Origin: Candidatus Egerieisoma sp. | GTDB lineage: Bacteria > Bacillota > Clostridia > UBA1212 > UBA1255 | Assembly (NCBI GenBank): GCA_045125595.1 | Contig: JBGVNN010000040.1 | Location: forward strand, 6,735 to 70,734 | Direction: 5' to 3' | DNA: 64,000 nucleotides | Shown here: one piece after another, positions 1-64,000 of the stretch | Layout: every line of letters starts with the position of its first letter | Position numbering within the stretch: position 1 is the stretch's first letter | Translations under genes and position numbers: made by a program | Notes under the pieces: generated by a model | Told to the model about the DNA's origin: nothing | Database searches by the model: none | What the model saw: the letters and a program-made list of their open reading frames with translations, nothing else

Positions 1-426
1 CATTGCTGTCGGGAATGTGTCGTTTGAGCTTTGTGACATATTAATATGATCATTCGGGTGAAGCAATTTCTTACCGCAAATTTCATTACCTCTGTTTGCA
101 ATAACTTCATTTGCATTCATGTTGGACTGTGTGCCGCTTCCTGTCTGCCATACTACCAACGGAAAATGGTCGTTGAGTTCGCCTGCGATTACTTCATCAC
201 AAGCTTTGCTGATGATATTTTTCTTCTCTTCATCCATTTTGCCGAGATTATAGTTTGCAATTGCAGCAGCTTTCTTCAATATACCGAATGCATGAGTAAT
301 CTCACGGGGCATAATTTCTCCGCCGATCTTGAAGTTTTGAAAACTTCTCTGTGTCTGTGCTGCCCAATAACGATCCGCTGGTACTTGCATTTCGCCCATC
401 GAATCGCGTTCTATACGATATTCCAT
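1..426 (-). CDS. fumC: fumarate hydratase class II, N-terminal 142 aa (gene continues beyond window start)
   Basis: Not in the ORF track because it runs off the edge. Reverse translation from ATG 426..424 (GGAGGG 7 nt upstream) reads [28 protein letters not shown]...[18 protein letters not shown]...[21 protein letters not shown] and SSNDTFPT are fumarase/aspartase-superfamily signatures, and the WQTGSGTQ context favours fumarase. Confidence 0.85.
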
Positions 427-459
427 ATCTATTCCCTCCAAAATATAAATGTTTATATA

Positions 460-1410
460 TTAAAATTCAAGTTTCGAAATAAGGTCTTTAAGAACATTGC
501 CGCTCTTATGCATAAGCTCAATTTCGCTATCCAAAAGTGTGGGTGTTACACAACCTTTAACGCCATCAATACCCAATACAAAAAGGTGGCTGATACATAC
601 GTCGCTAAGTCCGTATTCACCGTGCATCATTGATGAAACTGTCATGATATAATCTTTTCCTGTGAAAAGTGACTCAACAATACTGCATACAGAAACTGAA
701 ACCGCGTAATATGTAGCTTGTTTGTTTTTAATAATCTCTCCGCCTGAGGTTCTTACATATTCAATAACCTCATCATAGTTGGGCGGTGTAACGATATCTT
801 TACCTGTATATTTAATGCCTTTACAATAATCTTCAATACCGATAGCAGCAATTTTTGCCAAAGACCAAGGTATAAAAGATGAATCGCCGTGTTCACCCAT
901 TACGTATGCGTGAATATTCTTTTGACAAACACCGAAGTGATCAGAAAGATAATAACGAAGACGTGCAGTATCGAGAATTGTTCCCGAACCGATTATTTTA
1001 TTCTCCGGCAAGCCTGAATACTTCATAAATGCATATGTCATAATATCAACAGGATTGCTTACTATAATATATAACGCATTTGGTGCGTATTTCGCAATTT
1101 CAGGTGCGATTTGTTTCATTATGTTAACATTTGTTTGTGCAAGATCAAGTCTTGTCTGTCCTGCTTTTCTGGGAAGTCCTGAAGAAATAACAACCACATC
1201 AGAATCCTTAGCATCCTCATATGTTCCTGAATATATTGTCACGGGACAACAAAAAGGAGTACCTTGCTGAATATCCATTGCCTCGCCTTCAGCTTTGTCA
1301 TGATTGATATCAATGAGTACGATTTCTGAAGCAATACCTTTTACTGTCATAGTATAAGCAATGGTCGAACCAACGCTTCCTGCTCCGATAATTGTTACCT
1401 TGTTGCTCAT
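460..1410 (-). CDS. ldh: L-lactate dehydrogenase
   Basis: 316 aa. N-terminal Rossmann motif VTIIGAGSVGS and active-site block MGEHGDSS. RBS AAGAGGA upstream of the ATG. Confidence 0.9.
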   Translation of the reverse strand: MSNKVTIIGAGSVGSTIAYTMTVKGIASEIVLIDINHDKAEGEAMDIQQGTPFCCPVTIYSGTYEDAKDSDVVVISSGLPRKAGQTRLDLAQTNVNIMKQIAPEIAKYAPNALYIIVSNPVDIMTYAFMKYSGLPENKIIGSGTILDTARLRYYLSDHFGVCQKNIHAYVMGEHGDSSFIPWSLAKIAAIGIEDYCKGIKYTGKDIVTPPNYDEVIEYVRTSGGEIIKNKQATYYAVSVSVCSIVESLFTGKDYIMTVSSMMHGEYGLSDVCISHLFVLGIDGVKGCVTPTLLDSEIELMHKSGNVLKDLISKLEF

Positions 1411-1551
1411 ATGAATCCTCTTTTCTCTGTAAATATTTTTAAACTTTTCTGCGCTCGCCTGCTAAAAAAATACAGTCCTACGCATACTGTCTTATTATCA
1501 CACATACAAGCTGAAATGTCAAATACAAGAGAACTAAAAAATACACTTTTC

Positions 1552-1593
1552 GACAAAAAATTTAAGCAGACCGACAAGTGTGTCCGTCTGCTT
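1552..1593 (-). terminator. rho-independent terminator after the PrsA-like gene
   Basis: Hairpin AAGCAGACCGACA-AGTG-TGTCCGTCTGCTT (1564..1593), about 13 bp with one mismatch. On the minus strand it is followed by AAATTTTTTG. Confidence 0.6.
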
Positions 1594-1623
1594 AAAAACT
1601 TCATTTTATTGTTTTATAAAAAA

Positions 1624-3954
1624 TTATTTATCGGTAGTTTCTTCATTTTTTTCTTCGGCATCTTTAGCATCTTCATCTAAATGAGCTAAATAACTTTCTA
1701 CCACACTTTCAACAACCTCTTCAACCACATTATCAATTTTTAAATTATTATCTTTGATAAACTTATCAACCTGGTTGTTAAATGTCTCTGATTTATAAGC
1801 ACTCTCAACAGCATCATGAATAGCATCGATTTTAAAATCTTTTGTAGCGATTGTGCCTTTAATTCCATTATAATCAGCCAAACCCTCTATCACAACAAGC
1901 TCATATGAAGAGTTTGTCTTAATTATGGTTACCGCTCCTACTTCTGTTTGCGCGAAAGCCCAATCTCTTATAGCTCTTGTAACAGCCGCTGTTTTGTTTG
2001 TTAAATCTACCAAACCTTTATTCGAGCCCAAACTGTCAGAATATCCAACAGCCAAAGCCTCAGCAGAGTCACCTTTTTCGTATTTATCTTTAAGAGTATT
2101 GATTAATTTCTCAACTTTTGCCTGTTCTTCTGCCGAAATTAATTCATCTTTATTATCAATCAAAGATTTTGAAATCAATCTGACTGTAACAACCCTGTAG
2201 GAATCAACATCCTTTTCGTAATAAGCCTTCAAGTCAACACCATCAGTTTCTATATCATCTATAACAGAAGCCGAATAATCATCAACAAGCATTTGATCAA
2301 CATAAATATGCTTATAATCATTTACATTCATACCCATAAGCTTTTGAACCAACTCGTCTCGTGTTTTTGCATTGTAAGACTCTCCGTAATATGCAAGCAT
2401 AGAATCTATCTGTTGGTCCAATTCGTTAAGATATTCGCTTTTTTTCTCATCAGAAAAACCCTTATCTGCCGCAATCGCCATATCCTTTGTTGCCAAGAAA
2501 TCAAGCATAAGATTAAGAGCCTCTTCTTTTGAATATTCAAGATAAGTTTTGCCGTCTTTATATTCCTTTTTAAACAACTCTTTAAGTGCAGCAAAATATT
2601 CTTTTTCATCTTTTAAATTGTTAATCTCAGTAAAGTCATAATCCTCTAAGCACTTGTTCATTGCTTGTGAGAAGAACTGTGCATAACAAGCTTTGTATAT
2701 ATCATCTCCGCGATATTTGCCTACAACTGTTTTATCCATTTCCGCATCTTTGTTCTCCGGAGCAGCTGTTGCTGCTGGTGTTGCAGAAGCGTTCGCACTT
2801 CCTGTAGCAGAAGCAGAACTTCCCGCTGCATTTTCGTCTTCAAACTCACCTGTTACGGCACGCTTTGCAAGCTTCATTGCATATTCTTTATTATATGAAG
2901 TTATTTTGTATTTGCTGTCTTCTTTATAAGGTTTAATCTCTTCTTCTACAAGTTTTATTGCTTTTTCTTGTATATATGCACTTTTTACTCTATCATAAAC
3001 ATCCTTATCTGTAGTATCAAGAACTTTTGTACACTTCATAATGTGATAGCCGTGTTCTGTCTCTACTATCTCTATCTTATCAGATGCCTCTGTTTGTTTG
3101 AGCCCCCACTCTTCAAAAGCTTTAACAAAACCGGCACCTTCATAGACAGTATAATAACCATCATTATTGGGTTTGTTATCTTGTCCAACATCTTCAGACT
3201 CTTTCATAATATCGTCAAATGTTATTTTTCCTTCATTATATTTATCAACCAATTCTTGAGCATCTTCAAGAAGTTCTGCCTTATCATCCTTATCTGCTTT
3301 ATCCGGGAATTTGAGAAGTGAATGTCTTACTTCAACTGTGTTAAATGTTTTTTTATTTTCTTCAAAATAAGATTTCACTATATCATCTGTAACTTGTACT
3401 GTTGACTCAATTGAATCTTTATATGACGTGAGACATCCTGACATAACAAAAAACTCTATAAGTTCATCGTATTGCATACAATATGCAGCCTTTACAAAAT
3501 CCTCGGGGGTACTAACTCCAAAAGAAGTACCATAGTACGAACTCATTTGTTCTATATATGTCTCTGCATTTTTCTTAATTTCATTTTTTTCAGACTCCTT
3601 CGGCCATGTATCTTTAGCAGAGAAAACCTGATATTCAATCAAGAAAAGACGAGTCTCTTCAATAGCATTGTCAAGAATGTATTCAAAATATGACTTATCA
3701 CCTATTTTTGCTTTAACAAGCGCATCATAACGTTCTTTGCCATACAAAGTTTTGTATTCTTCTTTCCAATTTTCAGTTGAAGTTTCATCATTCATCTCAT
3801 AGAAGAAATAATTTATGAACACTCCGTCGGGAATATTCATACCGTTAACCTTGCCAACATATTGTTTTGTTTGCTCTTTTTTACACGCAAACAAAAAACT
3901 TGACACCATAACAAGAACTAAAATCAATGCAATAACTTTAATATGCCTTTTCAT
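1624..3954 (-). CDS. large PrsA/SurA-like lipoprotein with a parvulin-type peptidyl-prolyl isomerase domain
   Basis: 776 aa. Signal peptide ends in the lipobox LFAC. Parvulin-like block VETEHGYHIMK lies mid-protein, with an Ala/Ser-rich linker (AAGSSASATGSANASATPAATAAP). Strong RBS GGAGG. Confidence 0.7.
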   Translation of the reverse strand: MKRHIKVIALILVLVMVSSFLFACKKEQTKQYVGKVNGMNIPDGVFINYFFYEMNDETSTENWKEEYKTLYGKERYDALVKAKIGDKSYFEYILDNAIEETRLFLIEYQVFSAKDTWPKESEKNEIKKNAETYIEQMSSYYGTSFGVSTPEDFVKAAYCMQYDELIEFFVMSGCLTSYKDSIESTVQVTDDIVKSYFEENKKTFNTVEVRHSLLKFPDKADKDDKAELLEDAQELVDKYNEGKITFDDIMKESEDVGQDNKPNNDGYYTVYEGAGFVKAFEEWGLKQTEASDKIEIVETEHGYHIMKCTKVLDTTDKDVYDRVKSAYIQEKAIKLVEEEIKPYKEDSKYKITSYNKEYAMKLAKRAVTGEFEDENAAGSSASATGSANASATPAATAAPENKDAEMDKTVVGKYRGDDIYKACYAQFFSQAMNKCLEDYDFTEINNLKDEKEYFAALKELFKKEYKDGKTYLEYSKEEALNLMLDFLATKDMAIAADKGFSDEKKSEYLNELDQQIDSMLAYYGESYNAKTRDELVQKLMGMNVNDYKHIYVDQMLVDDYSASVIDDIETDGVDLKAYYEKDVDSYRVVTVRLISKSLIDNKDELISAEEQAKVEKLINTLKDKYEKGDSAEALAVGYSDSLGSNKGLVDLTNKTAAVTRAIRDWAFAQTEVGAVTIIKTNSSYELVVIEGLADYNGIKGTIATKDFKIDAIHDAVESAYKSETFNNQVDKFIKDNNLKIDNVVEEVVESVVESYLAHLDEDAKDAEEKNEETTDK

Positions 3955-3968
3955 ACTTGCCTCCGTAA

Positions 3969-4214
3969 TTATTCTGTAATTATCCTATACATATCTTTCG
4001 CGTCATCTTTTCTTACTGTTTCGGCAACGCTCAGTATTTCAAATTTGGTTTTGCCTCCCGCAAAAGCAATCTCCACAATATCGCCCGGCTTAACCGCCGC
4101 ACTCGCTTTGGCAGGTCTGCCGTTAATAGAAACTCGACCTCCGTCACAAGCCTCATTTGCAACAGTACGCCTCTTAATCACTCTTGATACCTTCAAAAAT
4201 TTATCAATTCTCAT
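3969..4214 (-). CDS. S4-domain RNA-binding protein (YabO/Hsp15-like)
   Basis: MRIDKFLKVSRVIKRRTVANEACDGGRVSINGRPAKAS is a typical S4 fold sequence. Start moved to the internal ATG at 4214, which has RBS GGAGAG. It overlaps the mazG stop by 11 nt, matching yabN-yabO order in Bacillus. Confidence 0.75.
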   Translation of the reverse strand: MRIDKFLKVSRVIKRRTVANEACDGGRVSINGRPAKASAAVKPGDIVEIAFAGGKTKFEILSVAETVRKDDAKDMYRIITE

Positions 4215-4878
4215 TCTTACTCTCCACTTCACTAATAACTTTTTCGGTATACTTTGACAAAGCTAGTTCGGCATCCACATCAGAACTGTCGGCCAAACGG
4301 CATATCGAATACAGAAGCTCGCCTATTTCTTCCTCTCCCGCTTTTTCAAACTCTTCTCCGGACGGAAACTGTTCGCTCTTTCCTGCTTTTCGTATTTTTT
4401 TTGCTGCTTTTTGTGCTCTCATCAAAGCCGGTAAAACATCCGGAATATCCTCTAAATCTTGTTTAAGCGAAGAAAAACCTTTCTCTGTAAGCTTTCGTTT
4501 TTCCCAATTGTCAAGAGCCTCTTTTTCATTATCCACTTCAACATTACCAAAAACATGTGTATGTCTAAAAAGCATTTTCTTAGCGCATCTGTCAGTAACG
4601 TCCTCAAACCCGAATTTACCTTCTTCTTCAGCAAGAATAGAATGAAAAATAACTTGCAAAAGAACATCCCCCAACTCTTCGCAAAGTTTCTCCGCACTAT
4701 CTTTTTTTATAGCATCTACTGCCTCATACGCCTCTTCTATCATTGGTTTTATTAATGTTTCATGAGTTTGTACTCTATCCCAAGGACATCCCTCGGGCGA
4801 ACGTAAAAGCTCAATTATATGATAAAGCTCTTCTAACGAATATTTCTCTCCGTTTCTTTTCGGTTCTATTTGTATCAT
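4204..4878 (-). CDS. mazG: MazG-family nucleoside triphosphate pyrophosphohydrolase
   Basis: LRSPEGCPWDRVQTHETL plus EExYEAVDAI and EELGDVLLQV helices typical of MazG. Start placed at MIQIEPK (4878); the exact start is uncertain. Confidence 0.8.
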   Translation of the reverse strand: MIQIEPKRNGEKYSLEELYHIIELLRSPEGCPWDRVQTHETLIKPMIEEAYEAVDAIKKDSAEKLCEELGDVLLQVIFHSILAEEEGKFGFEDVTDRCAKKMLFRHTHVFGNVEVDNEKEALDNWEKRKLTEKGFSSLKQDLEDIPDVLPALMRAQKAAKKIRKAGKSEQFPSGEEFEKAGEEEIGELLYSICRLADSSDVDAELALSKYTEKVISEVESKNEN

Positions 4879-5021
4879 ATAAACACCTGTCATTCTCATA
4901 ATTATTAAAATTTGTTGCACGAAGCCACATATGTTGATTATAATACATTAAAGAGCTAAGGGCAAATTTTTATTTACTCTTTCAGCAAATTAGTATTTTA
5001 GCAAAGGCGTGTAAACAAATC

Positions 5022-5471
5022 GTGACAAATCTGTGCAACTTTATGGACAAAGCTATTGAATACGCAAAAATTTCCGCACAAAACAATCCTTTAGATGTGC
5101 CGGTAGGATGTGTCATAGTAAAAGATAACAAAATAATTTCATATGGTTTTAATACAAGAGAAAAACAAAGCCGCATCACAGGACATGCCGAGATACAAGC
5201 AATTGAAGAAGCAGAAAAAATTTTAGGCGACCACAGGTTACAAGACTGCAAAATTTTCGTAACTTTAGAACCTTGTCCCATGTGCGCCGGTGCAATACGA
5301 GCAGCACAAATAGAAGAATTATATTTCGGTGCTTATAATTTATCAGACGGAGCTGCTGGTACCGTATATAATTTGTTGTATCCTTATGTAAAAGTTTTCG
5401 GCGGAATAAAAAAGAGCGACTGTGAGTCGCTCATAAAAGATTTTTTTACGCATATAAGAAATAAACCATAA
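5022..5471 (+). CDS. tadA: tRNA-specific adenosine deaminase
   Basis: 149 aa. CDA zinc motifs HAEIQAI and PCPMCAGA. The start may instead be the internal ATG at 5043. Confidence 0.9.
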   Translation: MTNLCNFMDKAIEYAKISAQNNPLDVPVGCVIVKDNKIISYGFNTREKQSRITGHAEIQAIEEAEKILGDHRLQDCKIFVTLEPCPMCAGAIRAAQIEELYFGAYNLSDGAAGTVYNLLYPYVKVFGGIKKSDCESLIKDFFTHIRNKP

Positions 5472-5482
5472 TATTAATTTCA

Positions 5483-7120
5483 TTATACTTCTCTATCGAA
5501 AATTTCAATATCGGACATATACCACGTACCGTTTCTGTTAACATACCAGATTCTTGTATTTGTCTCAAGTTTCTGTTGAAAATCCGGTTTGCCTCGCTGT
5601 CCGAAAATCCAATAGTCAAAATAAACAGCACAAGAGAAGCAATCTTTACCATACACCTTCAAATCGTATGCTTCAATATTTTCAAACTTTGTTGAATCAT
5701 GGTCTGTATACCAATACTGACGATATTCGCTCATATCTTTGTACATCTGTGTGCCGCTGATAATTCCCGACAAGAAATTACTCATAGAAATATCATTTGA
5801 CATAAATCCCGCATATTTTTTCGCACCATTTATCGCTATATCTTTATATGTGCTTTGTTGAGCATCAGGCACTTTAAAATCACCGTAATATGTCATACTC
5901 TCACTGTCGTATTTAAGAGGAACTATATCTCCTTTGTAATTTTTCGCCACTATATCAAGTTCACCCGACACCACAGCTACTTTGTATTCATTCATAACAG
6001 GCGCCGTAAAATATGCAGTCGGTATGCCTGATAATTCTTCAATTGCAATATTATTTTCAACGCGCCAACTATCCGAAGATGTTATTTCTTTACCGTTTAC
6101 AGCAACTGCATAATTTGAGGGCAATTTAAATGTAAACACTTTAAATCCTACATCAAAAGTCTTTGTTTGTGCATTATATGTGCATTCTACCAAATTACCG
6201 TTATTATCTTTAACTGTGACCTCAGGTTTGCTTGCAAGTTGATGAACCTCATAAGTATTCAAAAGCTTTAAAGCCGATTTATCTTCATCACTTAGTAAAT
6301 ATTTCATATATTTATTTTCTTGTGATTGACCTGTTGCATATTTATCTGTCAACTTTTTACCGTTTACAGTAACTTCAAAACCAGCCGGTGCATTAATCGT
6401 AATATCCAAAAGCTTAGCTACAATCTCATTATTACTATTATTTGTCACTTCAAATAAAGTACCATCTGCCGCTTTAACTTCAACATTCTCCGGTTTTTTT
6501 AACAAGCCGCACACTTCATAGCGCATTATTTTTTTGTTGCCATCAATAGTATTCTCCGTCTGCGCCAATTGGTCTTTTGCAAGTTCCTGTCTGAATATGC
6601 CGTCAACAGCCTTACCATCAATATACGGAACCGCTGTTTCAGGAGCAAGTATAACAACATTAATATCAGCAAAAGAAAAATCCGACACGCAGTCAAATTC
6701 ATACAAGCTAAAACCAAAAGTGGTTGTTTCTTTTGCTTTTTTTAATGTCAATTTGCACAAATCCTCTCCATCAGCTTTAATCGTAAAAGCAGGACTTTCA
6801 AATCTGTCATACGAAAACGCCTTTACATAAGTGATTTTTTTACCGCTGATGGCCTCTTTTAACTTCGTTTCATAATCAGCTTTTGACACAAAACCTGTCA
6901 TAACAACATCCGTCTTATCTAATATTTCAGAATACTTTTGATTTTCAAAAAGTTTTACAATACGATCGACTTCAACTGTATTTTGACTGCTTTCATAATC
7001 AGATAACCAAAATGTGAATATAATTGCACCAACAATCAAAAGACACAAAAATACTGCTATTGTATAAAAATAAACTTTCCAGAATTTAGAGTTTTTAATA
7101 AGTTCTTTAATTTTATTCAT
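5483..7120 (-). CDS. membrane-anchored hypothetical protein
   Basis: Start at MNKIKEL (7120) with GGAGG 9 nt upstream. One N-terminal TM helix (VYFYTIAVFLCLLIVGAIIFTFWL) and a large extracytoplasmic region. No family recognised with certainty. Confidence 0.65.
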   Translation of the reverse strand: MNKIKELIKNSKFWKVYFYTIAVFLCLLIVGAIIFTFWLSDYESSQNTVEVDRIVKLFENQKYSEILDKTDVVMTGFVSKADYETKLKEAISGKKITYVKAFSYDRFESPAFTIKADGEDLCKLTLKKAKETTTFGFSLYEFDCVSDFSFADINVVILAPETAVPYIDGKAVDGIFRQELAKDQLAQTENTIDGNKKIMRYEVCGLLKKPENVEVKAADGTLFEVTNNSNNEIVAKLLDITINAPAGFEVTVNGKKLTDKYATGQSQENKYMKYLLSDEDKSALKLLNTYEVHQLASKPEVTVKDNNGNLVECTYNAQTKTFDVGFKVFTFKLPSNYAVAVNGKEITSSDSWRVENNIAIEELSGIPTAYFTAPVMNEYKVAVVSGELDIVAKNYKGDIVPLKYDSESMTYYGDFKVPDAQQSTYKDIAINGAKKYAGFMSNDISMSNFLSGIISGTQMYKDMSEYRQYWYTDHDSTKFENIEAYDLKVYGKDCFSCAVYFDYWIFGQRGKPDFQQKLETNTRIWYVNRNGTWYMSDIEIFDREV

Positions 7121-7138
7121 TACGAAAACCTCCAATTC

Positions 7139-8533
7139 TTAATTATTCTGCTCATATTGAGTATTAATCTTCTCAACTCTGCTTACCAAAATTGAAGTTG
7201 CCATTTTTCTGGGACCATAAAGAGAAGCACATTGCGTAATAATCTGAGGATTATTTCCTGTTTCTGAATTCTGTGCCATATATGTAGACGAACCACCGTC
7301 TAAGTTTGCAGCATTTACAGCGCCGTAATTCATCATTATTTCTATCAAATCCTCATAAGTCGCACCCATACTTGAAGGCTGTCTGCCATCAATTGTAAGC
7401 AACAGCATAGCACCGTCAGCACGCTGTCCAATTGCTGTACGCGGATTAAGACCGGCCTCTGTAAAACCTCCCACTTCACAAGCCTTGCCATTCATTACAA
7501 GATACGGACCGAAATTCAAGGCCTCTACAATACCATTGTCCAAAGCTTGTTGAGGTGTCATCTTACCAAGAACAAGAATACCTTGTTTATTTATTCCGAT
7601 AACTTCGTATTCTCTATTTTTTTGACCGTACATAAGTACACCCTTGGAAATAACTATACCGTCAGAATTTTCTCTGCCTGTAGGTATACCGCCGTTACCT
7701 TTTCCTGTATCATAAAAGCCACCGCCGTTAACACCGTAAAGTGCATTATCATTCTTTACCATATTAAGTGTGGTCACACCTTCTTTATCATTGCCGTATG
7801 CAGCCGGTGTACCGATATATACTCGCTTAGGGTTTTGAACAATAAGAAGTTTTCCTCTATATGTTTTACCTTCTATATTGATGAGTTGAACGCTGTTAAT
7901 ATCAACCTTATTGCCGGGCTCGTCACCTTCTTTATCTCCGCTTTGATTATTCGGAAGCTGAATGAGTGTCGGGTCTGTTTTTGTTCCACTGTCTATAATA
8001 GCATTGCCTTCGACAATACTTTTAACCGTGTCATCCGACAAGAACCAAGTAGCCAAAAAGTCTGCCGCGCTCGTTTCCGTAACGGTCAATACAAATCTGT
8101 CTCTTGCCGACTCAGAAGGTCCATGAAGTATCAACAAAACAGCACAAAGCGCAACGAGCACCAACGACAACAAGAATGAAAGTACGGAAATCCCCACAAA
8201 AGCTAACGTCTTTTTCAATGATTTTTTGCTTTTGTTATTATCCTGATGTCTGTTTGTTCTTCTTGGCGCAGTCTGCGTTCTTGCTGAGGCTGTCGATGTT
8301 TTTCTGCCCGCTGAAGTATTTCTTGGCTGTGACGCCGTTCTGACAGTCTTTTTTTCTCTGTCATAAGAATCATTCACTCTGTTAAGGTTTGTAGGTCTCC
8401 TGCCGGTCACGCTGTGTATCTTTATGGCGGGCTCTCTTTTTTGTTTTCTTATTTGCCAATTTTCTATATATGTACAAAGCTTGTCTAAGACTTCTTCGCT
8501 ACCTTTTTTTGAATAATTAATCTTGTATTTCAT
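7139..8533 (-). CDS. phosphodiester glycosidase family protein (DUF2233-like), type II membrane topology
   Basis: Basic low-complexity N-terminus, one TM helix (LAFVGISVLSFLLSLVLVALCAVLLIL), and a C-terminal block ending NLDGGSSTYM typical of the family. Start chosen at MKYKINY (8533). Confidence 0.6.
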   Translation of the reverse strand: MKYKINYSKKGSEEVLDKLCTYIENWQIRKQKREPAIKIHSVTGRRPTNLNRVNDSYDREKKTVRTASQPRNTSAGRKTSTASARTQTAPRRTNRHQDNNKSKKSLKKTLAFVGISVLSFLLSLVLVALCAVLLILHGPSESARDRFVLTVTETSAADFLATWFLSDDTVKSIVEGNAIIDSGTKTDPTLIQLPNNQSGDKEGDEPGNKVDINSVQLINIEGKTYRGKLLIVQNPKRVYIGTPAAYGNDKEGVTTLNMVKNDNALYGVNGGGFYDTGKGNGGIPTGRENSDGIVISKGVLMYGQKNREYEVIGINKQGILVLGKMTPQQALDNGIVEALNFGPYLVMNGKACEVGGFTEAGLNPRTAIGQRADGAMLLLTIDGRQPSSMGATYEDLIEIMMNYGAVNAANLDGGSSTYMAQNSETGNNPQIITQCASLYGPRKMATSILVSRVEKINTQYEQNN

Positions 8534-8608
8534 ACAATCAAAATCCTTCTTTTGTAAATATAATATATCACCCTTACTATACCCCCAATGCACCATTTAG
8601 TCAAGAAA

Positions 8609-10261
8609 TTATAGTTTTTTGATAAGACTCTTAAATTCATTCACAAACATACTTTCACCCTCACATTTTTCGGGATACAGTAGATATAAATATCTTTTTG
8701 CTCTCGTCATGGCAACATAAAACAACCGTCTTTCTTCTTCTAAATCTTTGCCTGTCGAAGAACCTCTTCCCGGAAATTCGCCTTTAATAATATCTATTAT
8801 AAAAACCGCATCATATTCAAGTCCTTTAGATGAATGAACAGTAGAAAATTCAACAGCCATACTTTGATTATTTTTCAAAGCAAACGTGTTATTATCAATT
8901 TTTTCAAGTAATCTTACCATTTGAGTTACACTTTCTGTTTTGTTGCATAAATACTCAATAAATTCTGTTATAACATCTTTAAAGTAAATATTTCGTCCTG
9001 ATTCTCTGCAATAAGATTCTAATTGTTCATAGAGGCCATCTTCTTTCATTCTTCTCAATATCTTCTTCGGTGTCGGAACAAAAACATTTTTTCTTTCTAT
9101 TTTTCTCATTTTAAATATTATGCTGTCCAAAAAATCCATTTCATGTGTTTTGTAGTAATCTCCGTTGCATTTACAACTTGTGCCCATGCAAGCGAACACA
9201 GTTCTCGGTAACAGACTCGAAATATTGTTTCTGTAAAGAACACCTATTCTTAACTCAGGTTCTGAACCCAATAATTTTTGAGCCTCTTTAAATACATATT
9301 CTGCCTGTTTTATGCCATTTTTGAAACTTTTAACAACAGGGTCAAAACCTTTTTCTTTTTGGCTGTAAAGTTGTTTGTCAAATCGTTCTTTATTTTGATC
9401 TATAAATTTACACGAACAATCAACGATTCTTTTTACCGATCTGTAATTTCTTGCCAAATAATATACCTTACAGTCTTGATGCCTTTTTTGAAATTCAAAC
9501 AAACACTCCGGAGCGGCCCCTCTGAATCCATATATGCTTTGGTCATCATCGGCAACAACAAAAATATTGCCGTTTGATGCAATTATTTCCATTATTTCAA
9601 ATTGCAAGGCAGTTAAGTCCTGTGCTTCATCCAATTGTACATATTCAAAGCGATGACAAAACAATTCCCTTATTGCCTTTTTATTTGGTAAATCTGATGT
9701 TAATATTTCCCCTGCCAAAAAAATCATATCATCAAAATCAATTAGATTTTTTTCTTTTTTATATTTTTCATATCGCTGCAAAATTTTTTTCACATTTTTA
9801 ATTTCAGGTATTTTTTTACTGTTACAGTTTATCGCTCGTATTTTTTCAAGCACATTACTCTCCGGAAAATTGCCGTTTATCTCTTTATAAAGTTCAATTA
9901 TTATATTATCTTTTAGTTTATTTTCACTTTCAATTCTTTTATATTTTATATTGTTTACAGTCTCGTATTCTCGTATTATTTCATTACAAAAACTATGTAC
10001 TGTTTTAAAAACCGGCATTTTTACTTTCTTTTCTTCAAATGTCGTAAAATTTTTTAAATATCTGTCGGCCATTTCTTCTCCTGCAGCATTTGTGAAGGTA
10101 ACACTTAGAATTTTAGAAGGGTCGTCAATCGCTTGTGAAAGTCGCATCGTTCTTTCTGTAAGAACAGTTGTTTTTCCGCTGCCGGGGCCTGCCAATGTAA
10201 GTGCCGCCCCGGTTGTATGCATTGCAATTTCCAGTTGATTCTTATCCAAATTATAACTCAT
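8609..10261 (-). CDS. UvrD/Rep-family ATP-dependent DNA helicase (short form)
   Basis: Walker A AGPGSGKTT, LDEAQD (motif II), VHSSKGLEYD and YVAMTRAK C-terminal motifs. Start at MSYNLDK (10261) with RBS AGGGGG. Confidence 0.85.
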   Translation of the reverse strand: MSYNLDKNQLEIAMHTTGAALTLAGPGSGKTTVLTERTMRLSQAIDDPSKILSVTFTNAAGEEMADRYLKNFTTFEEKKVKMPVFKTVHSFCNEIIREYETVNNIKYKRIESENKLKDNIIIELYKEINGNFPESNVLEKIRAINCNSKKIPEIKNVKKILQRYEKYKKEKNLIDFDDMIFLAGEILTSDLPNKKAIRELFCHRFEYVQLDEAQDLTALQFEIMEIIASNGNIFVVADDDQSIYGFRGAAPECLFEFQKRHQDCKVYYLARNYRSVKRIVDCSCKFIDQNKERFDKQLYSQKEKGFDPVVKSFKNGIKQAEYVFKEAQKLLGSEPELRIGVLYRNNISSLLPRTVFACMGTSCKCNGDYYKTHEMDFLDSIIFKMRKIERKNVFVPTPKKILRRMKEDGLYEQLESYCRESGRNIYFKDVITEFIEYLCNKTESVTQMVRLLEKIDNNTFALKNNQSMAVEFSTVHSSKGLEYDAVFIIDIIKGEFPGRGSSTGKDLEEERRLFYVAMTRAKRYLYLLYPEKCEGESMFVNEFKSLIKKL

Positions 10262-10437
10262 AAACCCCCCTAAAAAAACACCCGTATTCTTGTGTTTTGA
10301 CAAAGAATACGGGATGTAAACACAAACGAAGTATACTTTGCCGGCAAGCACCTGTCAACCGACAAATTTTTTTTGCAAAGCTTAAAATATATGTTATACT
10401 CATTGATGTGAATTTATTATTTCCAGGGGTTTTTAAT

Positions 10438-11742
10438 ATGACAAAAAACAAGTCTGTATACCACAATATAACATTTCGATTTGTATTTATACTGTTAACA
10501 GCTTGCATTGTTTTGTCTGTTTTTTCTGTCATGCCTGCAAACGCGATTGAAAGCCCCGGTTTTTCGTATATTATATATGAAAGTGATACAAAGCAGACAC
10601 TTGAAAAGCAAAACATTGATGTTTCTGCAGATTGTTCTTTGTTGGCAAGATTAATGACATGTTTGCTAATATACGAAAGTCCTGCCGTATCAGTTACCGA
10701 TTATGTTTCTCCGTCGGAGGATAGTGTTTCATTGTCGGGGCGTTATTCTCTTTTTGCTTCAAATCAGTATATGGTTGATCATTTACTAAAAGCAGTAATT
10801 CTATGCAATGCAGACAATGCAGCGCGTGTTCTTGCAGAAAAATTAAATCCCAACAAAGAGTATTTCGTGTCTTTGATGAATCAAAAAGCCATAGAAATCG
10901 GCATGAAAAACACATATTTTACAAACCCGGACGGAGCTCCTGACGAACTTCAACGTACAACTGTTTCTGACATGTCACTTTTTTGGGCATATGCCATGTC
11001 AAATGTACAATTTCGCAATACTGCCGCAAATCCGGCTGCACATATTTGGGGCGGTACTGCAGTACTAAACGAATGTAAACTTGTGGCAAACAATACTTTT
11101 GTAAACGCCGCTCTGACAGCCGGGGCGATTTCCGTATATAACGAAACAGACAACTTATCGACGACAATGTTTTATTTTGTAAGCAATCAAACAGATAATA
11201 CACCTGCTGTGAGATTGACCCTTGTAATGACCGGAATTCCTGCCGATGCTTCGTATGATTCGGGCAAAGATTTTATTAATAATATTTTCGATAATTATGT
11301 TAAGACTGCCATAGTAAAAAAATCAGAAACTGTTATAACAACAAGAGTTGGCAAGAGCGAGCTACTGATAAATGCAAACGAAACGTGTTATTGTATGATA
11401 CCGGCAGATGTCAGCGATTATGTAGAAAATATAAGTTACAATATTTTAAGTACAAATGCAGGGGCTGCCGCTCCGGAAAATTCTCTTACTTTCGATGATC
11501 TTGATGCACCTATCGAAGAAGGGACTTTAATAGGTACAGTCAACTATTTGTTAAAGGACGGTAGTATTCATTCTGTTGGCATCATAGCCGGCAACAGTGT
11601 GCATTCTGACTATAAAGCAATTAATTTCTTTTATAAAATAATACAAGAAAACACCGATATCTTTGTATTGATATCGGTGCTTGTAATCATTGAGATTTCT
11701 CTCTTAATCGGTTTTATTATCAACAAATTAAGAAAAAATTAA
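10438..11742 (+). CDS. S11 D-alanyl-D-alanine carboxypeptidase homologue, apparently catalytically degenerate
   Basis: N-terminal signal/anchor, family blocks LMNQKAIEIGMKNTYFTNPDGAP and NAARVLAE, and a C-terminal TM helix. By-eye alignment to PBP5-type enzymes shows SxxK, SxN and KTG all substituted (see findings). Confidence 0.7.
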   Translation: MTKNKSVYHNITFRFVFILLTACIVLSVFSVMPANAIESPGFSYIIYESDTKQTLEKQNIDVSADCSLLARLMTCLLIYESPAVSVTDYVSPSEDSVSLSGRYSLFASNQYMVDHLLKAVILCNADNAARVLAEKLNPNKEYFVSLMNQKAIEIGMKNTYFTNPDGAPDELQRTTVSDMSLFWAYAMSNVQFRNTAANPAAHIWGGTAVLNECKLVANNTFVNAALTAGAISVYNETDNLSTTMFYFVSNQTDNTPAVRLTLVMTGIPADASYDSGKDFINNIFDNYVKTAIVKKSETVITTRVGKSELLINANETCYCMIPADVSDYVENISYNILSTNAGAAAPENSLTFDDLDAPIEEGTLIGTVNYLLKDGSIHSVGIIAGNSVHSDYKAINFFYKIIQENTDIFVLISVLVIIEISLLIGFIINKLRKN

Positions 11743-12678
11743 TTAAGCTTTGCCGTTGCAGCCAAGAACATTAACGAGCTTATGTTTAACCAAAGACTTA
11801 ATGTTAGCTCTTGCGGGCTTGAGATATTGTCTGGGGTCAAAGTCAGAAGGAGCTTCTGCGAAGTGCTCTCTGATAGCTGCTGTCATAGCAAGACGAAGGT
11901 CAGAGTCAATGTTAATCTTACATACTGCCATTGAAGCTGCTTTTCTGAGCATATCCTCAGGGATACCGATAGCATCAGGCATTTTGCCGCCGAATTTGTT
12001 GATTGTCTCAACGTACTCAGGAATAACTGATGAAGCACCGTGAAGAACGATCGGGAATCCGGGAAGTTTCTTCTCTACTTCTTCGAGAATATCAAATCTG
12101 AGTTGTGGCTTTTGACCGGGTTTGAATTTATATGCACCATGGCTTGTACCGATAGCGATAGCCAATGAGTCAACACCTGTTCTTGAAACGAACTCTTCAA
12201 CTTCTTCAGGTCTTGTATAAGAAGCATCCTCAGCAGATACATTAACTGCATCCTCGATACCTGCAAGACGACCAAGCTCACCCTCTACTGTAACGCCTCT
12301 TTCATGAGCGTACTCAACAACTTTTTTTGTAAGAGCGATGTTATCTTCAAATGAGTGATGTGAACCATCGATCATAACTGATGTGAAACCACCGTCGATA
12401 CATGATTTACAAAGCTCGAATGAATCACCGTGATCCAAGTGGAGACAGATAGGAAGATCTGTTTCGATGATAGCTGCTTCAACCAACTTTATAAGATATG
12501 TGTGGTTAGCGTATTTTCTTGCACCTGCGGAAACTTGAAGAATAAGGGGAGCATTTTCCTCTTTAGCTGCTTCAGTAATTCCTTGAATAATTTCCATGTT
12601 GTTTACATTAAAAGCACCGATAGCGTATCCGCCTTTATATGCTTTTTCAAACATTTCCTTTGATGTTACCAATGGCAT
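11743..12678 (-). CDS. fba: class II fructose-bisphosphate aldolase
   Basis: 311 aa. Blocks GAFNVNNME, ICLHLDHG and VLHGASS. Strong RBS AAAGGAG. Confidence 0.92.
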   Translation of the reverse strand: MPLVTSKEMFEKAYKGGYAIGAFNVNNMEIIQGITEAAKEENAPLILQVSAGARKYANHTYLIKLVEAAIIETDLPICLHLDHGDSFELCKSCIDGGFTSVMIDGSHHSFEDNIALTKKVVEYAHERGVTVEGELGRLAGIEDAVNVSAEDASYTRPEEVEEFVSRTGVDSLAIAIGTSHGAYKFKPGQKPQLRFDILEEVEKKLPGFPIVLHGASSVIPEYVETINKFGGKMPDAIGIPEDMLRKAASMAVCKINIDSDLRLAMTAAIREHFAEAPSDFDPRQYLKPARANIKSLVKHKLVNVLGCNGKA

Positions 12679-12836
12679 GAATGAACAACTCCTTTAATCA
12701 TAATTAATATTTATTTTGATACATTAAATATCTTTATTATTATACAGCTATGGTTTCAAAATGCAAGCATTTAATATGATTTTTCTTTTTGTGTAAAAAT
12801 TTTTTCGTAAATCGACAAAAATACTCTAAATACATA

Positions 12837-12864
12837 TTGACAGCTATATATTTTTTGCTATAAT
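12837..12864 (+). promoter_or_regulatory. sigma-A type promoter for the regulator-potABCD operon
   Basis: TTGACA (12837..12842), a 16-nt spacer, then TATAAT (12859..12864), about 60 nt upstream of the regulator start. Confidence 0.55.
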
Positions 12865-12924
12865 TTCTTTCGCAAGTTTAGCTAATCTAAACGAAAAGTT
12901 TACTTTTATCAATCCAAATCGGAG

Positions 12925-13482
12925 GTGTTGAAATTGTCCGGTATTGCCATCGGTTCAAAAATACGAGATTTGCGCATTAAAAACGGTTTAACGCAAGAAG
13001 AACTTGCTAACAGAAGCGAGCTTTCAAAAGGTTTTATTTCACAACTTGAGAGCGAGCAAACATCTCCTTCAATCGCCACTTTAGTAGACATTTTAGAATG
13101 TTTGGGCACTAACTTAAAAGATTTTTTCAACGATTCTGTACAAGAAAAAATAGTTTTCACCAAGGATGACTATTTTTCAAGCGAAGACGAAGGTCTTGGC
13201 GAACGAATAACATGGATTGTTCCGAATGCACAAAAGAACGAAATGGAGCCGATTCTGATGAATCTTGCAAGCGGCGGTCACTCAGATCCGCACGATGCTC
13301 ACGAAGGAGAAGAGTTCGGCTATGTACTTGAAGGCTCTGTAATATTGCATTTGGGAGATGCAGTTTACAAAGTCAAGAAAGGCGAAAGCTTTTATTTCGA
13401 CCCCAAAAGAGTACACTATTTAGAAAACAAAAATGAACGTCCGGCAAAAATTTTGTGGATTTCCACCCCGCCGAGCTTTTAA
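12925..13482 (+). CDS. XRE-family HTH regulator with C-terminal cupin domain (PuuR-like)
   Basis: HTH block IRDLRIKNGLTQEELANRSELSKGFISQLE and a cupin-like C-terminus (HEGEEFGYVLEGSV...GESFYF). The real start may be TTG at 12934, 8 nt after GGAGG. Confidence 0.8.
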   Translation: MLKLSGIAIGSKIRDLRIKNGLTQEELANRSELSKGFISQLESEQTSPSIATLVDILECLGTNLKDFFNDSVQEKIVFTKDDYFSSEDEGLGERITWIVPNAQKNEMEPILMNLASGGHSDPHDAHEGEEFGYVLEGSVILHLGDAVYKVKKGESFYFDPKRVHYLENKNERPAKILWISTPPSF

Positions 13483-13516
13483 TCTACTGTATATATGCAC
13501 ATAAAGGAGTAATAAA

Positions 13517-14995
13517 ATGTCACATCATATCATTGATTTATTTAATATAACAAAAAGCTACGGCGACACAGAGGTTATCAAAGATTTAACTCTTTACATT
13601 CGCAAAAACGAGTTTATAACATTGCTCGGCCCCAGTGGTTGCGGCAAAACAACAACTTTGAGAATTATAAGCGGATTTGAGAAGCCGGATTCCGGACGTG
13701 TGCTTTTTGACGGAGTGGATATTACTGATTTACCACCCCACAAGAGAAAAGTAAATACAGTTTTTCAAAAGTATTCACTCTTTCCGCACATGAATATTTA
13801 TGAAAATATCGCATTCGGTCTAAGAATAAAAAAGATGCCTGAATCTCAGATACGAGAGAAAGTCAATAAAGTGCTTGAACTTGTAGAGCTCAGCGGTTTC
13901 CAAAAGAGAATGCCCGACTCTTTAAGCGGTGGTCAACAACAGCGTATTGCCATTGCACGTGCCATCGTAAACGAGCCTGAAGTATTACTTCTTGACGAGC
14001 CCTTGGGCGCACTTGACTTAAAGTTGCGTAAAGAAATGCAAGTCGAGCTCAAAGCACTTCAACAAAAAACAGGTATCACATTTATTTATGTCACACACGA
14101 TCAAGAAGAAGCACTTACGATGTCAGATACAATTGTTGTTATGAACAATGGTGTTATTCAGCAAATCGGTGTACCTACAGATATATATAACGAACCGAAA
14201 AATGCTTTTGTCGCACAGTTTATCGGTGACAGCAACCTTCTTTCAGGTGTTATGATAAAAGACTGTCTTTGTGAGTTTTCCGGTCGTACTTTTGAGTGTG
14301 TAGACAGAGGCTTTGAAAAAGAAGAAGATGTCGATATCGTTATTCGTCCCGAGGATATTAAGCTTGTCTCCCCTGCTGACGGAATGCTTACGGGTACTGT
14401 CATCAGCGCGCTTTTCAAGGGTGTACATTATGAGATGATTGTAGAAGCATCCGACGGCTTTAAATGGAAGGTTCACAGCACACAAATCACTCCCCCCGAT
14501 ACGGTTGTCGGCATGAATATAGCACCATTTGACATTCAAATAATGAAAATACCATTTAATACCCTTACAGGTTGGATTTTACCTGATAACAAGGTAGACA
14601 TCGGCAATACAATTTTGGATTATGATTTAACATCAGGCAATCGCGCAGCCACTGAGTTTGAAGATGAGGAAACAGTCAATGTTTATGTACTTCCTCAGCA
14701 TATTGAGGTTATTACAATGCCAAAAGCGTCAAACAACAGTAAAGGTAAAGCTCCCGCGCAAGTTTCCGAAGACATACCTGAAAATACTCCGAATGTTTTT
14801 GAAGGTGAAGTAGAGACATTTAAGTACAAAGGAGACGATTTTGAAATCCAAGTAAAATGTGATGATATTTCATTACTTGTTCATACATATACAAAGGTAA
14901 GTGTAGGCGAGAAAGTAAAGCTTCGTATACCTGCGGATAAAATAAAAATCAAAAAAAGAGAGGAGATCAGCGAAATTGTCGAAGAGAATCAATAA
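13517..14995 (+). CDS. potA: spermidine/putrescine ABC transporter ATPase with extra C-terminal domain
   Basis: Walker [10 protein letters not shown], signature LSGGQQQR, Walker B LLLDEP, a TOBE-like region, and then about 148 extra residues. Confidence 0.88.
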
Positions 14996-15833
14996 TGCTT
15001 TAAAATGTATTCCTGTATATTTGTGGCTTATTATTTTTACGGTTGTTCCGCTTCTGATGGTCTTCTTCTATGCCATTTTTGAGGTTCAGGACGACGGTGG
15101 CATCAAATTTACACTGGAGTATCTTAAAGAAGCCGTAAGCAACAGCCAATATCTTGATGCAATACTCCGCTCTTTGGAATATGCTTTTATCAGTACATTG
15201 GTGTGTCTTGTTTTGGGTTATCCGTTAGCTTTTATTTTAGCCAATCTGGAGGAGCGCAAACGTAATTTCATTTCCGTATTGTTTTTGCTGCCTATGTGGA
15301 TGAATTTCTTAATAAGAACTTACGCCTTGTCCTCTCTTATAAACGAGCAAGGTATTATTACCAGGTTTTTACAATGGCTGAATTTGATAGACAGTAGCAT
15401 CACAGGTACAGAAGCTGCGATAATTATCGGTATGGTATACAACTTCCTGCCGTTTATGATACTTCCTGTTTATACTTCGATGCTCAAGATTGATAACAGA
15501 ATTGTTGAAGCAGCCAGAGATTTGGGAGCAGATACTTTTACGGTATTTAAAAAAATAATATTACCGCTTACTGTTCCCGGTATTATTTCAGGTATAACAA
15601 TGGTTTTCGTGCCATGTATTACAACATTCGTAATACCTCAATTATTAAACAACAAAGTTTGGACTATAGGTAGCTTGATTGAATTCCAAATTAACGGTAA
15701 TGCAAGCAGTACGGGCGGCGTAAACAATACTGCCGCAGCAATATCATTTATTCTTATGATTATTGTTTTTATCTGTATGTCAATTTTCAGTAAATTCGAC
15801 AGCGATGGTGCTGAGAACGGAGGTTTGATGTGA
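14976..15833 (+). CDS. potB: spermidine/putrescine ABC transporter permease
   Basis: Multi-TM protein with EAA loop [20 protein letters not shown]. It overlaps the potA stop. Confidence 0.85.
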
Positions 15834-16603
15834 TTAAATTTTTAAAACGTTTTTATCTCGGTTTAATATTACTTTTCTTGTACGCACCTATACTCGTGAT
15901 GATTTTATTTTCGTTTAACAAAGGCGATACTCGTGCAAACTTTACCGGATTATCTTTCCAATGGTATACAAAGATGTTCGAAAACAGCACTTTAATGGAA
16001 GCTTTGATAAATACTTTGGTTGTAGCGCTTTGTGCATCTGTAATTGCTACAATTTTAGGTACATATATTGCTTTTATAATTGCAAAAATGTCACCTGCAA
16101 ACAAAAGCATTTCAATGAAGCTTTTGAACATACCTATGCTTAATGCCGAGATAGTTACGGGTGTTTCACTCATGTTTTTCTTTGTATTTATATCTGTCTC
16201 ATTAGGCTTCACTACACTTTTAATTGCACATATAATTTTCGATGTACCTTATGTTGTACTGTCAGTACTTCCCAGAATAAGGCAGTCAAATAAAAGTGTG
16301 TATGAAGCAGCATTGGATTTGGGAGCTACACCTGCAATGGCTTTTCGTAAAGTTTTATTGCCGGAAATAATGCCGGGTATATTCTCAGGCGCTTTGCTTG
16401 CATTCACAATGTCTTTTGATGACTTTATAATTAGCTATTACACATCGGGTCCGGGATTTGTAACATTGTCTGTTTACATAAATACAATGACAAAACGAGC
16501 AATTCCTCTTACCATAAATGCCCTTTCGACATTTATCTTTGTATTGGTATTTATTTTACTTCTGGTAACAAACTTAAAAGGCAAAAAATCTACAGATAAT
16601 TAA
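15830..16603 (+). CDS. potC: spermidine/putrescine ABC transporter permease
   Basis: Multi-TM protein with EAA loop EAALDLGATPAMAFRKVLLP. There is a 4-nt overlap with potB. Confidence 0.85.
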   Translation: MIKFLKRFYLGLILLFLYAPILVMILFSFNKGDTRANFTGLSFQWYTKMFENSTLMEALINTLVVALCASVIATILGTYIAFIIAKMSPANKSISMKLLNIPMLNAEIVTGVSLMFFFVFISVSLGFTTLLIAHIIFDVPYVVLSVLPRIRQSNKSVYEAALDLGATPAMAFRKVLLPEIMPGIFSGALLAFTMSFDDFIISYYTSGPGFVTLSVYINTMTKRAIPLTINALSTFIFVLVFILLLVTNLKGKKSTDN

Positions 16604-16623
16604 ATTACTTTGGAGGTTACAAA

Positions 16624-17829
16624 ATGAAAAAATTTTCATTATTTTCAACACGTATTTTTACACTTGTAATGATAGCAATGATTACGCTGTCATGCTTCCC
16701 TACTCCTGCAAGTGCAGCAAAAACAGAGCTTTACATCTTTAACTGCGGTGACTATATTGCAGAGACAACAGTAGAAAAATTCGAAAAAGCTTATCCTGAG
16801 TACGAGGTAATATACGAAGTTTTTGACACTAACGAAGCCATGTATCAAAAACTTGTAAGCAGCAATATTCCTTATGATGTACTCATTCCTTCAGACTACA
16901 TGATAGAGCGTCTTATCAAAGAAGATCGTCTCAAAGAAATTGATATGTCAAAGCTTGAGAATTATAAATACATCGGTGAAGCTTATAAAAACACAAATTA
17001 CGATCCGGACAACAAATATTCGATACCTTATATGTGGGGTACACTCGGTATCCTTTATAACAAAGAAAAAGTAACTGAAACTGTGGACAGTTGGTCCATC
17101 CTTTGGGACGAGAAATACTCAGGTCAAATACTCATGCTCGATTCAATGCGTGATTCTATGGCAGTTGCTCTTAAAAAATTAGGATACGATCTTAATACTA
17201 CAAACCAAGCCGAAATCGATGCTGCCGCAAAAGCACTTGTTGAACAAAAACCTCTTGTTGCAGAATATGGCGTTGATATACTCAAAGATAAAATGATTCA
17301 AGGCTCATACTCATTTACAGTTGCATATTCAGGTGATGCTTTATATATGCAAAATCAAAACGCAGAGCTTAATGGCGGAGAATCTGTTTTGGAATATGTT
17401 ATTCCCAAAGAAGGCAGCAACTTTTGGATTGACGCGATGTGCATTCCGAAAACAAGTAAAAATACTGAAGGTGCAATGAAGTTTATCGACTTTATGTGTT
17501 CTACCGAAATAGCTTTTGACAATGTTGAATATATCGAATATTCTACACCTCACACAGAAGCTTTAAAGGAGCTTGGCGAAGATTATATCAACAATAATAT
17601 ATACAATCCTTCTGCTGAAATTTTGGCTAATTGCGATCCTTTTGCGTATCTTGAACCCGATGTTCAAGAATCCTATAACAAAGCATGGGAATCTGTTCGT
17701 CTTGCATCCAAAGGCGGTTCATCATATACAAAATGGATTGTAATCGGTGTTATAGCCGCAGTTATAATTGTTCTTGTTGTAGTATTTGTTCTTTATAAAA
17801 AGAAAATGAACAAACTCAAATACGACTGA
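16624..17829 (+). CDS. potD: polyamine-binding periplasmic-type substrate-binding protein with C-terminal TM anchor
   Basis: PotD/PotF-like sequence (YDVLIPSDYMIERL, IPYMWGTLGILYN). Signal peptide ends ASA-AK with no lipobox. C-terminal helix WIVIGVIAAVIIVLVVVFVLY. Confidence 0.85.
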   Translation: MKKFSLFSTRIFTLVMIAMITLSCFPTPASAAKTELYIFNCGDYIAETTVEKFEKAYPEYEVIYEVFDTNEAMYQKLVSSNIPYDVLIPSDYMIERLIKEDRLKEIDMSKLENYKYIGEAYKNTNYDPDNKYSIPYMWGTLGILYNKEKVTETVDSWSILWDEKYSGQILMLDSMRDSMAVALKKLGYDLNTTNQAEIDAAAKALVEQKPLVAEYGVDILKDKMIQGSYSFTVAYSGDALYMQNQNAELNGGESVLEYVIPKEGSNFWIDAMCIPKTSKNTEGAMKFIDFMCSTEIAFDNVEYIEYSTPHTEALKELGEDYINNNIYNPSAEILANCDPFAYLEPDVQESYNKAWESVRLASKGGSSYTKWIVIGVIAAVIIVLVVVFVLYKKKMNKLKYD

Positions 17830-17860
17830 TAAAGATTCAGTAAATTATTAAGATTTATAC

Positions 17861-17898
17861 AAAAAGGCTGCCTCGATAAAAGGCAGCCTTTTTGTTTT
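17861..17898. terminator. bidirectional rho-independent terminator
   Basis: AAGGCTGCCT (17864..17873), a 7-nt loop, then AGGCAGCCTT (17881..17890). It is flanked by an A-run upstream and a T-run downstream, and serves potD (+) and the small Cys-rich ORF (-). Confidence 0.75.
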
Positions 17899-17928
17899 GC
17901 TTTTAGGCAATCATTTCATACAAAGTAC

Positions 17929-18063
17929 TTAGCAACCGCAACCATTGTTAGCAGGGCAACCGCAATCGCAACCGTCGTCACTGAGTACAGCAAGAATAGC
18001 TACAATAAGAATGATCCACCAAAGGCAATCCTGGTTTATAAAATCAAAGCAACCGCATTTCAT
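17929..18063 (-). CDS. 44-aa cysteine-rich small membrane peptide (absent from the ORF track)
   Basis: My reverse translation gives MKCGCFDFINQDCLWWIILIVAILAVLSDDGCDCGCPANNGCGC. RBS GGAGGAAACGAAATATG. Its stop lies 31 nt before the terminator at 17861..17898. Confidence 0.6.
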   Translation of the reverse strand: MKCGCFDFINQDCLWWIILIVAILAVLSDDGCDCGCPANNGCGC

Positions 18064-18213
18064 ATTTCGTTTCCTCCGGATTCAATCGTTACAATTACAT
18101 ACTATGCTGTTTGAGGAATAGGTGTCACTCATTTTTATTACAAATTTTCTTGATTAATATTATTCGTTGTTGTATTATTTCTTTTATAAAAAGCTTAGAA
18201 TCGGTGGTATTTT

Positions 18214-19209
18214 ATGGATAACATCAACTTAAAAATCATTACATCCACATCTTTTAATCCTTGGTTTAATCTTGCATTGGAAGAACATTTATATAATACA
18301 ATTGAAGAAAACTCCGTAATATTGTTTTTATGGCAAAATAAAAATACAGTCGTTATAGGCAAATCACAAAATGCTTGGAAAGAATGTCGTATTTCTGCCT
18401 TAGAAGCAGACAATGGTAAGTTAGCGAGGCGCCCTTCAGGCGGTGGTGCAGTGTATCACGATGCAGGAAATATGTGTTACACATTTATTGCTTCGTCCGG
18501 ACTATACAATTTAGAACGACAACTTTCTGTTATACTTGAAGCAGTAAAAGCTCACGGAATTTCCGCTGAGTTCACGGGACGCAACGACATTGTTACATCA
18601 GAAGGTCGTAAGTTCTCAGGTAATGCTTTTAGATTTTCAGGCAATAAAGGTCTTATGCACGGTACGCTTTTACTTGATACAGACTCAGATAAAATGTCCA
18701 AATATCTTCAGGTCTCCCCTGCCAAAATGAAAGCAAAAGGCGTAAATTCCGTCCGTTCGCGCGTTATTAACCTCATCGAACTAAACAGCAACATTACTCC
18801 ACAATCAATCAAAACCGCCCTCAAAGAGGCATTTCGCGCAGAATACGGCAATTCAAAAGTAGAAATCGTTTATGGCGAAGATGACTTCCCGACTGAAGTA
18901 GCCGTTTTGTACGAAAAATACTCTTCTTGGGAATGGCGCATGGGAGAAACACCTCATTTCGATGTATCTTTTGAAACAAGATTTCCGTGGGGATGTTTTG
19001 AAATTGCTTTTACTGCAGAATCAGGCTACATTGACAAACTTGAAATATTTACCGATGCAATGGATCCCGAACTTGCAAGTAAAATAAAAAACAGCCTTGC
19101 GGGAAGCAGGCTGTCTTATGACGACATTTGTTTAAAGCTCTCTTCTGCCCTTTCAAATACGCCTGGTATAGCAAACGATTTAAAAGATTGGCTTAAAGAT
19201 ATTTTATAA
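18214..19209 (+). CDS. lplA: lipoate-protein ligase A
   Basis: 331 aa. Blocks LARRPSGGGAVYHDAGN and KFSGNAF are typical LplA/LipB-family motifs. Confidence 0.85.
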   Translation: MDNINLKIITSTSFNPWFNLALEEHLYNTIEENSVILFLWQNKNTVVIGKSQNAWKECRISALEADNGKLARRPSGGGAVYHDAGNMCYTFIASSGLYNLERQLSVILEAVKAHGISAEFTGRNDIVTSEGRKFSGNAFRFSGNKGLMHGTLLLDTDSDKMSKYLQVSPAKMKAKGVNSVRSRVINLIELNSNITPQSIKTALKEAFRAEYGNSKVEIVYGEDDFPTEVAVLYEKYSSWEWRMGETPHFDVSFETRFPWGCFEIAFTAESGYIDKLEIFTDAMDPELASKIKNSLAGSRLSYDDICLKLSSALSNTPGIANDLKDWLKDIL

Positions 19210-19211
19210 TA

Positions 19212-19703
19212 TTAATCCATACAACAATTCTTATACTTTTTACCGCTACCGCAAGGGCAAGGGTCATTTCTGCCTACTTTGTGGCTGACAGCTTGGCAAG
19301 ATTGTCTATACTCTCTCAAAAGAGTTGTTTTTTGATCCTCTGTCAAGATACCATCCCATTCAGGCAAAGTATAAAGCCATTCAGCTTTTGCTTTATGCAT
19401 ATTTTTATAAAGCTCATTCCATACGATTTTTAGTTCAACTTCACTGTCAGCCTCAAGCGCTTCAACATCAACCTGAGATTCAAGAGATGTGTTAATGCCA
19501 TCCGTAAAAGCACCAAACTCATCTGCTGTCAAACCTAACTTTTCAGCAAGTTCCGAAGCTTTTCCCGACAATACTTGCATTTTTTGATCTAAAATCATTG
19601 CATAAGCATCTTTTTCTTTTAAATAATACTCTTCAAGCATGCTTTGAGCATTTGCCGGAGTTGCTTTTTCGATACTTTGTTCCCAATTTTTATAAAGGCT
19701 CAT
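19212..19703 (-). CDS. SEC-C metal-binding motif protein
   Basis: C-terminal [28 protein letters not shown]. Confidence 0.75.
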
Positions 19704-19721
19704 ATTTTTCCTCCTAAATTT

Positions 19722-20504
19722 TTATCTTTTTCTTCTGACTTCGTACATCATAAGTGCGGCTGCAACAGACGCATTGAGCGATTCAACACCCTTTGCCATA
19801 CTAATTGTCACAAGAGAATCACATTGTTTCAAAAGCGCATTAGAAAGACCATTTGCTTCATTACCTAATACAATAGCATTTTTTTCACTAAAGTCGGTAT
19901 TAAATAAATCTTTGCCCCCTCTGGGATGTGCCGCATACAGTTTAAAACCCTTGTGCTTCACTTCATCCGCTATATTGCAAAAATTACCTTTGCATTGTAT
20001 TGTTTTTATTTTAAAAAGACAGCCTACGGTCGAACGTACAACCTTTGGATTATAAACATCTACGCATCCATCAGAAGCAATTACTGCGCCAAACCCAGCT
20101 GCTGCTGCTGTACGAATCACGGTTCCCATGTTTCCGGGATCACGAACATCTTCTAACAGCAAAATAGCCTTTTCTTCTTTTAAAACAATTTGCAAATCGT
20201 ACTTTTTTATTTTACATACGGCCAAAATACCTTGTGGTGTTTTTGTTTCGGAAATATGCTTAAACAATGCATCAGAAAAAATTATCACCGGAATATGCAA
20301 ATTTTTTATTGCTAAAAAATCTTTTGATTTTTCAAACTCCTGCGAAATAATTATCTGTTTAACAACATTTGCATCAACTGCTTCTAGCACAGCTCTTTTT
20401 CCTTCAACAAAAAAGCACCCGGTGTGCTCTCTTGTACTTTTGTCCGACAAAGACAAAATGAATTTCACCGTATCATTATTTTTTGATGTAATAACCTCTG
20501 CCAT
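19722..20504 (-). CDS. TrmH/SpoU-family RNA 2'-O-methyltransferase
   Basis: 260 aa. SpoU-type blocks LLEDVRDPGNMGTVIRTAAAAG, VLGNEANGLS and ESLNASVAAALMMYE. Confidence 0.8.
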   Translation of the reverse strand: MAEVITSKNNDTVKFILSLSDKSTREHTGCFFVEGKRAVLEAVDANVVKQIIISQEFEKSKDFLAIKNLHIPVIIFSDALFKHISETKTPQGILAVCKIKKYDLQIVLKEEKAILLLEDVRDPGNMGTVIRTAAAAGFGAVIASDGCVDVYNPKVVRSTVGCLFKIKTIQCKGNFCNIADEVKHKGFKLYAAHPRGGKDLFNTDFSEKNAIVLGNEANGLSNALLKQCDSLVTISMAKGVESLNASVAAALMMYEVRRKR

Positions 20505-20512
20505 AACTGTTT

Positions 20513-20559
20513 AAAAAGAATCCCGAAGCTCAGAATGAAAATTCATCCAAGCTACGGGA
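20513..20559 (-). terminator. rho-independent terminator after rplT
   Basis: On the minus strand, TCCCGTAGCT...AGCTTCGGGA (10-bp stem, one mismatch) followed by TTCTTTTT. Confidence 0.6.
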
Positions 20560-20582
20560 CCAATAAATCATATCCGTCTAAC

Positions 20583-20930
20583 TCACGCTTTAACTGTATC
20601 AACGAGCTTAGCGAATGCTACGCTGTCATTTACAGCCATATCAGCAAGAATTTTTCTATCGAGCTCGATGCCCTTTACTTTGAGACCATGCATAAATGTG
20701 CTGTATGACATACCATTCATTCTTGCAGCTGCATTGATTCTTGCTATCCAGAGTTTTCTAAAGTTTCTCTTGTTAGCACGTCTGTCTCTATATGCATACA
20801 TAGCTGATTTAATAACAGCTTGGTTAGCTGTCTTAAATACTGTGCTCTTTCTGCCGAAATATCCTTTAGCAAGCTTTAAAACTCTTTTGCGTCTTGCTCT
20901 TGTTGCTACTGAATTCTTTACTCTTGACAT
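20583..20930 (-). CDS. rplT: 50S ribosomal protein L20
   Basis: 115 aa. [26 protein letters not shown] matches the canonical L20 N-terminus. Confidence 0.95.
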
Positions 20931-20951
20931 AACTCGGTACCCTCCTTAATC

Positions 20952-21149
20952 TTATACATAAGGCAGCATTTTCTTTACTCTTGCTGCATTTGAATCAGCT
21001 GCGAAAGCAGGCATCTTGTGAGCTTTCTTAGCTTTTCTGGGTTTACTTACGAGTCTGTGTCTTCTGCAAGCATGGCTCATTTTAACCTTACCTGTAGCAC
21101 TGATTCTGAATCTTTTTTTAGAAGCACTATGTGTCTTTACTTTAGGCAT
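20952..21149 (-). CDS. rpmI: 50S ribosomal protein L35
   Basis: Start moved to MPKVKTHSASKKRF (ATG 21149), with an AAAGGAAAGGGA RBS region upstream. Confidence 0.9.
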   Translation of the reverse strand: MPKVKTHSASKKRFRISATGKVKMSHACRRHRLVSKPRKAKKAHKMPAFAADSNAARVKKMLPYV

Positions 21150-21244
21150 TATTAATCCCTTTCCTTTCTTTACTGCGTAACTCAATTTTCTTTTGCTACG
21201 TACTTTTATATGTTTTAACTAAATTACCTGTTGAGTTGGTTATA

Positions 21245-21754
21245 TCATTTAGGGCTGATGATAACTGACATTCTTTTTCCTTCTAACTTAGGTCTTTTAT
21301 CCATGACGCCATACTCTTTTACAGTATCTGCAAATCTGTCGATAAGCACTTCTCCGTCGCCTGTATGGTTCATCTCTCTGCCACCGAATCGAACTGTAAC
21401 CTTTACTTTATCTCCATCTTTAAGAAACTTAACTGCACCTTTTACCTTAACTTGAAAATCATGTTCTCCGATACCAAGACCCAATCTAACTTCTTTAATG
21501 TTGACAACCTTTTGATTTTTACGATTCTCGCGCTCCTTTTTTGCCATATCAAACACATATTTGTTATAATCCATTATTTTGCAAACAGGCGGTTTTGCCG
21601 TCGGAGCTATCATGACTAAGTCCAAATTTTTTTGATATGCAATCTGAAGTGCTTCCTTTGACGAGACGATACCGATAAGGGCTCCTTCATCATCAATCAA
21701 TCTGACCTCAGCTTCATTAATTTCTTCATTTACCATCAAGTCGTTTTTGTTAAT
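21245..21754 (-). CDS. infC: translation initiation factor IF-3, probable ATT start
   Basis: The block EAEVRLIDDEGALIGIVS and the C-terminal domain are typical IF-3. GGAGGTG lies 6 nt upstream of in-frame ATT at 21754. The alternative ATG start is at 21736. Confidence 0.88.
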   Translation of the reverse strand: MNKNDLMVNEEINEAEVRLIDDEGALIGIVSSKEALQIAYQKNLDLVMIAPTAKPPVCKIMDYNKYVFDMAKKERENRKNQKVVNIKEVRLGLGIGEHDFQVKVKGAVKFLKDGDKVKVTVRFGGREMNHTGDGEVLIDRFADTVKEYGVMDKRPKLEGKRMSVIISPK

Positions 21755-21829
21755 AACCGACACCTCCAAAATAAATAAAAGTGGCGAACCAAGTAACGAT
21801 TCGCCACACATTTAAACAATCTCATTATC

Positions 21830-21955
21830 AAGCATCCACGCATATCAGTCAAATTTATCAATTAAATTTGTACATACTGAAATTTCATTGCGTGAAACCC
21901 GCTGATTCGAAATCGGCCAAGGTGTGAAGCGAATTGCTTCCTCTTAACGCGCTTA
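21830..21955 (-). promoter_or_regulatory. candidate L20 ribosomal-protein leader upstream of infC-rpmI-rplT
   Basis: A non-coding, locally GC-richer structured segment (for example the GAAGCAATTCGCTTC hairpin) sits where Firmicutes carry the L20 leader. It was not verified against a covariance model. Confidence 0.4.
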
Positions 21956-22004
21956 CATATAATAACATATTATCTATTTATATGTCAACATTTTTTTACA
22001 TATA

Positions 22005-22035
22005 ATTAAAACAGCTCCGACATAACATCGGAGCT
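22005..22035 (-). terminator. rho-independent terminator after the 942-aa gene
   Basis: CAGCTCCG (22011..22018) pairs with CGGAGCTG (22028..22035). On the minus strand it is followed by TTTTAATT. Confidence 0.6.
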
Positions 22036-22070
22036 GTAATCATTGATAGATTGATTAAAATCAAACAGTT

Positions 22071-24899
22071 TTAATCCGCTACAGAATAATATCTAACTGT
22101 CGAATCACCATACTTCATCATTGCTTTTACTAAATCACCAACACTTGCATCATTTTGTTTTTTGCACGCATAAGATTCTACTGAATAAATAAGTGTACCG
22201 CTCACAGCTTGATCATACTGATTGTAAACAGTAAAGCCGAATTCTGTACTCATATCATTAGCTGTCAAGTTATCAAACTCAAATGAGTATCTGCCTGTAT
22301 TTGTAGATGTAAGCTTGTCATTATTTATTATTTGTATAATGTTACCATTTAAATCTGTAACTTTTACATGAAGTCCTTCTTTTGAATCAGCTGCGAATGC
22401 CGGTCTAATAACAACCTTGTTAACAAGAACAAGTGTTGCACTCTTCCAAGCCAACAAATCCTCAACTGCGCCATCTTCTCCGGCATCAGGAACAGATGTA
22501 TGATCTACAAGTTCTCTTAATGTTTGTGTTCCCAAAGCAACTTGCTCAGGTGTCAAAATTGAATTAACAAGCTTATCAGTTTTGTAGTTTTGATAAATTT
22601 GGAAAGCTGTACCATATTGAATCATATCAACAATCAATGTTTTAACCGTTGCACTTGTCGACGCTTTTGAAAGCATGGATGTTGCATACTTAGCAACGCT
22701 GTATTTGGTCGGCGCACTAGCATAAACTTTACCATCAAGTTCACCATAGAGAACAAAATTAATCTCATCATTCATCATATAAGGCGAAATCTTTTTAAAA
22801 TCAAAGACATAAGAAGCTTTTCCGCTACCCGAAGTGCCCAAAGTAGGTTCTAAAATATCTAAAACTTCTGTTTGGAAAGCAGTATAGTAAGCATACAACT
22901 TCAAGTTTGTATATCCCACTTTGTCTATATCTTCTTTATATGCATACATACGCATTGTAATATCATTCTTCAAAATAAGTGTACCTGCATTCAACTTAAG
23001 ATCTGTATTAAGTTTATCTTTTGCTACAAAATTATCAAGTTCAAGAGTTTGACTTCTTGTAGCGAAAGCAATTGCTGAAGATGTAGAAACAAGTGCATTT
23101 TCAACAGTAGCAACTACCGCACCTTTTTGGTCCATAAGAGTAACTTCGCTATAATATTGCTCTTTATATTCACTGCTTACTGTAGGAACTTTAGGAGTTT
23201 TACAAACAACTGTTGCAAAAAGAACATCATTAGCGTAAAACTTAATTGTACCTGCATTATCATCAGAAACTCTGTATCTGTTGAAAGCAGCAAGATTCTC
23301 TACAACATCATAGTAGTAATTACCTTTTACGCAAAGGTTGCCATTATCATCAAGATATTTTACAAAAATTTCAATACAAGGTTTGCTATCAATTGTTCTG
23401 AAAGAGAAGCCGATACCTGTTGTACCTGTTGTACTGTTAGCTCCATCTTTTCTAACACCATCATTTGAGAAGAACACAATTTTCGGATTGTTTGTGATAA
23501 CTTCTTTACCGTATTTTACATAGAAACCTGCAAAATCGTTACCTGCAGAACCCATCTTAAGATCAAAAGCAAGCTCACTTGCACTTGTCCATCTGACATC
23601 AGAACAGAACTGTACAAAACCATCCATCTTTGCAGCATAACCGGGTGTTACTGTGAACGAACTGCTTGAACTTCCAAGATCCGGAGAAAACTTATCTTTG
23701 AAATAAGTAGCTCCTGCATAAAGATCTGAATTTGCAATATCTGTAGTAAAGTCATATGTATATCCTTCTTCTGTAGCACCATATGCACCTTCAAATGCTT
23801 TAACAACAGAATCAAAAGTATCACTTTCTTCAACTACATCAGACAACTGAGTAATCTCTGTTGAAATGTTTTGGCTGTTGATTGTCTCTGTACCATCAAC
23901 AATTAATTTTTCAACAATTACCAAATGATAATGACCTGCACCAGTCTCTGTAGAATCCGCAGAAATGTCAAAGTTCTTAGGTCCTAACAAATATGCAGCA
24001 TCAGTTGTGTGAATAGTTTTATTAACTTTAACTTGATGTGTGCTTACTGATACAAAAGGAAGTTTTGTTACACTTTCGTTAGCAACTCTTGCTTGTACTG
24101 TGCCAGCAAGGGTAGCAGATTTAATATCGAACGAAGTGTTATAATTGCCTACATACAAAGAACCTGCACCATTTGAATATTCAGAAAGAATAGCGTTTGT
24201 ATTTGAACAACTCAACTTAGAACCATTAGACATAGTAATTGTCGGTTTTGTTGTTGCGTCGCTGATAAACAATGCAAATCCGCCTGACCAATCATAAAGG
24301 CTTGAACCTGTTGTAAGCATAGCTGCATCAAGAACAACTTTAGGCGAACCGCTTACAACATTGATACAAGGACCAATAGCTGCGTTATTTAACATTGCAT
24401 TCTTAACCTTAACAGTTGCTGAACCTGATACAGAAATCAAGCCACCGCTTTGTTTAGGTGCTGTAAAAGCATAATGTTCAGATTTGTTTGCAACAAAATC
24501 TATAACACCGTACTTGCCGCTGTCTTTAATCTCAAGAGTTGCAGAGCTAGATACATTAATGGGGCTCTTCGGTACACCGGAAACCTCCATATACTCAAAA
24601 GCATCTGCCGTAAAAGTAACACCTTTACCGTTAAGCTCAATAACTTTACTTCCCGAAGACACTGAAATACAATTGTTTATTGCTGTTTCTGCGCTTGTAG
24701 CAGTAAACTCAATGTCTGCGGTTACAGTAATATTAACATCGCCTGTACTTTCCAACGCTGTTTTAAGCTCTGCCCATGTACCTACAGATACTGCTGTAGC
24801 AGCGCTAACTGTTGAAAAGCTAAGTCCTGACATCATGGTCAATATCATGCTCAATGCAATAATAGCACTGACAGCACGCTTTGAAAGACTCATTTTCAT
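22071..24899 (-). CDS. large secreted protein of unknown function
   Basis: 942 aa. Signal peptide ...SFSTVSAATA and RBS AAGGAGGA. The N-terminus is rich in short beta-strand repeats (possibly a beta-helix). No anchor motif was seen. Confidence 0.7.
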   Translation of the reverse strand: MKMSLSKRAVSAIIALSMILTMMSGLSFSTVSAATAVSVGTWAELKTALESTGDVNITVTADIEFTATSAETAINNCISVSSGSKVIELNGKGVTFTADAFEYMEVSGVPKSPINVSSSATLEIKDSGKYGVIDFVANKSEHYAFTAPKQSGGLISVSGSATVKVKNAMLNNAAIGPCINVVSGSPKVVLDAAMLTTGSSLYDWSGGFALFISDATTKPTITMSNGSKLSCSNTNAILSEYSNGAGSLYVGNYNTSFDIKSATLAGTVQARVANESVTKLPFVSVSTHQVKVNKTIHTTDAAYLLGPKNFDISADSTETGAGHYHLVIVEKLIVDGTETINSQNISTEITQLSDVVEESDTFDSVVKAFEGAYGATEEGYTYDFTTDIANSDLYAGATYFKDKFSPDLGSSSSSFTVTPGYAAKMDGFVQFCSDVRWTSASELAFDLKMGSAGNDFAGFYVKYGKEVITNNPKIVFFSNDGVRKDGANSTTGTTGIGFSFRTIDSKPCIEIFVKYLDDNGNLCVKGNYYYDVVENLAAFNRYRVSDDNAGTIKFYANDVLFATVVCKTPKVPTVSSEYKEQYYSEVTLMDQKGAVVATVENALVSTSSAIAFATRSQTLELDNFVAKDKLNTDLKLNAGTLILKNDITMRMYAYKEDIDKVGYTNLKLYAYYTAFQTEVLDILEPTLGTSGSGKASYVFDFKKISPYMMNDEINFVLYGELDGKVYASAPTKYSVAKYATSMLSKASTSATVKTLIVDMIQYGTAFQIYQNYKTDKLVNSILTPEQVALGTQTLRELVDHTSVPDAGEDGAVEDLLAWKSATLVLVNKVVIRPAFAADSKEGLHVKVTDLNGNIIQIINNDKLTSTNTGRYSFEFDNLTANDMSTEFGFTVYNQYDQAVSGTLIYSVESYACKKQNDASVGDLVKAMMKYGDSTVRYYSVAD

Positions 24900-25047
24900 T
24901 AAATATTCCTCCTTAAAAATATAAATATAAAACCCATGCTCAAGTTTCGAATATTCTTATAGCATGTCCCTCATAGTTATCGTTAATTTTAAACTCATAT
25001 AAGGTTTTTGTCAATGCCATTTTCGTTTTACACTCTTACATTTTTAA

Positions 25048-26307
25048 TCAATTCAGGAGTTCTTCTTCTATCCTCAATAATCTGTTAAACTTTGCTGTTC
25101 TTTCACCTCTGCATGGTGCTCCTGTCTTAATAAATCCAGCATTCATGCCAACTGCCAAATCCGCAATAAAAGTATCCTCTGTTTCTCCGCTTCTGTGGGA
25201 AACAATTGTTTTAAAACCGTTGCTTCTTGCAAATCTTATTGCATCCACCGTTTGTGTAACCGTTCCTATCTGATTAGGTTTTATCAAAATAGCATTTCCC
25301 GAATGCATTTCAACTCCTTTTGAAAGCCTTATTGCATTTGTTACAAATAAATCATCACCTATCACTCCGCAAAGACCTACACCTTCCAAATCCGCCGTAA
25401 GTTTTTGCCAGCCGATCCAATCATTTTCCCCCAACGGATCCTCTACAGAAAATATAGGATATCTCGCACAAAGATTTACCCAATTTTTTATCAATTCTCC
25501 CGTCGAAAATTTCACATTACGCTTTGGCATAACATAGCTATCCCCTTGTACCCACTCACTTGCCGCAATATCAAGCGAAATCATGAAATCTTCAGGGCAC
25601 TTGTATCCTGCATTTTCAATCGCCGCTAAAATCAGCTCAATTGCCTCAGTATCATCCTTCAAATCAGGCGCAAAGCCACCTTCATCACCTACAGCTATTG
25701 ACTTTCCCTGTTTTTTCAGAAGTAGTTGTAAACTTTTGTAGACTTCTACGGAACGGCGCAGTGCTTCCTTAAATGTAGGCGCATTTACCGGCACCAGCAT
25801 AAATTCTTGTATATCAATGTTATTTGAGGCATGCACTCCTCCGTTAATAACATTTAGCATAGGTACAGGCATTGTTCTACCCGAAAATCCACCTATATAT
25901 CTGTAGACCGGTTGTCTGTTTATATGAGCTCCCGCATTTACACATGCAATTGAAACAGCAAGAATCGCATTTGCACCGAGATTTGACTTGTCATTTGTAC
26001 CATCACAGCGAATCATTGCATTATCAATCGCGTAAATATCCGTCACACTCATTCCGTATAAAAGCTCACAAATCGTCGTATTGATGTTTTTTACTGCATT
26101 TGTTACACCTTTACCATTAAATCTTTGAGGATTGTTGTCCCTTAACTCCAATGCTTCATATTCTCCGGTAGACGCACCCGAAGGAGCAATTCCTCTGAAA
26201 ACCTCTCCATTAGCCAACATTACCTCAGCTTCAACAGTAGGATTACCTCTCGAATCAAGAACTTCCCTGCCTCTTACATTTTTTATTACAGAATCACTAA
26301 TAAACAT
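25048..26307 (-). CDS. eno: enolase
   Basis: SRGNPTVEAEV, SHRSGETED and LLRIEEEL. Start at MFISDS (26307) with GGGAG upstream. Confidence 0.93.
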   Translation of the reverse strand: MFISDSVIKNVRGREVLDSRGNPTVEAEVMLANGEVFRGIAPSGASTGEYEALELRDNNPQRFNGKGVTNAVKNINTTICELLYGMSVTDIYAIDNAMIRCDGTNDKSNLGANAILAVSIACVNAGAHINRQPVYRYIGGFSGRTMPVPMLNVINGGVHASNNIDIQEFMLVPVNAPTFKEALRRSVEVYKSLQLLLKKQGKSIAVGDEGGFAPDLKDDTEAIELILAAIENAGYKCPEDFMISLDIAASEWVQGDSYVMPKRNVKFSTGELIKNWVNLCARYPIFSVEDPLGENDWIGWQKLTADLEGVGLCGVIGDDLFVTNAIRLSKGVEMHSGNAILIKPNQIGTVTQTVDAIRFARSNGFKTIVSHRSGETEDTFIADLAVGMNAGFIKTGAPCRGERTAKFNRLLRIEEELLN

Positions 26308-26353
26308 ACAGCACACTCCCAATCTATTTATTAAATAATAATCTCCCCGTATT

Positions 26354-27436
26354 TTACATTTCTATACTTCGACCTTGTCCCAATATCAAAAGTTTTACGC
26401 TTCTCACCAAAAGGCACTTAATCGTCGCATATATCGGCACTGCGGCAACTATTCCCCACAACCCGAAAAACTCCTGTCCCACAAAAATCACAATTATCAC
26501 AGTAACGGGATGTATTCCTAAATTTCCCTCGATTATTTTCGGCGAAATAAAATGATTGTCAATTTGTTGAACCAATAAAAACAACACCAAAACCCACAAC
26601 GCCCGTTCCGGAGATATCATCAAAGCCGTAAGAACCGGTAAAACCGCGCCTAAAAACGGGCCAAAGTAAGGAATCATATTTGAAACACCGCCAATTATTC
26701 CCAAAAACACACAATATGGCACTTTCAAAGCAAAAAGTCCCAACATCTCCAAGGTTCCCACTATAAACGCAACAAACACTTGTCCTTGTATAAATTTAGC
26801 TGAAATCATACCAAGTTCATTTGCAATTTCGCTCACATGTTGACGCCAACTATACGGAAAAATTCCAAAAAATCCATTTAAAATCAATTTTTTATCTCTC
26901 AAAAAATAATAAGTAAGCACAACGGTCGTTACTCCGCCTACAATAATTTCAGAAATTTTACCAAATAAAGAAAATGTAGAAGCAATATTGTAAACGCCAT
27001 CCAATTTAGCCGCGATTTTGTCAGCCGCAGATTCAGTAAAAGACAAGAGTTTTCTTTTGAGTTCCATATGTTCATCAGAAATATAATTACTAATAAACAA
27101 ATTGATTTTTGGTACAATTTCTCCTGATTTTTCAATTATATCTGCTACATTCGAAACAACTGTAGGCACAACAAAAACAATTACAACACCTAAAACAATA
27201 ACAGCCGATATAAAAACTATCTGTACAGCCCTGAGTCTTGTTTTATTTCGTATAAAAACCAAGTGTTTTTGTACGAAATCCACTAAAGGGTCAAGCATAT
27301 ATGCCAGCAAAACAGCCAACGCAATAGGTATAAAAACACCGGCCAATCTTTTGCTCAGAAAAAACAGTACCAAACATAACACAAATATAGGAATTAAAGG
27401 TATTAATTTCGACCAAAAGGAGCCGGTGCTCTTCAT
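26354..27436 (-). CDS. AI-2E (PerM) family transporter
   Basis: 360 aa with about 8 TM helices. The conserved tail FGLWGIVAAVPIYA is typical of the family. Confidence 0.78.
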   Translation of the reverse strand: MKSTGSFWSKLIPLIPIFVLCLVLFFLSKRLAGVFIPIALAVLLAYMLDPLVDFVQKHLVFIRNKTRLRAVQIVFISAVIVLGVVIVFVVPTVVSNVADIIEKSGEIVPKINLFISNYISDEHMELKRKLLSFTESAADKIAAKLDGVYNIASTFSLFGKISEIIVGGVTTVVLTYYFLRDKKLILNGFFGIFPYSWRQHVSEIANELGMISAKFIQGQVFVAFIVGTLEMLGLFALKVPYCVFLGIIGGVSNMIPYFGPFLGAVLPVLTALMISPERALWVLVLFLLVQQIDNHFISPKIIEGNLGIHPVTVIIVIFVGQEFFGLWGIVAAVPIYATIKCLLVRSVKLLILGQGRSIEM

Positions 27437-27614
27437 ATTCGTCAGTCTCTTTCTTTATCGGCTCATGATTTTGCACATATTTCTGTACATGCCACAAACC
27501 TTTTTCTTTATTTTTCTGCAATTACAAGTCAAATCCAAACCCGTAACATATGCTGTAGCGCCTCCAACAAGAGCGCCTATAACCATACCTTTAGCTACTG
27601 CCGATAACATTTTG

Positions 27615-28109
27615 TTATTCATCATCACTATCACCCCTTGCGATTATATATTCCTCTCCAAATTCCACTCCATCTTTCATAAACACGACTCGTCTGCCCT
27701 CAATCATGTCATTCACGAAACCTTTAGAAAGTTCAAATCCCTCCGGCATTCCCGTTTCTATATCAAAAACCAAATCGTGTACCACACCAATGTTCTCTCC
27801 ACTTTCCGAAATTACTTCTCTGCCCATATATTCTTCTAATGCGCACTCCGTTTTCAAATTTCTGCTTCTGCTGTACCTTTTTACGGAATCCTTGCTGTAC
27901 ACTACACAAATTTCGTCGTTCAATTTAAGAATATCATTCAAATCAATATATTTTTTCCTGAATTTTCCTGAAATTCCATTTTCACTTTCTATCAAAAAGC
28001 CTTTTACAGTATTTTGTGCGTCATATAACGGTTCCGAAACAAATCCCAATCGCCCCTCATCTTTCAAGCAAACAATCGGCACACCTTTACATTCTTGAAT
28101 ACGAATCAT
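27615..28109 (-). CDS. tandem PRC-barrel domain protein (YlmC/YmxH-related)
   Basis: MIRIQECKGVPIVCLKDEGRLGFVSE and a second barrel GREVISESGENIGVVHDLVFD. Start at ATG 28109 with AGGTGA 5 nt upstream. Confidence 0.7.
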   Translation of the reverse strand: MIRIQECKGVPIVCLKDEGRLGFVSEPLYDAQNTVKGFLIESENGISGKFRKKYIDLNDILKLNDEICVVYSKDSVKRYSRSRNLKTECALEEYMGREVISESGENIGVVHDLVFDIETGMPEGFELSKGFVNDMIEGRRVVFMKDGVEFGEEYIIARGDSDDE

Positions 28110-28191
28110 TTTTATCACCTAAACACCTATTGTATATTTTCAAAAAAAATGTTTAAATATACATATTAAATTTTTAAGGAGTGTTTTTGAA

Positions 28192-29454
28192 ATGTCCAAT
28201 AAGGATTCATATAAAAACATCGGATTAATTGCTCCCGATATATTATTGCCTAAAAAATCAATTAATATGTACAAGTGGGCAACAGTTGCATGTGACCAAT
28301 ACACATCACAACCCGATTACTGGCAAAATGTAGAAGAAATTACAAAAGATGCACCATCCACATACAACCTTATGCTTCCCGAAATTTATCTTGAAGACGG
28401 TAATGTAGACGAGCGCATCGCTCAAATAAATTCAAATATGAAAAATTATATTGAATCAAATGTCTTTGATACATATAAAGATTCTTTTATTCTCATAAAA
28501 CGCAGTACACCATATTCTCCTGTTCGCACAGGATTGGTGGCCGCACTCGACCTTGAAAAATATGATTTCCATAAAGGCGCAAAAGCTCTCATAAGAGCAA
28601 CAGAAGGCACCGTTACAGAGAGAATTCCTCCTCGTATGAAAGTCAGAAAAAACGCTTGCTTGGAGATGCCTCACATAATGATTCTCATTGATGACCCCAA
28701 TAAAACCGTCATCGAACCTCTCAGCGCAAAGCTCGAAAACGCGCAACCAATTTACAGCACAGAGCTTATGAAAGACGGCGGCTCCATTAACGGATACCTC
28801 GTTAATAAAGAAACTGCCCCCGAGTCTTTTGAGGAAGTTTTCGCTGCACTTGAGGCGCTCGCCCAAGTTTCCGACGGATTCTTGTTTGCGGTAGGAGACG
28901 GAAACCACTCGCTCGCCTCTGCAAAGTGCCACTACGAAGAACTGAAAAAAGCAGGACTTCCTTGCGAAAAAGCCCGCTACGCAATGGTAGAAATCGTAAA
29001 CTTACACGACCAAGGCATTATTTTCGAACCTATCCACAGAGTTGTTTTCGGAGCAGATTTTGATGACATCATGACATATTTCAAAGAAAAAGGTTGCTCT
29101 GTTAACGAGAAAAAAGAAAACGCACACGAGATACCATATACTTCATGCGGATGTGATGGTACAATCTACATACCAAAAGAAATGCACATGCTTGCGGTAG
29201 GTGCTTTGCAATTGCTTCTCGACCAATACATTGCAGCAAAAGAAGACGTAAAAATAGACTACATACACGGTGATGATTCTGTTAAAGAGTTGTCTTCTTC
29301 AAAAGGAAATATAGGTTTCTTTTTATCCTCTATGGACAAGAACGATTTATTCCCCACCGTAGCAGACAAAGGCGCTCTTCCTCGCAAAACTTTCTCTATG
29401 GGAGAAGCTTGCGAAAAGCGTTATTACATAGAGTGCAGACAGATTGCAGATTAA
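28192..29454 (+). CDS. DUF1015 family protein
   Basis: 420 aa. LIAPDILLPK...WATVACDQYTSQ and GDGNHSLASAK resemble DUF1015 proteins as I remember them. RBS AAGGAG. Confidence 0.7.
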   Translation: MSNKDSYKNIGLIAPDILLPKKSINMYKWATVACDQYTSQPDYWQNVEEITKDAPSTYNLMLPEIYLEDGNVDERIAQINSNMKNYIESNVFDTYKDSFILIKRSTPYSPVRTGLVAALDLEKYDFHKGAKALIRATEGTVTERIPPRMKVRKNACLEMPHIMILIDDPNKTVIEPLSAKLENAQPIYSTELMKDGGSINGYLVNKETAPESFEEVFAALEALAQVSDGFLFAVGDGNHSLASAKCHYEELKKAGLPCEKARYAMVEIVNLHDQGIIFEPIHRVVFGADFDDIMTYFKEKGCSVNEKKENAHEIPYTSCGCDGTIYIPKEMHMLAVGALQLLLDQYIAAKEDVKIDYIHGDDSVKELSSSKGNIGFFLSSMDKNDLFPTVADKGALPRKTFSMGEACEKRYYIECRQIAD

Positions 29455-29550
29455 CTTTTACATAATTTTCAAGTTTAAAAAATAACTCATCGGGCAACAA
29501 TCAATATAAATCGAATAGATGACCATATTCAATGTCGGAGGATGCGGTTT

Positions 29551-30324
29551 ATGTTGATTAATAAAGTAGAATTATGCGGTGTAAATACCGCAAAGTTGCC
29601 CGTTTTATCTGCTGAAGAGAAGAAAAAACTTTTTGAAAAGATACTTCAAGGAGATAATCAGGCAAGAGAACAGTTTATACAAGGAAATTTACGATTGGTT
29701 CTTAGCGTGATACAGCGTTTTAACAGCAGAGGCGAGCCTGCCGATGATTTATTTCAAGTCGGTTGCATAGGTCTTATCAAAGCAATTGACAACTTTGATA
29801 TTACACAAGAAGTACAATTTTCGACGTATGCCGTGCCAATGATAATCGGCGAAGTACGCCGCTATTTAAGAGATAACAATGCAATCAGAGTAAGCCGCTC
29901 CTTGCGTGACCTTGCTTATAAAGCAATGCAAATGCGCGAGGAGCTTTTTAACAAAAACAACAAAGAACCTACTGTAAGCGAGCTCGCAAAGGAGCTCGAA
30001 GTGGACAGAGAAGAGCTTGCAATGGCAATTGACTCGGTTCAGGAAACAGTTTCCATGTTTGAGCCTATTTTCCAAGATGGCACAGATACAGTCTGCGTTA
30101 TGGATCAAATAAGAGATCTCAATAATACCGACAAAGCCTGGGAACAAACAATCACAATTTGCGAAGCAATGAAAAAGCTCCCCGAAAGGGAGCAAATGAT
30201 AATAAATTTACGTTTTTTTGAAGGTCGTACTCAAACGGAAATTGCCGAAGAAATCGGCATAAGCCAAGCACAAATTTCGCGTCTTGAAAAGAACGCATTG
30301 CGCTCTTTGCGCAAATATGTTTAA
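29551..30324 (+). CDS. sigG: sporulation sigma factor SigG
   Basis: MLINKVELCGVNTAKLPVL...GNLRLVLSVIQRFNSRGEPADDLFQVGCIGL...FSTYAVPMIIGEVRRYLRDNN...ISQAQISRLEK is near-colinear with B. subtilis SigG. Start set at the second ATG, 9 nt after GGAGG. Confidence 0.9.
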   Translation: MLINKVELCGVNTAKLPVLSAEEKKKLFEKILQGDNQAREQFIQGNLRLVLSVIQRFNSRGEPADDLFQVGCIGLIKAIDNFDITQEVQFSTYAVPMIIGEVRRYLRDNNAIRVSRSLRDLAYKAMQMREELFNKNNKEPTVSELAKELEVDREELAMAIDSVQETVSMFEPIFQDGTDTVCVMDQIRDLNNTDKAWEQTITICEAMKKLPEREQMIINLRFFEGRTQTEIAEEIGISQAQISRLEKNALRSLRKYV

Positions 30325-30329
30325 TTCTT

Positions 30330-31061
30330 TTAAATACCGCTTTTAACAAGCTCTTTGCGAAGTCTGCTTATAATTCTTTTTTCCAAACGAGAAATGTATG
30401 ATTGAGATATACCAAGCATATCGGCAACTTCTTTTTGTGTCATTTCCTCACCGTCAGAGAAGCCAAATCTCAAATCCATAATTTTTCGTTCTCTCGCAGA
30501 GAGCTTGTTTAATGCTGCATGCAGCATTTCCATTTCTGATTCATCTTCAATATCCCTTGAAACTATATCTTCATCACTGCTTAAAACATCAGAAAGCAGT
30601 AACTCATTACCTTCCCAATCAGCTTTCAAAGGTTCATCTATAGAAACCTCTGTTTTTTGCCTGCTGCACTTTCTTAAATACATAAGTATTTCATTTTCAA
30701 TACATCTTGAAGCATAAGTTGCAAGTTTTATATTTTTATTCGGTGCAAATGTATTAATTGATTTTATCAAACCTATTGTACCTATCGAAATTAAATCCTC
30801 TACATTTACATTTGTGTTCTCAAATTTCTTTGCTATGTACACCACAAGTCTCAAGTTATGCTCTATCAAAACAGATTTGACATCCATTGTAGAATCGTCA
30901 AAATGCTTCATTAAATAATTTTCTTCCTCCACTGTAAGAGGCGGCGGCAAACTTTCCGCACCACCAATGTAAAATATGCCTCCCGCAATACCGAGGCCGA
31001 GTTTCCGCATCAATTTAAGCCATTTCAATCTTAAGCAGATGCTGATTTTAGCTGTGAACAT
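30330..31061 (-). CDS. sigE: sporulation sigma factor SigE (pro-sigma-E)
   Basis: Pro-sequence [14 protein letters not shown], then [46 protein letters not shown] and [24 protein letters not shown]. Confidence 0.92.
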
Positions 31062-31084
31062 TAAAAATTCCTCCCAAACTGTTA

Positions 31085-31933
31085 TTAAGCAATCATTTCC
31101 GGCGCCAAAAGCGCTTTATATTCTTCATTTTCAGACAAAACATCTGTACAAAGGCAAACCACAATGCCGTTTAATTCAATTATATTTTTATCATCATCGT
31201 CACCCCCTATTCGTACAACGTCCGCTCTGAATCCGGCAAGGATACCGTTTTCTGTACCTACGGCCTTATACGGCACAAGGCGCAACCTTTTGCCCCACTC
31301 TCCCTGTATGTATTCGGCTGTATTTTGCTTTATATAATCACATACTTCATACGGAATGATTTTCTCCACTGCTCCGATTTCGGCTACTATTACGGGCTTG
31401 CCGCTAAACGGGTCTTTCAGAGAGTTGCCCGTGTCGACCATAGCTTGAAGCCAAACTCCCGCGTCGGAATTTCCGTCAAATTGTATGTACACTTCTGCCG
31501 CAACGCTCGCGGCTTTTTGACGTTTCTTTACATGAGACATAATTACGTTTATTAATAAATAGCCCAAGCACACCGTAATCAATACATTGCCGGAAACACT
31601 TATGTTTCCCATATATAACGCAGCAAAAGATAAACCGGCAAAAACAAATGTAACAGCATAAAAAAACGCTGAAATTTTAAGAAAATCTTTTATATTTTTA
31701 GGAAAAAATGTCACATAAACCATGATTGCTGAAAGCAAAATTTTACCTGCAAGTGCAGTAAAAAAGGTTTTTATAAAGAGCGATAAAATTGCGTAAAGCG
31801 TGCCGATTGCGGCACCCGATACAAGTTTTATTTTCGAAGAGGCAAAGCCGGAAGCTTTTGACGAGATATGTAAGATTACATAATTCATAAGCATATTTTC
31901 TATAATCAATACATCTAAATAAACAACTTGCAT
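31085..31933 (-). CDS. spoIIGA: sigma-E processing peptidase SpoIIGA
   Basis: [21 protein letters not shown], five TM helices and the aspartic protease motif [11 protein letters not shown]. Start at 31933 with GGAGG upstream. Confidence 0.88.
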
Positions 31934-32060
31934 GCCATTGCCTCCTGCCTTTTTATATGTATAAATTATATGTAAAACTATCGACGAAATATGCCGCTTT
32001 AATGTCATATTGACAAGTTTTCAAAGCGTATAATGTAATAAATATACAAGAGGTGTTTTT

Positions 32061-32321
32061 GTGGGACGTGTCAGTTTATTTAAAAATAATGAAGTAGTTA
32101 ATCTTTCAGATGGGAGACGGCTCGGTTTTGTAAGCGACGCCGATATAAACTTTGAATCGGGTCGCTTGGAAGCCATAATGGTTGCCGGCGCAGGCAAACT
32201 TTTCGGCGCGCCGGCAAAGGATTCTGAACTTATTATACCTTTTGAAAAAATAAAAAAAATCGGTGATGATGTGATAATAGTAGATATCGAAGAAAGGGTT
32301 TTGAAATATTTGTTTAGATGA
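32061..32321 (+). CDS. ylmC: YlmC/YmxH family sporulation protein (PRC barrel)
   Basis: 86 aa with a GTG start. VVNLSDGRRLGFVSDADINFESGRLEAIMV matches the family. Confidence 0.8.
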   Translation: MGRVSLFKNNEVVNLSDGRRLGFVSDADINFESGRLEAIMVAGAGKLFGAPAKDSELIIPFEKIKKIGDDVIIVDIEERVLKYLFR

Positions 32322-32325
32322 AAAA

Positions 32326-32718
32326 TCAAACGCTTCTTTTATCAGGGAGTGAATAATCAACTTTTAATAAGTATAATACTGCGTTTGCTTTTTCTCTTAT
32401 TATTCTCCATTTATACGAGTTTATTATGGCCTCATCTGAAAAATCTCCAGGTTCAAGCTCTGAAATATATTCGTCTATGCTGATAATTTGTTTTAGTTCG
32501 TCAGGAAGGAAGGCATTCGCAGCTTCACTGGCACCAATATTTTTATACATTAGTAGCCAATCACCTAATGAATTTGCGATTTCATCTCCTTTACAAACAA
32601 AATCAGGAAAACAAGAAAGTTGAACTTCACCCTCACTGGCAAGAAGTTTAATGCTTTCAATTATACGATTTTTTAAAATCTCTATCTCTGATATAGATGT
32701 TTTCTTTTTCCTTAACAT
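32326..32718 (-). CDS. 130-aa acidic cytoplasmic protein, immunity-protein-like by context
   Basis: Start moved to MLRKKKTSIS (ATG 32718), with GGAG 7 nt upstream inside the end of the LRR gene and 4 nt between the LRR stop and this ATG. No signal peptide and no recognised family. Confidence 0.5.
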   Translation of the reverse strand: MLRKKKTSISEIEILKNRIIESIKLLASEGEVQLSCFPDFVCKGDEIANSLGDWLLMYKNIGASEAANAFLPDELKQIISIDEYISELEPGDFSDEAIINSYKWRIIREKANAVLYLLKVDYSLPDKRSV

Positions 32719-32722
32719 ATCT

Positions 32723-33676
32723 TTACTCCAAACGTCTCCAACTTTCAATCGATTCGTTTCCTCTTACATATTTTACTTTCGGAAGGTCTTTATCCTTAAT
32801 ATTATAGTGTTTTCGATTTTTCATTGAATACACATAGGATAAACCCATGCAAGGAGACAAATCACCATTCTTAACATTTACACTAAAGAGAAATGTCTTA
32901 AGATTTTTCATCATTTTAAGAAAGTTCAAATCAGGTATTTCATTACTACCTGAAAGTTCTAATAATTCCAGGTTATCTAATTCTCCTAAGACGGAAAAAT
33001 CTTCAATTTTAGGGCAATTTTCAATACGTAACATTTTTAGTGTTTTTTTTACTTTTTGTAATGCACTAATATCCTTTAGATATCTGTTATAGTCTAAATA
33101 TATGCATTGCATTTTTTCTGATTTCTGTATTCCATCTAAAGATTTTATTTTGCTTTGAAAAATCGAAATAGTATCTATAATCGGACTATTAAATGCCTCA
33201 TTTAAATCATCTTTTTTATAATTGGATATCCCAAAGCTTTTCAAAGTTTTAACTTCATTAAAATTTTTATATTCTTGATTTGTCACATGAATATCTTCAA
33301 GTCCTTTGATTTTTGCGCAATCAATACTGGTAGAAAATTCCTCTCTAAAACCATACACCGTCTGACAAATTAGCTGCTTTATTTGTGGCATTTTGTATAA
33401 CGGAGAATAATCAAACCCATCACCTGCACTATCCGCAGGAATAATTCTCAAATATTTTAAAGTTGGACAACTTGTAATAAAATCAATACTATCAGCAATT
33501 ATCAACGCTTTTTCTATCTTATTTGTATTAATAAAATCAATTTGTTTTTCCAAGCTATATATTGAACCTCTTATTAAAGGAGAGAAACACGCTACATCTT
33601 GAGGATACTTTATAATAATAGCATTATAAACATTCCCAGGATAAGTGATTGCCGTAAAAGCAAAACCATCTCTCAT
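32723..33676 (-). CDS. cytoplasmic leucine-rich-repeat protein
   Basis: Start moved to MRDGFAF (ATG 33676) with AAGGAGA 7 nt upstream. LRR-like periodicity in LKMLRIENCPKIEDFSVLGELDNLELLELSGSNEIPDLNFLKMMKNLKTF. No signal peptide. Very AT-rich. Confidence 0.65.
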   Translation of the reverse strand: MRDGFAFTAITYPGNVYNAIIIKYPQDVACFSPLIRGSIYSLEKQIDFINTNKIEKALIIADSIDFITSCPTLKYLRIIPADSAGDGFDYSPLYKMPQIKQLICQTVYGFREEFSTSIDCAKIKGLEDIHVTNQEYKNFNEVKTLKSFGISNYKKDDLNEAFNSPIIDTISIFQSKIKSLDGIQKSEKMQCIYLDYNRYLKDISALQKVKKTLKMLRIENCPKIEDFSVLGELDNLELLELSGSNEIPDLNFLKMMKNLKTFLFSVNVKNGDLSPCMGLSYVYSMKNRKHYNIKDKDLPKVKYVRGNESIESWRRLE

Positions 33677-33725
33677 TATATATCTCCTTGAAAAAACACT
33701 ACTATCTGTTATTACTTCATTTATA

Positions 33726-36700
33726 TCAATCACCAAAATACCTCCTTCCAGGGCTCCAAATCTTGTTGTATGTGAGACTTTCAAGCTGTCGTCCTTTGCC
33801 CCAATTGAAATAGTATCCTGACGTGTTGCTTCCATTTTTAAGCGAACGAAGATTACCTATCTCATCATACGTGAAATACCTTGTCCCGTATGCAGTCAAC
33901 AAATCTTTCCAGGTACCGTCTGTGTAGGCATACTGTTTTGTTGTCGAGCCTGTTATCGCCCCGGTCGCAACCGTATACGTTGACTCTGTCTTGCTTAATA
34001 TGTTGCCACACAAATCATATTCAAAGTCATACTGTTTACCTGTCGTTGCTCCCGGTTCAATTATAATCTCTCTTGTCATTTGTTGCAAGTCATCATACGT
34101 ATATTTTCGTACAAGGACATTATTTTTGTATATTTCCGTTATATTATTGCAATCATCATATACATATGAGTATTGCGAGTTCGTTACATTCAACGTAACT
34201 TTATCAATAGTATCACTTGTGGTGTTGGCGCCATTTCCGTTGCTGTACTCGTATGTACTGCCTGCATATACAGAATTGCCGGTGCTGTTTTTGACAATAA
34301 TTCCCGTAACTCTCTCCAAATGGTCATGCATGTACTCCACTTTGGCACCGTTCGGCATATTTACACTTTCTACTATGTCAGAAAACTCTTTGTACGAAAG
34401 ATGATAACTGCGTGGCACTTCTCCGTAAATATATGTTGTTTTAGATGCTCTGCCATATTGGTCAAAGGTGTTTTCTACCGAAAGAATATCTCCCTCTGCA
34501 TCCGTTTCTCTCATTCGTATGAGTCTGCCCAAAGTGTCATATTCTGAGATATATGAGATGCCGTTAGCTAAATCCTTTGTACAATACAAGTCACCATTAT
34601 TGTTATAGATGTACTCATACGTTTTTACTCCGTTATAGCTTACTGCAATAAGTCTGCCGAGTTTGTCATAATCATACTCTACATAATCACCGTTGCCATA
34701 ATCCATTTTCGTCACATATTTACCGGAAGTACTGTATGTATAACTTGCAAGCGGTGTTGTACGTCCATCCACTTTGATTTGTGTAGTGTCACCAAATTTA
34801 TTATATGTAAATGCATATCTCACATTGCCTTTGTTAATTTGCATGAGCAAATTTTGGTTATATGTATACTCAACAAAGGCTTCATTTGCATCGGCAACAC
34901 CATCATTATCTTTATCTTGAATTACTTGTGACAACAATCCGGTGTTCCAATAGTTATATGACCTTCTGCCTGCAGGAGAAAGTGTAGATAAAAGAACTCC
35001 ATTATTGTAGTTATATGTATTTGTTGTTATTTTACCTTTTGAATCTGTAACAGAGGTCAAATAATTACCTTTGTCGGAGTATTCATAACTGTTTGTGTAA
35101 GTAGTACCGCCGTTTGTATTGCTTGCCGTGGTTTCGGTAACATTTCCGTATATGTCGTATTCATAAGAAACTTTTACATTGTTTTTATTTGTTATGCTCA
35201 AAACATCTGCTTTCACGCCTTCTTCTGAGTCTGCATATATAAAAGTATATTCATCTCCATTCGGAAGAACTGATTTTAACAAATCAAGATTATTTGATGC
35301 ATAAGTAAGCATCGAATTTCCTGTTGCAGTGGAAACTGTTTTCACGTTACCTTCATCATCATATGTATAACACTGAGCCGGCTCAAGTGTAAGAGAAAAA
35401 TCCCCTACATATGAATTATTCGCATTGTTGTTATATGTACAGCCTATTGTAATATAATCAACTGTCTTAGATGCATTCGGTACAATAGGGATTGTAACAA
35501 ACTGCTTACTCCTGTTTTGAGTATTAATATCATGTTTTTTGGTACCGCTTGTGCCGTCTGTATAGTGCAAGGTACATTCCACACTGAAAGTTCTTTCTAT
35601 ACTTTCATTTATCGGATCTGTTCCTGTTCTTACAGAATTTGACTCTGCCCAAAAAGAAAGTGTATATGTATCTGTACCGGGTCTGTCAACCTCAATATTT
35701 TGAGAAAATGAAGATTTATTGTTGTTTCCTTTAGTTGTATCTCCTTGCATTTTCCATGCTTTTTTTATTGAGTAAGACGATTCGCTATATGTACTGTTAT
35801 TGCTTGTTACACCGGGTGAAGTTGTAGCTTTTTCAACCAAGTTATACTTACCGGGTGCTTTACCCTTTTCAAGTTGAAAACAGTCAACATATACTGTTCC
35901 CGTACCTGTGCCATCAATATATAAAAAGTATATTCCCGGCAAAGTTATCTCTACTGTGAAATATATACGTTGCCAACCGTTTTCTATTTCTGTATTTGTT
36001 GTTCCCAAAGGGAAATATATCCTGCTGTTTTCTATTATTCCCGCAATCGATGACCACAGATAAAATCCTGCTGTTCCTGTTACATTAACACTCTTTACAT
36101 ATGCAGAGAAACAATACGTACCGGCTTCATTTATACTGACGCTTCCACAAGAAGAATTGCCCGAAAGCTCTACTTTCAAAGAACGCTCACCTAAATATGC
36201 ATCACTCGTTGTATAAGACATACCTGTAACTAACGGGAACATATATGTATTCCCTGCTTCTTCAAAGCTTGGGTGCAAATACAAATTCTCTGACGAAACA
36301 TTTTTAATTGCTGCTTCTGATACTGTGTGATGTTTTTTAGTACCCTCTGCATTGTTATATGCTGTAGCCGCTGAGCCTAAAACGTTTCCGTAGTAATCAG
36401 TTACATAACTGCTTATTACTCTGCCATAATTATCACAACTATAAATTGTATATGTATCATTTGTAGAATCAGAGGCAGAGTCCTTTCCCCAATGTCTGAA
36501 TCTGACTGTCTTATCTCCATATTTGTATGCAGAGGTTTTATTCTCATCGGAGACATCTTTTAATTGTATTATGTTAGTTACACAACCACGCGAATCATAT
36601 AAAAAGCGAATCATTTCGTCATTAAGAGATGAATTTACAGAACGAAGTCTGCCATTTGTATCATATTCCATCTCTACTGTATTTACTAATGTTTCAGTAC

Positions 36701-38909
36701 CTGATATACGACTGTAATAGTTAAGACTTGTTAAAAGGTTATTCGTATATCCCATTGTAACCTTGTTGGTATCATTATCACTACCGCACACAAAATTGAT
36801 TCTGTTTCCTGTAAAAGATAATATCACAGGCATATCAAACGTAGTCTGCCCTGCGGCGTATTCCATAATTGAAATTATGTTTATACCATTATACCCGAAA
36901 ACCTTTTTATTTCCGTATTTATCTTCTATATGAGATATCAAACCTAAATTGTTAAATTCTTTCTTTATACCCTCTGGATTCACCATTACATAGGTCGTAC
37001 CTGTTTTTGTTATTGTATAATCAAGTCCGTCTTCACTTACAAATTTGCCGTTATTATCTTTGTCATAATAATAATGTTCTGTACCGTCAGCATCTTCATG
37101 AACATAATATAATCTTCCCGATATTGTCTTTTCATATATTTTCTCGGTCAAATTTAATCTTGTACCATTCCCTAACGTAACCTTATCTTCATTTGCCCAA
37201 GAACTGTTATATACCGCAGAAAAATTCACAGGCAAAATATTTCCCGGTGTTTCATACAAATTGTATACAAACGTCAAATTCCTGTTGAACACATTAACAT
37301 ACGCTGTACCTATGTTACTGAAATTAAAGCTCTCATATGTCCAATAATCCTCAAGACCTTTACTATCTCTGTAAGAAATAATCAACCTTGGTATCATAGT
37401 AGAATTTGCATTGTCTGACGAAGCAAGTCTTACATTCATATCCACCGATAAAGAATGATTTTTATCACCCATCAACACAATACCATTATTTGCCAACGTA
37501 CCGTCATACCACTTTTGTACAGTAGATGTTATATCCCAATTAAGAAACGTATTATTTGTATTACTTCCCGTTGTTACATAATCAAGAATTGTACTGTTAT
37601 AGGATGGTTGGTTGTTCCAAGTAATTGTCGACGAATCCCAACTACCCAACACCTCTCTTGCTGTTACTACAAGTCCGTTTGTACCGCTGTATCCCGGACT
37701 ATATGCAGGCATTTGATAATAATATAAAAGAGCTTGAGTTATAATCGAAGATGTTGGAAGCTCCGGTAAATTATTATACTTTGTATATACTCTCTCATTC
37801 TTTATGCTTGAAGCGCAATCATATCCGAGATATAAGATATCTGCACTGTTATATACATTTGTATTAGGAGCACCTTCTTTTATATAATTGTCTCTAACAT
37901 CTGTTGCCAGACCTTCTTTTATTAAAACGGGGTCTATAGTTACAGGGAATACCCTGCTTTCCTCTTCTATCCATTCTTTATCAGCTGTTACAGTAAGTAA
38001 ATATTGATTATTACCGTTATCTGATTTTATTTCATAACGAACCTCCTCTGATATTTCTCCTTTATTATCATACATATACGGAGTAGGTATCAAATATATC
38101 TCTTCATCACTTTCGCTGTCTAACAAACTTATACTATTGTCATCATTGCAAACAGGAATGAGATTCTTCAATTTTAAGGTAAATGTATAGGAGTATTTAT
38201 CGGCTTTTTCATTAACTATAATATTTTCTTTTACTGTCGTACCATTCAATATATACTCCAAGTCAACATCATTCCACAAATCAAAATATGTAATCTTTGA
38301 AGTTGTATTTTCCAAAATTGAAGCATCTTCAATTTTAAGCTTGTTCGATTTTTTATCTGTTTCTGCTGAATTTTCTGCAATAACAGCCTCAACCTTATTG
38401 GGAGTAACATCGCCTTTTTTGTACGCTCCTACAAAAATACTGTATTCTCCGTCTTTTACTCTATATAAATAGTTTGAATTACTTTTTTGAGAAAATTTAA
38501 CTTTTACATTATTCTTTTTATTTTCTACGCCTTTAATGCCATCTTCTTTTTCATCGCTTGTACACAGATTATTGTCTATATCTTGCCACAAACCATTTTC
38601 ATCAAGATAGTGAACGGCTTCCTCATATGTCGCAACTGCATATGAGCCATTTGACAATCTAAAATGTTTTTCTGTTTCAGTTCTAAGTGATGTTTCTTCT
38701 CCCAAGACATAAACAGCTTCGTCGTCTTGCTCCGCATCAAACAAAACTTTACTGTCAGTCTGTGAATTTTCACTGCTTGATTGAGTTACGGTATCATCTT
38801 GTAAAAGATTTCCTATTGCAATCACAGGTAAAGCTTCTACAAAAATCATCACAACTAACATCATAGAAATAAATCTTGAAATAAAAAATCCATTTGTTTT
38901 CTTTAACAT
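33726..38909 (-). CDS. Sec-secreted Rhs/YD-repeat protein lacking RHS core and toxin domain
   Basis: 1727 aa. Signal peptide, a DNRLRE-like domain (ITWNNQPSY, WDITSTVQKWYDG), many YD repeats (YEYDIYGNVTE, YDYDKLGRL, YTYDDEGNV) and two CBM-like modules. It ends ...FNWGKGRQLESLTYN plus 12 unrelated residues. Confidence 0.85.
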   Translation of the reverse strand: MLKKTNGFFISRFISMMLVVMIFVEALPVIAIGNLLQDDTVTQSSSENSQTDSKVLFDAEQDDEAVYVLGEETSLRTETEKHFRLSNGSYAVATYEEAVHYLDENGLWQDIDNNLCTSDEKEDGIKGVENKKNNVKVKFSQKSNSNYLYRVKDGEYSIFVGAYKKGDVTPNKVEAVIAENSAETDKKSNKLKIEDASILENTTSKITYFDLWNDVDLEYILNGTTVKENIIVNEKADKYSYTFTLKLKNLIPVCNDDNSISLLDSESDEEIYLIPTPYMYDNKGEISEEVRYEIKSDNGNNQYLLTVTADKEWIEEESRVFPVTIDPVLIKEGLATDVRDNYIKEGAPNTNVYNSADILYLGYDCASSIKNERVYTKYNNLPELPTSSIITQALLYYYQMPAYSPGYSGTNGLVVTAREVLGSWDSSTITWNNQPSYNSTILDYVTTGSNTNNTFLNWDITSTVQKWYDGTLANNGIVLMGDKNHSLSVDMNVRLASSDNANSTMIPRLIISYRDSKGLEDYWTYESFNFSNIGTAYVNVFNRNLTFVYNLYETPGNILPVNFSAVYNSSWANEDKVTLGNGTRLNLTEKIYEKTISGRLYYVHEDADGTEHYYYDKDNNGKFVSEDGLDYTITKTGTTYVMVNPEGIKKEFNNLGLISHIEDKYGNKKVFGYNGINIISIMEYAAGQTTFDMPVILSFTGNRINFVCGSDNDTNKVTMGYTNNLLTSLNYYSRISGTETLVNTVEMEYDTNGRLRSVNSSLNDEMIRFLYDSRGCVTNIIQLKDVSDENKTSAYKYGDKTVRFRHWGKDSASDSTNDTYTIYSCDNYGRVISSYVTDYYGNVLGSAATAYNNAEGTKKHHTVSEAAIKNVSSENLYLHPSFEEAGNTYMFPLVTGMSYTTSDAYLGERSLKVELSGNSSCGSVSINEAGTYCFSAYVKSVNVTGTAGFYLWSSIAGIIENSRIYFPLGTTNTEIENGWQRIYFTVEITLPGIYFLYIDGTGTGTVYVDCFQLEKGKAPGKYNLVEKATTSPGVTSNNSTYSESSYSIKKAWKMQGDTTKGNNNKSSFSQNIEVDRPGTDTYTLSFWAESNSVRTGTDPINESIERTFSVECTLHYTDGTSGTKKHDINTQNRSKQFVTIPIVPNASKTVDYITIGCTYNNNANNSYVGDFSLTLEPAQCYTYDDEGNVKTVSTATGNSMLTYASNNLDLLKSVLPNGDEYTFIYADSEEGVKADVLSITNKNNVKVSYEYDIYGNVTETTASNTNGGTTYTNSYEYSDKGNYLTSVTDSKGKITTNTYNYNNGVLLSTLSPAGRRSYNYWNTGLLSQVIQDKDNDGVADANEAFVEYTYNQNLLMQINKGNVRYAFTYNKFGDTTQIKVDGRTTPLASYTYSTSGKYVTKMDYGNGDYVEYDYDKLGRLIAVSYNGVKTYEYIYNNNGDLYCTKDLANGISYISEYDTLGRLIRMRETDAEGDILSVENTFDQYGRASKTTYIYGEVPRSYHLSYKEFSDIVESVNMPNGAKVEYMHDHLERVTGIIVKNSTGNSVYAGSTYEYSNGNGANTTSDTIDKVTLNVTNSQYSYVYDDCNNITEIYKNNVLVRKYTYDDLQQMTREIIIEPGATTGKQYDFEYDLCGNILSKTESTYTVATGAITGSTTKQYAYTDGTWKDLLTAYGTRYFTYDEIGNLRSLKNGSNTSGYYFNWGKGRQLESLTYNKIWSPGRRYFGD

Positions 38910-38948
38910 AATTTTATCCTCCCAAAAATAATATTATATATAATTCGG

Positions 38949-38977
38949 ATTTTATGATATATATACTGTTATGTCAA
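38949..38977 (-). promoter_or_regulatory. sigma-A type promoter of the Rhs gene
   Basis: The minus strand reads TTGACA (38977..38972), a 17-nt spacer, then TAAAAT (38954..38949). GGGAGGA RBS lies 7 nt before the ATG at 38909. Confidence 0.55.
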
Positions 38978-39291
38978 CGATAAATTTTAACGAATATTTA
39001 TATTATTTTTAGATATATTATATTTATTAATTAGTTATTTCTGTATTTTATCGTAAAATAAAGGATGAATAATTTGTGAACAACGCAAAAAAGCAAATTT
39101 TAAAGCTATTTTTTGATTATAAAATTTTTAAAGAATTGAAGGGAGTTTTATACAAAAAACATCCAATAAATGCAAAATTGTTAATTTTCAGCGAGCATAA
39201 ATCATCCGGATATTTTTGCCAATTTTCCGAACATAGAAAAAGTATCGAATTTTTAAGATCGTATTCTTACCCCGAAAAAATTTTTAACTCA

Positions 39292-39329
39292 ACACAAAAA
39301 AGCCCCCTGCTATTTAAGCAAGGAGCTTT
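39292..39329 (-). terminator. rho-independent terminator after pnp
   Basis: The minus strand reads AAAGCTCCTTGCT-TAAAT-AGCAGGGGGCTTT (13 bp including two G-U pairs), followed by TTTTTGTG. Confidence 0.65.
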
Positions 39330-39356
39330 ATAAAAATCGCTATCTTATCTTATTTA

Positions 39357-41438
39357 TCAAACATCTTTGATAGAAAGGTCGATTCTGCCTTGTTTGTCAA
39401 GACCGATGAATTTAACCATAACAGTATCGCCAACATTTACTACGTCTTCAACTTTTTCAACTCTGTGAGGAGCAAGTTTTGAAATGTGAACAAGACCTTC
39501 TTTGCCGGGTAAGAATTCAACGAAAGCACCGAATTGAAGTGTTCTTGTAACTTTACCTTCAAATACTGAACCAACTTCAAGCTCACCAACAATACCGTTA
39601 ATAATCTTCATTGCTTTGTCAGCGTTATCAGCATCAACTGTTGCAATGTAAATTGTGCCGTCATCGTTGATATCAATCTTAACGTTTGTTTCTTGGATAA
39701 TACGGTTGATAACTTTACCGCCTGTACCGATAACTTCACGAATCTTATCAGGGTCAATCTTCATTTGGAACATCTTAGGTGCATACTTAGATACTGTATC
39801 TCTGGGCTTCTCGATGCAAGGAAGAATTATATCATTGATGATTTGCATTCTGCCTTTCTTTGTGAGCTCAAAAGCTTGACGAATAACTTCGTATGAAAGA
39901 CCTGTAACTTTGATGTCAACTTGGATAGCTGTGATACCCTTCTCTGTACCTGCTACCTTGAAGTCCATATCGCCGAAGAAGTCTTCGATACCTTGAATAT
40001 CCATAAATGTGATGAAATCATTCTCATCATCAGGGTTTGTAACGAGACCTGCAGAAATACCTGCAACAGGGCGTTTAATCGGTACGCCTGCTGCCATAAG
40101 TGCCAATGTAGAACCGCAAACACTACCTTGTGATGTTGAACCGTTTGACATCAAAACTTCAGATACAAGTCTCAATGCATAAGGGAATTCTTCCTCTGAA
40201 GGGATTACAGGCTCCAAAGCTCTCTCAGCCAAAGCACCATGTCCGATTTCACGTCTGCCGGGACCTCTTGATGTTCTTGCCTCACCTACACTGTATGAAG
40301 GGAAGTTGTAGTGATGCATGTATCTCTTAGTTTCCTCTGTGTCAATACCATCAAGCATTTGAATTTCTGACATAGGTCCTAATGTTGCTATAGTTAATAC
40401 TTGTGTTTGACCTCTTCTGAAAAGTCCTGAACCGTGTGTTCTGGGAAGTATATCAACTTCAGCACTGAGAGGACGGATTTCCTCAAGGCTTCTGCCGTCT
40501 ACACGTTTGTGCTCTTTCAAGAGGTAATTTCTTACAACGCTCTTCTCAAGCTTGTACATAGCCTCGCCGATTTTAGCGTCGCAATCTTCATATTTATCTG
40601 CCAATGCTTCTTTAACTTTTGCTGTCAAAGCATCGATATTGTTGTCTCTTACAGTTTTGTCTGTTGCAAGAACTGCCTCGCGCATGTTTGCAAGTGCGAT
40701 TTTCTCTACGTCTTCGTAAAGGTCGTGCGGAACTTCACATGACTCATATGCGAATTTAGGTTTGCCTATATCTTCTGCAATTTCATTGATGAAGTCACAA
40801 ATCTTTTTAATTGTACCGTGACCCTTGATGATAGCGCCGAGCATTACGTCGTCAGGAACTTCTTTAGCACCGGCCTCGATCATTGTAATCTTGTCCTTAG
40901 TACCTGCGAGTGTAACATACATATCACTCTTAGCTCTTTGTGCCTCTGTGGGGTTGATAACAACTTCTCCGTCAACAAGACCCATAACGATACCGCCGAT
41001 AGGTCCGTTAAAAGGAATATCAGATATACAAAGTGCTGCTGAAGTACCGATCATAGCTGCTATCTCAGGTGAGTTATCTTGCTCAACAGAAAGTACAGTA
41101 TTTACGATAACAACATCATTTCTCAAATCCTTGGGGAACAAAGGACGAATAGGTCTGTCAATTACTCTTGATGTGAGGATTGCTTTCTCTGAAGGCTTAC
41201 CTTCTCTTTTAATAAATCCTCCGGGAATTTTACCTACTGCGTAGAGTTTCTCCTCGTAGTCAACGCTGAGCGGGAAGAAATCAATACCGTCTCTGGGTGC
41301 TTTTGAAGCTGTTGCAGTTGAAATAACTACTGTATCGCCGTAACGTACAAGAACTGCACCGTTGGCAAGAAGTGCCATTTTGCCTGTTTCGATTGTCAGC
41401 GGTCTGCCTGCCAACATCATTGAATAGGTTTTAAACAT
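39357..41438 (-). CDS. pnp: polyribonucleotide nucleotidyltransferase (PNPase)
   Basis: 693 aa. Two RNase PH domains (REIGHGALAERAL), a KH domain (IGTGGKVIN) and an S1 domain (FGAFVEF). Confidence 0.95.
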   Translation of the reverse strand: MFKTYSMMLAGRPLTIETGKMALLANGAVLVRYGDTVVISTATASKAPRDGIDFFPLSVDYEEKLYAVGKIPGGFIKREGKPSEKAILTSRVIDRPIRPLFPKDLRNDVVIVNTVLSVEQDNSPEIAAMIGTSAALCISDIPFNGPIGGIVMGLVDGEVVINPTEAQRAKSDMYVTLAGTKDKITMIEAGAKEVPDDVMLGAIIKGHGTIKKICDFINEIAEDIGKPKFAYESCEVPHDLYEDVEKIALANMREAVLATDKTVRDNNIDALTAKVKEALADKYEDCDAKIGEAMYKLEKSVVRNYLLKEHKRVDGRSLEEIRPLSAEVDILPRTHGSGLFRRGQTQVLTIATLGPMSEIQMLDGIDTEETKRYMHHYNFPSYSVGEARTSRGPGRREIGHGALAERALEPVIPSEEEFPYALRLVSEVLMSNGSTSQGSVCGSTLALMAAGVPIKRPVAGISAGLVTNPDDENDFITFMDIQGIEDFFGDMDFKVAGTEKGITAIQVDIKVTGLSYEVIRQAFELTKKGRMQIINDIILPCIEKPRDTVSKYAPKMFQMKIDPDKIREVIGTGGKVINRIIQETNVKIDINDDGTIYIATVDADNADKAMKIINGIVGELEVGSVFEGKVTRTLQFGAFVEFLPGKEGLVHISKLAPHRVEKVEDVVNVGDTVMVKFIGLDKQGRIDLSIKDV

Positions 41439-41460
41439 ATTTTTTCTCCTTTCAAAATAC

Positions 41461-41539
41461 GGGACAGGCGGTAGCTTGTAGATTCTGCGCTAAACTATTT
41501 ATGTTTTAACGTACAATCTACGTTCTACTGCGCTGTCCG
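41461..41539 (-). promoter_or_regulatory. long imperfect hairpin in the pnp 5' leader
   Basis: On the minus strand, CGGACAGCGCAGTAGAACGTAGATT pairs imperfectly with AATCTACAAGCTACCGCCTGTCCCG. It ends about 20 nt upstream of the pnp RBS. Confidence 0.5.
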
Positions 41540-41564
41540 AAAATTTCTCCGTTTAAAAGTGTAA

Positions 41565-41604
41565 AAGGCGGAATCCCTGTTTTATTCACAAGGTCTCCCG
41601 CCTT
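41565..41604 (-). terminator. hairpin (attenuator/terminator) after rpsO
   Basis: The minus strand reads AAGGCGGGA...TTCCGCCTT followed by TTACACTTTT. The T-tract is weak, so partial read-through into pnp is likely. Confidence 0.5.
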
Positions 41605-41614
41605 AATTGCTATA

Positions 41615-41878
41615 TTACTTTCTGAGTCCTAATTTCTCAATGATTGCACGATATCTCTCGATGTCAACCTTTGTCAAGTAGTTGAGAAGTGATCTTCTCT
41701 GACCTACCAACATAAGAAGACCTCTTCTTGAGTGGTGGTCTTTCTTGTGCATTTTAAGGTGCTCATTCAAGTGATTGATGCGCTCTGTGAGAATAGCGAT
41801 TTGTACCTCAGGTGAACCTGTGTCGCCCTCATGCATACCGTAAGTAGCAATAATTTCTTGTTTTCTTTCTTTTGTCAT
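41615..41878 (-). CDS. rpsO: 30S ribosomal protein S15
   Basis: 87 aa. [38 protein letters not shown] is canonical S15. Confidence 0.95.
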
Positions 41879-42014
41879 AACAACAAATCTCCTTTACTGA
41901 AATTTTATTTCAATCGCCGTTATCAATGCAATAGGTTGGAGTTTCCTGTTGCCTCGAAAACGGTATCTGTGAAAATATATCACACATACGTGGTTTTGTC
42001 AAACTGAAATATCA

Positions 42015-42055
42015 ACACCCCCGAAACTTTGGCTTCAAACCATCATTTCAGGGGT
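42015..42055 (-). terminator. rho-independent terminator after the 1240-aa gene
   Basis: The minus strand reads CACCCCTGAAA...TTTCGGGGGTG (one G-U pair) followed by TTGATATTT. Confidence 0.5.
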
Positions 42056-42082
42056 GCTTCTCAGTTAATCAATATGGTCAGA

Positions 42083-45000
42083 TTATGACGCAGTAACTTT
42101 TACAGGTTGTGAATAAACATATACTGTTGTGCCGTTGCCGAGTTTATAGCTGAGGCGGAAAATTACCGTTGAAGTACCGGCTTTTGTTGCAGAAATCTTG
42201 CTGCCGTCAAAAGTGATACCTGTATTTCCGTCAACAACATACATCGCAGCACTTGTTGTAGTAGAAACTGCACCTGAATATGTTTCTTTTCTAACCGTAA
42301 CAGCTTTTGTACCGCCAACTGTCACTGTGTAAGAATTTGCCGTTGTGTAGAGTCTTTCAACATAGTTTTGAACAAAGTCAGAACGGTTTGTTGTAATACC
42401 CCATGTACCCATTGCAAAATATTCATTGAAGAGAGATGAAGGATCAAGTGTCCAAGGCCACATCGATACGCCTCTGTATGAACAATCCTCTAAAATATCC
42501 TCGGTAAGTCCCGAATGTCCCGGATTGTATGTGGTATTCCACTGTGAAGTAGTTTGCAACATACTCTCTACTGAAGTTACCGCTGTAAGTAATCCTCCGG
42601 AAATACTGGGTATATGAGTTCTTACTTCTTTAAGTTGTGCAAGGTGGAAAGATATTACACAACATTGATCTTGAATATCATATTTGTCAATGAGTTCTTT
42701 TAACTTAGGAACAATTGCAGTATTTTGTGTTTTGATTTCTATAAACAAGTTAACGCCTGTTCCTTTAAATGCCTTGAAGTAATCCTCAAGTGTAGGTATC
42801 TTTTCTCTGTATCCGCCGTAGTAGTCAACAACATATTGCTGAAGTTGAGCGTATGACATTTTTTCAATTTCGCCTGAACCGTTTGTTGTACGATTAATTG
42901 TCGGGTCATGCATAACAACGATAACGCCGTCTGTTGTGAGATAAATATCATTTTCTATAATATTTGCACCATAGTTAGCTGCCATTTGAGAACCTACGAT
43001 TGTATTCTCAGGAGCTAAATGAGGTATACCTCTGTGTCCAATAATATTTATCGGGCGAACTAACGAATTCTTTGCAAATACTGTTTTGTTCTCCATACAG
43101 CTTTCAAGACGAGCAACATTTGATGTTACAATACCATGAGCACCTGCTGTAATGAGCTTATACAAATCTGCTTTAGAGTCATTTGAAGACTTATACCATA
43201 CTGTAGTTGCCAAGCCTGCAAGATACGCTGTATTCTTTTGAGTAGCCAACGATGAAGGTAACAAGCAAATTCTGCAATCATAAAGGTTAGTATTCTCACG
43301 CAATGTTGCGAGGTCTGTTATGCCTGAATCTGTTGCATCATATACACCTTTTACCAATTTATGTGTAGCATGTGCTTTTACTATCAACGAACCGTCTTTT
43401 GCAACGATAAGTGCATCGTTAAATTTGTTCGCTTTAAGATATTTTGCGATTTGTGTTGCTTCTGTTGCAGAGTCAACTCTAAATGCAGGGATAACTGCTC
43501 CGCCCAACTTAAATATTGCCTCTGTTACTCCGCAAATAACGTTGTTACTGCTGTCAACTACATTCAACTTGCTGTCGATTGACATAATAGCAACAGCCGG
43601 TGAATTGGAGAGAATATTGTCAAGCTGTGATGCTTTTGTAATTTCTGTTACCATTGCAGCATCAAGAGCAATATTTGTATCAATATCTCTTACATTTGCA
43701 TATTTTGATGTATAGCTGTAAATTTTATCAAAATCAATAACAACTTTTACATCGTCATAAGCCGTTGTTGTGCCGCAAACTTGAAGTCCCACACGGCCTT
43801 TTGCGTAATCTGTAAGGGCTGTTGTAGTGAGTAACTTCGTACCGCTGATGTAGCTTGTAGCAGAATTTCCGTATACTTCAACTTTAAACAAATAGTTCTT
43901 AGCTGCGCTTATAGCCTCAGTATAAGATGTCTTGCCGTGGTATGCCCAACTGTTATTTGTGTTAGTCATATATGAGAACTCAACGCCGTCTTTTTGTGAC
44001 GAAGCTGCATTTGCTCTTATACAGTATTGATAATACGGATAGTCATTATTTTGTACTCTGTACATAAGAGCCATCCATCTTCTTGAATCTGCTTTTTCTG
44101 TTATTGTGGCATTTGTCATGAATGTGTAGTCACCAAAGTCACCGATAAATGAAGGTAAAAGCATTCTTACAAATGAGTTTGCATTTGCTTTTGCGCTGAG
44201 CAAGAGCTTACCGTTTGAAACGGAGTATGAACCGTTTGTATTTTGTACAACATTAAAACCACTTAAATCAGAAGAGCTAAAGTCATTATAATAAAGAACA
44301 TACTCTGAAGATGTCGGCTTTTTAGCTATCAAATATATCGTTTTAGTTGTAGAACCTGTCTTGGCTGTGAGCTTATAAACGCCTGCAGCAGTAGGTGTTA
44401 CTTTGCCGTTTGCATCTATTGTAATATCTTTTGAAGTCCAAGTGATTTCTTCTTTAGGTGTTATCTTCTTATCTTGTTTAAACTGAACGTTATATTCATT
44501 GAGGTCTACTGCATTACCTACATCAGCCGGAATAGCCGGAGCCGTAAACCATACTGTATTTTCTCTGCCTGCAGTTACTTTAGTAATTTCAAACTGCTGT
44601 GCCGCAGTACCGTTATATGTGTAGATAATTAATTTAGAGCCATCTGCTGTTGCATTTGCATATACGTCCAATACACAAGTATAAGATGATTTTGGTGAAA
44701 ATACGTATTTACCATCTACTTGATATATGAACCAAGCCTGCGCATTGGAAGAAGTAGCTGCTGCAGTTTTAACATTTGCAAGAGAACTGCCGGAGTCACC
44801 TTCAACCCAAAGCGAATTACCGTTACTTGTATTTTCAATTCTGTAACTGCCGTCAGAGTTACGTGTAAAGCGCCAAATCTGACTGCCGTTACGTGTTGTT
44901 GTGCTCACAACAGCACTCGATGAAGAAAGAGTAATATCTTTACCTGAAGCCGAACCTGTAATTCTTGCAAAGAAATATTCTCCGATATTCACTGGTGAAA

Positions 45001-45805
45001 GTGTATCGAGAACAGTAGGTTTAGATATCGAAAACATCTGTGTCGAATCACCTTTATATGTATTGGATTGCGCCTGAGAACCGGCAGATCCATTAACACT
45101 GAGCACACATGTGGGGGCTGCTTTAGAGCGAAGTATATACATACCGTTGCTATGTTTAAAAATAAACCAACGCTGAGCAGCAGTACCATTACTTGCATAC
45201 AAGCCAACTTTAGCTCCTGTGCTGTAACTTGCAGCCCAAACATCAAGTACAGTACCTGTATTCTTATTTTTTATTGTGTATGTACCGTCAGAATTTCTTG
45301 TGAAAATCCACATTTGAGTTTTATTTTGAACGCTTGTAGTTTTTACATCTACATTTGTTCCCGTGTACGACAAAGCAAGTCCCGAAGACGAAATTATTCT
45401 CGCTTCAAACTCTGTACCAAGATTGACACATGAAGCAGTAGTTCTCGGAGACTCTTTGTAGCCATAAGACGCAAAATGTGTAAATGCACTGGCATAATTA
45501 CTGCCAAAAGCATTTTTAAGGTCTCCGTTATTGTTTAAATAGTATTTAGCACTGAACACAGGGCTTCCTTGTCTGCCCTCTTTTGCTCCGTACTCAATAA
45601 AATGTTGATATAATTTTGATGGTTCATTACCATAAACCTTAACAACATCTGCATTATTCGCAGCATAATATGCTGAATCAAAAACCACTGATTTTATAGA
45701 TGAAGGAATCCAGTCACTTGCAGCATAGAAATTCATAGGCAAAGCAACCGCCAACATTATCAGGGTCAAACAAAGTGCCGAAAAACGTTTGATTTTCGCG
45801 TTCAT
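42083..45805 (-). CDS. modular secreted protein: ricin-type lectin repeats, LamG/jelly-roll-like module, glycerophosphodiester phosphodiesterase domain
   Basis: 1240 aa with a signal peptide. QxW-type beta-trefoil repeats (QMWIF, QRWFIF, QIWRF, QAWFIY). GDPD block IIGHRGIPHLAPENT...ENDIYLTTDGVIVVMHD. Confidence 0.75.
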   Translation of the reverse strand: MNAKIKRFSALCLTLIMLAVALPMNFYAASDWIPSSIKSVVFDSAYYAANNADVVKVYGNEPSKLYQHFIEYGAKEGRQGSPVFSAKYYLNNNGDLKNAFGSNYASAFTHFASYGYKESPRTTASCVNLGTEFEARIISSSGLALSYTGTNVDVKTTSVQNKTQMWIFTRNSDGTYTIKNKNTGTVLDVWAASYSTGAKVGLYASNGTAAQRWFIFKHSNGMYILRSKAAPTCVLSVNGSAGSQAQSNTYKGDSTQMFSISKPTVLDTLSPVNIGEYFFARITGSASGKDITLSSSSAVVSTTTRNGSQIWRFTRNSDGSYRIENTSNGNSLWVEGDSGSSLANVKTAAATSSNAQAWFIYQVDGKYVFSPKSSYTCVLDVYANATADGSKLIIYTYNGTAAQQFEITKVTAGRENTVWFTAPAIPADVGNAVDLNEYNVQFKQDKKITPKEEITWTSKDITIDANGKVTPTAAGVYKLTAKTGSTTKTIYLIAKKPTSSEYVLYYNDFSSSDLSGFNVVQNTNGSYSVSNGKLLLSAKANANSFVRMLLPSFIGDFGDYTFMTNATITEKADSRRWMALMYRVQNNDYPYYQYCIRANAASSQKDGVEFSYMTNTNNSWAYHGKTSYTEAISAAKNYLFKVEVYGNSATSYISGTKLLTTTALTDYAKGRVGLQVCGTTTAYDDVKVVIDFDKIYSYTSKYANVRDIDTNIALDAAMVTEITKASQLDNILSNSPAVAIMSIDSKLNVVDSSNNVICGVTEAIFKLGGAVIPAFRVDSATEATQIAKYLKANKFNDALIVAKDGSLIVKAHATHKLVKGVYDATDSGITDLATLRENTNLYDCRICLLPSSLATQKNTAYLAGLATTVWYKSSNDSKADLYKLITAGAHGIVTSNVARLESCMENKTVFAKNSLVRPINIIGHRGIPHLAPENTIVGSQMAANYGANIIENDIYLTTDGVIVVMHDPTINRTTNGSGEIEKMSYAQLQQYVVDYYGGYREKIPTLEDYFKAFKGTGVNLFIEIKTQNTAIVPKLKELIDKYDIQDQCCVISFHLAQLKEVRTHIPSISGGLLTAVTSVESMLQTTSQWNTTYNPGHSGLTEDILEDCSYRGVSMWPWTLDPSSLFNEYFAMGTWGITTNRSDFVQNYVERLYTTANSYTVTVGGTKAVTVRKETYSGAVSTTTSAAMYVVDGNTGITFDGSKISATKAGTSTVIFRLSYKLGNGTTVYVYSQPVKVTAS

Positions 45806-45900
45806 TTAATATCACCTTCACTTATTTTTCTTATCTGTCTACAGTTTAGCACTTTTAAATTAGGAAAACAAGCAAAAAGTCACAAAAATTTAAAATTTTA

Positions 45901-45937
45901 ATAAAAAAAGCGGTACAGCCACAAGCCACACCGCTTT
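45901..45937 (-). terminator. rho-independent terminator after the purH-like gene
   Basis: The minus strand reads AAAGCGGT-(15 nt)-ACCGCTTT followed by TTTTTTAT. Confidence 0.6.
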
Positions 45938-45969
45938 ATCAAATCAATTATTAACCCGAGCTTATATAA

Positions 45970-47151
45970 TCAATGGTGGAAAAGTCTTATTCCTGTAAAG
46001 CTCATTACCATGCCATACTTATTGCAAGTATCTATAACATGGTCATCACGGATAGAGCCACCGGGCTCAGCAACATATTTAACACCGCTCTTGTGAGCAC
46101 GCTCTATGTTGTCACCAAACGGGAAGAAAGCATCTGAACCCAAAGCAACATCAGTATTTTTGTCAAGCCAAGCGCGCTTTTCTTCAGCTGTGAACACTGC
46201 AGGTTTAACTTTAAAAATGCGTTGCCACTCACCCTCAGCAAGAACATCCATATAATCCTCACCAATGTACAAATCAATCGCATTGTCACGATCAGCACGT
46301 TTGATATCATCAACAAATTGGAGACCCAATACTTGAGGAGACTGACGGAGGAACCAGTTATCAGCTTTGCTGCCTGCAAGTCTTGTACAGTGAATACGAG
46401 ACTGCTGACCTGCACCGATACCGATAGCTTGACCGCCTTTAACATAGCAAACAGAGTTTGACTGAGTATATTTCAAAGTAATCATAGCAATTGTAAGGTC
46501 AATCTTAGCACTCTCGGGAAGCTCTTTGTTCTCTGTAACGATTTGATCAAAGAATCCCTCTTCGATTTTAAGTTCATTTCTACCCTGCTCAAATGTTATG
46601 CCGTATACATCTTTGTGTTCGATAGGCTCAGGCATGTATTCGGGGTCGATTTCGATTACATTGTAGCCACCTTTTTTCTTCTCTTTCAATATTGCCAATG
46701 CTTCAGGTGTGTAGCCGGGAGCTATTACGCCGTCGGAAACTTCACGCTTGATTAAAAGTGCAGTTGCCTCGTCGCACACATCAGAAAGAGCAATAAAATC
46801 ACCGAAAGACGACATTCTGTCAGCGCCTCTTGCTCTTGCATATGCATTAGCAATTGGAGAAAGCTCAAAATCAATATCATCTATCCAATAAATCTTGCGC
46901 TCAACATCATTCAAAGGAAGTCCTACTGCCGCACCTGCAGGTGAAACGTGTTTAAAAGATGTAGCGGCAGGTATACCTGTTGCTTGCTTAAGCTCTTTAA
47001 CAAGCTGCCAGCCGTTAAAAGCATCAAGGAAATTTATATATCCCGGTCTGCCTGAATGAATCTTTATAGGCAACTCTTTGCCGTTCTTCATGAAAATCTT
47101 TGACGGCTTTTGATTAGGGTTACATCCGTATTTTAATTCCAATTCTGTCAT
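45970..47151 (-). CDS. purH: AICAR formyltransferase (stand-alone, no MGS-like IMP cyclohydrolase domain)
   Basis: 393 aa. Matches the C-terminal AICARFT half of PurH (KHVSPAGAAVG, GGQAIGIGAGQQSRIHC, AEPGGSIRDD...FTGIRLFHH). Confidence 0.85.
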   Translation of the reverse strand: MTELELKYGCNPNQKPSKIFMKNGKELPIKIHSGRPGYINFLDAFNGWQLVKELKQATGIPAATSFKHVSPAGAAVGLPLNDVERKIYWIDDIDFELSPIANAYARARGADRMSSFGDFIALSDVCDEATALLIKREVSDGVIAPGYTPEALAILKEKKKGGYNVIEIDPEYMPEPIEHKDVYGITFEQGRNELKIEEGFFDQIVTENKELPESAKIDLTIAMITLKYTQSNSVCYVKGGQAIGIGAGQQSRIHCTRLAGSKADNWFLRQSPQVLGLQFVDDIKRADRDNAIDLYIGEDYMDVLAEGEWQRIFKVKPAVFTAEEKRAWLDKNTDVALGSDAFFPFGDNIERAHKSGVKYVAEPGGSIRDDHVIDTCNKYGMVMSFTGIRLFHH

Positions 47152-47174
47152 TTTGTGCCTCCGAATTAATGTAA

Positions 47175-47882
47175 TTATTTATTCTTATTGATTATTCTTG
47201 TCTCGTACTCGCCTGTTTCGATGTTAATGAATCGAACAAACAAAGAAACTTTATTATCTTCATTGAGGTTTGTCCATACCATATTTGTAAACTCATCAAT
47301 ATTACCCTCGATTGCAACTTGCTTAGGCTCACCCTCAAAGCTCGGAAGCGGATTGCCATCACACTTATATGTATGAATAAATCTGCCCTCTCCGGCAATA
47401 GGATTTTCGTATGCAAATGTAAAGCGATTGCAACTTGAAGGATCGCCGTAGTTAGATTTCAAAATAGACATTGCATAATTGTACTTACCGTCTTCTACAT
47501 GCATGATACCTGAAATTCTGGGTGTGTAGTTAGGAGCATCGGGCTCAAATTCTCTTGTACGAAGAGCTTGTTCAAATGTCTGTTGCTTGTCCATAAGCTC
47601 ATAAATAGTATCTGTCTGGTCACCGTTTGTTACGATTGTCTTATTTCCCAAAACGCGAACAGGTGCATAAATAATAAGGCTGGGATCGCTCAACTTTGAA
47701 GGATCAAATGCTTGTGTTCTGATACCTTTACCGTCCTCTACGAAAACGCGATTTCTGCTGTTTACGCTTCTTCCCATAATAAAATATGCTGTTACTGCAT
47801 ATTTGCCGTCCTTTGATTTACCGATTACTATTCCTCTGCCGGGATATGAGTTGTTTTTTAATTCTTGCTCCAATGAAAACAT
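47175..47882 (-). CDS. purO: IMP cyclohydrolase, PurO-like (archaeal type)
   Basis: 235 aa. YPGRGIVIGKSKDG...YFIMGRS at the N-terminus is typical of the PurO-type family. It lies 23 nt upstream of the AICARFT gene. Confidence 0.75.
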   Translation of the reverse strand: MFSLEQELKNNSYPGRGIVIGKSKDGKYAVTAYFIMGRSVNSRNRVFVEDGKGIRTQAFDPSKLSDPSLIIYAPVRVLGNKTIVTNGDQTDTIYELMDKQQTFEQALRTREFEPDAPNYTPRISGIMHVEDGKYNYAMSILKSNYGDPSSCNRFTFAYENPIAGEGRFIHTYKCDGNPLPSFEGEPKQVAIEGNIDEFTNMVWTNLNEDNKVSLFVRFINIETGEYETRIINKNK

Positions 47883-47915
47883 TTTAAGCGTCCTCCTATA
47901 AATTAATTATCATTA

Positions 47916-48734
47916 TTATAAATTCAAATTTGTTATTTCAAATACATATGTAGCCGAGCCCTCCATAAATGCAGAGCCTTTGCCGTCCCAAGTAATAAGC
48001 AAATCGCCGCCTCTTAAATGAACCAAAACTTCTCCGGGCTTGCAGTAACCATTAAGTATAGCAGCAACAGCAGCGGCTGTAGCACCCGTTCCGCATGCGA
48101 AAGTTTCTCCGGAACCTCTCTCCCACACTCTCATATTGAGCGTATGGTCGTCAACTACTTGTATAAATTCTATGTTTGCTCTGTCAGGGAAAAATTCGTG
48201 TTTCTCAAGCTTGGGGCCTATCTTTTCTATTTCAAGACTCTCTACATCGTCTATGAATTTCACACCGTGAGGATTTCCCATATCAACGAGAGTCAAATCG
48301 TGCATTTCGCCGTCAACTTCTAATTGTACGTGTGAGTCTGTCCAGCCTTTTACTCCGGGAATGAGCGGCACACCCATGTCTACAACAGAAGCTACACACT
48401 CACCATTTTCGATTTTCAACTGAAGGTGTTTAACTTGTCCGCCCGACTCTATGTCAACATAATCCTTTGTAACATATCCGTTATCATAGAGGTATTTGCC
48501 GACACAGCGAATACCGTTTCCGCACATGAGAGCGTATGAACCGTCTGCGTTATAAAGGCGCATTTCAAACTCTGCTTTCTTTGACGGACATATCAAAATC
48601 AAGCCGTCCGAGCCTACTCCGAAATGTCTGTCGGAAATTTTTATCGCAAGCTCCGCTGGATTTTCTATCATTTCATTTATGCAATCTGCGTATACATAAT
48701 CGTTACCCAAACCGTGCATTTTAACTAATTTCAT
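47916..48734 (-). CDS. dapF: diaminopimelate epimerase
   Basis: MHGLGNDY, YNADGSYALMCGNGIRC and ERGSGETFACGTGA contain both catalytic Cys motifs. Confidence 0.92.
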   Translation of the reverse strand: MKLVKMHGLGNDYVYADCINEMIENPAELAIKISDRHFGVGSDGLILICPSKKAEFEMRLYNADGSYALMCGNGIRCVGKYLYDNGYVTKDYVDIESGGQVKHLQLKIENGECVASVVDMGVPLIPGVKGWTDSHVQLEVDGEMHDLTLVDMGNPHGVKFIDDVESLEIEKIGPKLEKHEFFPDRANIEFIQVVDDHTLNMRVWERGSGETFACGTGATAAAVAAILNGYCKPGEVLVHLRGGDLLITWDGKGSAFMEGSATYVFEITNLNL

Positions 48735-48772
48735 TTTTATTCTCCTCGATTAAAAAAATCACTTAAATTTTA

Positions 48773-49555
48773 TCACATCAAGTACTTCATTACAACCATA
48801 ATTGCCCAAAGAACAATCATATGAACAGGATAAAATAAATAAAAACCGTATTGGACTGTTTTGGCTTTCAGATTACCTATGGGGAACTTACCTTTTTTAC
48901 CATTATATAAGAATATAATAGGTAATGCCAAAAGTGAAAATATCTGAACAGTTTGCCAATAGTCGAGTGTAGGCCAACCGGGATTTTGTCCTGTTAACCA
49001 GTAAGCCGGCAACAACAACCATTTTACAATATACGGATTGAAAACCGCGCACAATATGCCTAATGCCGTCAACAATTTTCTCCACATACCTTTGCCGTCA
49101 GCATAAATCGCAACAAAAACGAAGGACATCAAAACTGCTTTTGTACCGTAATCAGAAACTATAAAACCAAAGTGATACGCACTGTACAAAACTGCCGTAG
49201 GTATAAATGAAGCCCATTTAGCCACACGATGTTTTATCATGCTATCTGTAATCCAAATTAAAATAAGGCATATAAGCAATGTCACAAACACATTTCCGTT
49301 CAACGAAAACACTTTGCCTGTTGTAAATAGCGAAAACGGCACTTGTGAAATTACCGCAAACACAGCAAGTCTTACTGCATAAAAGAATTTATTTGATGTA
49401 TGCTTGTACCCGTTATAAATCAAAAACAGATACAACGGAAAGGCGAGTCTGCCTATTATTCTTAATATTGAAATATCAAATGCTAATCCTACATGATCAA
49501 GAAGCATTGAAATACAAGCAATAATTTTTAATGTCATCGCGCTCATGAAAGTCAC
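48773..49555 (-). CDS. TraX family membrane protein
   Basis: LKIIACISMLLDHVG N-terminus and a polytopic membrane profile. It overlaps the yfhO-like stop by 4 nt. Confidence 0.7.
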   Translation of the reverse strand: MTFMSAMTLKIIACISMLLDHVGLAFDISILRIIGRLAFPLYLFLIYNGYKHTSNKFFYAVRLAVFAVISQVPFSLFTTGKVFSLNGNVFVTLLICLILIWITDSMIKHRVAKWASFIPTAVLYSAYHFGFIVSDYGTKAVLMSFVFVAIYADGKGMWRKLLTALGILCAVFNPYIVKWLLLPAYWLTGQNPGWPTLDYWQTVQIFSLLALPIIFLYNGKKGKFPIGNLKAKTVQYGFYLFYPVHMIVLWAIMVVMKYLM

Positions 49556-52182
49556 TCTCCGTATTTTGACAATTTATTTTCGTACTTTCTTTTATACCAT
49601 TTATTTATTGTAATTACAAGCACGGCAACAAAAGTCACACAACTTATTCCCATTCCTGCCGCAAATCCCGGCACACTGTATTCAATTTCAACTGTATGCT
49701 GACCTTTTGTGATGTCAAAACATAAAAGGCCATCTTTAAGTGCATAAGTATCAACCTCTTTGCCGTCGACCTTTACGCTCCACGCTTCGTCATACACAAG
49801 GCTTGTAAACGCACAGCCGTCATCGGAAACATTAATCGAGCCTTCTATATAACCCGATGACCAATCAGAAATCTTTAAAGAATTTTCTTTTAAAGTAGCC
49901 ATAGCCTTGCCAAATGCCGTCTCATCAAGCAAATAAAATGCATCGGCACCGACTTTCACTTTATCAGATTCCAAGCGAACAATCACTGTTTCACCGGCCT
50001 CATAGTATCCCAAAAATTGCACACAATCAGTCTCTCCTGTGAACAGTTTTATTTCACAATCACCATTTATTGTCATTTTTGCTTCTTTACTGTTTCTCTT
50101 AAAATACGCATACAGAGGTCCTTTTTGAGGCACTATTACGGAAAATTCCACGTAGCCGTCACCTTTTTCTTCAAACACACTACCCTGCATGTCTGCCATT
50201 TTCAAGAAATACGATTGTTCGCTGTCAATCATACAATTCAGCAAATAATTTTGAGATTCCAAGGCATTATCTTTCCAATCAAAGTCCTTTAATTCACCTC
50301 TTACAGCAATACAAGGCGATAAAGCATTCGGATTTTTATACAAAACAGCCGATTCAACAGAAGCCACTTCTGCGTAATGCGTATACGGCACACTACACCA
50401 CGATATAATCTTGCCTTTATCATCAATGCGAGAAATTTCAGCATCACTCATAACATAATTAACACCAAGCAAAGCATCCGTTACCGCAGTAGAGCCTGCA
50501 TAAGAACTCCAATACCAACTTTGAGCAAAACCCATTTTTTTAAAAAATTTATTAAGATTGCTATTAAAAGATGAGCTGTAATGATTTATACCGCCATAGC
50601 CCAAAGCAACAGGCTCATTAAAAGTACGCTGGAAGCCGGCGCCAATTCTGTAAAAGTCCGCGCCGGCATCATTTTTAGCGGCTTCGGCCAATTTCTCGCT
50701 TAATATTTTGTAGTCTCTGTGCTGCTCATATGCCTCATATCTGTGATCTCTGTCCAATCCCGCAAAAATATAGCCGGCATTCACAAACATTTCCGTACAT
50801 GCAACGGAAATAAAACAGATAAACATCACAGCACTCATAGCACGGACAATTACTGTTTTTTTACAATTTTTCATCAATCTGTATAAAATTACACATGCAA
50901 AGAGTAAAATCACAGTAACAAGCAAAAAGTTCATACTTAATTCATGTTGTCTTTTGGCATAAAAATATCCGGCAAGCAATGCAAAAATCACGTGACTGAC
51001 ATACGGTATTTCTTTAAATCTCGCTGCTGCTTTTGCGGCAGTAAAAATCACAATAAATCCGAACAAGAAGAAATATCTGTAAGGGAACCAGTTCGGTCTT
51101 TGAAAAACATGCCACGCCACATCAATACTGTAAAAATATGTGCTGACAGCAATAAAAATTGTTATTAAAGCTGTCATTATTTTTTCTTTGTAAGATATAC
51201 TTTTTATAAAAAAGTACCCTAAAAACAGTGCAAAAACGACCATACCGCAATAGAAAAACGGTGTGCCGCTGTTAGTGATGCCGTCATAAGAGCCTATTGT
51301 GAATTTATGAAAAATTTGTGCCAATTCATAGTTAAGCCCACCTTCGGGAACTATTGAAGCATTCCCGATTTTGCCTTCAAACAATGAATAAAATGTAGGC
51401 AACAAAAGCCATGCGCCGAGACCTGCGGCTACAACCACGCTTCCGACGAATTTTGCGCAAAAACGAAAGCTATTACGCACAAAGTCCATGCCTTCGCGCA
51501 CAAAAACATATATCACATACAGGCAAGAGAAAACGCCTACCATAAAAGAAATATAATATGTTGAAACAAACAGTACGGCATACGATATACACAAAAGATA
51601 CGGTTTACCGCCTTTTGCCAATTTCTCTATTGCAAGAATAATTATAGGAAGCCAAATAACACCGTCTAACCACATAAGGCACATTGAATATGCGATATTA
51701 TATGACATCAAAGCATAAAAAACAGCAAAAATAACATTCCTTGCCTTGTTTTTATTAAAATAATTCATTAATATGCCAAAGGTTAGTCCGCTAAGTCCTA
51801 TTTTAAGTAATGTGAGTACAAGCACTCCCATGTGCATATACTCATTTGGGAAAAATAATGTTATAAAAGAAAGGGGCGAAGCCACATAGTATGCGAAAAC
51901 GCCTGCATAATTACCGCCTAAAGCTTTTGACCACGAAAACAATATACCGCCATTTTGCGAACTGATATTTTTAAGTCCGCAAAAAAACTCCGAATATTGC
52001 CCTGACATATCCATTATCATAAGTGACTTTTCGCCAAAAGGTGCAAAGCCGTATGATGCAAATACAGCAAGTAAAATAACGCAAGGTAACACAAAACAGG
52101 CCGCCAAAAGCAGACCTGTTTTAGTTCTTTGAGAATTCATTATATTTTTAAATTTTGAGTTACCGGCAAATTGCATATTCAC
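49552..52182 (-). CDS. YfhO-family polytopic membrane protein (putative glycosyltransferase)
   Basis: 876 aa with more than 12 TM helices, a large C-terminal extracytoplasmic domain and a terminal TM helix. This architecture is typical of YfhO. Confidence 0.75.
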   Translation of the reverse strand: MNMQFAGNSKFKNIMNSQRTKTGLLLAACFVLPCVILLAVFASYGFAPFGEKSLMIMDMSGQYSEFFCGLKNISSQNGGILFSWSKALGGNYAGVFAYYVASPLSFITLFFPNEYMHMGVLVLTLLKIGLSGLTFGILMNYFNKNKARNVIFAVFYALMSYNIAYSMCLMWLDGVIWLPIIILAIEKLAKGGKPYLLCISYAVLFVSTYYISFMVGVFSCLYVIYVFVREGMDFVRNSFRFCAKFVGSVVVAAGLGAWLLLPTFYSLFEGKIGNASIVPEGGLNYELAQIFHKFTIGSYDGITNSGTPFFYCGMVVFALFLGYFFIKSISYKEKIMTALITIFIAVSTYFYSIDVAWHVFQRPNWFPYRYFFLFGFIVIFTAAKAAARFKEIPYVSHVIFALLAGYFYAKRQHELSMNFLLVTVILLFACVILYRLMKNCKKTVIVRAMSAVMFICFISVACTEMFVNAGYIFAGLDRDHRYEAYEQHRDYKILSEKLAEAAKNDAGADFYRIGAGFQRTFNEPVALGYGGINHYSSSFNSNLNKFFKKMGFAQSWYWSSYAGSTAVTDALLGVNYVMSDAEISRIDDKGKIISWCSVPYTHYAEVASVESAVLYKNPNALSPCIAVRGELKDFDWKDNALESQNYLLNCMIDSEQSYFLKMADMQGSVFEEKGDGYVEFSVIVPQKGPLYAYFKRNSKEAKMTINGDCEIKLFTGETDCVQFLGYYEAGETVIVRLESDKVKVGADAFYLLDETAFGKAMATLKENSLKISDWSSGYIEGSINVSDDGCAFTSLVYDEAWSVKVDGKEVDTYALKDGLLCFDITKGQHTVEIEYSVPGFAAGMGISCVTFVAVLVITINKWYKRKYENKLSKYGE

Positions 52183-52197
52183 TCCGTTAATTTAAAA

Positions 52198-54111
52198 TTA
52201 CTCTAACTCAAACGCACCCGTATAGAGTTTGTAATAAGTTCCCTTTTCTGAAATCAATTTATTGTGGTCACCACGCTCGATTATACGACCGTTTTCAAGA
52301 ACCATAATAACATCAGAATTTTTAACCGTAGACAATCTGTGAGCAATAACAAATACCGTTCTGCCCTCCATAAGTCGATCCATACCTTTTTGAACAATCG
52401 CCTCAGTTCTCGTATCAATAGAAGATGTCGCCTCATCGAGAATCATTACCGGCGGGTCTGCAACAGCCGCTCTTGCTATCGCGATAAGCTGTCTTTGACC
52501 TTGTGACAAATTCGCACCGTTGTTTGTAAGCTCTGTTTCATAACCTGACGGCAAACGAGTTATAAAATCATCGGCTCCGGACAATTTAGCAGCCTCTATA
52601 CACTCTTCATCAGTTGCGTCAAGGCGTCCGTAACGAATATTATCCATAACAGTTCCCGTGAAAAGGTTCGTTTCCTGGAGCACTATACCCAAAGAACGAC
52701 GCAAATCCGACTTCTTAATCTTATTAATATTAATACCGTCATATCTGATTTTACCGTCCTCTATGTTATAGAAGCAGTTAATGAGGTTTGTTATTGTTGT
52801 CTTACCTGCACCGGTTGCTCCTACGAAGGCAACTTTTTGTCCCGGCTCTGCGTATACGGAAACATCATGCAATACTTGCTTACCCTCTGTATAAGAAAAG
52901 TCTACATTTACAAGTCGCACGTCACCTTTAAGCTGTGTATATGTGAGTGTGCCGTCATGGTGCGGATGTTTCCACGCCCATTTGCCTGTTCTCTTTTTAC
53001 TTTCGGAAATGTTGCCGTCTTCATCTATTTCGGCATTTACCAATGTAACATATCCGTCATCCAACTCAGGTTCTTGATCCATAAGGTCGAAAATTCTCTG
53101 CGCGCCGGCAAGTCCCATTACAATAACATTAATTTGCTGCGAAACTTGATTGACATTACCTGTAAACTGCTTTGTCATATTCATAAAAGGTACAACAATA
53201 CTTATGCTGAACGCCATATGTGACAAGCTGAAATTTTTCGCTCCTGACAATATAAACAAACCGCCGCAAACAGCTATGATAACATATAAGATATTACCGA
53301 TATTCATAATAATCGGGCCCAATACATTTGCATATGCGTGAGCTTTGCTGCTGTCTTCACAAAGTTGTTCGTTTATCTTGTCAAAATCCTCTTCACACTG
53401 TGTCTCGTGATTAAACACTTTGATGACTTTTTGACCGTTCATCATTTCCTGCACGAAGCCCTCTGCTTTACCAATTGATTTTTGCTGACGGATAAAGTAT
53501 TTAGCCGAACCGCCACCTATCTTTTTAGAAACGAGAAGCATTGCCAAAACACCGCACAACACAATCAATGTCATCCATAGACTGTAATAAATCATCATAG
53601 CGAGAACGCCTATTACAATAACACATGATTGTAAAAGTGTCGGAATAGCACGCGACACAAGTTCACGCAGAGTATCTATATCATTTGTATAGTGACTCAT
53701 TATATCGCCGTGTTTATGAGTGTCAAAATATTTTATAGGTAAATTTTGCATACCGTCAAACATTTTACCTCTTGTTTTATACAAAAAGCCTTGTGTCATG
53801 TGCGCCATAAGTTGTGTATATAATGTAATCGAAGCAAGCGACAATAAATATAAAACAACAAGAGCGATAATAAGAGGCAAAATTTCTTTAACCACATGTT
53901 CCCATCTTCCCAAGTTGGCATCTACCTCTAATATTTCATATACTTTTTGAGTAAAAATAGCAGGCAAAACAGATACTATTGCCGAGAAAATAATACACAA
54001 TGCCGTAATGGGTAAAAGTTTCGGATAGAAACTTATAAGCATTTTAAGTATTCTTTTGATAGTTGATGATTTTTTTGTTTTTTTATTTGAATCATTCTTC
54101 ATCACTATCAC
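52198..54111 (-). CDS. ABC exporter permease/ATPase, consensus-site subunit
   Basis: Six TM helices plus an NBD. Walker A GATGAGKTT, signature LSQGQRQL, Walker B MILDEATS. Confidence 0.88.
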   Translation of the reverse strand: MIVMKNDSNKKTKKSSTIKRILKMLISFYPKLLPITALCIIFSAIVSVLPAIFTQKVYEILEVDANLGRWEHVVKEILPLIIALVVLYLLSLASITLYTQLMAHMTQGFLYKTRGKMFDGMQNLPIKYFDTHKHGDIMSHYTNDIDTLRELVSRAIPTLLQSCVIVIGVLAMMIYYSLWMTLIVLCGVLAMLLVSKKIGGGSAKYFIRQQKSIGKAEGFVQEMMNGQKVIKVFNHETQCEEDFDKINEQLCEDSSKAHAYANVLGPIIMNIGNILYVIIAVCGGLFILSGAKNFSLSHMAFSISIVVPFMNMTKQFTGNVNQVSQQINVIVMGLAGAQRIFDLMDQEPELDDGYVTLVNAEIDEDGNISESKKRTGKWAWKHPHHDGTLTYTQLKGDVRLVNVDFSYTEGKQVLHDVSVYAEPGQKVAFVGATGAGKTTITNLINCFYNIEDGKIRYDGININKIKKSDLRRSLGIVLQETNLFTGTVMDNIRYGRLDATDEECIEAAKLSGADDFITRLPSGYETELTNNGANLSQGQRQLIAIARAAVADPPVMILDEATSSIDTRTEAIVQKGMDRLMEGRTVFVIAHRLSTVKNSDVIMVLENGRIIERGDHNKLISEKGTYYKLYTGAFELE

Positions 54112-55843
54112 CTCCGCTCACTTGCTGTGTGTATACCTCGCGGTAAATATCGCTCGTTTTAAGAAGTTCTTCGTGATTACCCACAGCCGTTATAGCACCA
54201 TTGTCCATTACAATTATCATGTCGGCATCTTCGACAGATGCAATTCTTTGCGCAATAATTATTTTTGTTGTCTCCGGAATATATTGTTTAAATCCCGCAC
54301 GAATCATAGCATCAGTCTTTGTATCAACAGCACTTGTCGAGTCATCAAGAATCAATATTTTCGGTTTCTTAAGAAGCGCTCTTGCAATACAAAGGCGCTG
54401 TTTTTGTCCTCCGGAAACATTTGTACCACCCTGTTCTATTTTCGTCTCATATTTATCAGGGAAGCTCTGTATAAAATCATCTGCTTGTGCCAATTTGCAC
54501 GCTTCAACAATTTCTTCGTCCGTAGCGCCCGCATTTCCCCAGAGCAAATTTTCTTTAATAGTACCCGAGAATAGCAGGTTCTTTTGCAAAACCATGGCAA
54601 CGGCACTTCTTAAAGTTTCAATATCATAATCTCTTACATCAATACCGGCAACCTTTACACTGCCGTCCGTAACATCATAAAGTCTCGGTATAAGTTGTAC
54701 AAGTGATGATTTACTAACGCCCGTACCTCCGATTATACCAACGGTAGCACCTGAAGAAATCTCGATGTTAATACCGCTCAAAGCATATTTCTTAGCTTCT
54801 TTAGAATATTTAAAACTTACGTTTTCAAACTTGATCGAACCGTTATCAATACTCATAACAGGATTTTCTCTATTATGAAGAGCCGGTGTCTCGTCTAAAA
54901 CTTCACAGATACGTTTAGCAGACTCTGTTGACATAGTAATGATTACATAAATCATCGAAAGCATCATCAAAGAAATAAGAATTTGCATACCGTATGTAAG
55001 CATTGCCGATATTTGTCCCACATCAACACCGTGCTGACCGAGAATAGTCATTTTTGAACCAACAAACAAAACAAAAACCATATTGAAATATAAGCAAACT
55101 TGCATAAGAGGTGAATTGAGTGCCACTATTTTTTCTGCTTTCGTAAAGTCGGCGCAAATATCTTTAGCCGCTGTATCAAACTTTTCTCTTTCATAGTTTT
55201 CTCTCGAAAAGCCCTTAACAACTCTCATACCACGTACATTTTCTTCTATAGACTCATTGAGTTTATCATATTTTTTAAACACACGGCGAAAAGCAGGCAT
55301 AGCTTTACGTCCTATTAAGTACAAACCAAAGCCCAGCACGGGAACGACAACAACAAACGCAGTTGCCAAAAAGCCGCCCATCACATATGCCATTACTATG
55401 GCAAATATCAACATAAGCGGACATCTTATTGCTGTACGTATTATCATCATATATGACATTTGAACGTTCGTGACGTCTGTAGTCAAACGAGTAACAAGAG
55501 AAGTCGACGAAAACTTGTCTACATTTTCAAACGAATATGTCTGTATCTTATGAAAAATATCTTTTCTCAAGTTTTTGGCAAAACCCGCCGATGCTTTTGC
55601 ACATGTAAATCCTGCAATGCCGCCACAAGCAAGTGACACAATTGCCATCAAAGCTAACACAATACCGGTTTTTACCACTTCGGAAATTTCTGCGCCCGCT
55701 TTTATTTTCGATACCATATCTGCTGTTATAAAAGGTATTAAAACCTCTATAATTACTTCTCCTATAATAAAAATCAGAGTAAGAATTGAAAGTTTCTTGT
55801 ACTCTCTGACACTTTTTGACAACTTTTTAAGCATACCAATCAT
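54092..55843 (-). CDS. ABC exporter permease/ATPase, degenerate-site subunit
   Basis: Walker A GGTGVSKSS (Gly to Ser), signature VSGGQKQR, Walker B LILDDSTS (catalytic Glu to Asp). Start moved to MIGMLKK (55843) because the longer ORF runs into rnpB. Confidence 0.85.
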   Translation of the reverse strand: MIGMLKKLSKSVREYKKLSILTLIFIIGEVIIEVLIPFITADMVSKIKAGAEISEVVKTGIVLALMAIVSLACGGIAGFTCAKASAGFAKNLRKDIFHKIQTYSFENVDKFSSTSLVTRLTTDVTNVQMSYMMIIRTAIRCPLMLIFAIVMAYVMGGFLATAFVVVVPVLGFGLYLIGRKAMPAFRRVFKKYDKLNESIEENVRGMRVVKGFSRENYEREKFDTAAKDICADFTKAEKIVALNSPLMQVCLYFNMVFVLFVGSKMTILGQHGVDVGQISAMLTYGMQILISLMMLSMIYVIITMSTESAKRICEVLDETPALHNRENPVMSIDNGSIKFENVSFKYSKEAKKYALSGINIEISSGATVGIIGGTGVSKSSLVQLIPRLYDVTDGSVKVAGIDVRDYDIETLRSAVAMVLQKNLLFSGTIKENLLWGNAGATDEEIVEACKLAQADDFIQSFPDKYETKIEQGGTNVSGGQKQRLCIARALLKKPKILILDDSTSAVDTKTDAMIRAGFKQYIPETTKIIIAQRIASVEDADMIIVMDNGAITAVGNHEELLKTSDIYREVYTQQVSGGDSDEE

Positions 55844-55869
55844 AATAACAAAATCTTCCCTAAATAAAA

Positions 55870-56214
55870 AATATCGGCAGACCGTAAGCCGGGTTCTGTC
55901 GTGGACGGTCATCTATCTACGCATATGCATTACTGCACAGCTCTAGCCACTTTCGGAGCTGTCGGACCAACGTAACGCTCCATTACAGTGTTGCTTCAAG
56001 TGGGGTTTACACGGCCGCCCGATTACCCGAACGCCGGTGAGCTCTTACCTCGCCTTTTCACCCTTACCTGCTTTGAAACAGGCGGTAATTTTCTGTTGCA
56101 CTATCCTTGGAGTTACCTCCACCGGCCGTTAACCGGCACCCTGTCCTGTGAAGCCCGGACTTTCCTCATCTGTTGCTTAAACAACATCCGCGACCGTCTG
56201 GTCTGCCGACTCGT
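55870..56214 (-). ncRNA. rnpB: RNase P RNA, bacterial type A
   Basis: The minus strand reads GAGTCGGCAGACC...GAGGAAAGTCCGGGC...GGTAAGGGTGAAAAGGCGAGGTAAGAGCTCACC...ACAGAACCCGGCTTACGGTCTGCCGA. The P1 helix is TCGGCAGACC/GGTCTGCCGA. Locally GC-rich. Ends are accurate to about +/-10 nt. Confidence 0.88.
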
Positions 56215-56325
56215 GATAGTATAACATAGTTTGTTGTAAAAATAAATGTTTTATTGTATAATGAGTAAGAATGTGCCGTAAAGAAATTTTTAAATCAGAC
56301 AGCACATCAAAGGAGCTAAATAATT

Positions 56326-57165
56326 ATGATATCAATTAAAGAAACCAAAAGATATAACATTAACCCCAATGCACTTATCGGAGATGCTTTCGAGACAGCA
56401 TACACAAGATATGCAGAGGAGCAACCGGTAACACCTCCTGACATAGCAATGCCTGTTTTTACTGCAATAAGCATGGCTCTTTTATGCATCACTTTTTTAC
56501 TTACAGCCTTTAAACCTGAGAACAAAGGAGATTTATTTATATGGATTGCATTGGCAGGCGTGTGTATTCTGTTTGCTGCTCGTTCTTTCAGTAAATATCT
56601 TTCACAAAACAAAAAATACAGACAGGCAGCAGGTAAGCCAAGTACCATAAAAGCCAAAAGAGAAGGCTTCTTTTCTTTCTTTAACAAATCCGGCAATGGC
56701 CTCGCTGAAGAAATGTCTGCCGGAGAAATGATAAAACTCGTTTCTCCCATTATCGGCAAACAAAACGACCAAGTTTACAATAACGCTCTTCGTGAGATGT
56801 CAGAGGATCTTTCAAGAATAAACAATCCTTCTCTCACAATGTGCAAATTGGTAAATCCTTTAAGTGATATTTTCACACAATCAAGAAGAAGACTTTACTT
56901 TAAAACAGAGAATGACAAACTTGTATTCTTTGATACTGATTGGATGAATCCCATCGGAGAGATTATTTGTGATGAAGACGATGTAGTTTCTTTCGGTGAA
57001 TATTCAAAATACCCCTCATCAATCAATAAATCAGGTGGTAAAATACGTCAAGATTCAATAATCTTAGAGATTAAAGACGCTAACAATCATGCATTTTTTG
57101 AATTTCAAAGCGAAAGCTATTCAGAAATAAAAAAAGCTGTAGCTTCTAAAAAAGAGAAAAAATAA
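56326..57165 (+). CDS. hypothetical two-TM membrane protein
   Basis: 279 aa. AGGAGC RBS region. Two TM helices (PVFTAISMALLCITFLL, LFIWIALAGVCILFAA), then a soluble domain of no recognised family. Confidence 0.6.
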   Translation: MISIKETKRYNINPNALIGDAFETAYTRYAEEQPVTPPDIAMPVFTAISMALLCITFLLTAFKPENKGDLFIWIALAGVCILFAARSFSKYLSQNKKYRQAAGKPSTIKAKREGFFSFFNKSGNGLAEEMSAGEMIKLVSPIIGKQNDQVYNNALREMSEDLSRINNPSLTMCKLVNPLSDIFTQSRRRLYFKTENDKLVFFDTDWMNPIGEIICDEDDVVSFGEYSKYPSSINKSGGKIRQDSIILEIKDANNHAFFEFQSESYSEIKKAVASKKEKK

Positions 57166-57178
57166 GAAATTATAACTT

Positions 57179-58075
57179 TTATAATTTAATAAGCTCATCC
57201 AAGCTAATCCAATTAACCCAAGACGGCTTCCTAAACCAGGTAAGCTGTCTTTTTGCATAATTTCTTGAACCTTGCTTAACACGCTCTATTGCTGTATCCA
57301 AATCACATATACCATTAAAATAATCAATAAATTCTTTATATCCAATCGCTTGAAGTGCTGTTTTGCTCAATTTATTTTCGCACAAAGCCATAACATGCTT
57401 AACTTCATCAAGTAAACCCATCTCAAGCATCTTATCGACTCTTACATTGATTCTGTTATAAAGTACATCCCTAGGTGTATCAATGGCATACACCGTGAAG
57501 TCGAACTCTTTGGGAGAGGATTTCGACGCAGCATTTCTTTGTGCCAAAGTAAGTCCGGTAGTTCTTTTCATACCGAGTGCACGAATTACCCTTTTCACAT
57601 TGTTAAAATGAATTTGCTTTGCTGCTTCCGGGTCTTCGCTTTCAAGTACGGAATGTAGCGCTTCTGCTCCGTTTTCTGCGTAAAACTTTTCAATTTCGGT
57701 AAGTATTTCCGTATCCATTTCAGGTGATGCCGAATACTCTATATTCTCCACAAGTGTATTTATATACAAACCTGTGCCACCTACAACAATGGGAAGCTTG
57801 CCTTTTTTAATAACTTCTCTTATGCAAGCTCTGGCATTTTCGGCATATTGAGCCACGCTGTATTCTTCCCAAGGCTCAACAACATCGAGCATATAATGCG
57901 GAATGCCTTCTTTCTCTGCCTCATCAGGTTTTGCCGTACCGATATTCATATGTTTATATATTTGCATGGAGTCAGCGGAAATTATTTCTCCGTTATAGCG
58001 ATGTGCAAGAGCTATTGCCGCCGAGGTTTTGCCCGAGGCTGTCGGGCCCGCTATTGCCAGTGCTTTTACAGACAT
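57179..58075 (-). CDS. miaA: tRNA dimethylallyltransferase
   Basis: P-loop GPTASGKTS, then DSMQIYKHMNIGTAKP and VGGTGLY. It overlaps the mutL stop by 10 nt. Confidence 0.92.
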   Translation of the reverse strand: MSVKALAIAGPTASGKTSAAIALAHRYNGEIISADSMQIYKHMNIGTAKPDEAEKEGIPHYMLDVVEPWEEYSVAQYAENARACIREVIKKGKLPIVVGGTGLYINTLVENIEYSASPEMDTEILTEIEKFYAENGAEALHSVLESEDPEAAKQIHFNNVKRVIRALGMKRTTGLTLAQRNAASKSSPKEFDFTVYAIDTPRDVLYNRINVRVDKMLEMGLLDEVKHVMALCENKLSKTALQAIGYKEFIDYFNGICDLDTAIERVKQGSRNYAKRQLTWFRKPSWVNWISLDELIKL

Positions 58076-59940
58076 CTTTTAAACCTTCTTTCTAACTCAT
58101 GCTCCGTAATGCTTACGCAAATCGGTCTGCCGTGTGGGCAAGTGCCTGAATTTTCGAGCTTTGCGAGCTGTTTTAAAAGTTCTTCTATTTCAAATTGCGA
58201 GAGTCTTTTATTTGCTTTAACCGCAGCTTTGCAAGCCATTGTGTATATTTCTTCATCTGAAAAGCCTGCTGTTTTCTTGTTTTGCAAGCCGCTTAAAATA
58301 ACATCTTCAATATTACTGTCTGCAAGTATTGTGGGCACAGCTCTTATAACAACAGTATTTCCGCCGAAATCGTCTATCTCAAAGCCCATTGCCTCAAAAA
58401 ACTCCAAATTGCTGTTGAGCGCAGTGTATTCCGAAGGAGAAAGTGTCATAGAAATCGGCACAAGCATGGGACTTACCGCGCCTGTGGGGGTATTGACTGC
58501 ATTTTTTATTTCTTCATACTTAATTCTCTCGTGCGCTGCGTGTTGGTCTATGAGTACCATCTCGTTAGCATATTGTAAAATTATATACGTATCAAAAATC
58601 TGACCTATAACTACACCATCGGTATATACACTTGTGCTGTTATAAAGCACTGGCGTTTCTTCGATTTGAATAACAGGTGTTTCTTCTTTAATATCCGCCT
58701 TAACTTCAACCTTAACTTCAATATCTGCTTCAATTTTTTCTTCAACTTTTTCTTCAACTTTTGCTTCAACTTTTGCTTCAACTTTATCTTCAATTTTATC
58801 TAAAGTCCATATTGGCGGAAGCTCAACAGATTCTTCTACTACAGGTATTTCCGGCTGTACAATGACAGGAATGGGTGGAATAACTCTTTCCGTAGCAGTA
58901 AAAGTCTGCGGCTTTTCGTGGAAAGTGTACGTAACAGGCTCTGCTGTTTTATTATCATACAACACTGCATTTGACACGCCATGATAAACAAGTCTGTAAA
59001 TTATGCTTTCATCCGCAAAACGCACCTCTGCCTTTGTTGGATGCACGTTGACATCTACTTTATTAAGGGGTGCTTCTATCATGAGCACAGCAAACGGAAA
59101 TTTGTTTTTCATTGTTACTGTCTTGTATGCTTCGTCCAGAGCAGATGTGATAGTTTTTGAACGTATACATCTGCCGTTTACAAAGAAAAGTTGTCTTGTT
59201 CTGTTTGAGTAAACCGCGTCACGAATGCCCGTGAAACCTTTTATACTGTAGTTTTCGTTTTGATACTCAACCGGCAGTACGGAGGCTGCTGTTTCTTTAC
59301 CGTAAATACTGAAAATGACACTTTTTAAATCTCCGTTACCGGGTGTACGAAAAACTTCGTTGCCGTTTGATATAAGTTTAAAAGCTATGTTTGGATTGGC
59401 AATCGCTAATTTTTGTAAAACATCGGCTACATATGATGCTTCTGTGCTGTCTTTTTTTAAAAATTTGTATCTTGCGGGGGTATTGTAAAACAAATCTCTT
59501 ACGGTAATTGTAGTACCTGCTGCGGAACCTCTTTCGCCGGTTTCCAAAACATCACAGCCTTTGATATGTACATACACGCCTGTTTGTGCATCTTTAGTTT
59601 TACTTAAAAGTTCAACATCTGCAACGGAGGCAATACTTGCCAAGGCTTCTCCTCGGAAACCTAATGTGGCTACATTATTTAAATCTTCTCCTGACTTAAT
59701 TTTACTTGTAGCGTGTTTATCGAATGCAATTACCGCATCATCTGCTTCAAATCCGCATCCGTTATCTGTTATCCTTATATATTTTACACCGCCGGAGCGT
59801 ATATCTACTGTTATTAATGTCGCACCTGCATCTATAGAATTTTCCGCAAGCTCTTTAACAACAGATGCCGGTCTTTCTATAACCTCTCCTGCCGCTATCT
59901 GACACGCTGTAAGTTCATCCAAAACTATAATTTTGCTCAT
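58066..59940 (-). CDS. mutL: DNA mismatch repair protein MutL
   Basis: IAAGEVIERPASVVKELAENSIDAGA, GFRGEALASI, and a C-terminal dimerisation/endonuclease region (DQHAAHERI). Confidence 0.93.
   Translation of the reverse strand: MSKIIVLDELTACQIAAGEVIERPASVVKELAENSIDAGATLITVDIRSGGVKYIRITDNGCGFEADDAVIAFDKHATSKIKSGEDLNNVATLGFRGEALASIASVADVELLSKTKDAQTGVYVHIKGCDVLETGERGSAAGTTITVRDLFYNTPARYKFLKKDSTEASYVADVLQKLAIANPNIAFKLISNGNEVFRTPGNGDLKSVIFSIYGKETAASVLPVEYQNENYSIKGFTGIRDAVYSNRTRQLFFVNGRCIRSKTITSALDEAYKTVTMKNKFPFAVLMIEAPLNKVDVNVHPTKAEVRFADESIIYRLVYHGVSNAVLYDNKTAEPVTYTFHEKPQTFTATERVIPPIPVIVQPEIPVVEESVELPPIWTLDKIEDKVEAKVEAKVEEKVEEKIEADIEVKVEVKADIKEETPVIQIEETPVLYNSTSVYTDGVVIGQIFDTYIILQYANEMVLIDQHAAHERIKYEEIKNAVNTPTGAVSPMLVPISMTLSPSEYTALNSNLEFFEAMGFEIDDFGGNTVVIRAVPTILADSNIEDVILSGLQNKKTAGFSDEEIYTMACKAAVKANKRLSQFEIEELLKQLAKLENSGTCPHGRPICVSITEHELERRFKRCL
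58699..58800 (-). repeat. in-frame 12-nt tandem repeats in the MutL linker
   Basis: Six consecutive TTCAAYTTTTNC-type units at 58729..58800, plus two CTTAACTTCAAY units upstream. They encode KVEAKVEAKVEEKVEEKIEADIEVKVEVK. Confidence 0.8.
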
Positions 59941-60035
59941 TTTGTACTAAAGTCCTCCGTTGTATTTATGAGACATTGTCATAACTTGATTATAGCAAAT
60001 CGCACCCGAGTTATCAAATAATACGCTACGATATA

Positions 60036-60512
60036 TTATGATTCGTTGACGAGTTTTCCCGTAATATGCTCGGGTCGAAGTTCGTAGCAAAGAGTTGCCT
60101 TTGCCAACTTTTGTATTTCCGAATCAATATATTCAATGTCAGATGTGAATTTTAAACTCAATTGTCGAAAAGCTTCAACAGCTTTATCATAATCTTCAAC
60201 GACATAAATTTTCCCAAAAATAATTACACTACTGATATTTAATGCCCATTCACCGTCTTTTTTGTATCCTTGGTCATATACGCAAAAAGAAACTTTGTTA
60301 TTCTGAGACAGGGCATCTACTTTATGTCCCGATTTCCCGCTGTGAAAATACAGATACCCATTTTCTTCATTATACCAATAATTAATCGGCAAACCGTAAG
60401 GATAACCGTTTTCTCCGCAAACAGATAAAACGCCTCTTTTTTCGTTTTTCAAAATTTGAACAATTTGCTCCATTTCAAGGCTCTGTTTTTTTCTCGTCAT
60501 TTCTCTAAACAT
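60036..60512 (-). CDS. pyridoxamine 5'-phosphate oxidase-family FMN-binding protein
   Basis: 158 aa. GVLSVCGENGYPYGLPINYWY...YFHSGKSGHK resembles the split-barrel flavoprotein family. Confidence 0.7.
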   Translation of the reverse strand: MFREMTRKKQSLEMEQIVQILKNEKRGVLSVCGENGYPYGLPINYWYNEENGYLYFHSGKSGHKVDALSQNNKVSFCVYDQGYKKDGEWALNISSVIIFGKIYVVEDYDKAVEAFRQLSLKFTSDIEYIDSEIQKLAKATLCYELRPEHITGKLVNES

Positions 60513-60669
60513 TCTTTATTATCCTCTTCATTTAAAATACGCCGCGCTCATAAAATGCGTCCATGTTTTGTACATACGGAGTTCATTTCTTGTATTAATT
60601 TTCCCATATGCTCAATATCTGTCAAATTTATTATACCAAAATATCTGTTGCTATTAAAAGTATAAATTT

Positions 60670-60828
60670 TTCTCCCACAAACCAGGCTTTTTGTGGGAGA
60701 AAGCAAAAATCTTTTCCCCTCAGAAGCGTGCTTTTGTGGGAGAAAAAGAGACAAATCAATGTTTTTTATATCCATTACAGGCACTTTGACAACATTTTCT
60801 CTACAAAATCCTTGGTTTTGTGGGGAAA
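60670..60828. repeat. short repeated motif TTTGTGGGAGAA (three direct copies, one inverted)
   Basis: The inverted pair TTCTCCCACAAA (60670..60681) and TTTGTGGGAGAA (60690..60701) forms a perfect 12-bp hairpin. Further direct copies are at 60733..60744 and, degenerate, at 60817..60828. Confidence 0.6.
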
Positions 60829-60847
60829 ATATTTATCCAAGATAGTA

Positions 60848-61096
60848 TTACTGTTTGTTTTCAAGTTCGTTAAGTCTTTCTTCTAATGCTTTAACTTTCT
60901 TTTCAAGGCCCGTCACCACTTCGTTAATTGTATACACAAAGATTGACAAAACAAACGCAAAACCTATCTCAATCAAAATGGGATTGCCGCTTTTAAATAG
61001 TTTCCAACCCCCGAAAAACACAAATAAATATATTATAATAAAGCAAATTAGAAACCACGCCGCCCATCTTAAAAGTAACTTAAGTTTATCTTTCAT
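60848..61096 (-). CDS. small two-TM protein with C-terminal coiled coil
   Basis: 82 aa. TM helices AAWFLICFIIIYLFVFFGGW and ILIEIGFAFVLSIFVY, then LEKKVKALEERLNELENKQ. Confidence 0.5.
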   Translation of the reverse strand: MKDKLKLLLRWAAWFLICFIIIYLFVFFGGWKLFKSGNPILIEIGFAFVLSIFVYTINEVVTGLEKKVKALEERLNELENKQ

Positions 61097-61167
61097 TATT
61101 ATCTCTCCTTAAAATTATTATTCTCAAACCTAAAAAATCGACCATATTCCGCCGAATTGGAGTTTTT

Positions 61168-62040
61168 TCATTTCTTTTTAATCGGCAGTAGCATTCTCGT
61201 TTGTTTCTTATACTCAGCGAAGCCCTCTTTCCTTGATTGTCTGCCGTCTGCCATCGGGATGCTTACCGCAAGGAACAGTATCGTGTTCGCCAATGCGCCT
61301 GTGGCAAGATACCACGCAGTAGGAGCTACACATATTACGGAAAGTGCCACACCCCACCACATAAGGATTTCTCCGAGGTAGTTTGGGTGACGAGAATATT
61401 TCCATAAACCATTTCGTATAAACGCGCCATTTTTATTTTTACGGAACTTATGCATTTCATAGTCCGCTATTCCTTGCATCGTTGCCGCACCAAGCGACAC
61501 GCAGAGAAAAATCACGCTACCAATGTTAGCGGTCACACCGTTTATCACAGCCCAGACCGCAGGCAGTATACAACCGTATACGACAAGCGTCGGAACCATA
61601 TGTATGCCTACGAAGTTAATAAGAGGATAAAATACGCCTGTTTTTTCTTTCAGCATCGTATATCGCCAATCCTGATGATTGAGGTTTGCGAAGGTGTAGG
61701 CCCAGTTTGCCGTCAGACGAATCGCCCAATACGATACAACTATAATGAGCAGAATGCCAAGTATAGTCATTTTTTCTCCCATAGCAAAAGCTATCAAAAT
61801 AACCGGAGGCTGAATACTCCAATACGGATCATAGACTGATGCGTTTCCGAAAATTACGCTGAATATAAATGTTACAACGGTTGCTGCTATATCTGCAATC
61901 AGTAGCGAAAACCACCACGGAAAGTCGAGCATTCCGTAAACCGTAACGCCTACCACCGTAGCAATTATGTATACAAGTGTGACGGCAACAAAGCTCGCCA
62001 CTCGGTTTTGTTTTAGTTTTTTCATAATACTCCTGTTCAC
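61168..62040 (-). CDS. DUF1295 / steroid 5-alpha-reductase-like membrane protein
   Basis: 290 aa, polytopic. Contains the motif YSRHPNYLGEILMWWG. Confidence 0.75.
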   Translation of the reverse strand: MNRSIMKKLKQNRVASFVAVTLVYIIATVVGVTVYGMLDFPWWFSLLIADIAATVVTFIFSVIFGNASVYDPYWSIQPPVILIAFAMGEKMTILGILLIIVVSYWAIRLTANWAYTFANLNHQDWRYTMLKEKTGVFYPLINFVGIHMVPTLVVYGCILPAVWAVINGVTANIGSVIFLCVSLGAATMQGIADYEMHKFRKNKNGAFIRNGLWKYSRHPNYLGEILMWWGVALSVICVAPTAWYLATGALANTILFLAVSIPMADGRQSRKEGFAEYKKQTRMLLPIKKK

Positions 62041-62054
62041 CTGTAAATTTTTAT

Positions 62055-62549
62055 TTATCGTTGTATTTTAATTAAAAATTCTTCCGCCTGTGTGCGAGTT
62101 GAAAATATAATAATATCTTTGTGTGAATATCTATCCAAGAGTTCCATTACTTTTGGTCTGCTTTGTGAATTGTAGTTTTTTATAAACTCAATAAATTCAA
62201 CGTCATCCTCATCAGGTTCTATCCAAGGTAAATCGCTTCTCGTCTTTCCTTTTCTCTCCTTGATACCGTTAAGGCAAACATCCAATGGATAATCAAGAAA
62301 AATAATGGTATCACACGCTTGCATTCTTAACTCCATTGTAGAAGCATAATTGCCGTCAATTATCCATTCGTCTTTTTGAACTATTTTTAATAATCTATCA
62401 AGAAAAACAGTTTTTTCAACAGTTGTTTTGTCTGCATTCCAGAATATCATATCCAAATGAAAAAGTGGGATGTCTGTGATTTTGTGCAATGCTTTAGAAA
62501 ATGTGCTCTTACCACTTCCAGGGCAACCAATTACAATGACTTTCTTCAT
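62055..62549 (-). CDS. P-loop NTPase (adenylate-kinase/topology-modulation-like)
   Basis: 164 aa. MKKVIVIGCPGSGKSTFSKAL at the N-terminus. Confidence 0.7.
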   Translation of the reverse strand: MKKVIVIGCPGSGKSTFSKALHKITDIPLFHLDMIFWNADKTTVEKTVFLDRLLKIVQKDEWIIDGNYASTMELRMQACDTIIFLDYPLDVCLNGIKERKGKTRSDLPWIEPDEDDVEFIEFIKNYNSQSRPKVMELLDRYSHKDIIIFSTRTQAEEFLIKIQR

Positions 62550-62606
62550 ACCAACTTACCTACAAATTCTTATTTTATCTAACTGTCCGACTTATTGGAA
62601 TTTGAA

Positions 62607-63074
62607 TTAGTCATTCTGTTGCTTATCGATAATTTTATATAAGCTCACAGGTGTACCTTCTTCTTGAAATCCAAGCTTCTTATAAAAAGAATATGCTTGT
62701 TTATCTGTTTCGGTTTGCAGGAAAAAGCACCGAATTCCTTTTTTCTTTATATCTTCTTCAATGTATTGTAAAAATCTGGAACCTATTCCTTTGTTCTGTT
62801 CTGTTCTGGAAACACCCAGCCACTGTATATAGTAGTTTGTACCTTCCCAATAATGATTGATTTTCCCAATGGAAAAAGCAATCATTTTGCCGTTTTTATA
62901 TAATCCATAATTCAATGCGTTGTATGTGCCTGCATTCTCACGGATATATTCTTTGAGTTGCTTTTCATTAGACCAATCATGATTCCATGGTTCTCCTTCA
63001 AATACTTCCTTAAATAAAGTCGTTATTTCTTTGAAGTTCGTTTCATTCAAGATAATCAATTTCTCATCCTTCAT
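62607..63074 (-). CDS. GNAT family N-acetyltransferase
   Basis: 155 aa. The acetyl-CoA-binding-like block QNKGIGSRFLQYIEE follows WLGVSRTE. Confidence 0.8.
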   Translation of the reverse strand: MKDEKLIILNETNFKEITTLFKEVFEGEPWNHDWSNEKQLKEYIRENAGTYNALNYGLYKNGKMIAFSIGKINHYWEGTNYYIQWLGVSRTEQNKGIGSRFLQYIEEDIKKKGIRCFFLQTETDKQAYSFYKKLGFQEEGTPVSLYKIIDKQQND

Positions 63075-63328
63075 GTTCTATCCTTTCAATACCAGCATCT
63101 CATTGTTTAGTCACTATGATATATACAAATTCTTATTTATCGAACTGATTATAATATACGACAAAAAATTTTTCCACTATAATAAATAGGCTCCACCGAA
63201 GTGAAGCCTAATAGTTAAAACATAAACATCGACAATTTTTCTATATGAAAAGAAAACATTAGTTAAACAATAACTATTTAAATTTTCAATCTTCTTCATC
63301 CACCCATGCACCACAGTAATCTGCCACA

Positions 63329-63712
63329 TCAGAAACAAGTGTTCTTATCTCTTCTGCTGAATATATATACGAAGATGTAGCTTTTGTTTCTCTGGAATCC
63401 CACAATTCTTTTATATCCTGGTGCATTCCATACTCCATATCTAACATGAAAAGGAACATTTTCAAGAACATCATAGGAATAAGTTGCTCGATTCTTGCCC
63501 ATGGAACGACGGAAAGATTTTGCTACGTTATTAGCAACGCCCCATAGCCAAGGTTCAAATTTACTGTCAACCCTAAGTTTTGGTAAATTGCGAAGTACCA
63601 TAAGCAATATTTCCTGCGACATCTCGTCAGCCTCATCGTGGGTATATGTGTGATTAACAGCATATCCATAAATCTTTTCAATATAATCTTCAATAATCAC
63701 CGGCTTCATCAT
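63329..63712 (-). CDS. sigma-70 family region-2-like protein, possibly truncated or frameshifted
   Basis: IYGYAVNHTYTHDEADEMSQEILLMVLRNLPKLRVDSKFEPWLWGVANNVAKSFRR resembles ECF sigma region 2. No region 4 HTH follows. A second frame (63286..63474) continues past the stop. Confidence 0.45.
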   Translation of the reverse strand: MMKPVIIEDYIEKIYGYAVNHTYTHDEADEMSQEILLMVLRNLPKLRVDSKFEPWLWGVANNVAKSFRRSMGKNRATYSYDVLENVPFHVRYGVWNAPGYKRIVGFQRNKSYIFVYIFSRRDKNTCF

Positions 63713-63901
63713 TCTCACCTGCCTTTTGCCTATAAAATGTCGCAAATAGGAGTTTCATTGGGTGATTTTAAAAGTTTTTTAAGAAATTTATTACGTCTTG
63801 TCTGTTAATGAACCATCATATTTCTTTACTCTCTGTTGATATTGTATGTTCATTACGTTTACAAAAGCGGAGCAAAGAATAATTAAAATTCTCCGCCAAT
63901 C

Positions 63902-64000
63902 TTAATTTGATTTGTTTTTTCTTTTGCTTAAACAAATACAGCCTATCAGATTGTATAAGAAAAAAGCAACCGACATCATATTAAACATCGAAACATAAGA
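63902..64000 (-). CDS. C-terminal 32 aa of a membrane protein entering from beyond the window end
   Basis: My reverse translation gives SYVSMFNMMSVAFFLYNLIGCICLSKRKNKSN, stopping at 63904..63902. A weak hairpin GCGGAG...CTCCGC with a T-run follows at 63866..63896. Confidence 0.35.
   Translation of the reverse strand, partial: SYVSMFNMMSVAFFLYNLIGCICLSKRKNKSN

Follow-up and report, generated by a model that had tools for sequence, protein, structure and literature searches.

Orphan rhs modules are said to originate by C-terminal displacement, as reportedly proposed by Jackson et al. 2009 (cited in PMC5361080). In Salmonella, recombination between main and orphan rhs genes was reportedly documented by Koskiniemi et al. 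2014 (cited in PMC12704120), with the orphan supplying a new live toxin.

C-terminal displacement, orphan rhs modules and retained immunity arrays have been described (PMC5361080, PMC12704120), and a DNRLRE domain is present in WapA-CT1 of Streptococcus suis (PMC12704120). In Vibrio cholerae, arrays of immunity genes are left after displacement or loss of T6SS effectors (PMC5361080), and orphan immunity genes of Bacteroidales are, at least in part, the subject of another report (PMC12247911).

The locus described here lies in a window of 64,000 nucleotides, the whole stretch of DNA that was analysed. With its relatives, it resembles the Sec-dependent Rhs/WapA systems (Bacillus subtilis WapA; Streptococcus suis WapA-CT1, PMC12704120) in having a signal-like segment, a DNRLRE domain, a YD shell, a putative immunity gene downstream and truncated orphan copies further downstream. 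The full-length alleles P0121 and P0122 carry a core and variable C-terminal toxins, as Rhs/WapA toxins do. Unlike these, the window allele lacks both the RHS-associated core and the toxin, and no LysM, sortase or SecF-like partner genes were seen beside it. The locus is very probably a disarmed Sec-type (WapA-like) Rhs polymorphic-toxin operon from an Oscillospiraceae-like Clostridium of gut or rumen, in which the toxin was lost by deletion and the putative immunity gene was kept.

The rhs gene and its full-length relatives

The truncated rhs/wapA-type gene (33726..38909, minus strand) has 1727 codons, with a YD-repeat shell that extends to residue ~1711 and no core. Its ATG at 38909 is preceded by the RBS GGGAGGA (38917..38923, minus) and by a sigma-70-type promoter-like site of the operon, TTGACA-17-TAAAAT (38949..38977, minus), which is assigned by consensus match alone (11/12, the best match of the region) and falls within the 204 nt 5' of the ATG that are shared with the related loci L006 and L008 (blastn). 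Both elements had been proposed in the initial annotation and are present. The encoded protein has a hydrophobic signal-like N-terminal segment (MLKKTNGFFISRFISMMLVVMIFVEALPVIAIG, read by eye), a CBM96/DNRLRE module at residues 338-511 (nt 37377..37898; DNRLRE NF033679, E 1.3e-26; Pfam and NCBIfam) and RHS repeats (PF05593, E 3.7e-9; Pfam), and its C-terminus reads ...YYFNWGKGRQLESLTYNKIWSPGRRYFGD before the stop. At E<=1e-10, 451 Rhs homologues were found with a query coverage of 97-99%.

Profile searches of this protein against Pfam and NCBIfam (E<=0.01) returned the RHS repeats and the CBM96/DNRLRE module only, with no TIGR03696 core, PF25023 or toxin domain; the positive controls P0121, P0122, P0003 and the L010 orphan matched TIGR03696 at E 1e-16 to 2e-21. 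When the C-terminal 400-450 residues of three relatives were used in tblastn, core or toxin coding was absent from every frame of the 64 kb, and homology to the C-terminal parts of the relatives stopped at 33768-33774. A giant Rhs ORF without core or toxin, as initially annotated, was in this way confirmed by ORF reading, by the profiles and by tblastn of the 64 kb. A frameshift masking a longer ORF was also considered and rejected: the C-terminal parts of P0003, P0002 and P0005 gave no tblastn match beyond 33768 in any frame of the whole window.

Two proteins from the same 90%-identity cluster as the window Rhs, P0121 (2097 aa) and P0122 (2091 aa), are full length, reading on past GRQLESL into a TIGR03696 core (1813-1910), which is followed in each by a different C-terminal toxin. 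Their region 1804-1908, which matches the solved Rhs cores 8h8a, 8cp6 (Tse5) and 7q97, is missing from the window protein. In solved Rhs structures, this core region plugs the cage. At the nucleotide level, 39113..33770 of the window is 89-91% identical to the full-length genes of L006 and L008, and the whole rhs island (32322..39113) is 89-92% identical to these loci (blastn); the PRC-spoIIGA-sigE-sigG flank of the island is ~74% identical to theirs, and the upstream flank has no homology. The earlier suggestion of a toxin-less open shell, for example an adhesin, fails on this comparison, because same-cluster P0121 and P0122 run uninterrupted at the same position into core and toxin. The window rhs is an ordinary polymorphic-toxin gene in a deletion form specific to the strain, not a toxin-less design.

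The deletion junction, the toxin remnant and the downstream genes

The last 16 codons of the ORF (LTYNKIWSPGRRYFGD; 33729..33776, minus) show 100% identity with the C-terminus of the orphan Rhs toxin in L010, L011 and L012. What had been described as 12 unrelated residues is, on this 16/16 match, a 16-residue remnant of the lost toxin. The remnant carries the RBS of the putative immunity gene (GGAGG, 33744..33748), and the rhs stop TGA follows at 33726..33728.

Alignment of related loci, in a three-way nucleotide comparison with L006 and L010, located the breakpoint at 33777..33774 on the minus strand, in a TCTC 4-nt microhomology. This tetranucleotide is common to the intact shell (in L006, ...GAAAGTCTC and then GCATTC) and to the toxin 3' end (in L010, ...GACCTTCTC and then ACATAC), and about 349 codons are missing from the window rhs. 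The microhomology at the junction suggests that an illegitimate deletion removed ~349 codons in frame and left the RBS and the putative immunity gene untouched. A deletion or recombination event that brought in foreign DNA had been put forward initially; the event itself is upheld by the TCTC junction, whereas the foreign DNA is not, as the sequence past the breakpoint is the toxin 3' end plus the immunity gene. The identical junction was found in three other assemblies (L009, L014 and L015), there within a downstream orphan fragment, and cannot be put down to a single sequencing error.

Two genes lie in the interval from the rhs stop to ylmC. One, for an LRR protein (32723..33733, minus; 336 aa from GTG; Pfam LRR_4), is the putative cognate immunity gene, and its start has an 8-nt overlap with the rhs stop (GTGATTGA). 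A 130-aa gene (32326..32718, minus), a putative orphan immunity gene, starts 4 nt past the LRR stop and is convergent with the PRC-barrel (ylmC-type) gene (32061..32321, plus). No terminator-like site was found on the minus strand between rhs, the LRR gene and the 130-aa gene. The latter, like the neighbouring immunity-type ORFs of L006, L008 and L009, matched no Pfam or NCBIfam family; its L006 homologue (18387..18755) is 92% identical and lies directly after another rhs-shell fragment, which reads SLKNG into the 6-codon tail IKRFRY and a stop.

The LRR protein has at least 600 homologues. In L010-L012, an intact Rhs-core toxin comes directly before the LRR homologues and overlaps them by the same GTGATTGA, and an intact toxin of the same family lies directly 5' of the LRR gene in 11/37 independent metagenome loci. 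The sequence TYNKIWSPG[RK] is kept at the end of 11 further toxins that precede LRR genes. A second, different deletion junction occurs in 4 further metagenome loci, where the last 19 toxin codons and the LRR gene remain, and in L013 the LRR gene is present alone. Gene position thus suggests that the LRR protein is the likely immunity partner of the lost toxin. The only Pfam match of the lost toxin was the 5'-3' exonuclease SAM-fold, below threshold (E 0.012), and a PDB sequence search gave nothing meaningful; both this C-terminal toxin family (end TYNKIWSPG[RK]) and the LRR immunity family are uncharacterised. Full-length toxins of the lost family are expected to end in ...TYNKIWSPGRRYFGD.

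Probable recombination between main and orphan rhs copies

A segment of the window (31958..34164, minus) matches the orphan module of L009 with 99.3% identity (blastn and site-by-site comparison). To the L009 main copy, the window is only 95.9% identical. In the orphan module, an rhs 3' fragment with the same junction is followed by the LRR gene, the 130-aa gene and PRC. L009, L014 and L015 all have this 5'-truncated rhs fragment, equivalent to 34164..33726 of the window, downstream of the main rhs, whereas in the window the orphan-type fragment is fused to the main rhs and no separate orphan copy exists. Site-by-site comparison with L009 placed the switch from main to orphan between 34140 and 33944. 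A full 5' rhs joined to the toxin-less fragment was seen in the window only, the other three assemblies having the orphan form, and in an exact-product look-up, the 1727-aa product was on no other recorded contig.

Judged from these sequence comparisons, the window allele probably arose by recombination of the main rhs with the orphan. The arrangement is that of known orphan rhs modules, in which a 3' fragment lies downstream, a few hundred nt are common with the main gene, and recombination joins the two at the orphan end with loss of the intervening DNA. Unlike in Salmonella, the window-type orphan had already lost core and toxin, and the recombinant is unarmed.

The same fusion could be produced by an assembly short-cut, if the genome were truly L009-like, so that a main rhs with a 3' end of its own preceded several small genes and these preceded the toxin-less orphan fragment and the LRR gene, and if the assembler had crossed a ~220-bp near-identical repeat (34164..33945), skipping ~3 kb. 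The L009 main and orphan copies do share a 76-nt exact stretch (34020..33945) within ~220 nt at ~97% identity, and such an error would fit with the presence of the fusion in the window only, when the orphan form is what appears in three other assemblies of this species-level sequence and the exact product is on no other recorded contig. However, the haplotype of the window at 33944..33860 is a fine mosaic unlike either L009 copy, so the window strain cannot be equated with L009; between its 5' rhs and the L009 main copy there is a 4% difference, recombination between main and orphan rhs is a documented natural event, and no positive sign of misassembly was found. We consider such a short-cut quite improbable; if it had occurred, the 1727-aa ORF would be an artefact and the toxin-less junction would still be real.

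The polarity of the events might also be the reverse, with the window arrangement ancestral and C-terminal displacement later bringing a new rhs 3' module into the L009-type strains, so that the toxin-less end was pushed downstream as an orphan. This is the classical orphan route, and over 2.1 kb the window and the L009 main copy differ by 4%, against 0.7% in the flank, as for imported DNA. Nevertheless, more steps would be required, the imported L009 module would itself be broken by two deletions, and the orphan form is found in three of the four assemblies; reverse polarity is therefore the less likely order, although it deserves to be taken seriously. The explanation of the truncation is the same under either polarity, since the junction and the tail do not change.

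In the preferred history, a deletion followed by recombination, the ancestor would have encoded a ~2090-aa protein with a signal peptide, DNRLRE, a YD shell, a core with a D..G.(F)W self-cleavage site and a C-terminal toxin of ~177 aa, of unassigned fold and ending in ...LLTYNKIWSPGRRYFGD, whose stop was overlapped by the start of the LRR gene. An illegitimate deletion between two TCTC tetranucleotides would then have taken out ~349 codons with the frame kept, that is, ~100 residues at the end of the shell, the core plug and 161/177 toxin residues, sparing the last 16 codons with the Shine-Dalgarno sequence of the immunity gene. Sister strains L009, L014 and L015 would represent a second stage, in which the toxin-less fragment is an orphan located 3' of the main rhs. 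The 1727-codon ORF of the window strain would have come from homologous recombination of main with orphan (crossover 34140..33944), most probably with loss of the ~3.1 kb in between. No toxin would now be made or loaded from the locus, whereas the LRR gene and the second orphan gene would still be transcribed from the strong rhs promoter and translated by coupling, and the cell may be protected against neighbours that still have the toxin.

Recurrent toxin loss and the fate of the shell

Other truncated alleles were found among the relatives. P0002, present in 13 contigs and a MAG, has its shell fused to a 24-residue tail that overlaps an immunity-type gene, and P0004 has it fused to an ABC-ATPase fragment in a locus syntenic with that of full-length P0003. 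These two truncations are independent, in two related lineages. A scan of genome contigs for further orthologues retrieved a single locus, the P0002-type MAG (Oscillospiraceae SIG426). By eye, the P0002 tail is suggestive of the end of the GH-E/HNH-like toxin of L017 (GINFYDF vs GENFYIF). A regex survey for core motifs in the 120 best hits was too strict to class the long proteins; of the short proteins, all but P0001, P0002 and P0004, which have non-Rhs tails, stop inside YD repeats, most likely at contig ends.

The remaining 5.1-kb ORF has no further lesion, and lineage-specific changes in the window rhs are 14 non-synonymous to 75 synonymous, which is not more relaxed than the 16:61 of the intact lineages. 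Together, these exclude a long-standing pseudogene and leave room for continued selection on the shell, although the 14:75 count does not separate a recent deletion from a shell under selection. At sequence level, an intact ORF with mostly synonymous changes fits a recent event as well as a retained function.

A functional toxin-less Rhs, with an open YD shell displayed or secreted via the signal peptide and the DNRLRE/CBM-like modules and selected for adhesion or another surface role, would agree with the 1711 intact shell codons, the strong promoter and RBS, and the low non-synonymous count (14:75). The differently truncated P0002 is also identical in its 13 contigs, from several samples, and one MAG, so truncated alleles do persist. 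Such a role is nonetheless very unlikely, because full-length toxins are found among the same-cluster alleles, the tail is a toxin remnant and not a new C-terminus, and the protein is without the region that aligns to solved Rhs core structures. Moreover, the L009 sister allele has a frameshift and a second deletion, and P0004 is joined to a random ABC fragment, a pattern of decay and not of redesign. The truncated shell is most likely a recent, functionless by-product, and what is seen at this locus is ordinary decay of a known system.

The decay has a recurrent feature. At least four independent deletions (window/L009, L017-type, P0002 and the L006 orphan) end within the last 6-24 toxin codons, just 5' of the immunity RBS. 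The window tail is in frame with the toxin end, the P0002 tail apparently is too, and the original stop/start overlap is kept. It is conceivable, though rather doubtful, that, in this Oscillospiraceae Rhs clade, losing the toxin and keeping the immunity gene recurs under selection and is not random decay, with the disarmed ORF and its strong promoter serving an immunity-only 'cheater' operon as a platform for transcription and translational coupling. If true, this would explain why the ORF has stayed intact.

As in the described immunity arrays, putative cognate immunity genes remain once the effector is lost, and arrays of small immunity-type genes lie downstream of rhs in L006, L008 and L010, beside effector 3'-end fragments. 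The Vibrio cholerae T6SS and Bacteroidales arrays differ in that the present case concerns a Gram-positive Sec/Rhs system and not T6SS, and in that the deletions of this Rhs clade repeatedly end just 5' of the immunity RBS, inside the last 16-24 toxin codons.

The locus offers a base-by-base view of a polymorphic-toxin gene that was very probably disarmed with its immunity gene kept, in an uncultured gut/rumen Firmicute. It also brings to light an uncharacterised toxin family (TYNKIWSPG[RK] end, no Pfam or PDB match), for which an LRR family of at least 600 homologues is the likely immunity partner. Annotators who meet a long Rhs ORF that lacks a core should treat it as a deletion allele, not as a new class of toxin-less shells, and should treat the first gene that follows as a candidate orphaned immunity gene. 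If the RBS-sparing, frame-preserving recurrence turns out to be under selection, it would clearly exemplify immunity-only cheating within Gram-positive contact-independent antagonism.

The truncated rhs gene and its full-length relatives

The rhs ORF (33726..38909, minus strand) encoded 1727 residues ending in ...YYFNWGKGRQLESLTYNKIWSPGRRYFGD, in which a CBM96 domain (residues 338-511) and RHS repeats were recognized with Pfam and a DNRLRE domain (E 1.3e-26) with NCBIfam. Neither collection yielded a hit to the RHS repeat-associated core (TIGR03696) or to a toxin domain. When the last 400-450 residues of three relatives were used as tblastn queries, homology stopped at 33768-33774, and neither core nor toxin coding turned up in any frame of the whole 64 kb. 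The best promoter-like match in the region was TTGACA-17-TAAAAT at 38977..38949 (minus strand), and a GGGAGGA ribosome-binding site and ATG were found as described; the only nearby minus-strand terminator-like site was that of the upstream pnp. Therefore, the initial annotation of an Rhs ORF without core or toxin, but with its own expression signals, was confirmed.

The usual length among 451 homologues was ~2050-2100 residues, and the window protein clustered at 90% identity with the full-length proteins P0121 (2097 aa) and P0122 (2091 aa). Both were collinear with it as far as ...NWGKGRQLESL, and then continued with AFGETAESAEVYVEYGYNADGIRISR..., reaching a TIGR03696 core at residues 1813-1910 (E 1e-16 and 4e-17) and, after it, C-terminal domains that differed from each other. 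In a comparison with solved Rhs core structures, their residues 1804-1908 matched 8h8a, Tse5 (8cp6) and RhsA (7q97), and this stretch is exactly what the window protein lacks. As these relatives run on into a core and a C-terminal domain, the suggestion of a purpose-built toxin-less shell is refuted by the test that the initial annotation itself had named, and the allele is to be read as truncated rather than designed.

Lineage-specific single-nucleotide codon changes, counted by parsimony, gave a non-synonymous to synonymous ratio of 14:75 on the window branch versus 16:61 on the branch to the intact genes of loci L006 and L008; thus, this count gave no sign of relaxed constraint on the remaining shell. 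Either a recent event or continued selection would fit, and a recent relic is favoured. Both downstream genes would still benefit from the rhs promoter and from translation that proceeds as far as the natural stop.

The deletion junction and the lost toxin

The rhs gene lies downstream of rpsO and pnp and is followed on the same strand by an LRR gene (32723..33733) and a 130-aa gene without family; beyond these lie a convergent PRC-barrel (ylmC-type) gene and then spoIIGA, sigE and sigG. As start codon, the LRR gene has the GTG at 33733, which lies seven nucleotides 3' of a GGAGG; the overlap with the rhs stop is eight nucleotides long (GTGATTGA).

A search with the LRR protein yielded 600 homologues at E<=1e-3, the best 120 being 57-75% identical except for the near-identical P0131 (99%). 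In loci L010, L011 and L012, a 528-residue orphan Rhs fragment lay before the LRR gene and comprised the shell end, a TIGR03696 core and a 177-residue C-terminal domain; it ended in ...SNRDLLTYNKIWSPGRRYFGD, its stop overlapped the LRR start by the same eight nucleotides as in the window, and its end was identical to the last 16 residues of the window protein. When metagenome contigs were scanned with an alignment of LRR proteins, 37 loci were recovered, 11 of which carried an intact toxin of this L010-type family directly upstream of the LRR gene (46-90% identity, shared end TYNKIWSPG[RK]), and four showed another junction, with only the last 19 codons kept and unrelated DNA before them. On these sequence comparisons, the 16/16 tail identity and the toxin-LRR loci identify the Rhs tail as what the lost toxin gene has left of its 3' end, and make the LRR protein the immunity candidate that is cognate to this toxin by position.

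At the junction, the window reads ...CAGCTTGAAAGTCTC joined to ACATACAACAAG..., the intact shell (L006) ...CAGCTCGAAAGTCTC joined to GCATTCGGAGAA..., and the toxin end (L010) ...AGAGACCTTCTC joined to ACATACAACAAG..., which places the breakpoint within a common TCTC (33777..33774), with 8/10 matches over TCTCRCATWC. Compared with an L010-type module, the window gene lacks ~349 codons, deleted in frame, and the kept codons PGRRY form the Shine-Dalgarno sequence of the LRR gene. Of the earlier proposal that deletion or recombination had replaced the toxin tip with foreign DNA, the deletion is borne out by the TCTC junction; the foreign DNA is not, as the tail is the toxin's own 3' end.

The L010-type toxin had no Pfam match and no PDB sequence match. 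This uncharacterised Rhs C-terminal toxin family of ~177 aa, regularly paired with an LRR protein, was found upstream of the LRR gene in L010 (6422..8008), L018, L025, L032, L034, L035, L037, L043 and L049-L052, with a conserved linker (DLIPFVTG.GEVTR) besides the conserved TYNKIWSPG[RK] end.

The 130-aa gene (32326..32718, minus strand) had no family match and starts 4 nt past the LRR stop. Its L006 homologue (18387..18755, 92% identical) lies directly 3' of another rhs-shell fragment with a six-codon tail (SLKNG followed by IKRFRY and a stop), and the window gene probably represents a second orphan immunity gene. Passengers other than immunity genes also occur in the immunity-gene arrays 3' of rhs: an AAA_14/DUF4143 ATPase on the opposite strand in L006 (16740..17987) and L008 (20890..22137), and in L017 (1196..2650) a 484-aa protein without assigned family, whose gene separates a toxin-immunity pair from the LRR gene. 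Elsewhere, the window encodes two large putative surface proteins on the minus strand, one of 1240 aa with ricin-type lectin repeats and a glycerophosphodiester phosphodiesterase domain (42083..45805), and one of 942 aa with a pectate-lyase-like adhesive domain (22071..24899).

Origin of the ORF and rearrangement in the clade

Over window positions 34164 to 31958, locus L009 was 99.3% identical, and it shared the junction together with the LRR, 130-aa and PRC genes. There, this segment is an orphan fragment ~3.1 kb downstream of the main rhs copy, an arrangement also found in L014 and L015. Upstream, the window was 95.9% identical to the L009 main copy, with the change to the haplotype of the orphan falling within 34140..33944. 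The simplest route to the 1727-codon ORF would be homologous recombination between a main rhs gene and a toxin-less orphan. The reverse polarity, in which an incoming module displaced a window-like end, is the less likely alternative. Because the main-orphan join is present only in the window, an assembly short-cut through the ~220-bp repeat was kept as a further explanation, but we consider it improbable: the haplotype at 33944..33860 is a fine mosaic, unlike both L009 copies, which argues against a trivial chimera.

Decay was also seen elsewhere in the clade. The L009 main copy carries two further deletions, one between GAGTTTTA repeats in two YD motifs, which shifts the frame, and another that fuses DVVEL to the IPFVTG linker, so that the core is lost. 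L006 and L008 contain small-gene arrays with decayed toxin pieces beside their intact rhs genes. The homologue P0002 (1823 aa, 73% identical), found identical in 13 contigs and an Oscillospiraceae MAG, terminates with 24 non-Rhs residues whose coding sequence overlaps with an immunity-type gene, and P0004 is an in-frame fusion to an ABC-ATPase fragment at a locus syntenic with that of the full-length P0003. A duplicated internal shell fragment of 82 codons (MRETTEAGERLSVENSFDQYGRATK...), another rearrangement trace at this locus, is present in L001/L016 (16383..16631), 3' of the truncated P0002 gene with its immunity-type gene.

The rhs island (window 32322..39113) was 89-92% identical to L006 7850..19743 and L008 9800..23759, whereas the adjacent PRC-spoIIGA-sigE-sigG block was only ~74% identical, and upstream of it the window has rpsO-pnp where L006/L008 have ftsA-ftsZ. 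Thus, the island looks exchanged between species and its left flank rearranged, as a 'rearrangement hot spot' would predict. Directly upstream of the L009 orphan, translation of the intergenic region (~4640..4900) gives a repeating peptide (..KTRNFVPFDR.K..KKLN..), a sign of tandemly repeated DNA with units of roughly 60 nt; such repeats are absent from the window.

Place among Rhs/WapA toxins

Full-length alleles of the window gene belong to, and work like, the Gram-positive Sec-type Rhs/WapA polymorphic toxins, exemplified by the DNRLRE-containing WapA of S. suis (PMC12704120). The window allele, having neither core nor toxin, lacks two features that define this family and is best classed as one of its degenerate alleles rather than as a new kind. 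Established concepts cover orphan modules, recombination between main gene and orphan, and the retention of immunity arrays (PMC5361080 and references cited there). The same recombination is known for Salmonella orphan rhs, but in the window the outcome differs, being an unarmed gene. The locus represents an ordinary but cleanly resolved toxin loss with retention of its candidate immunity gene.
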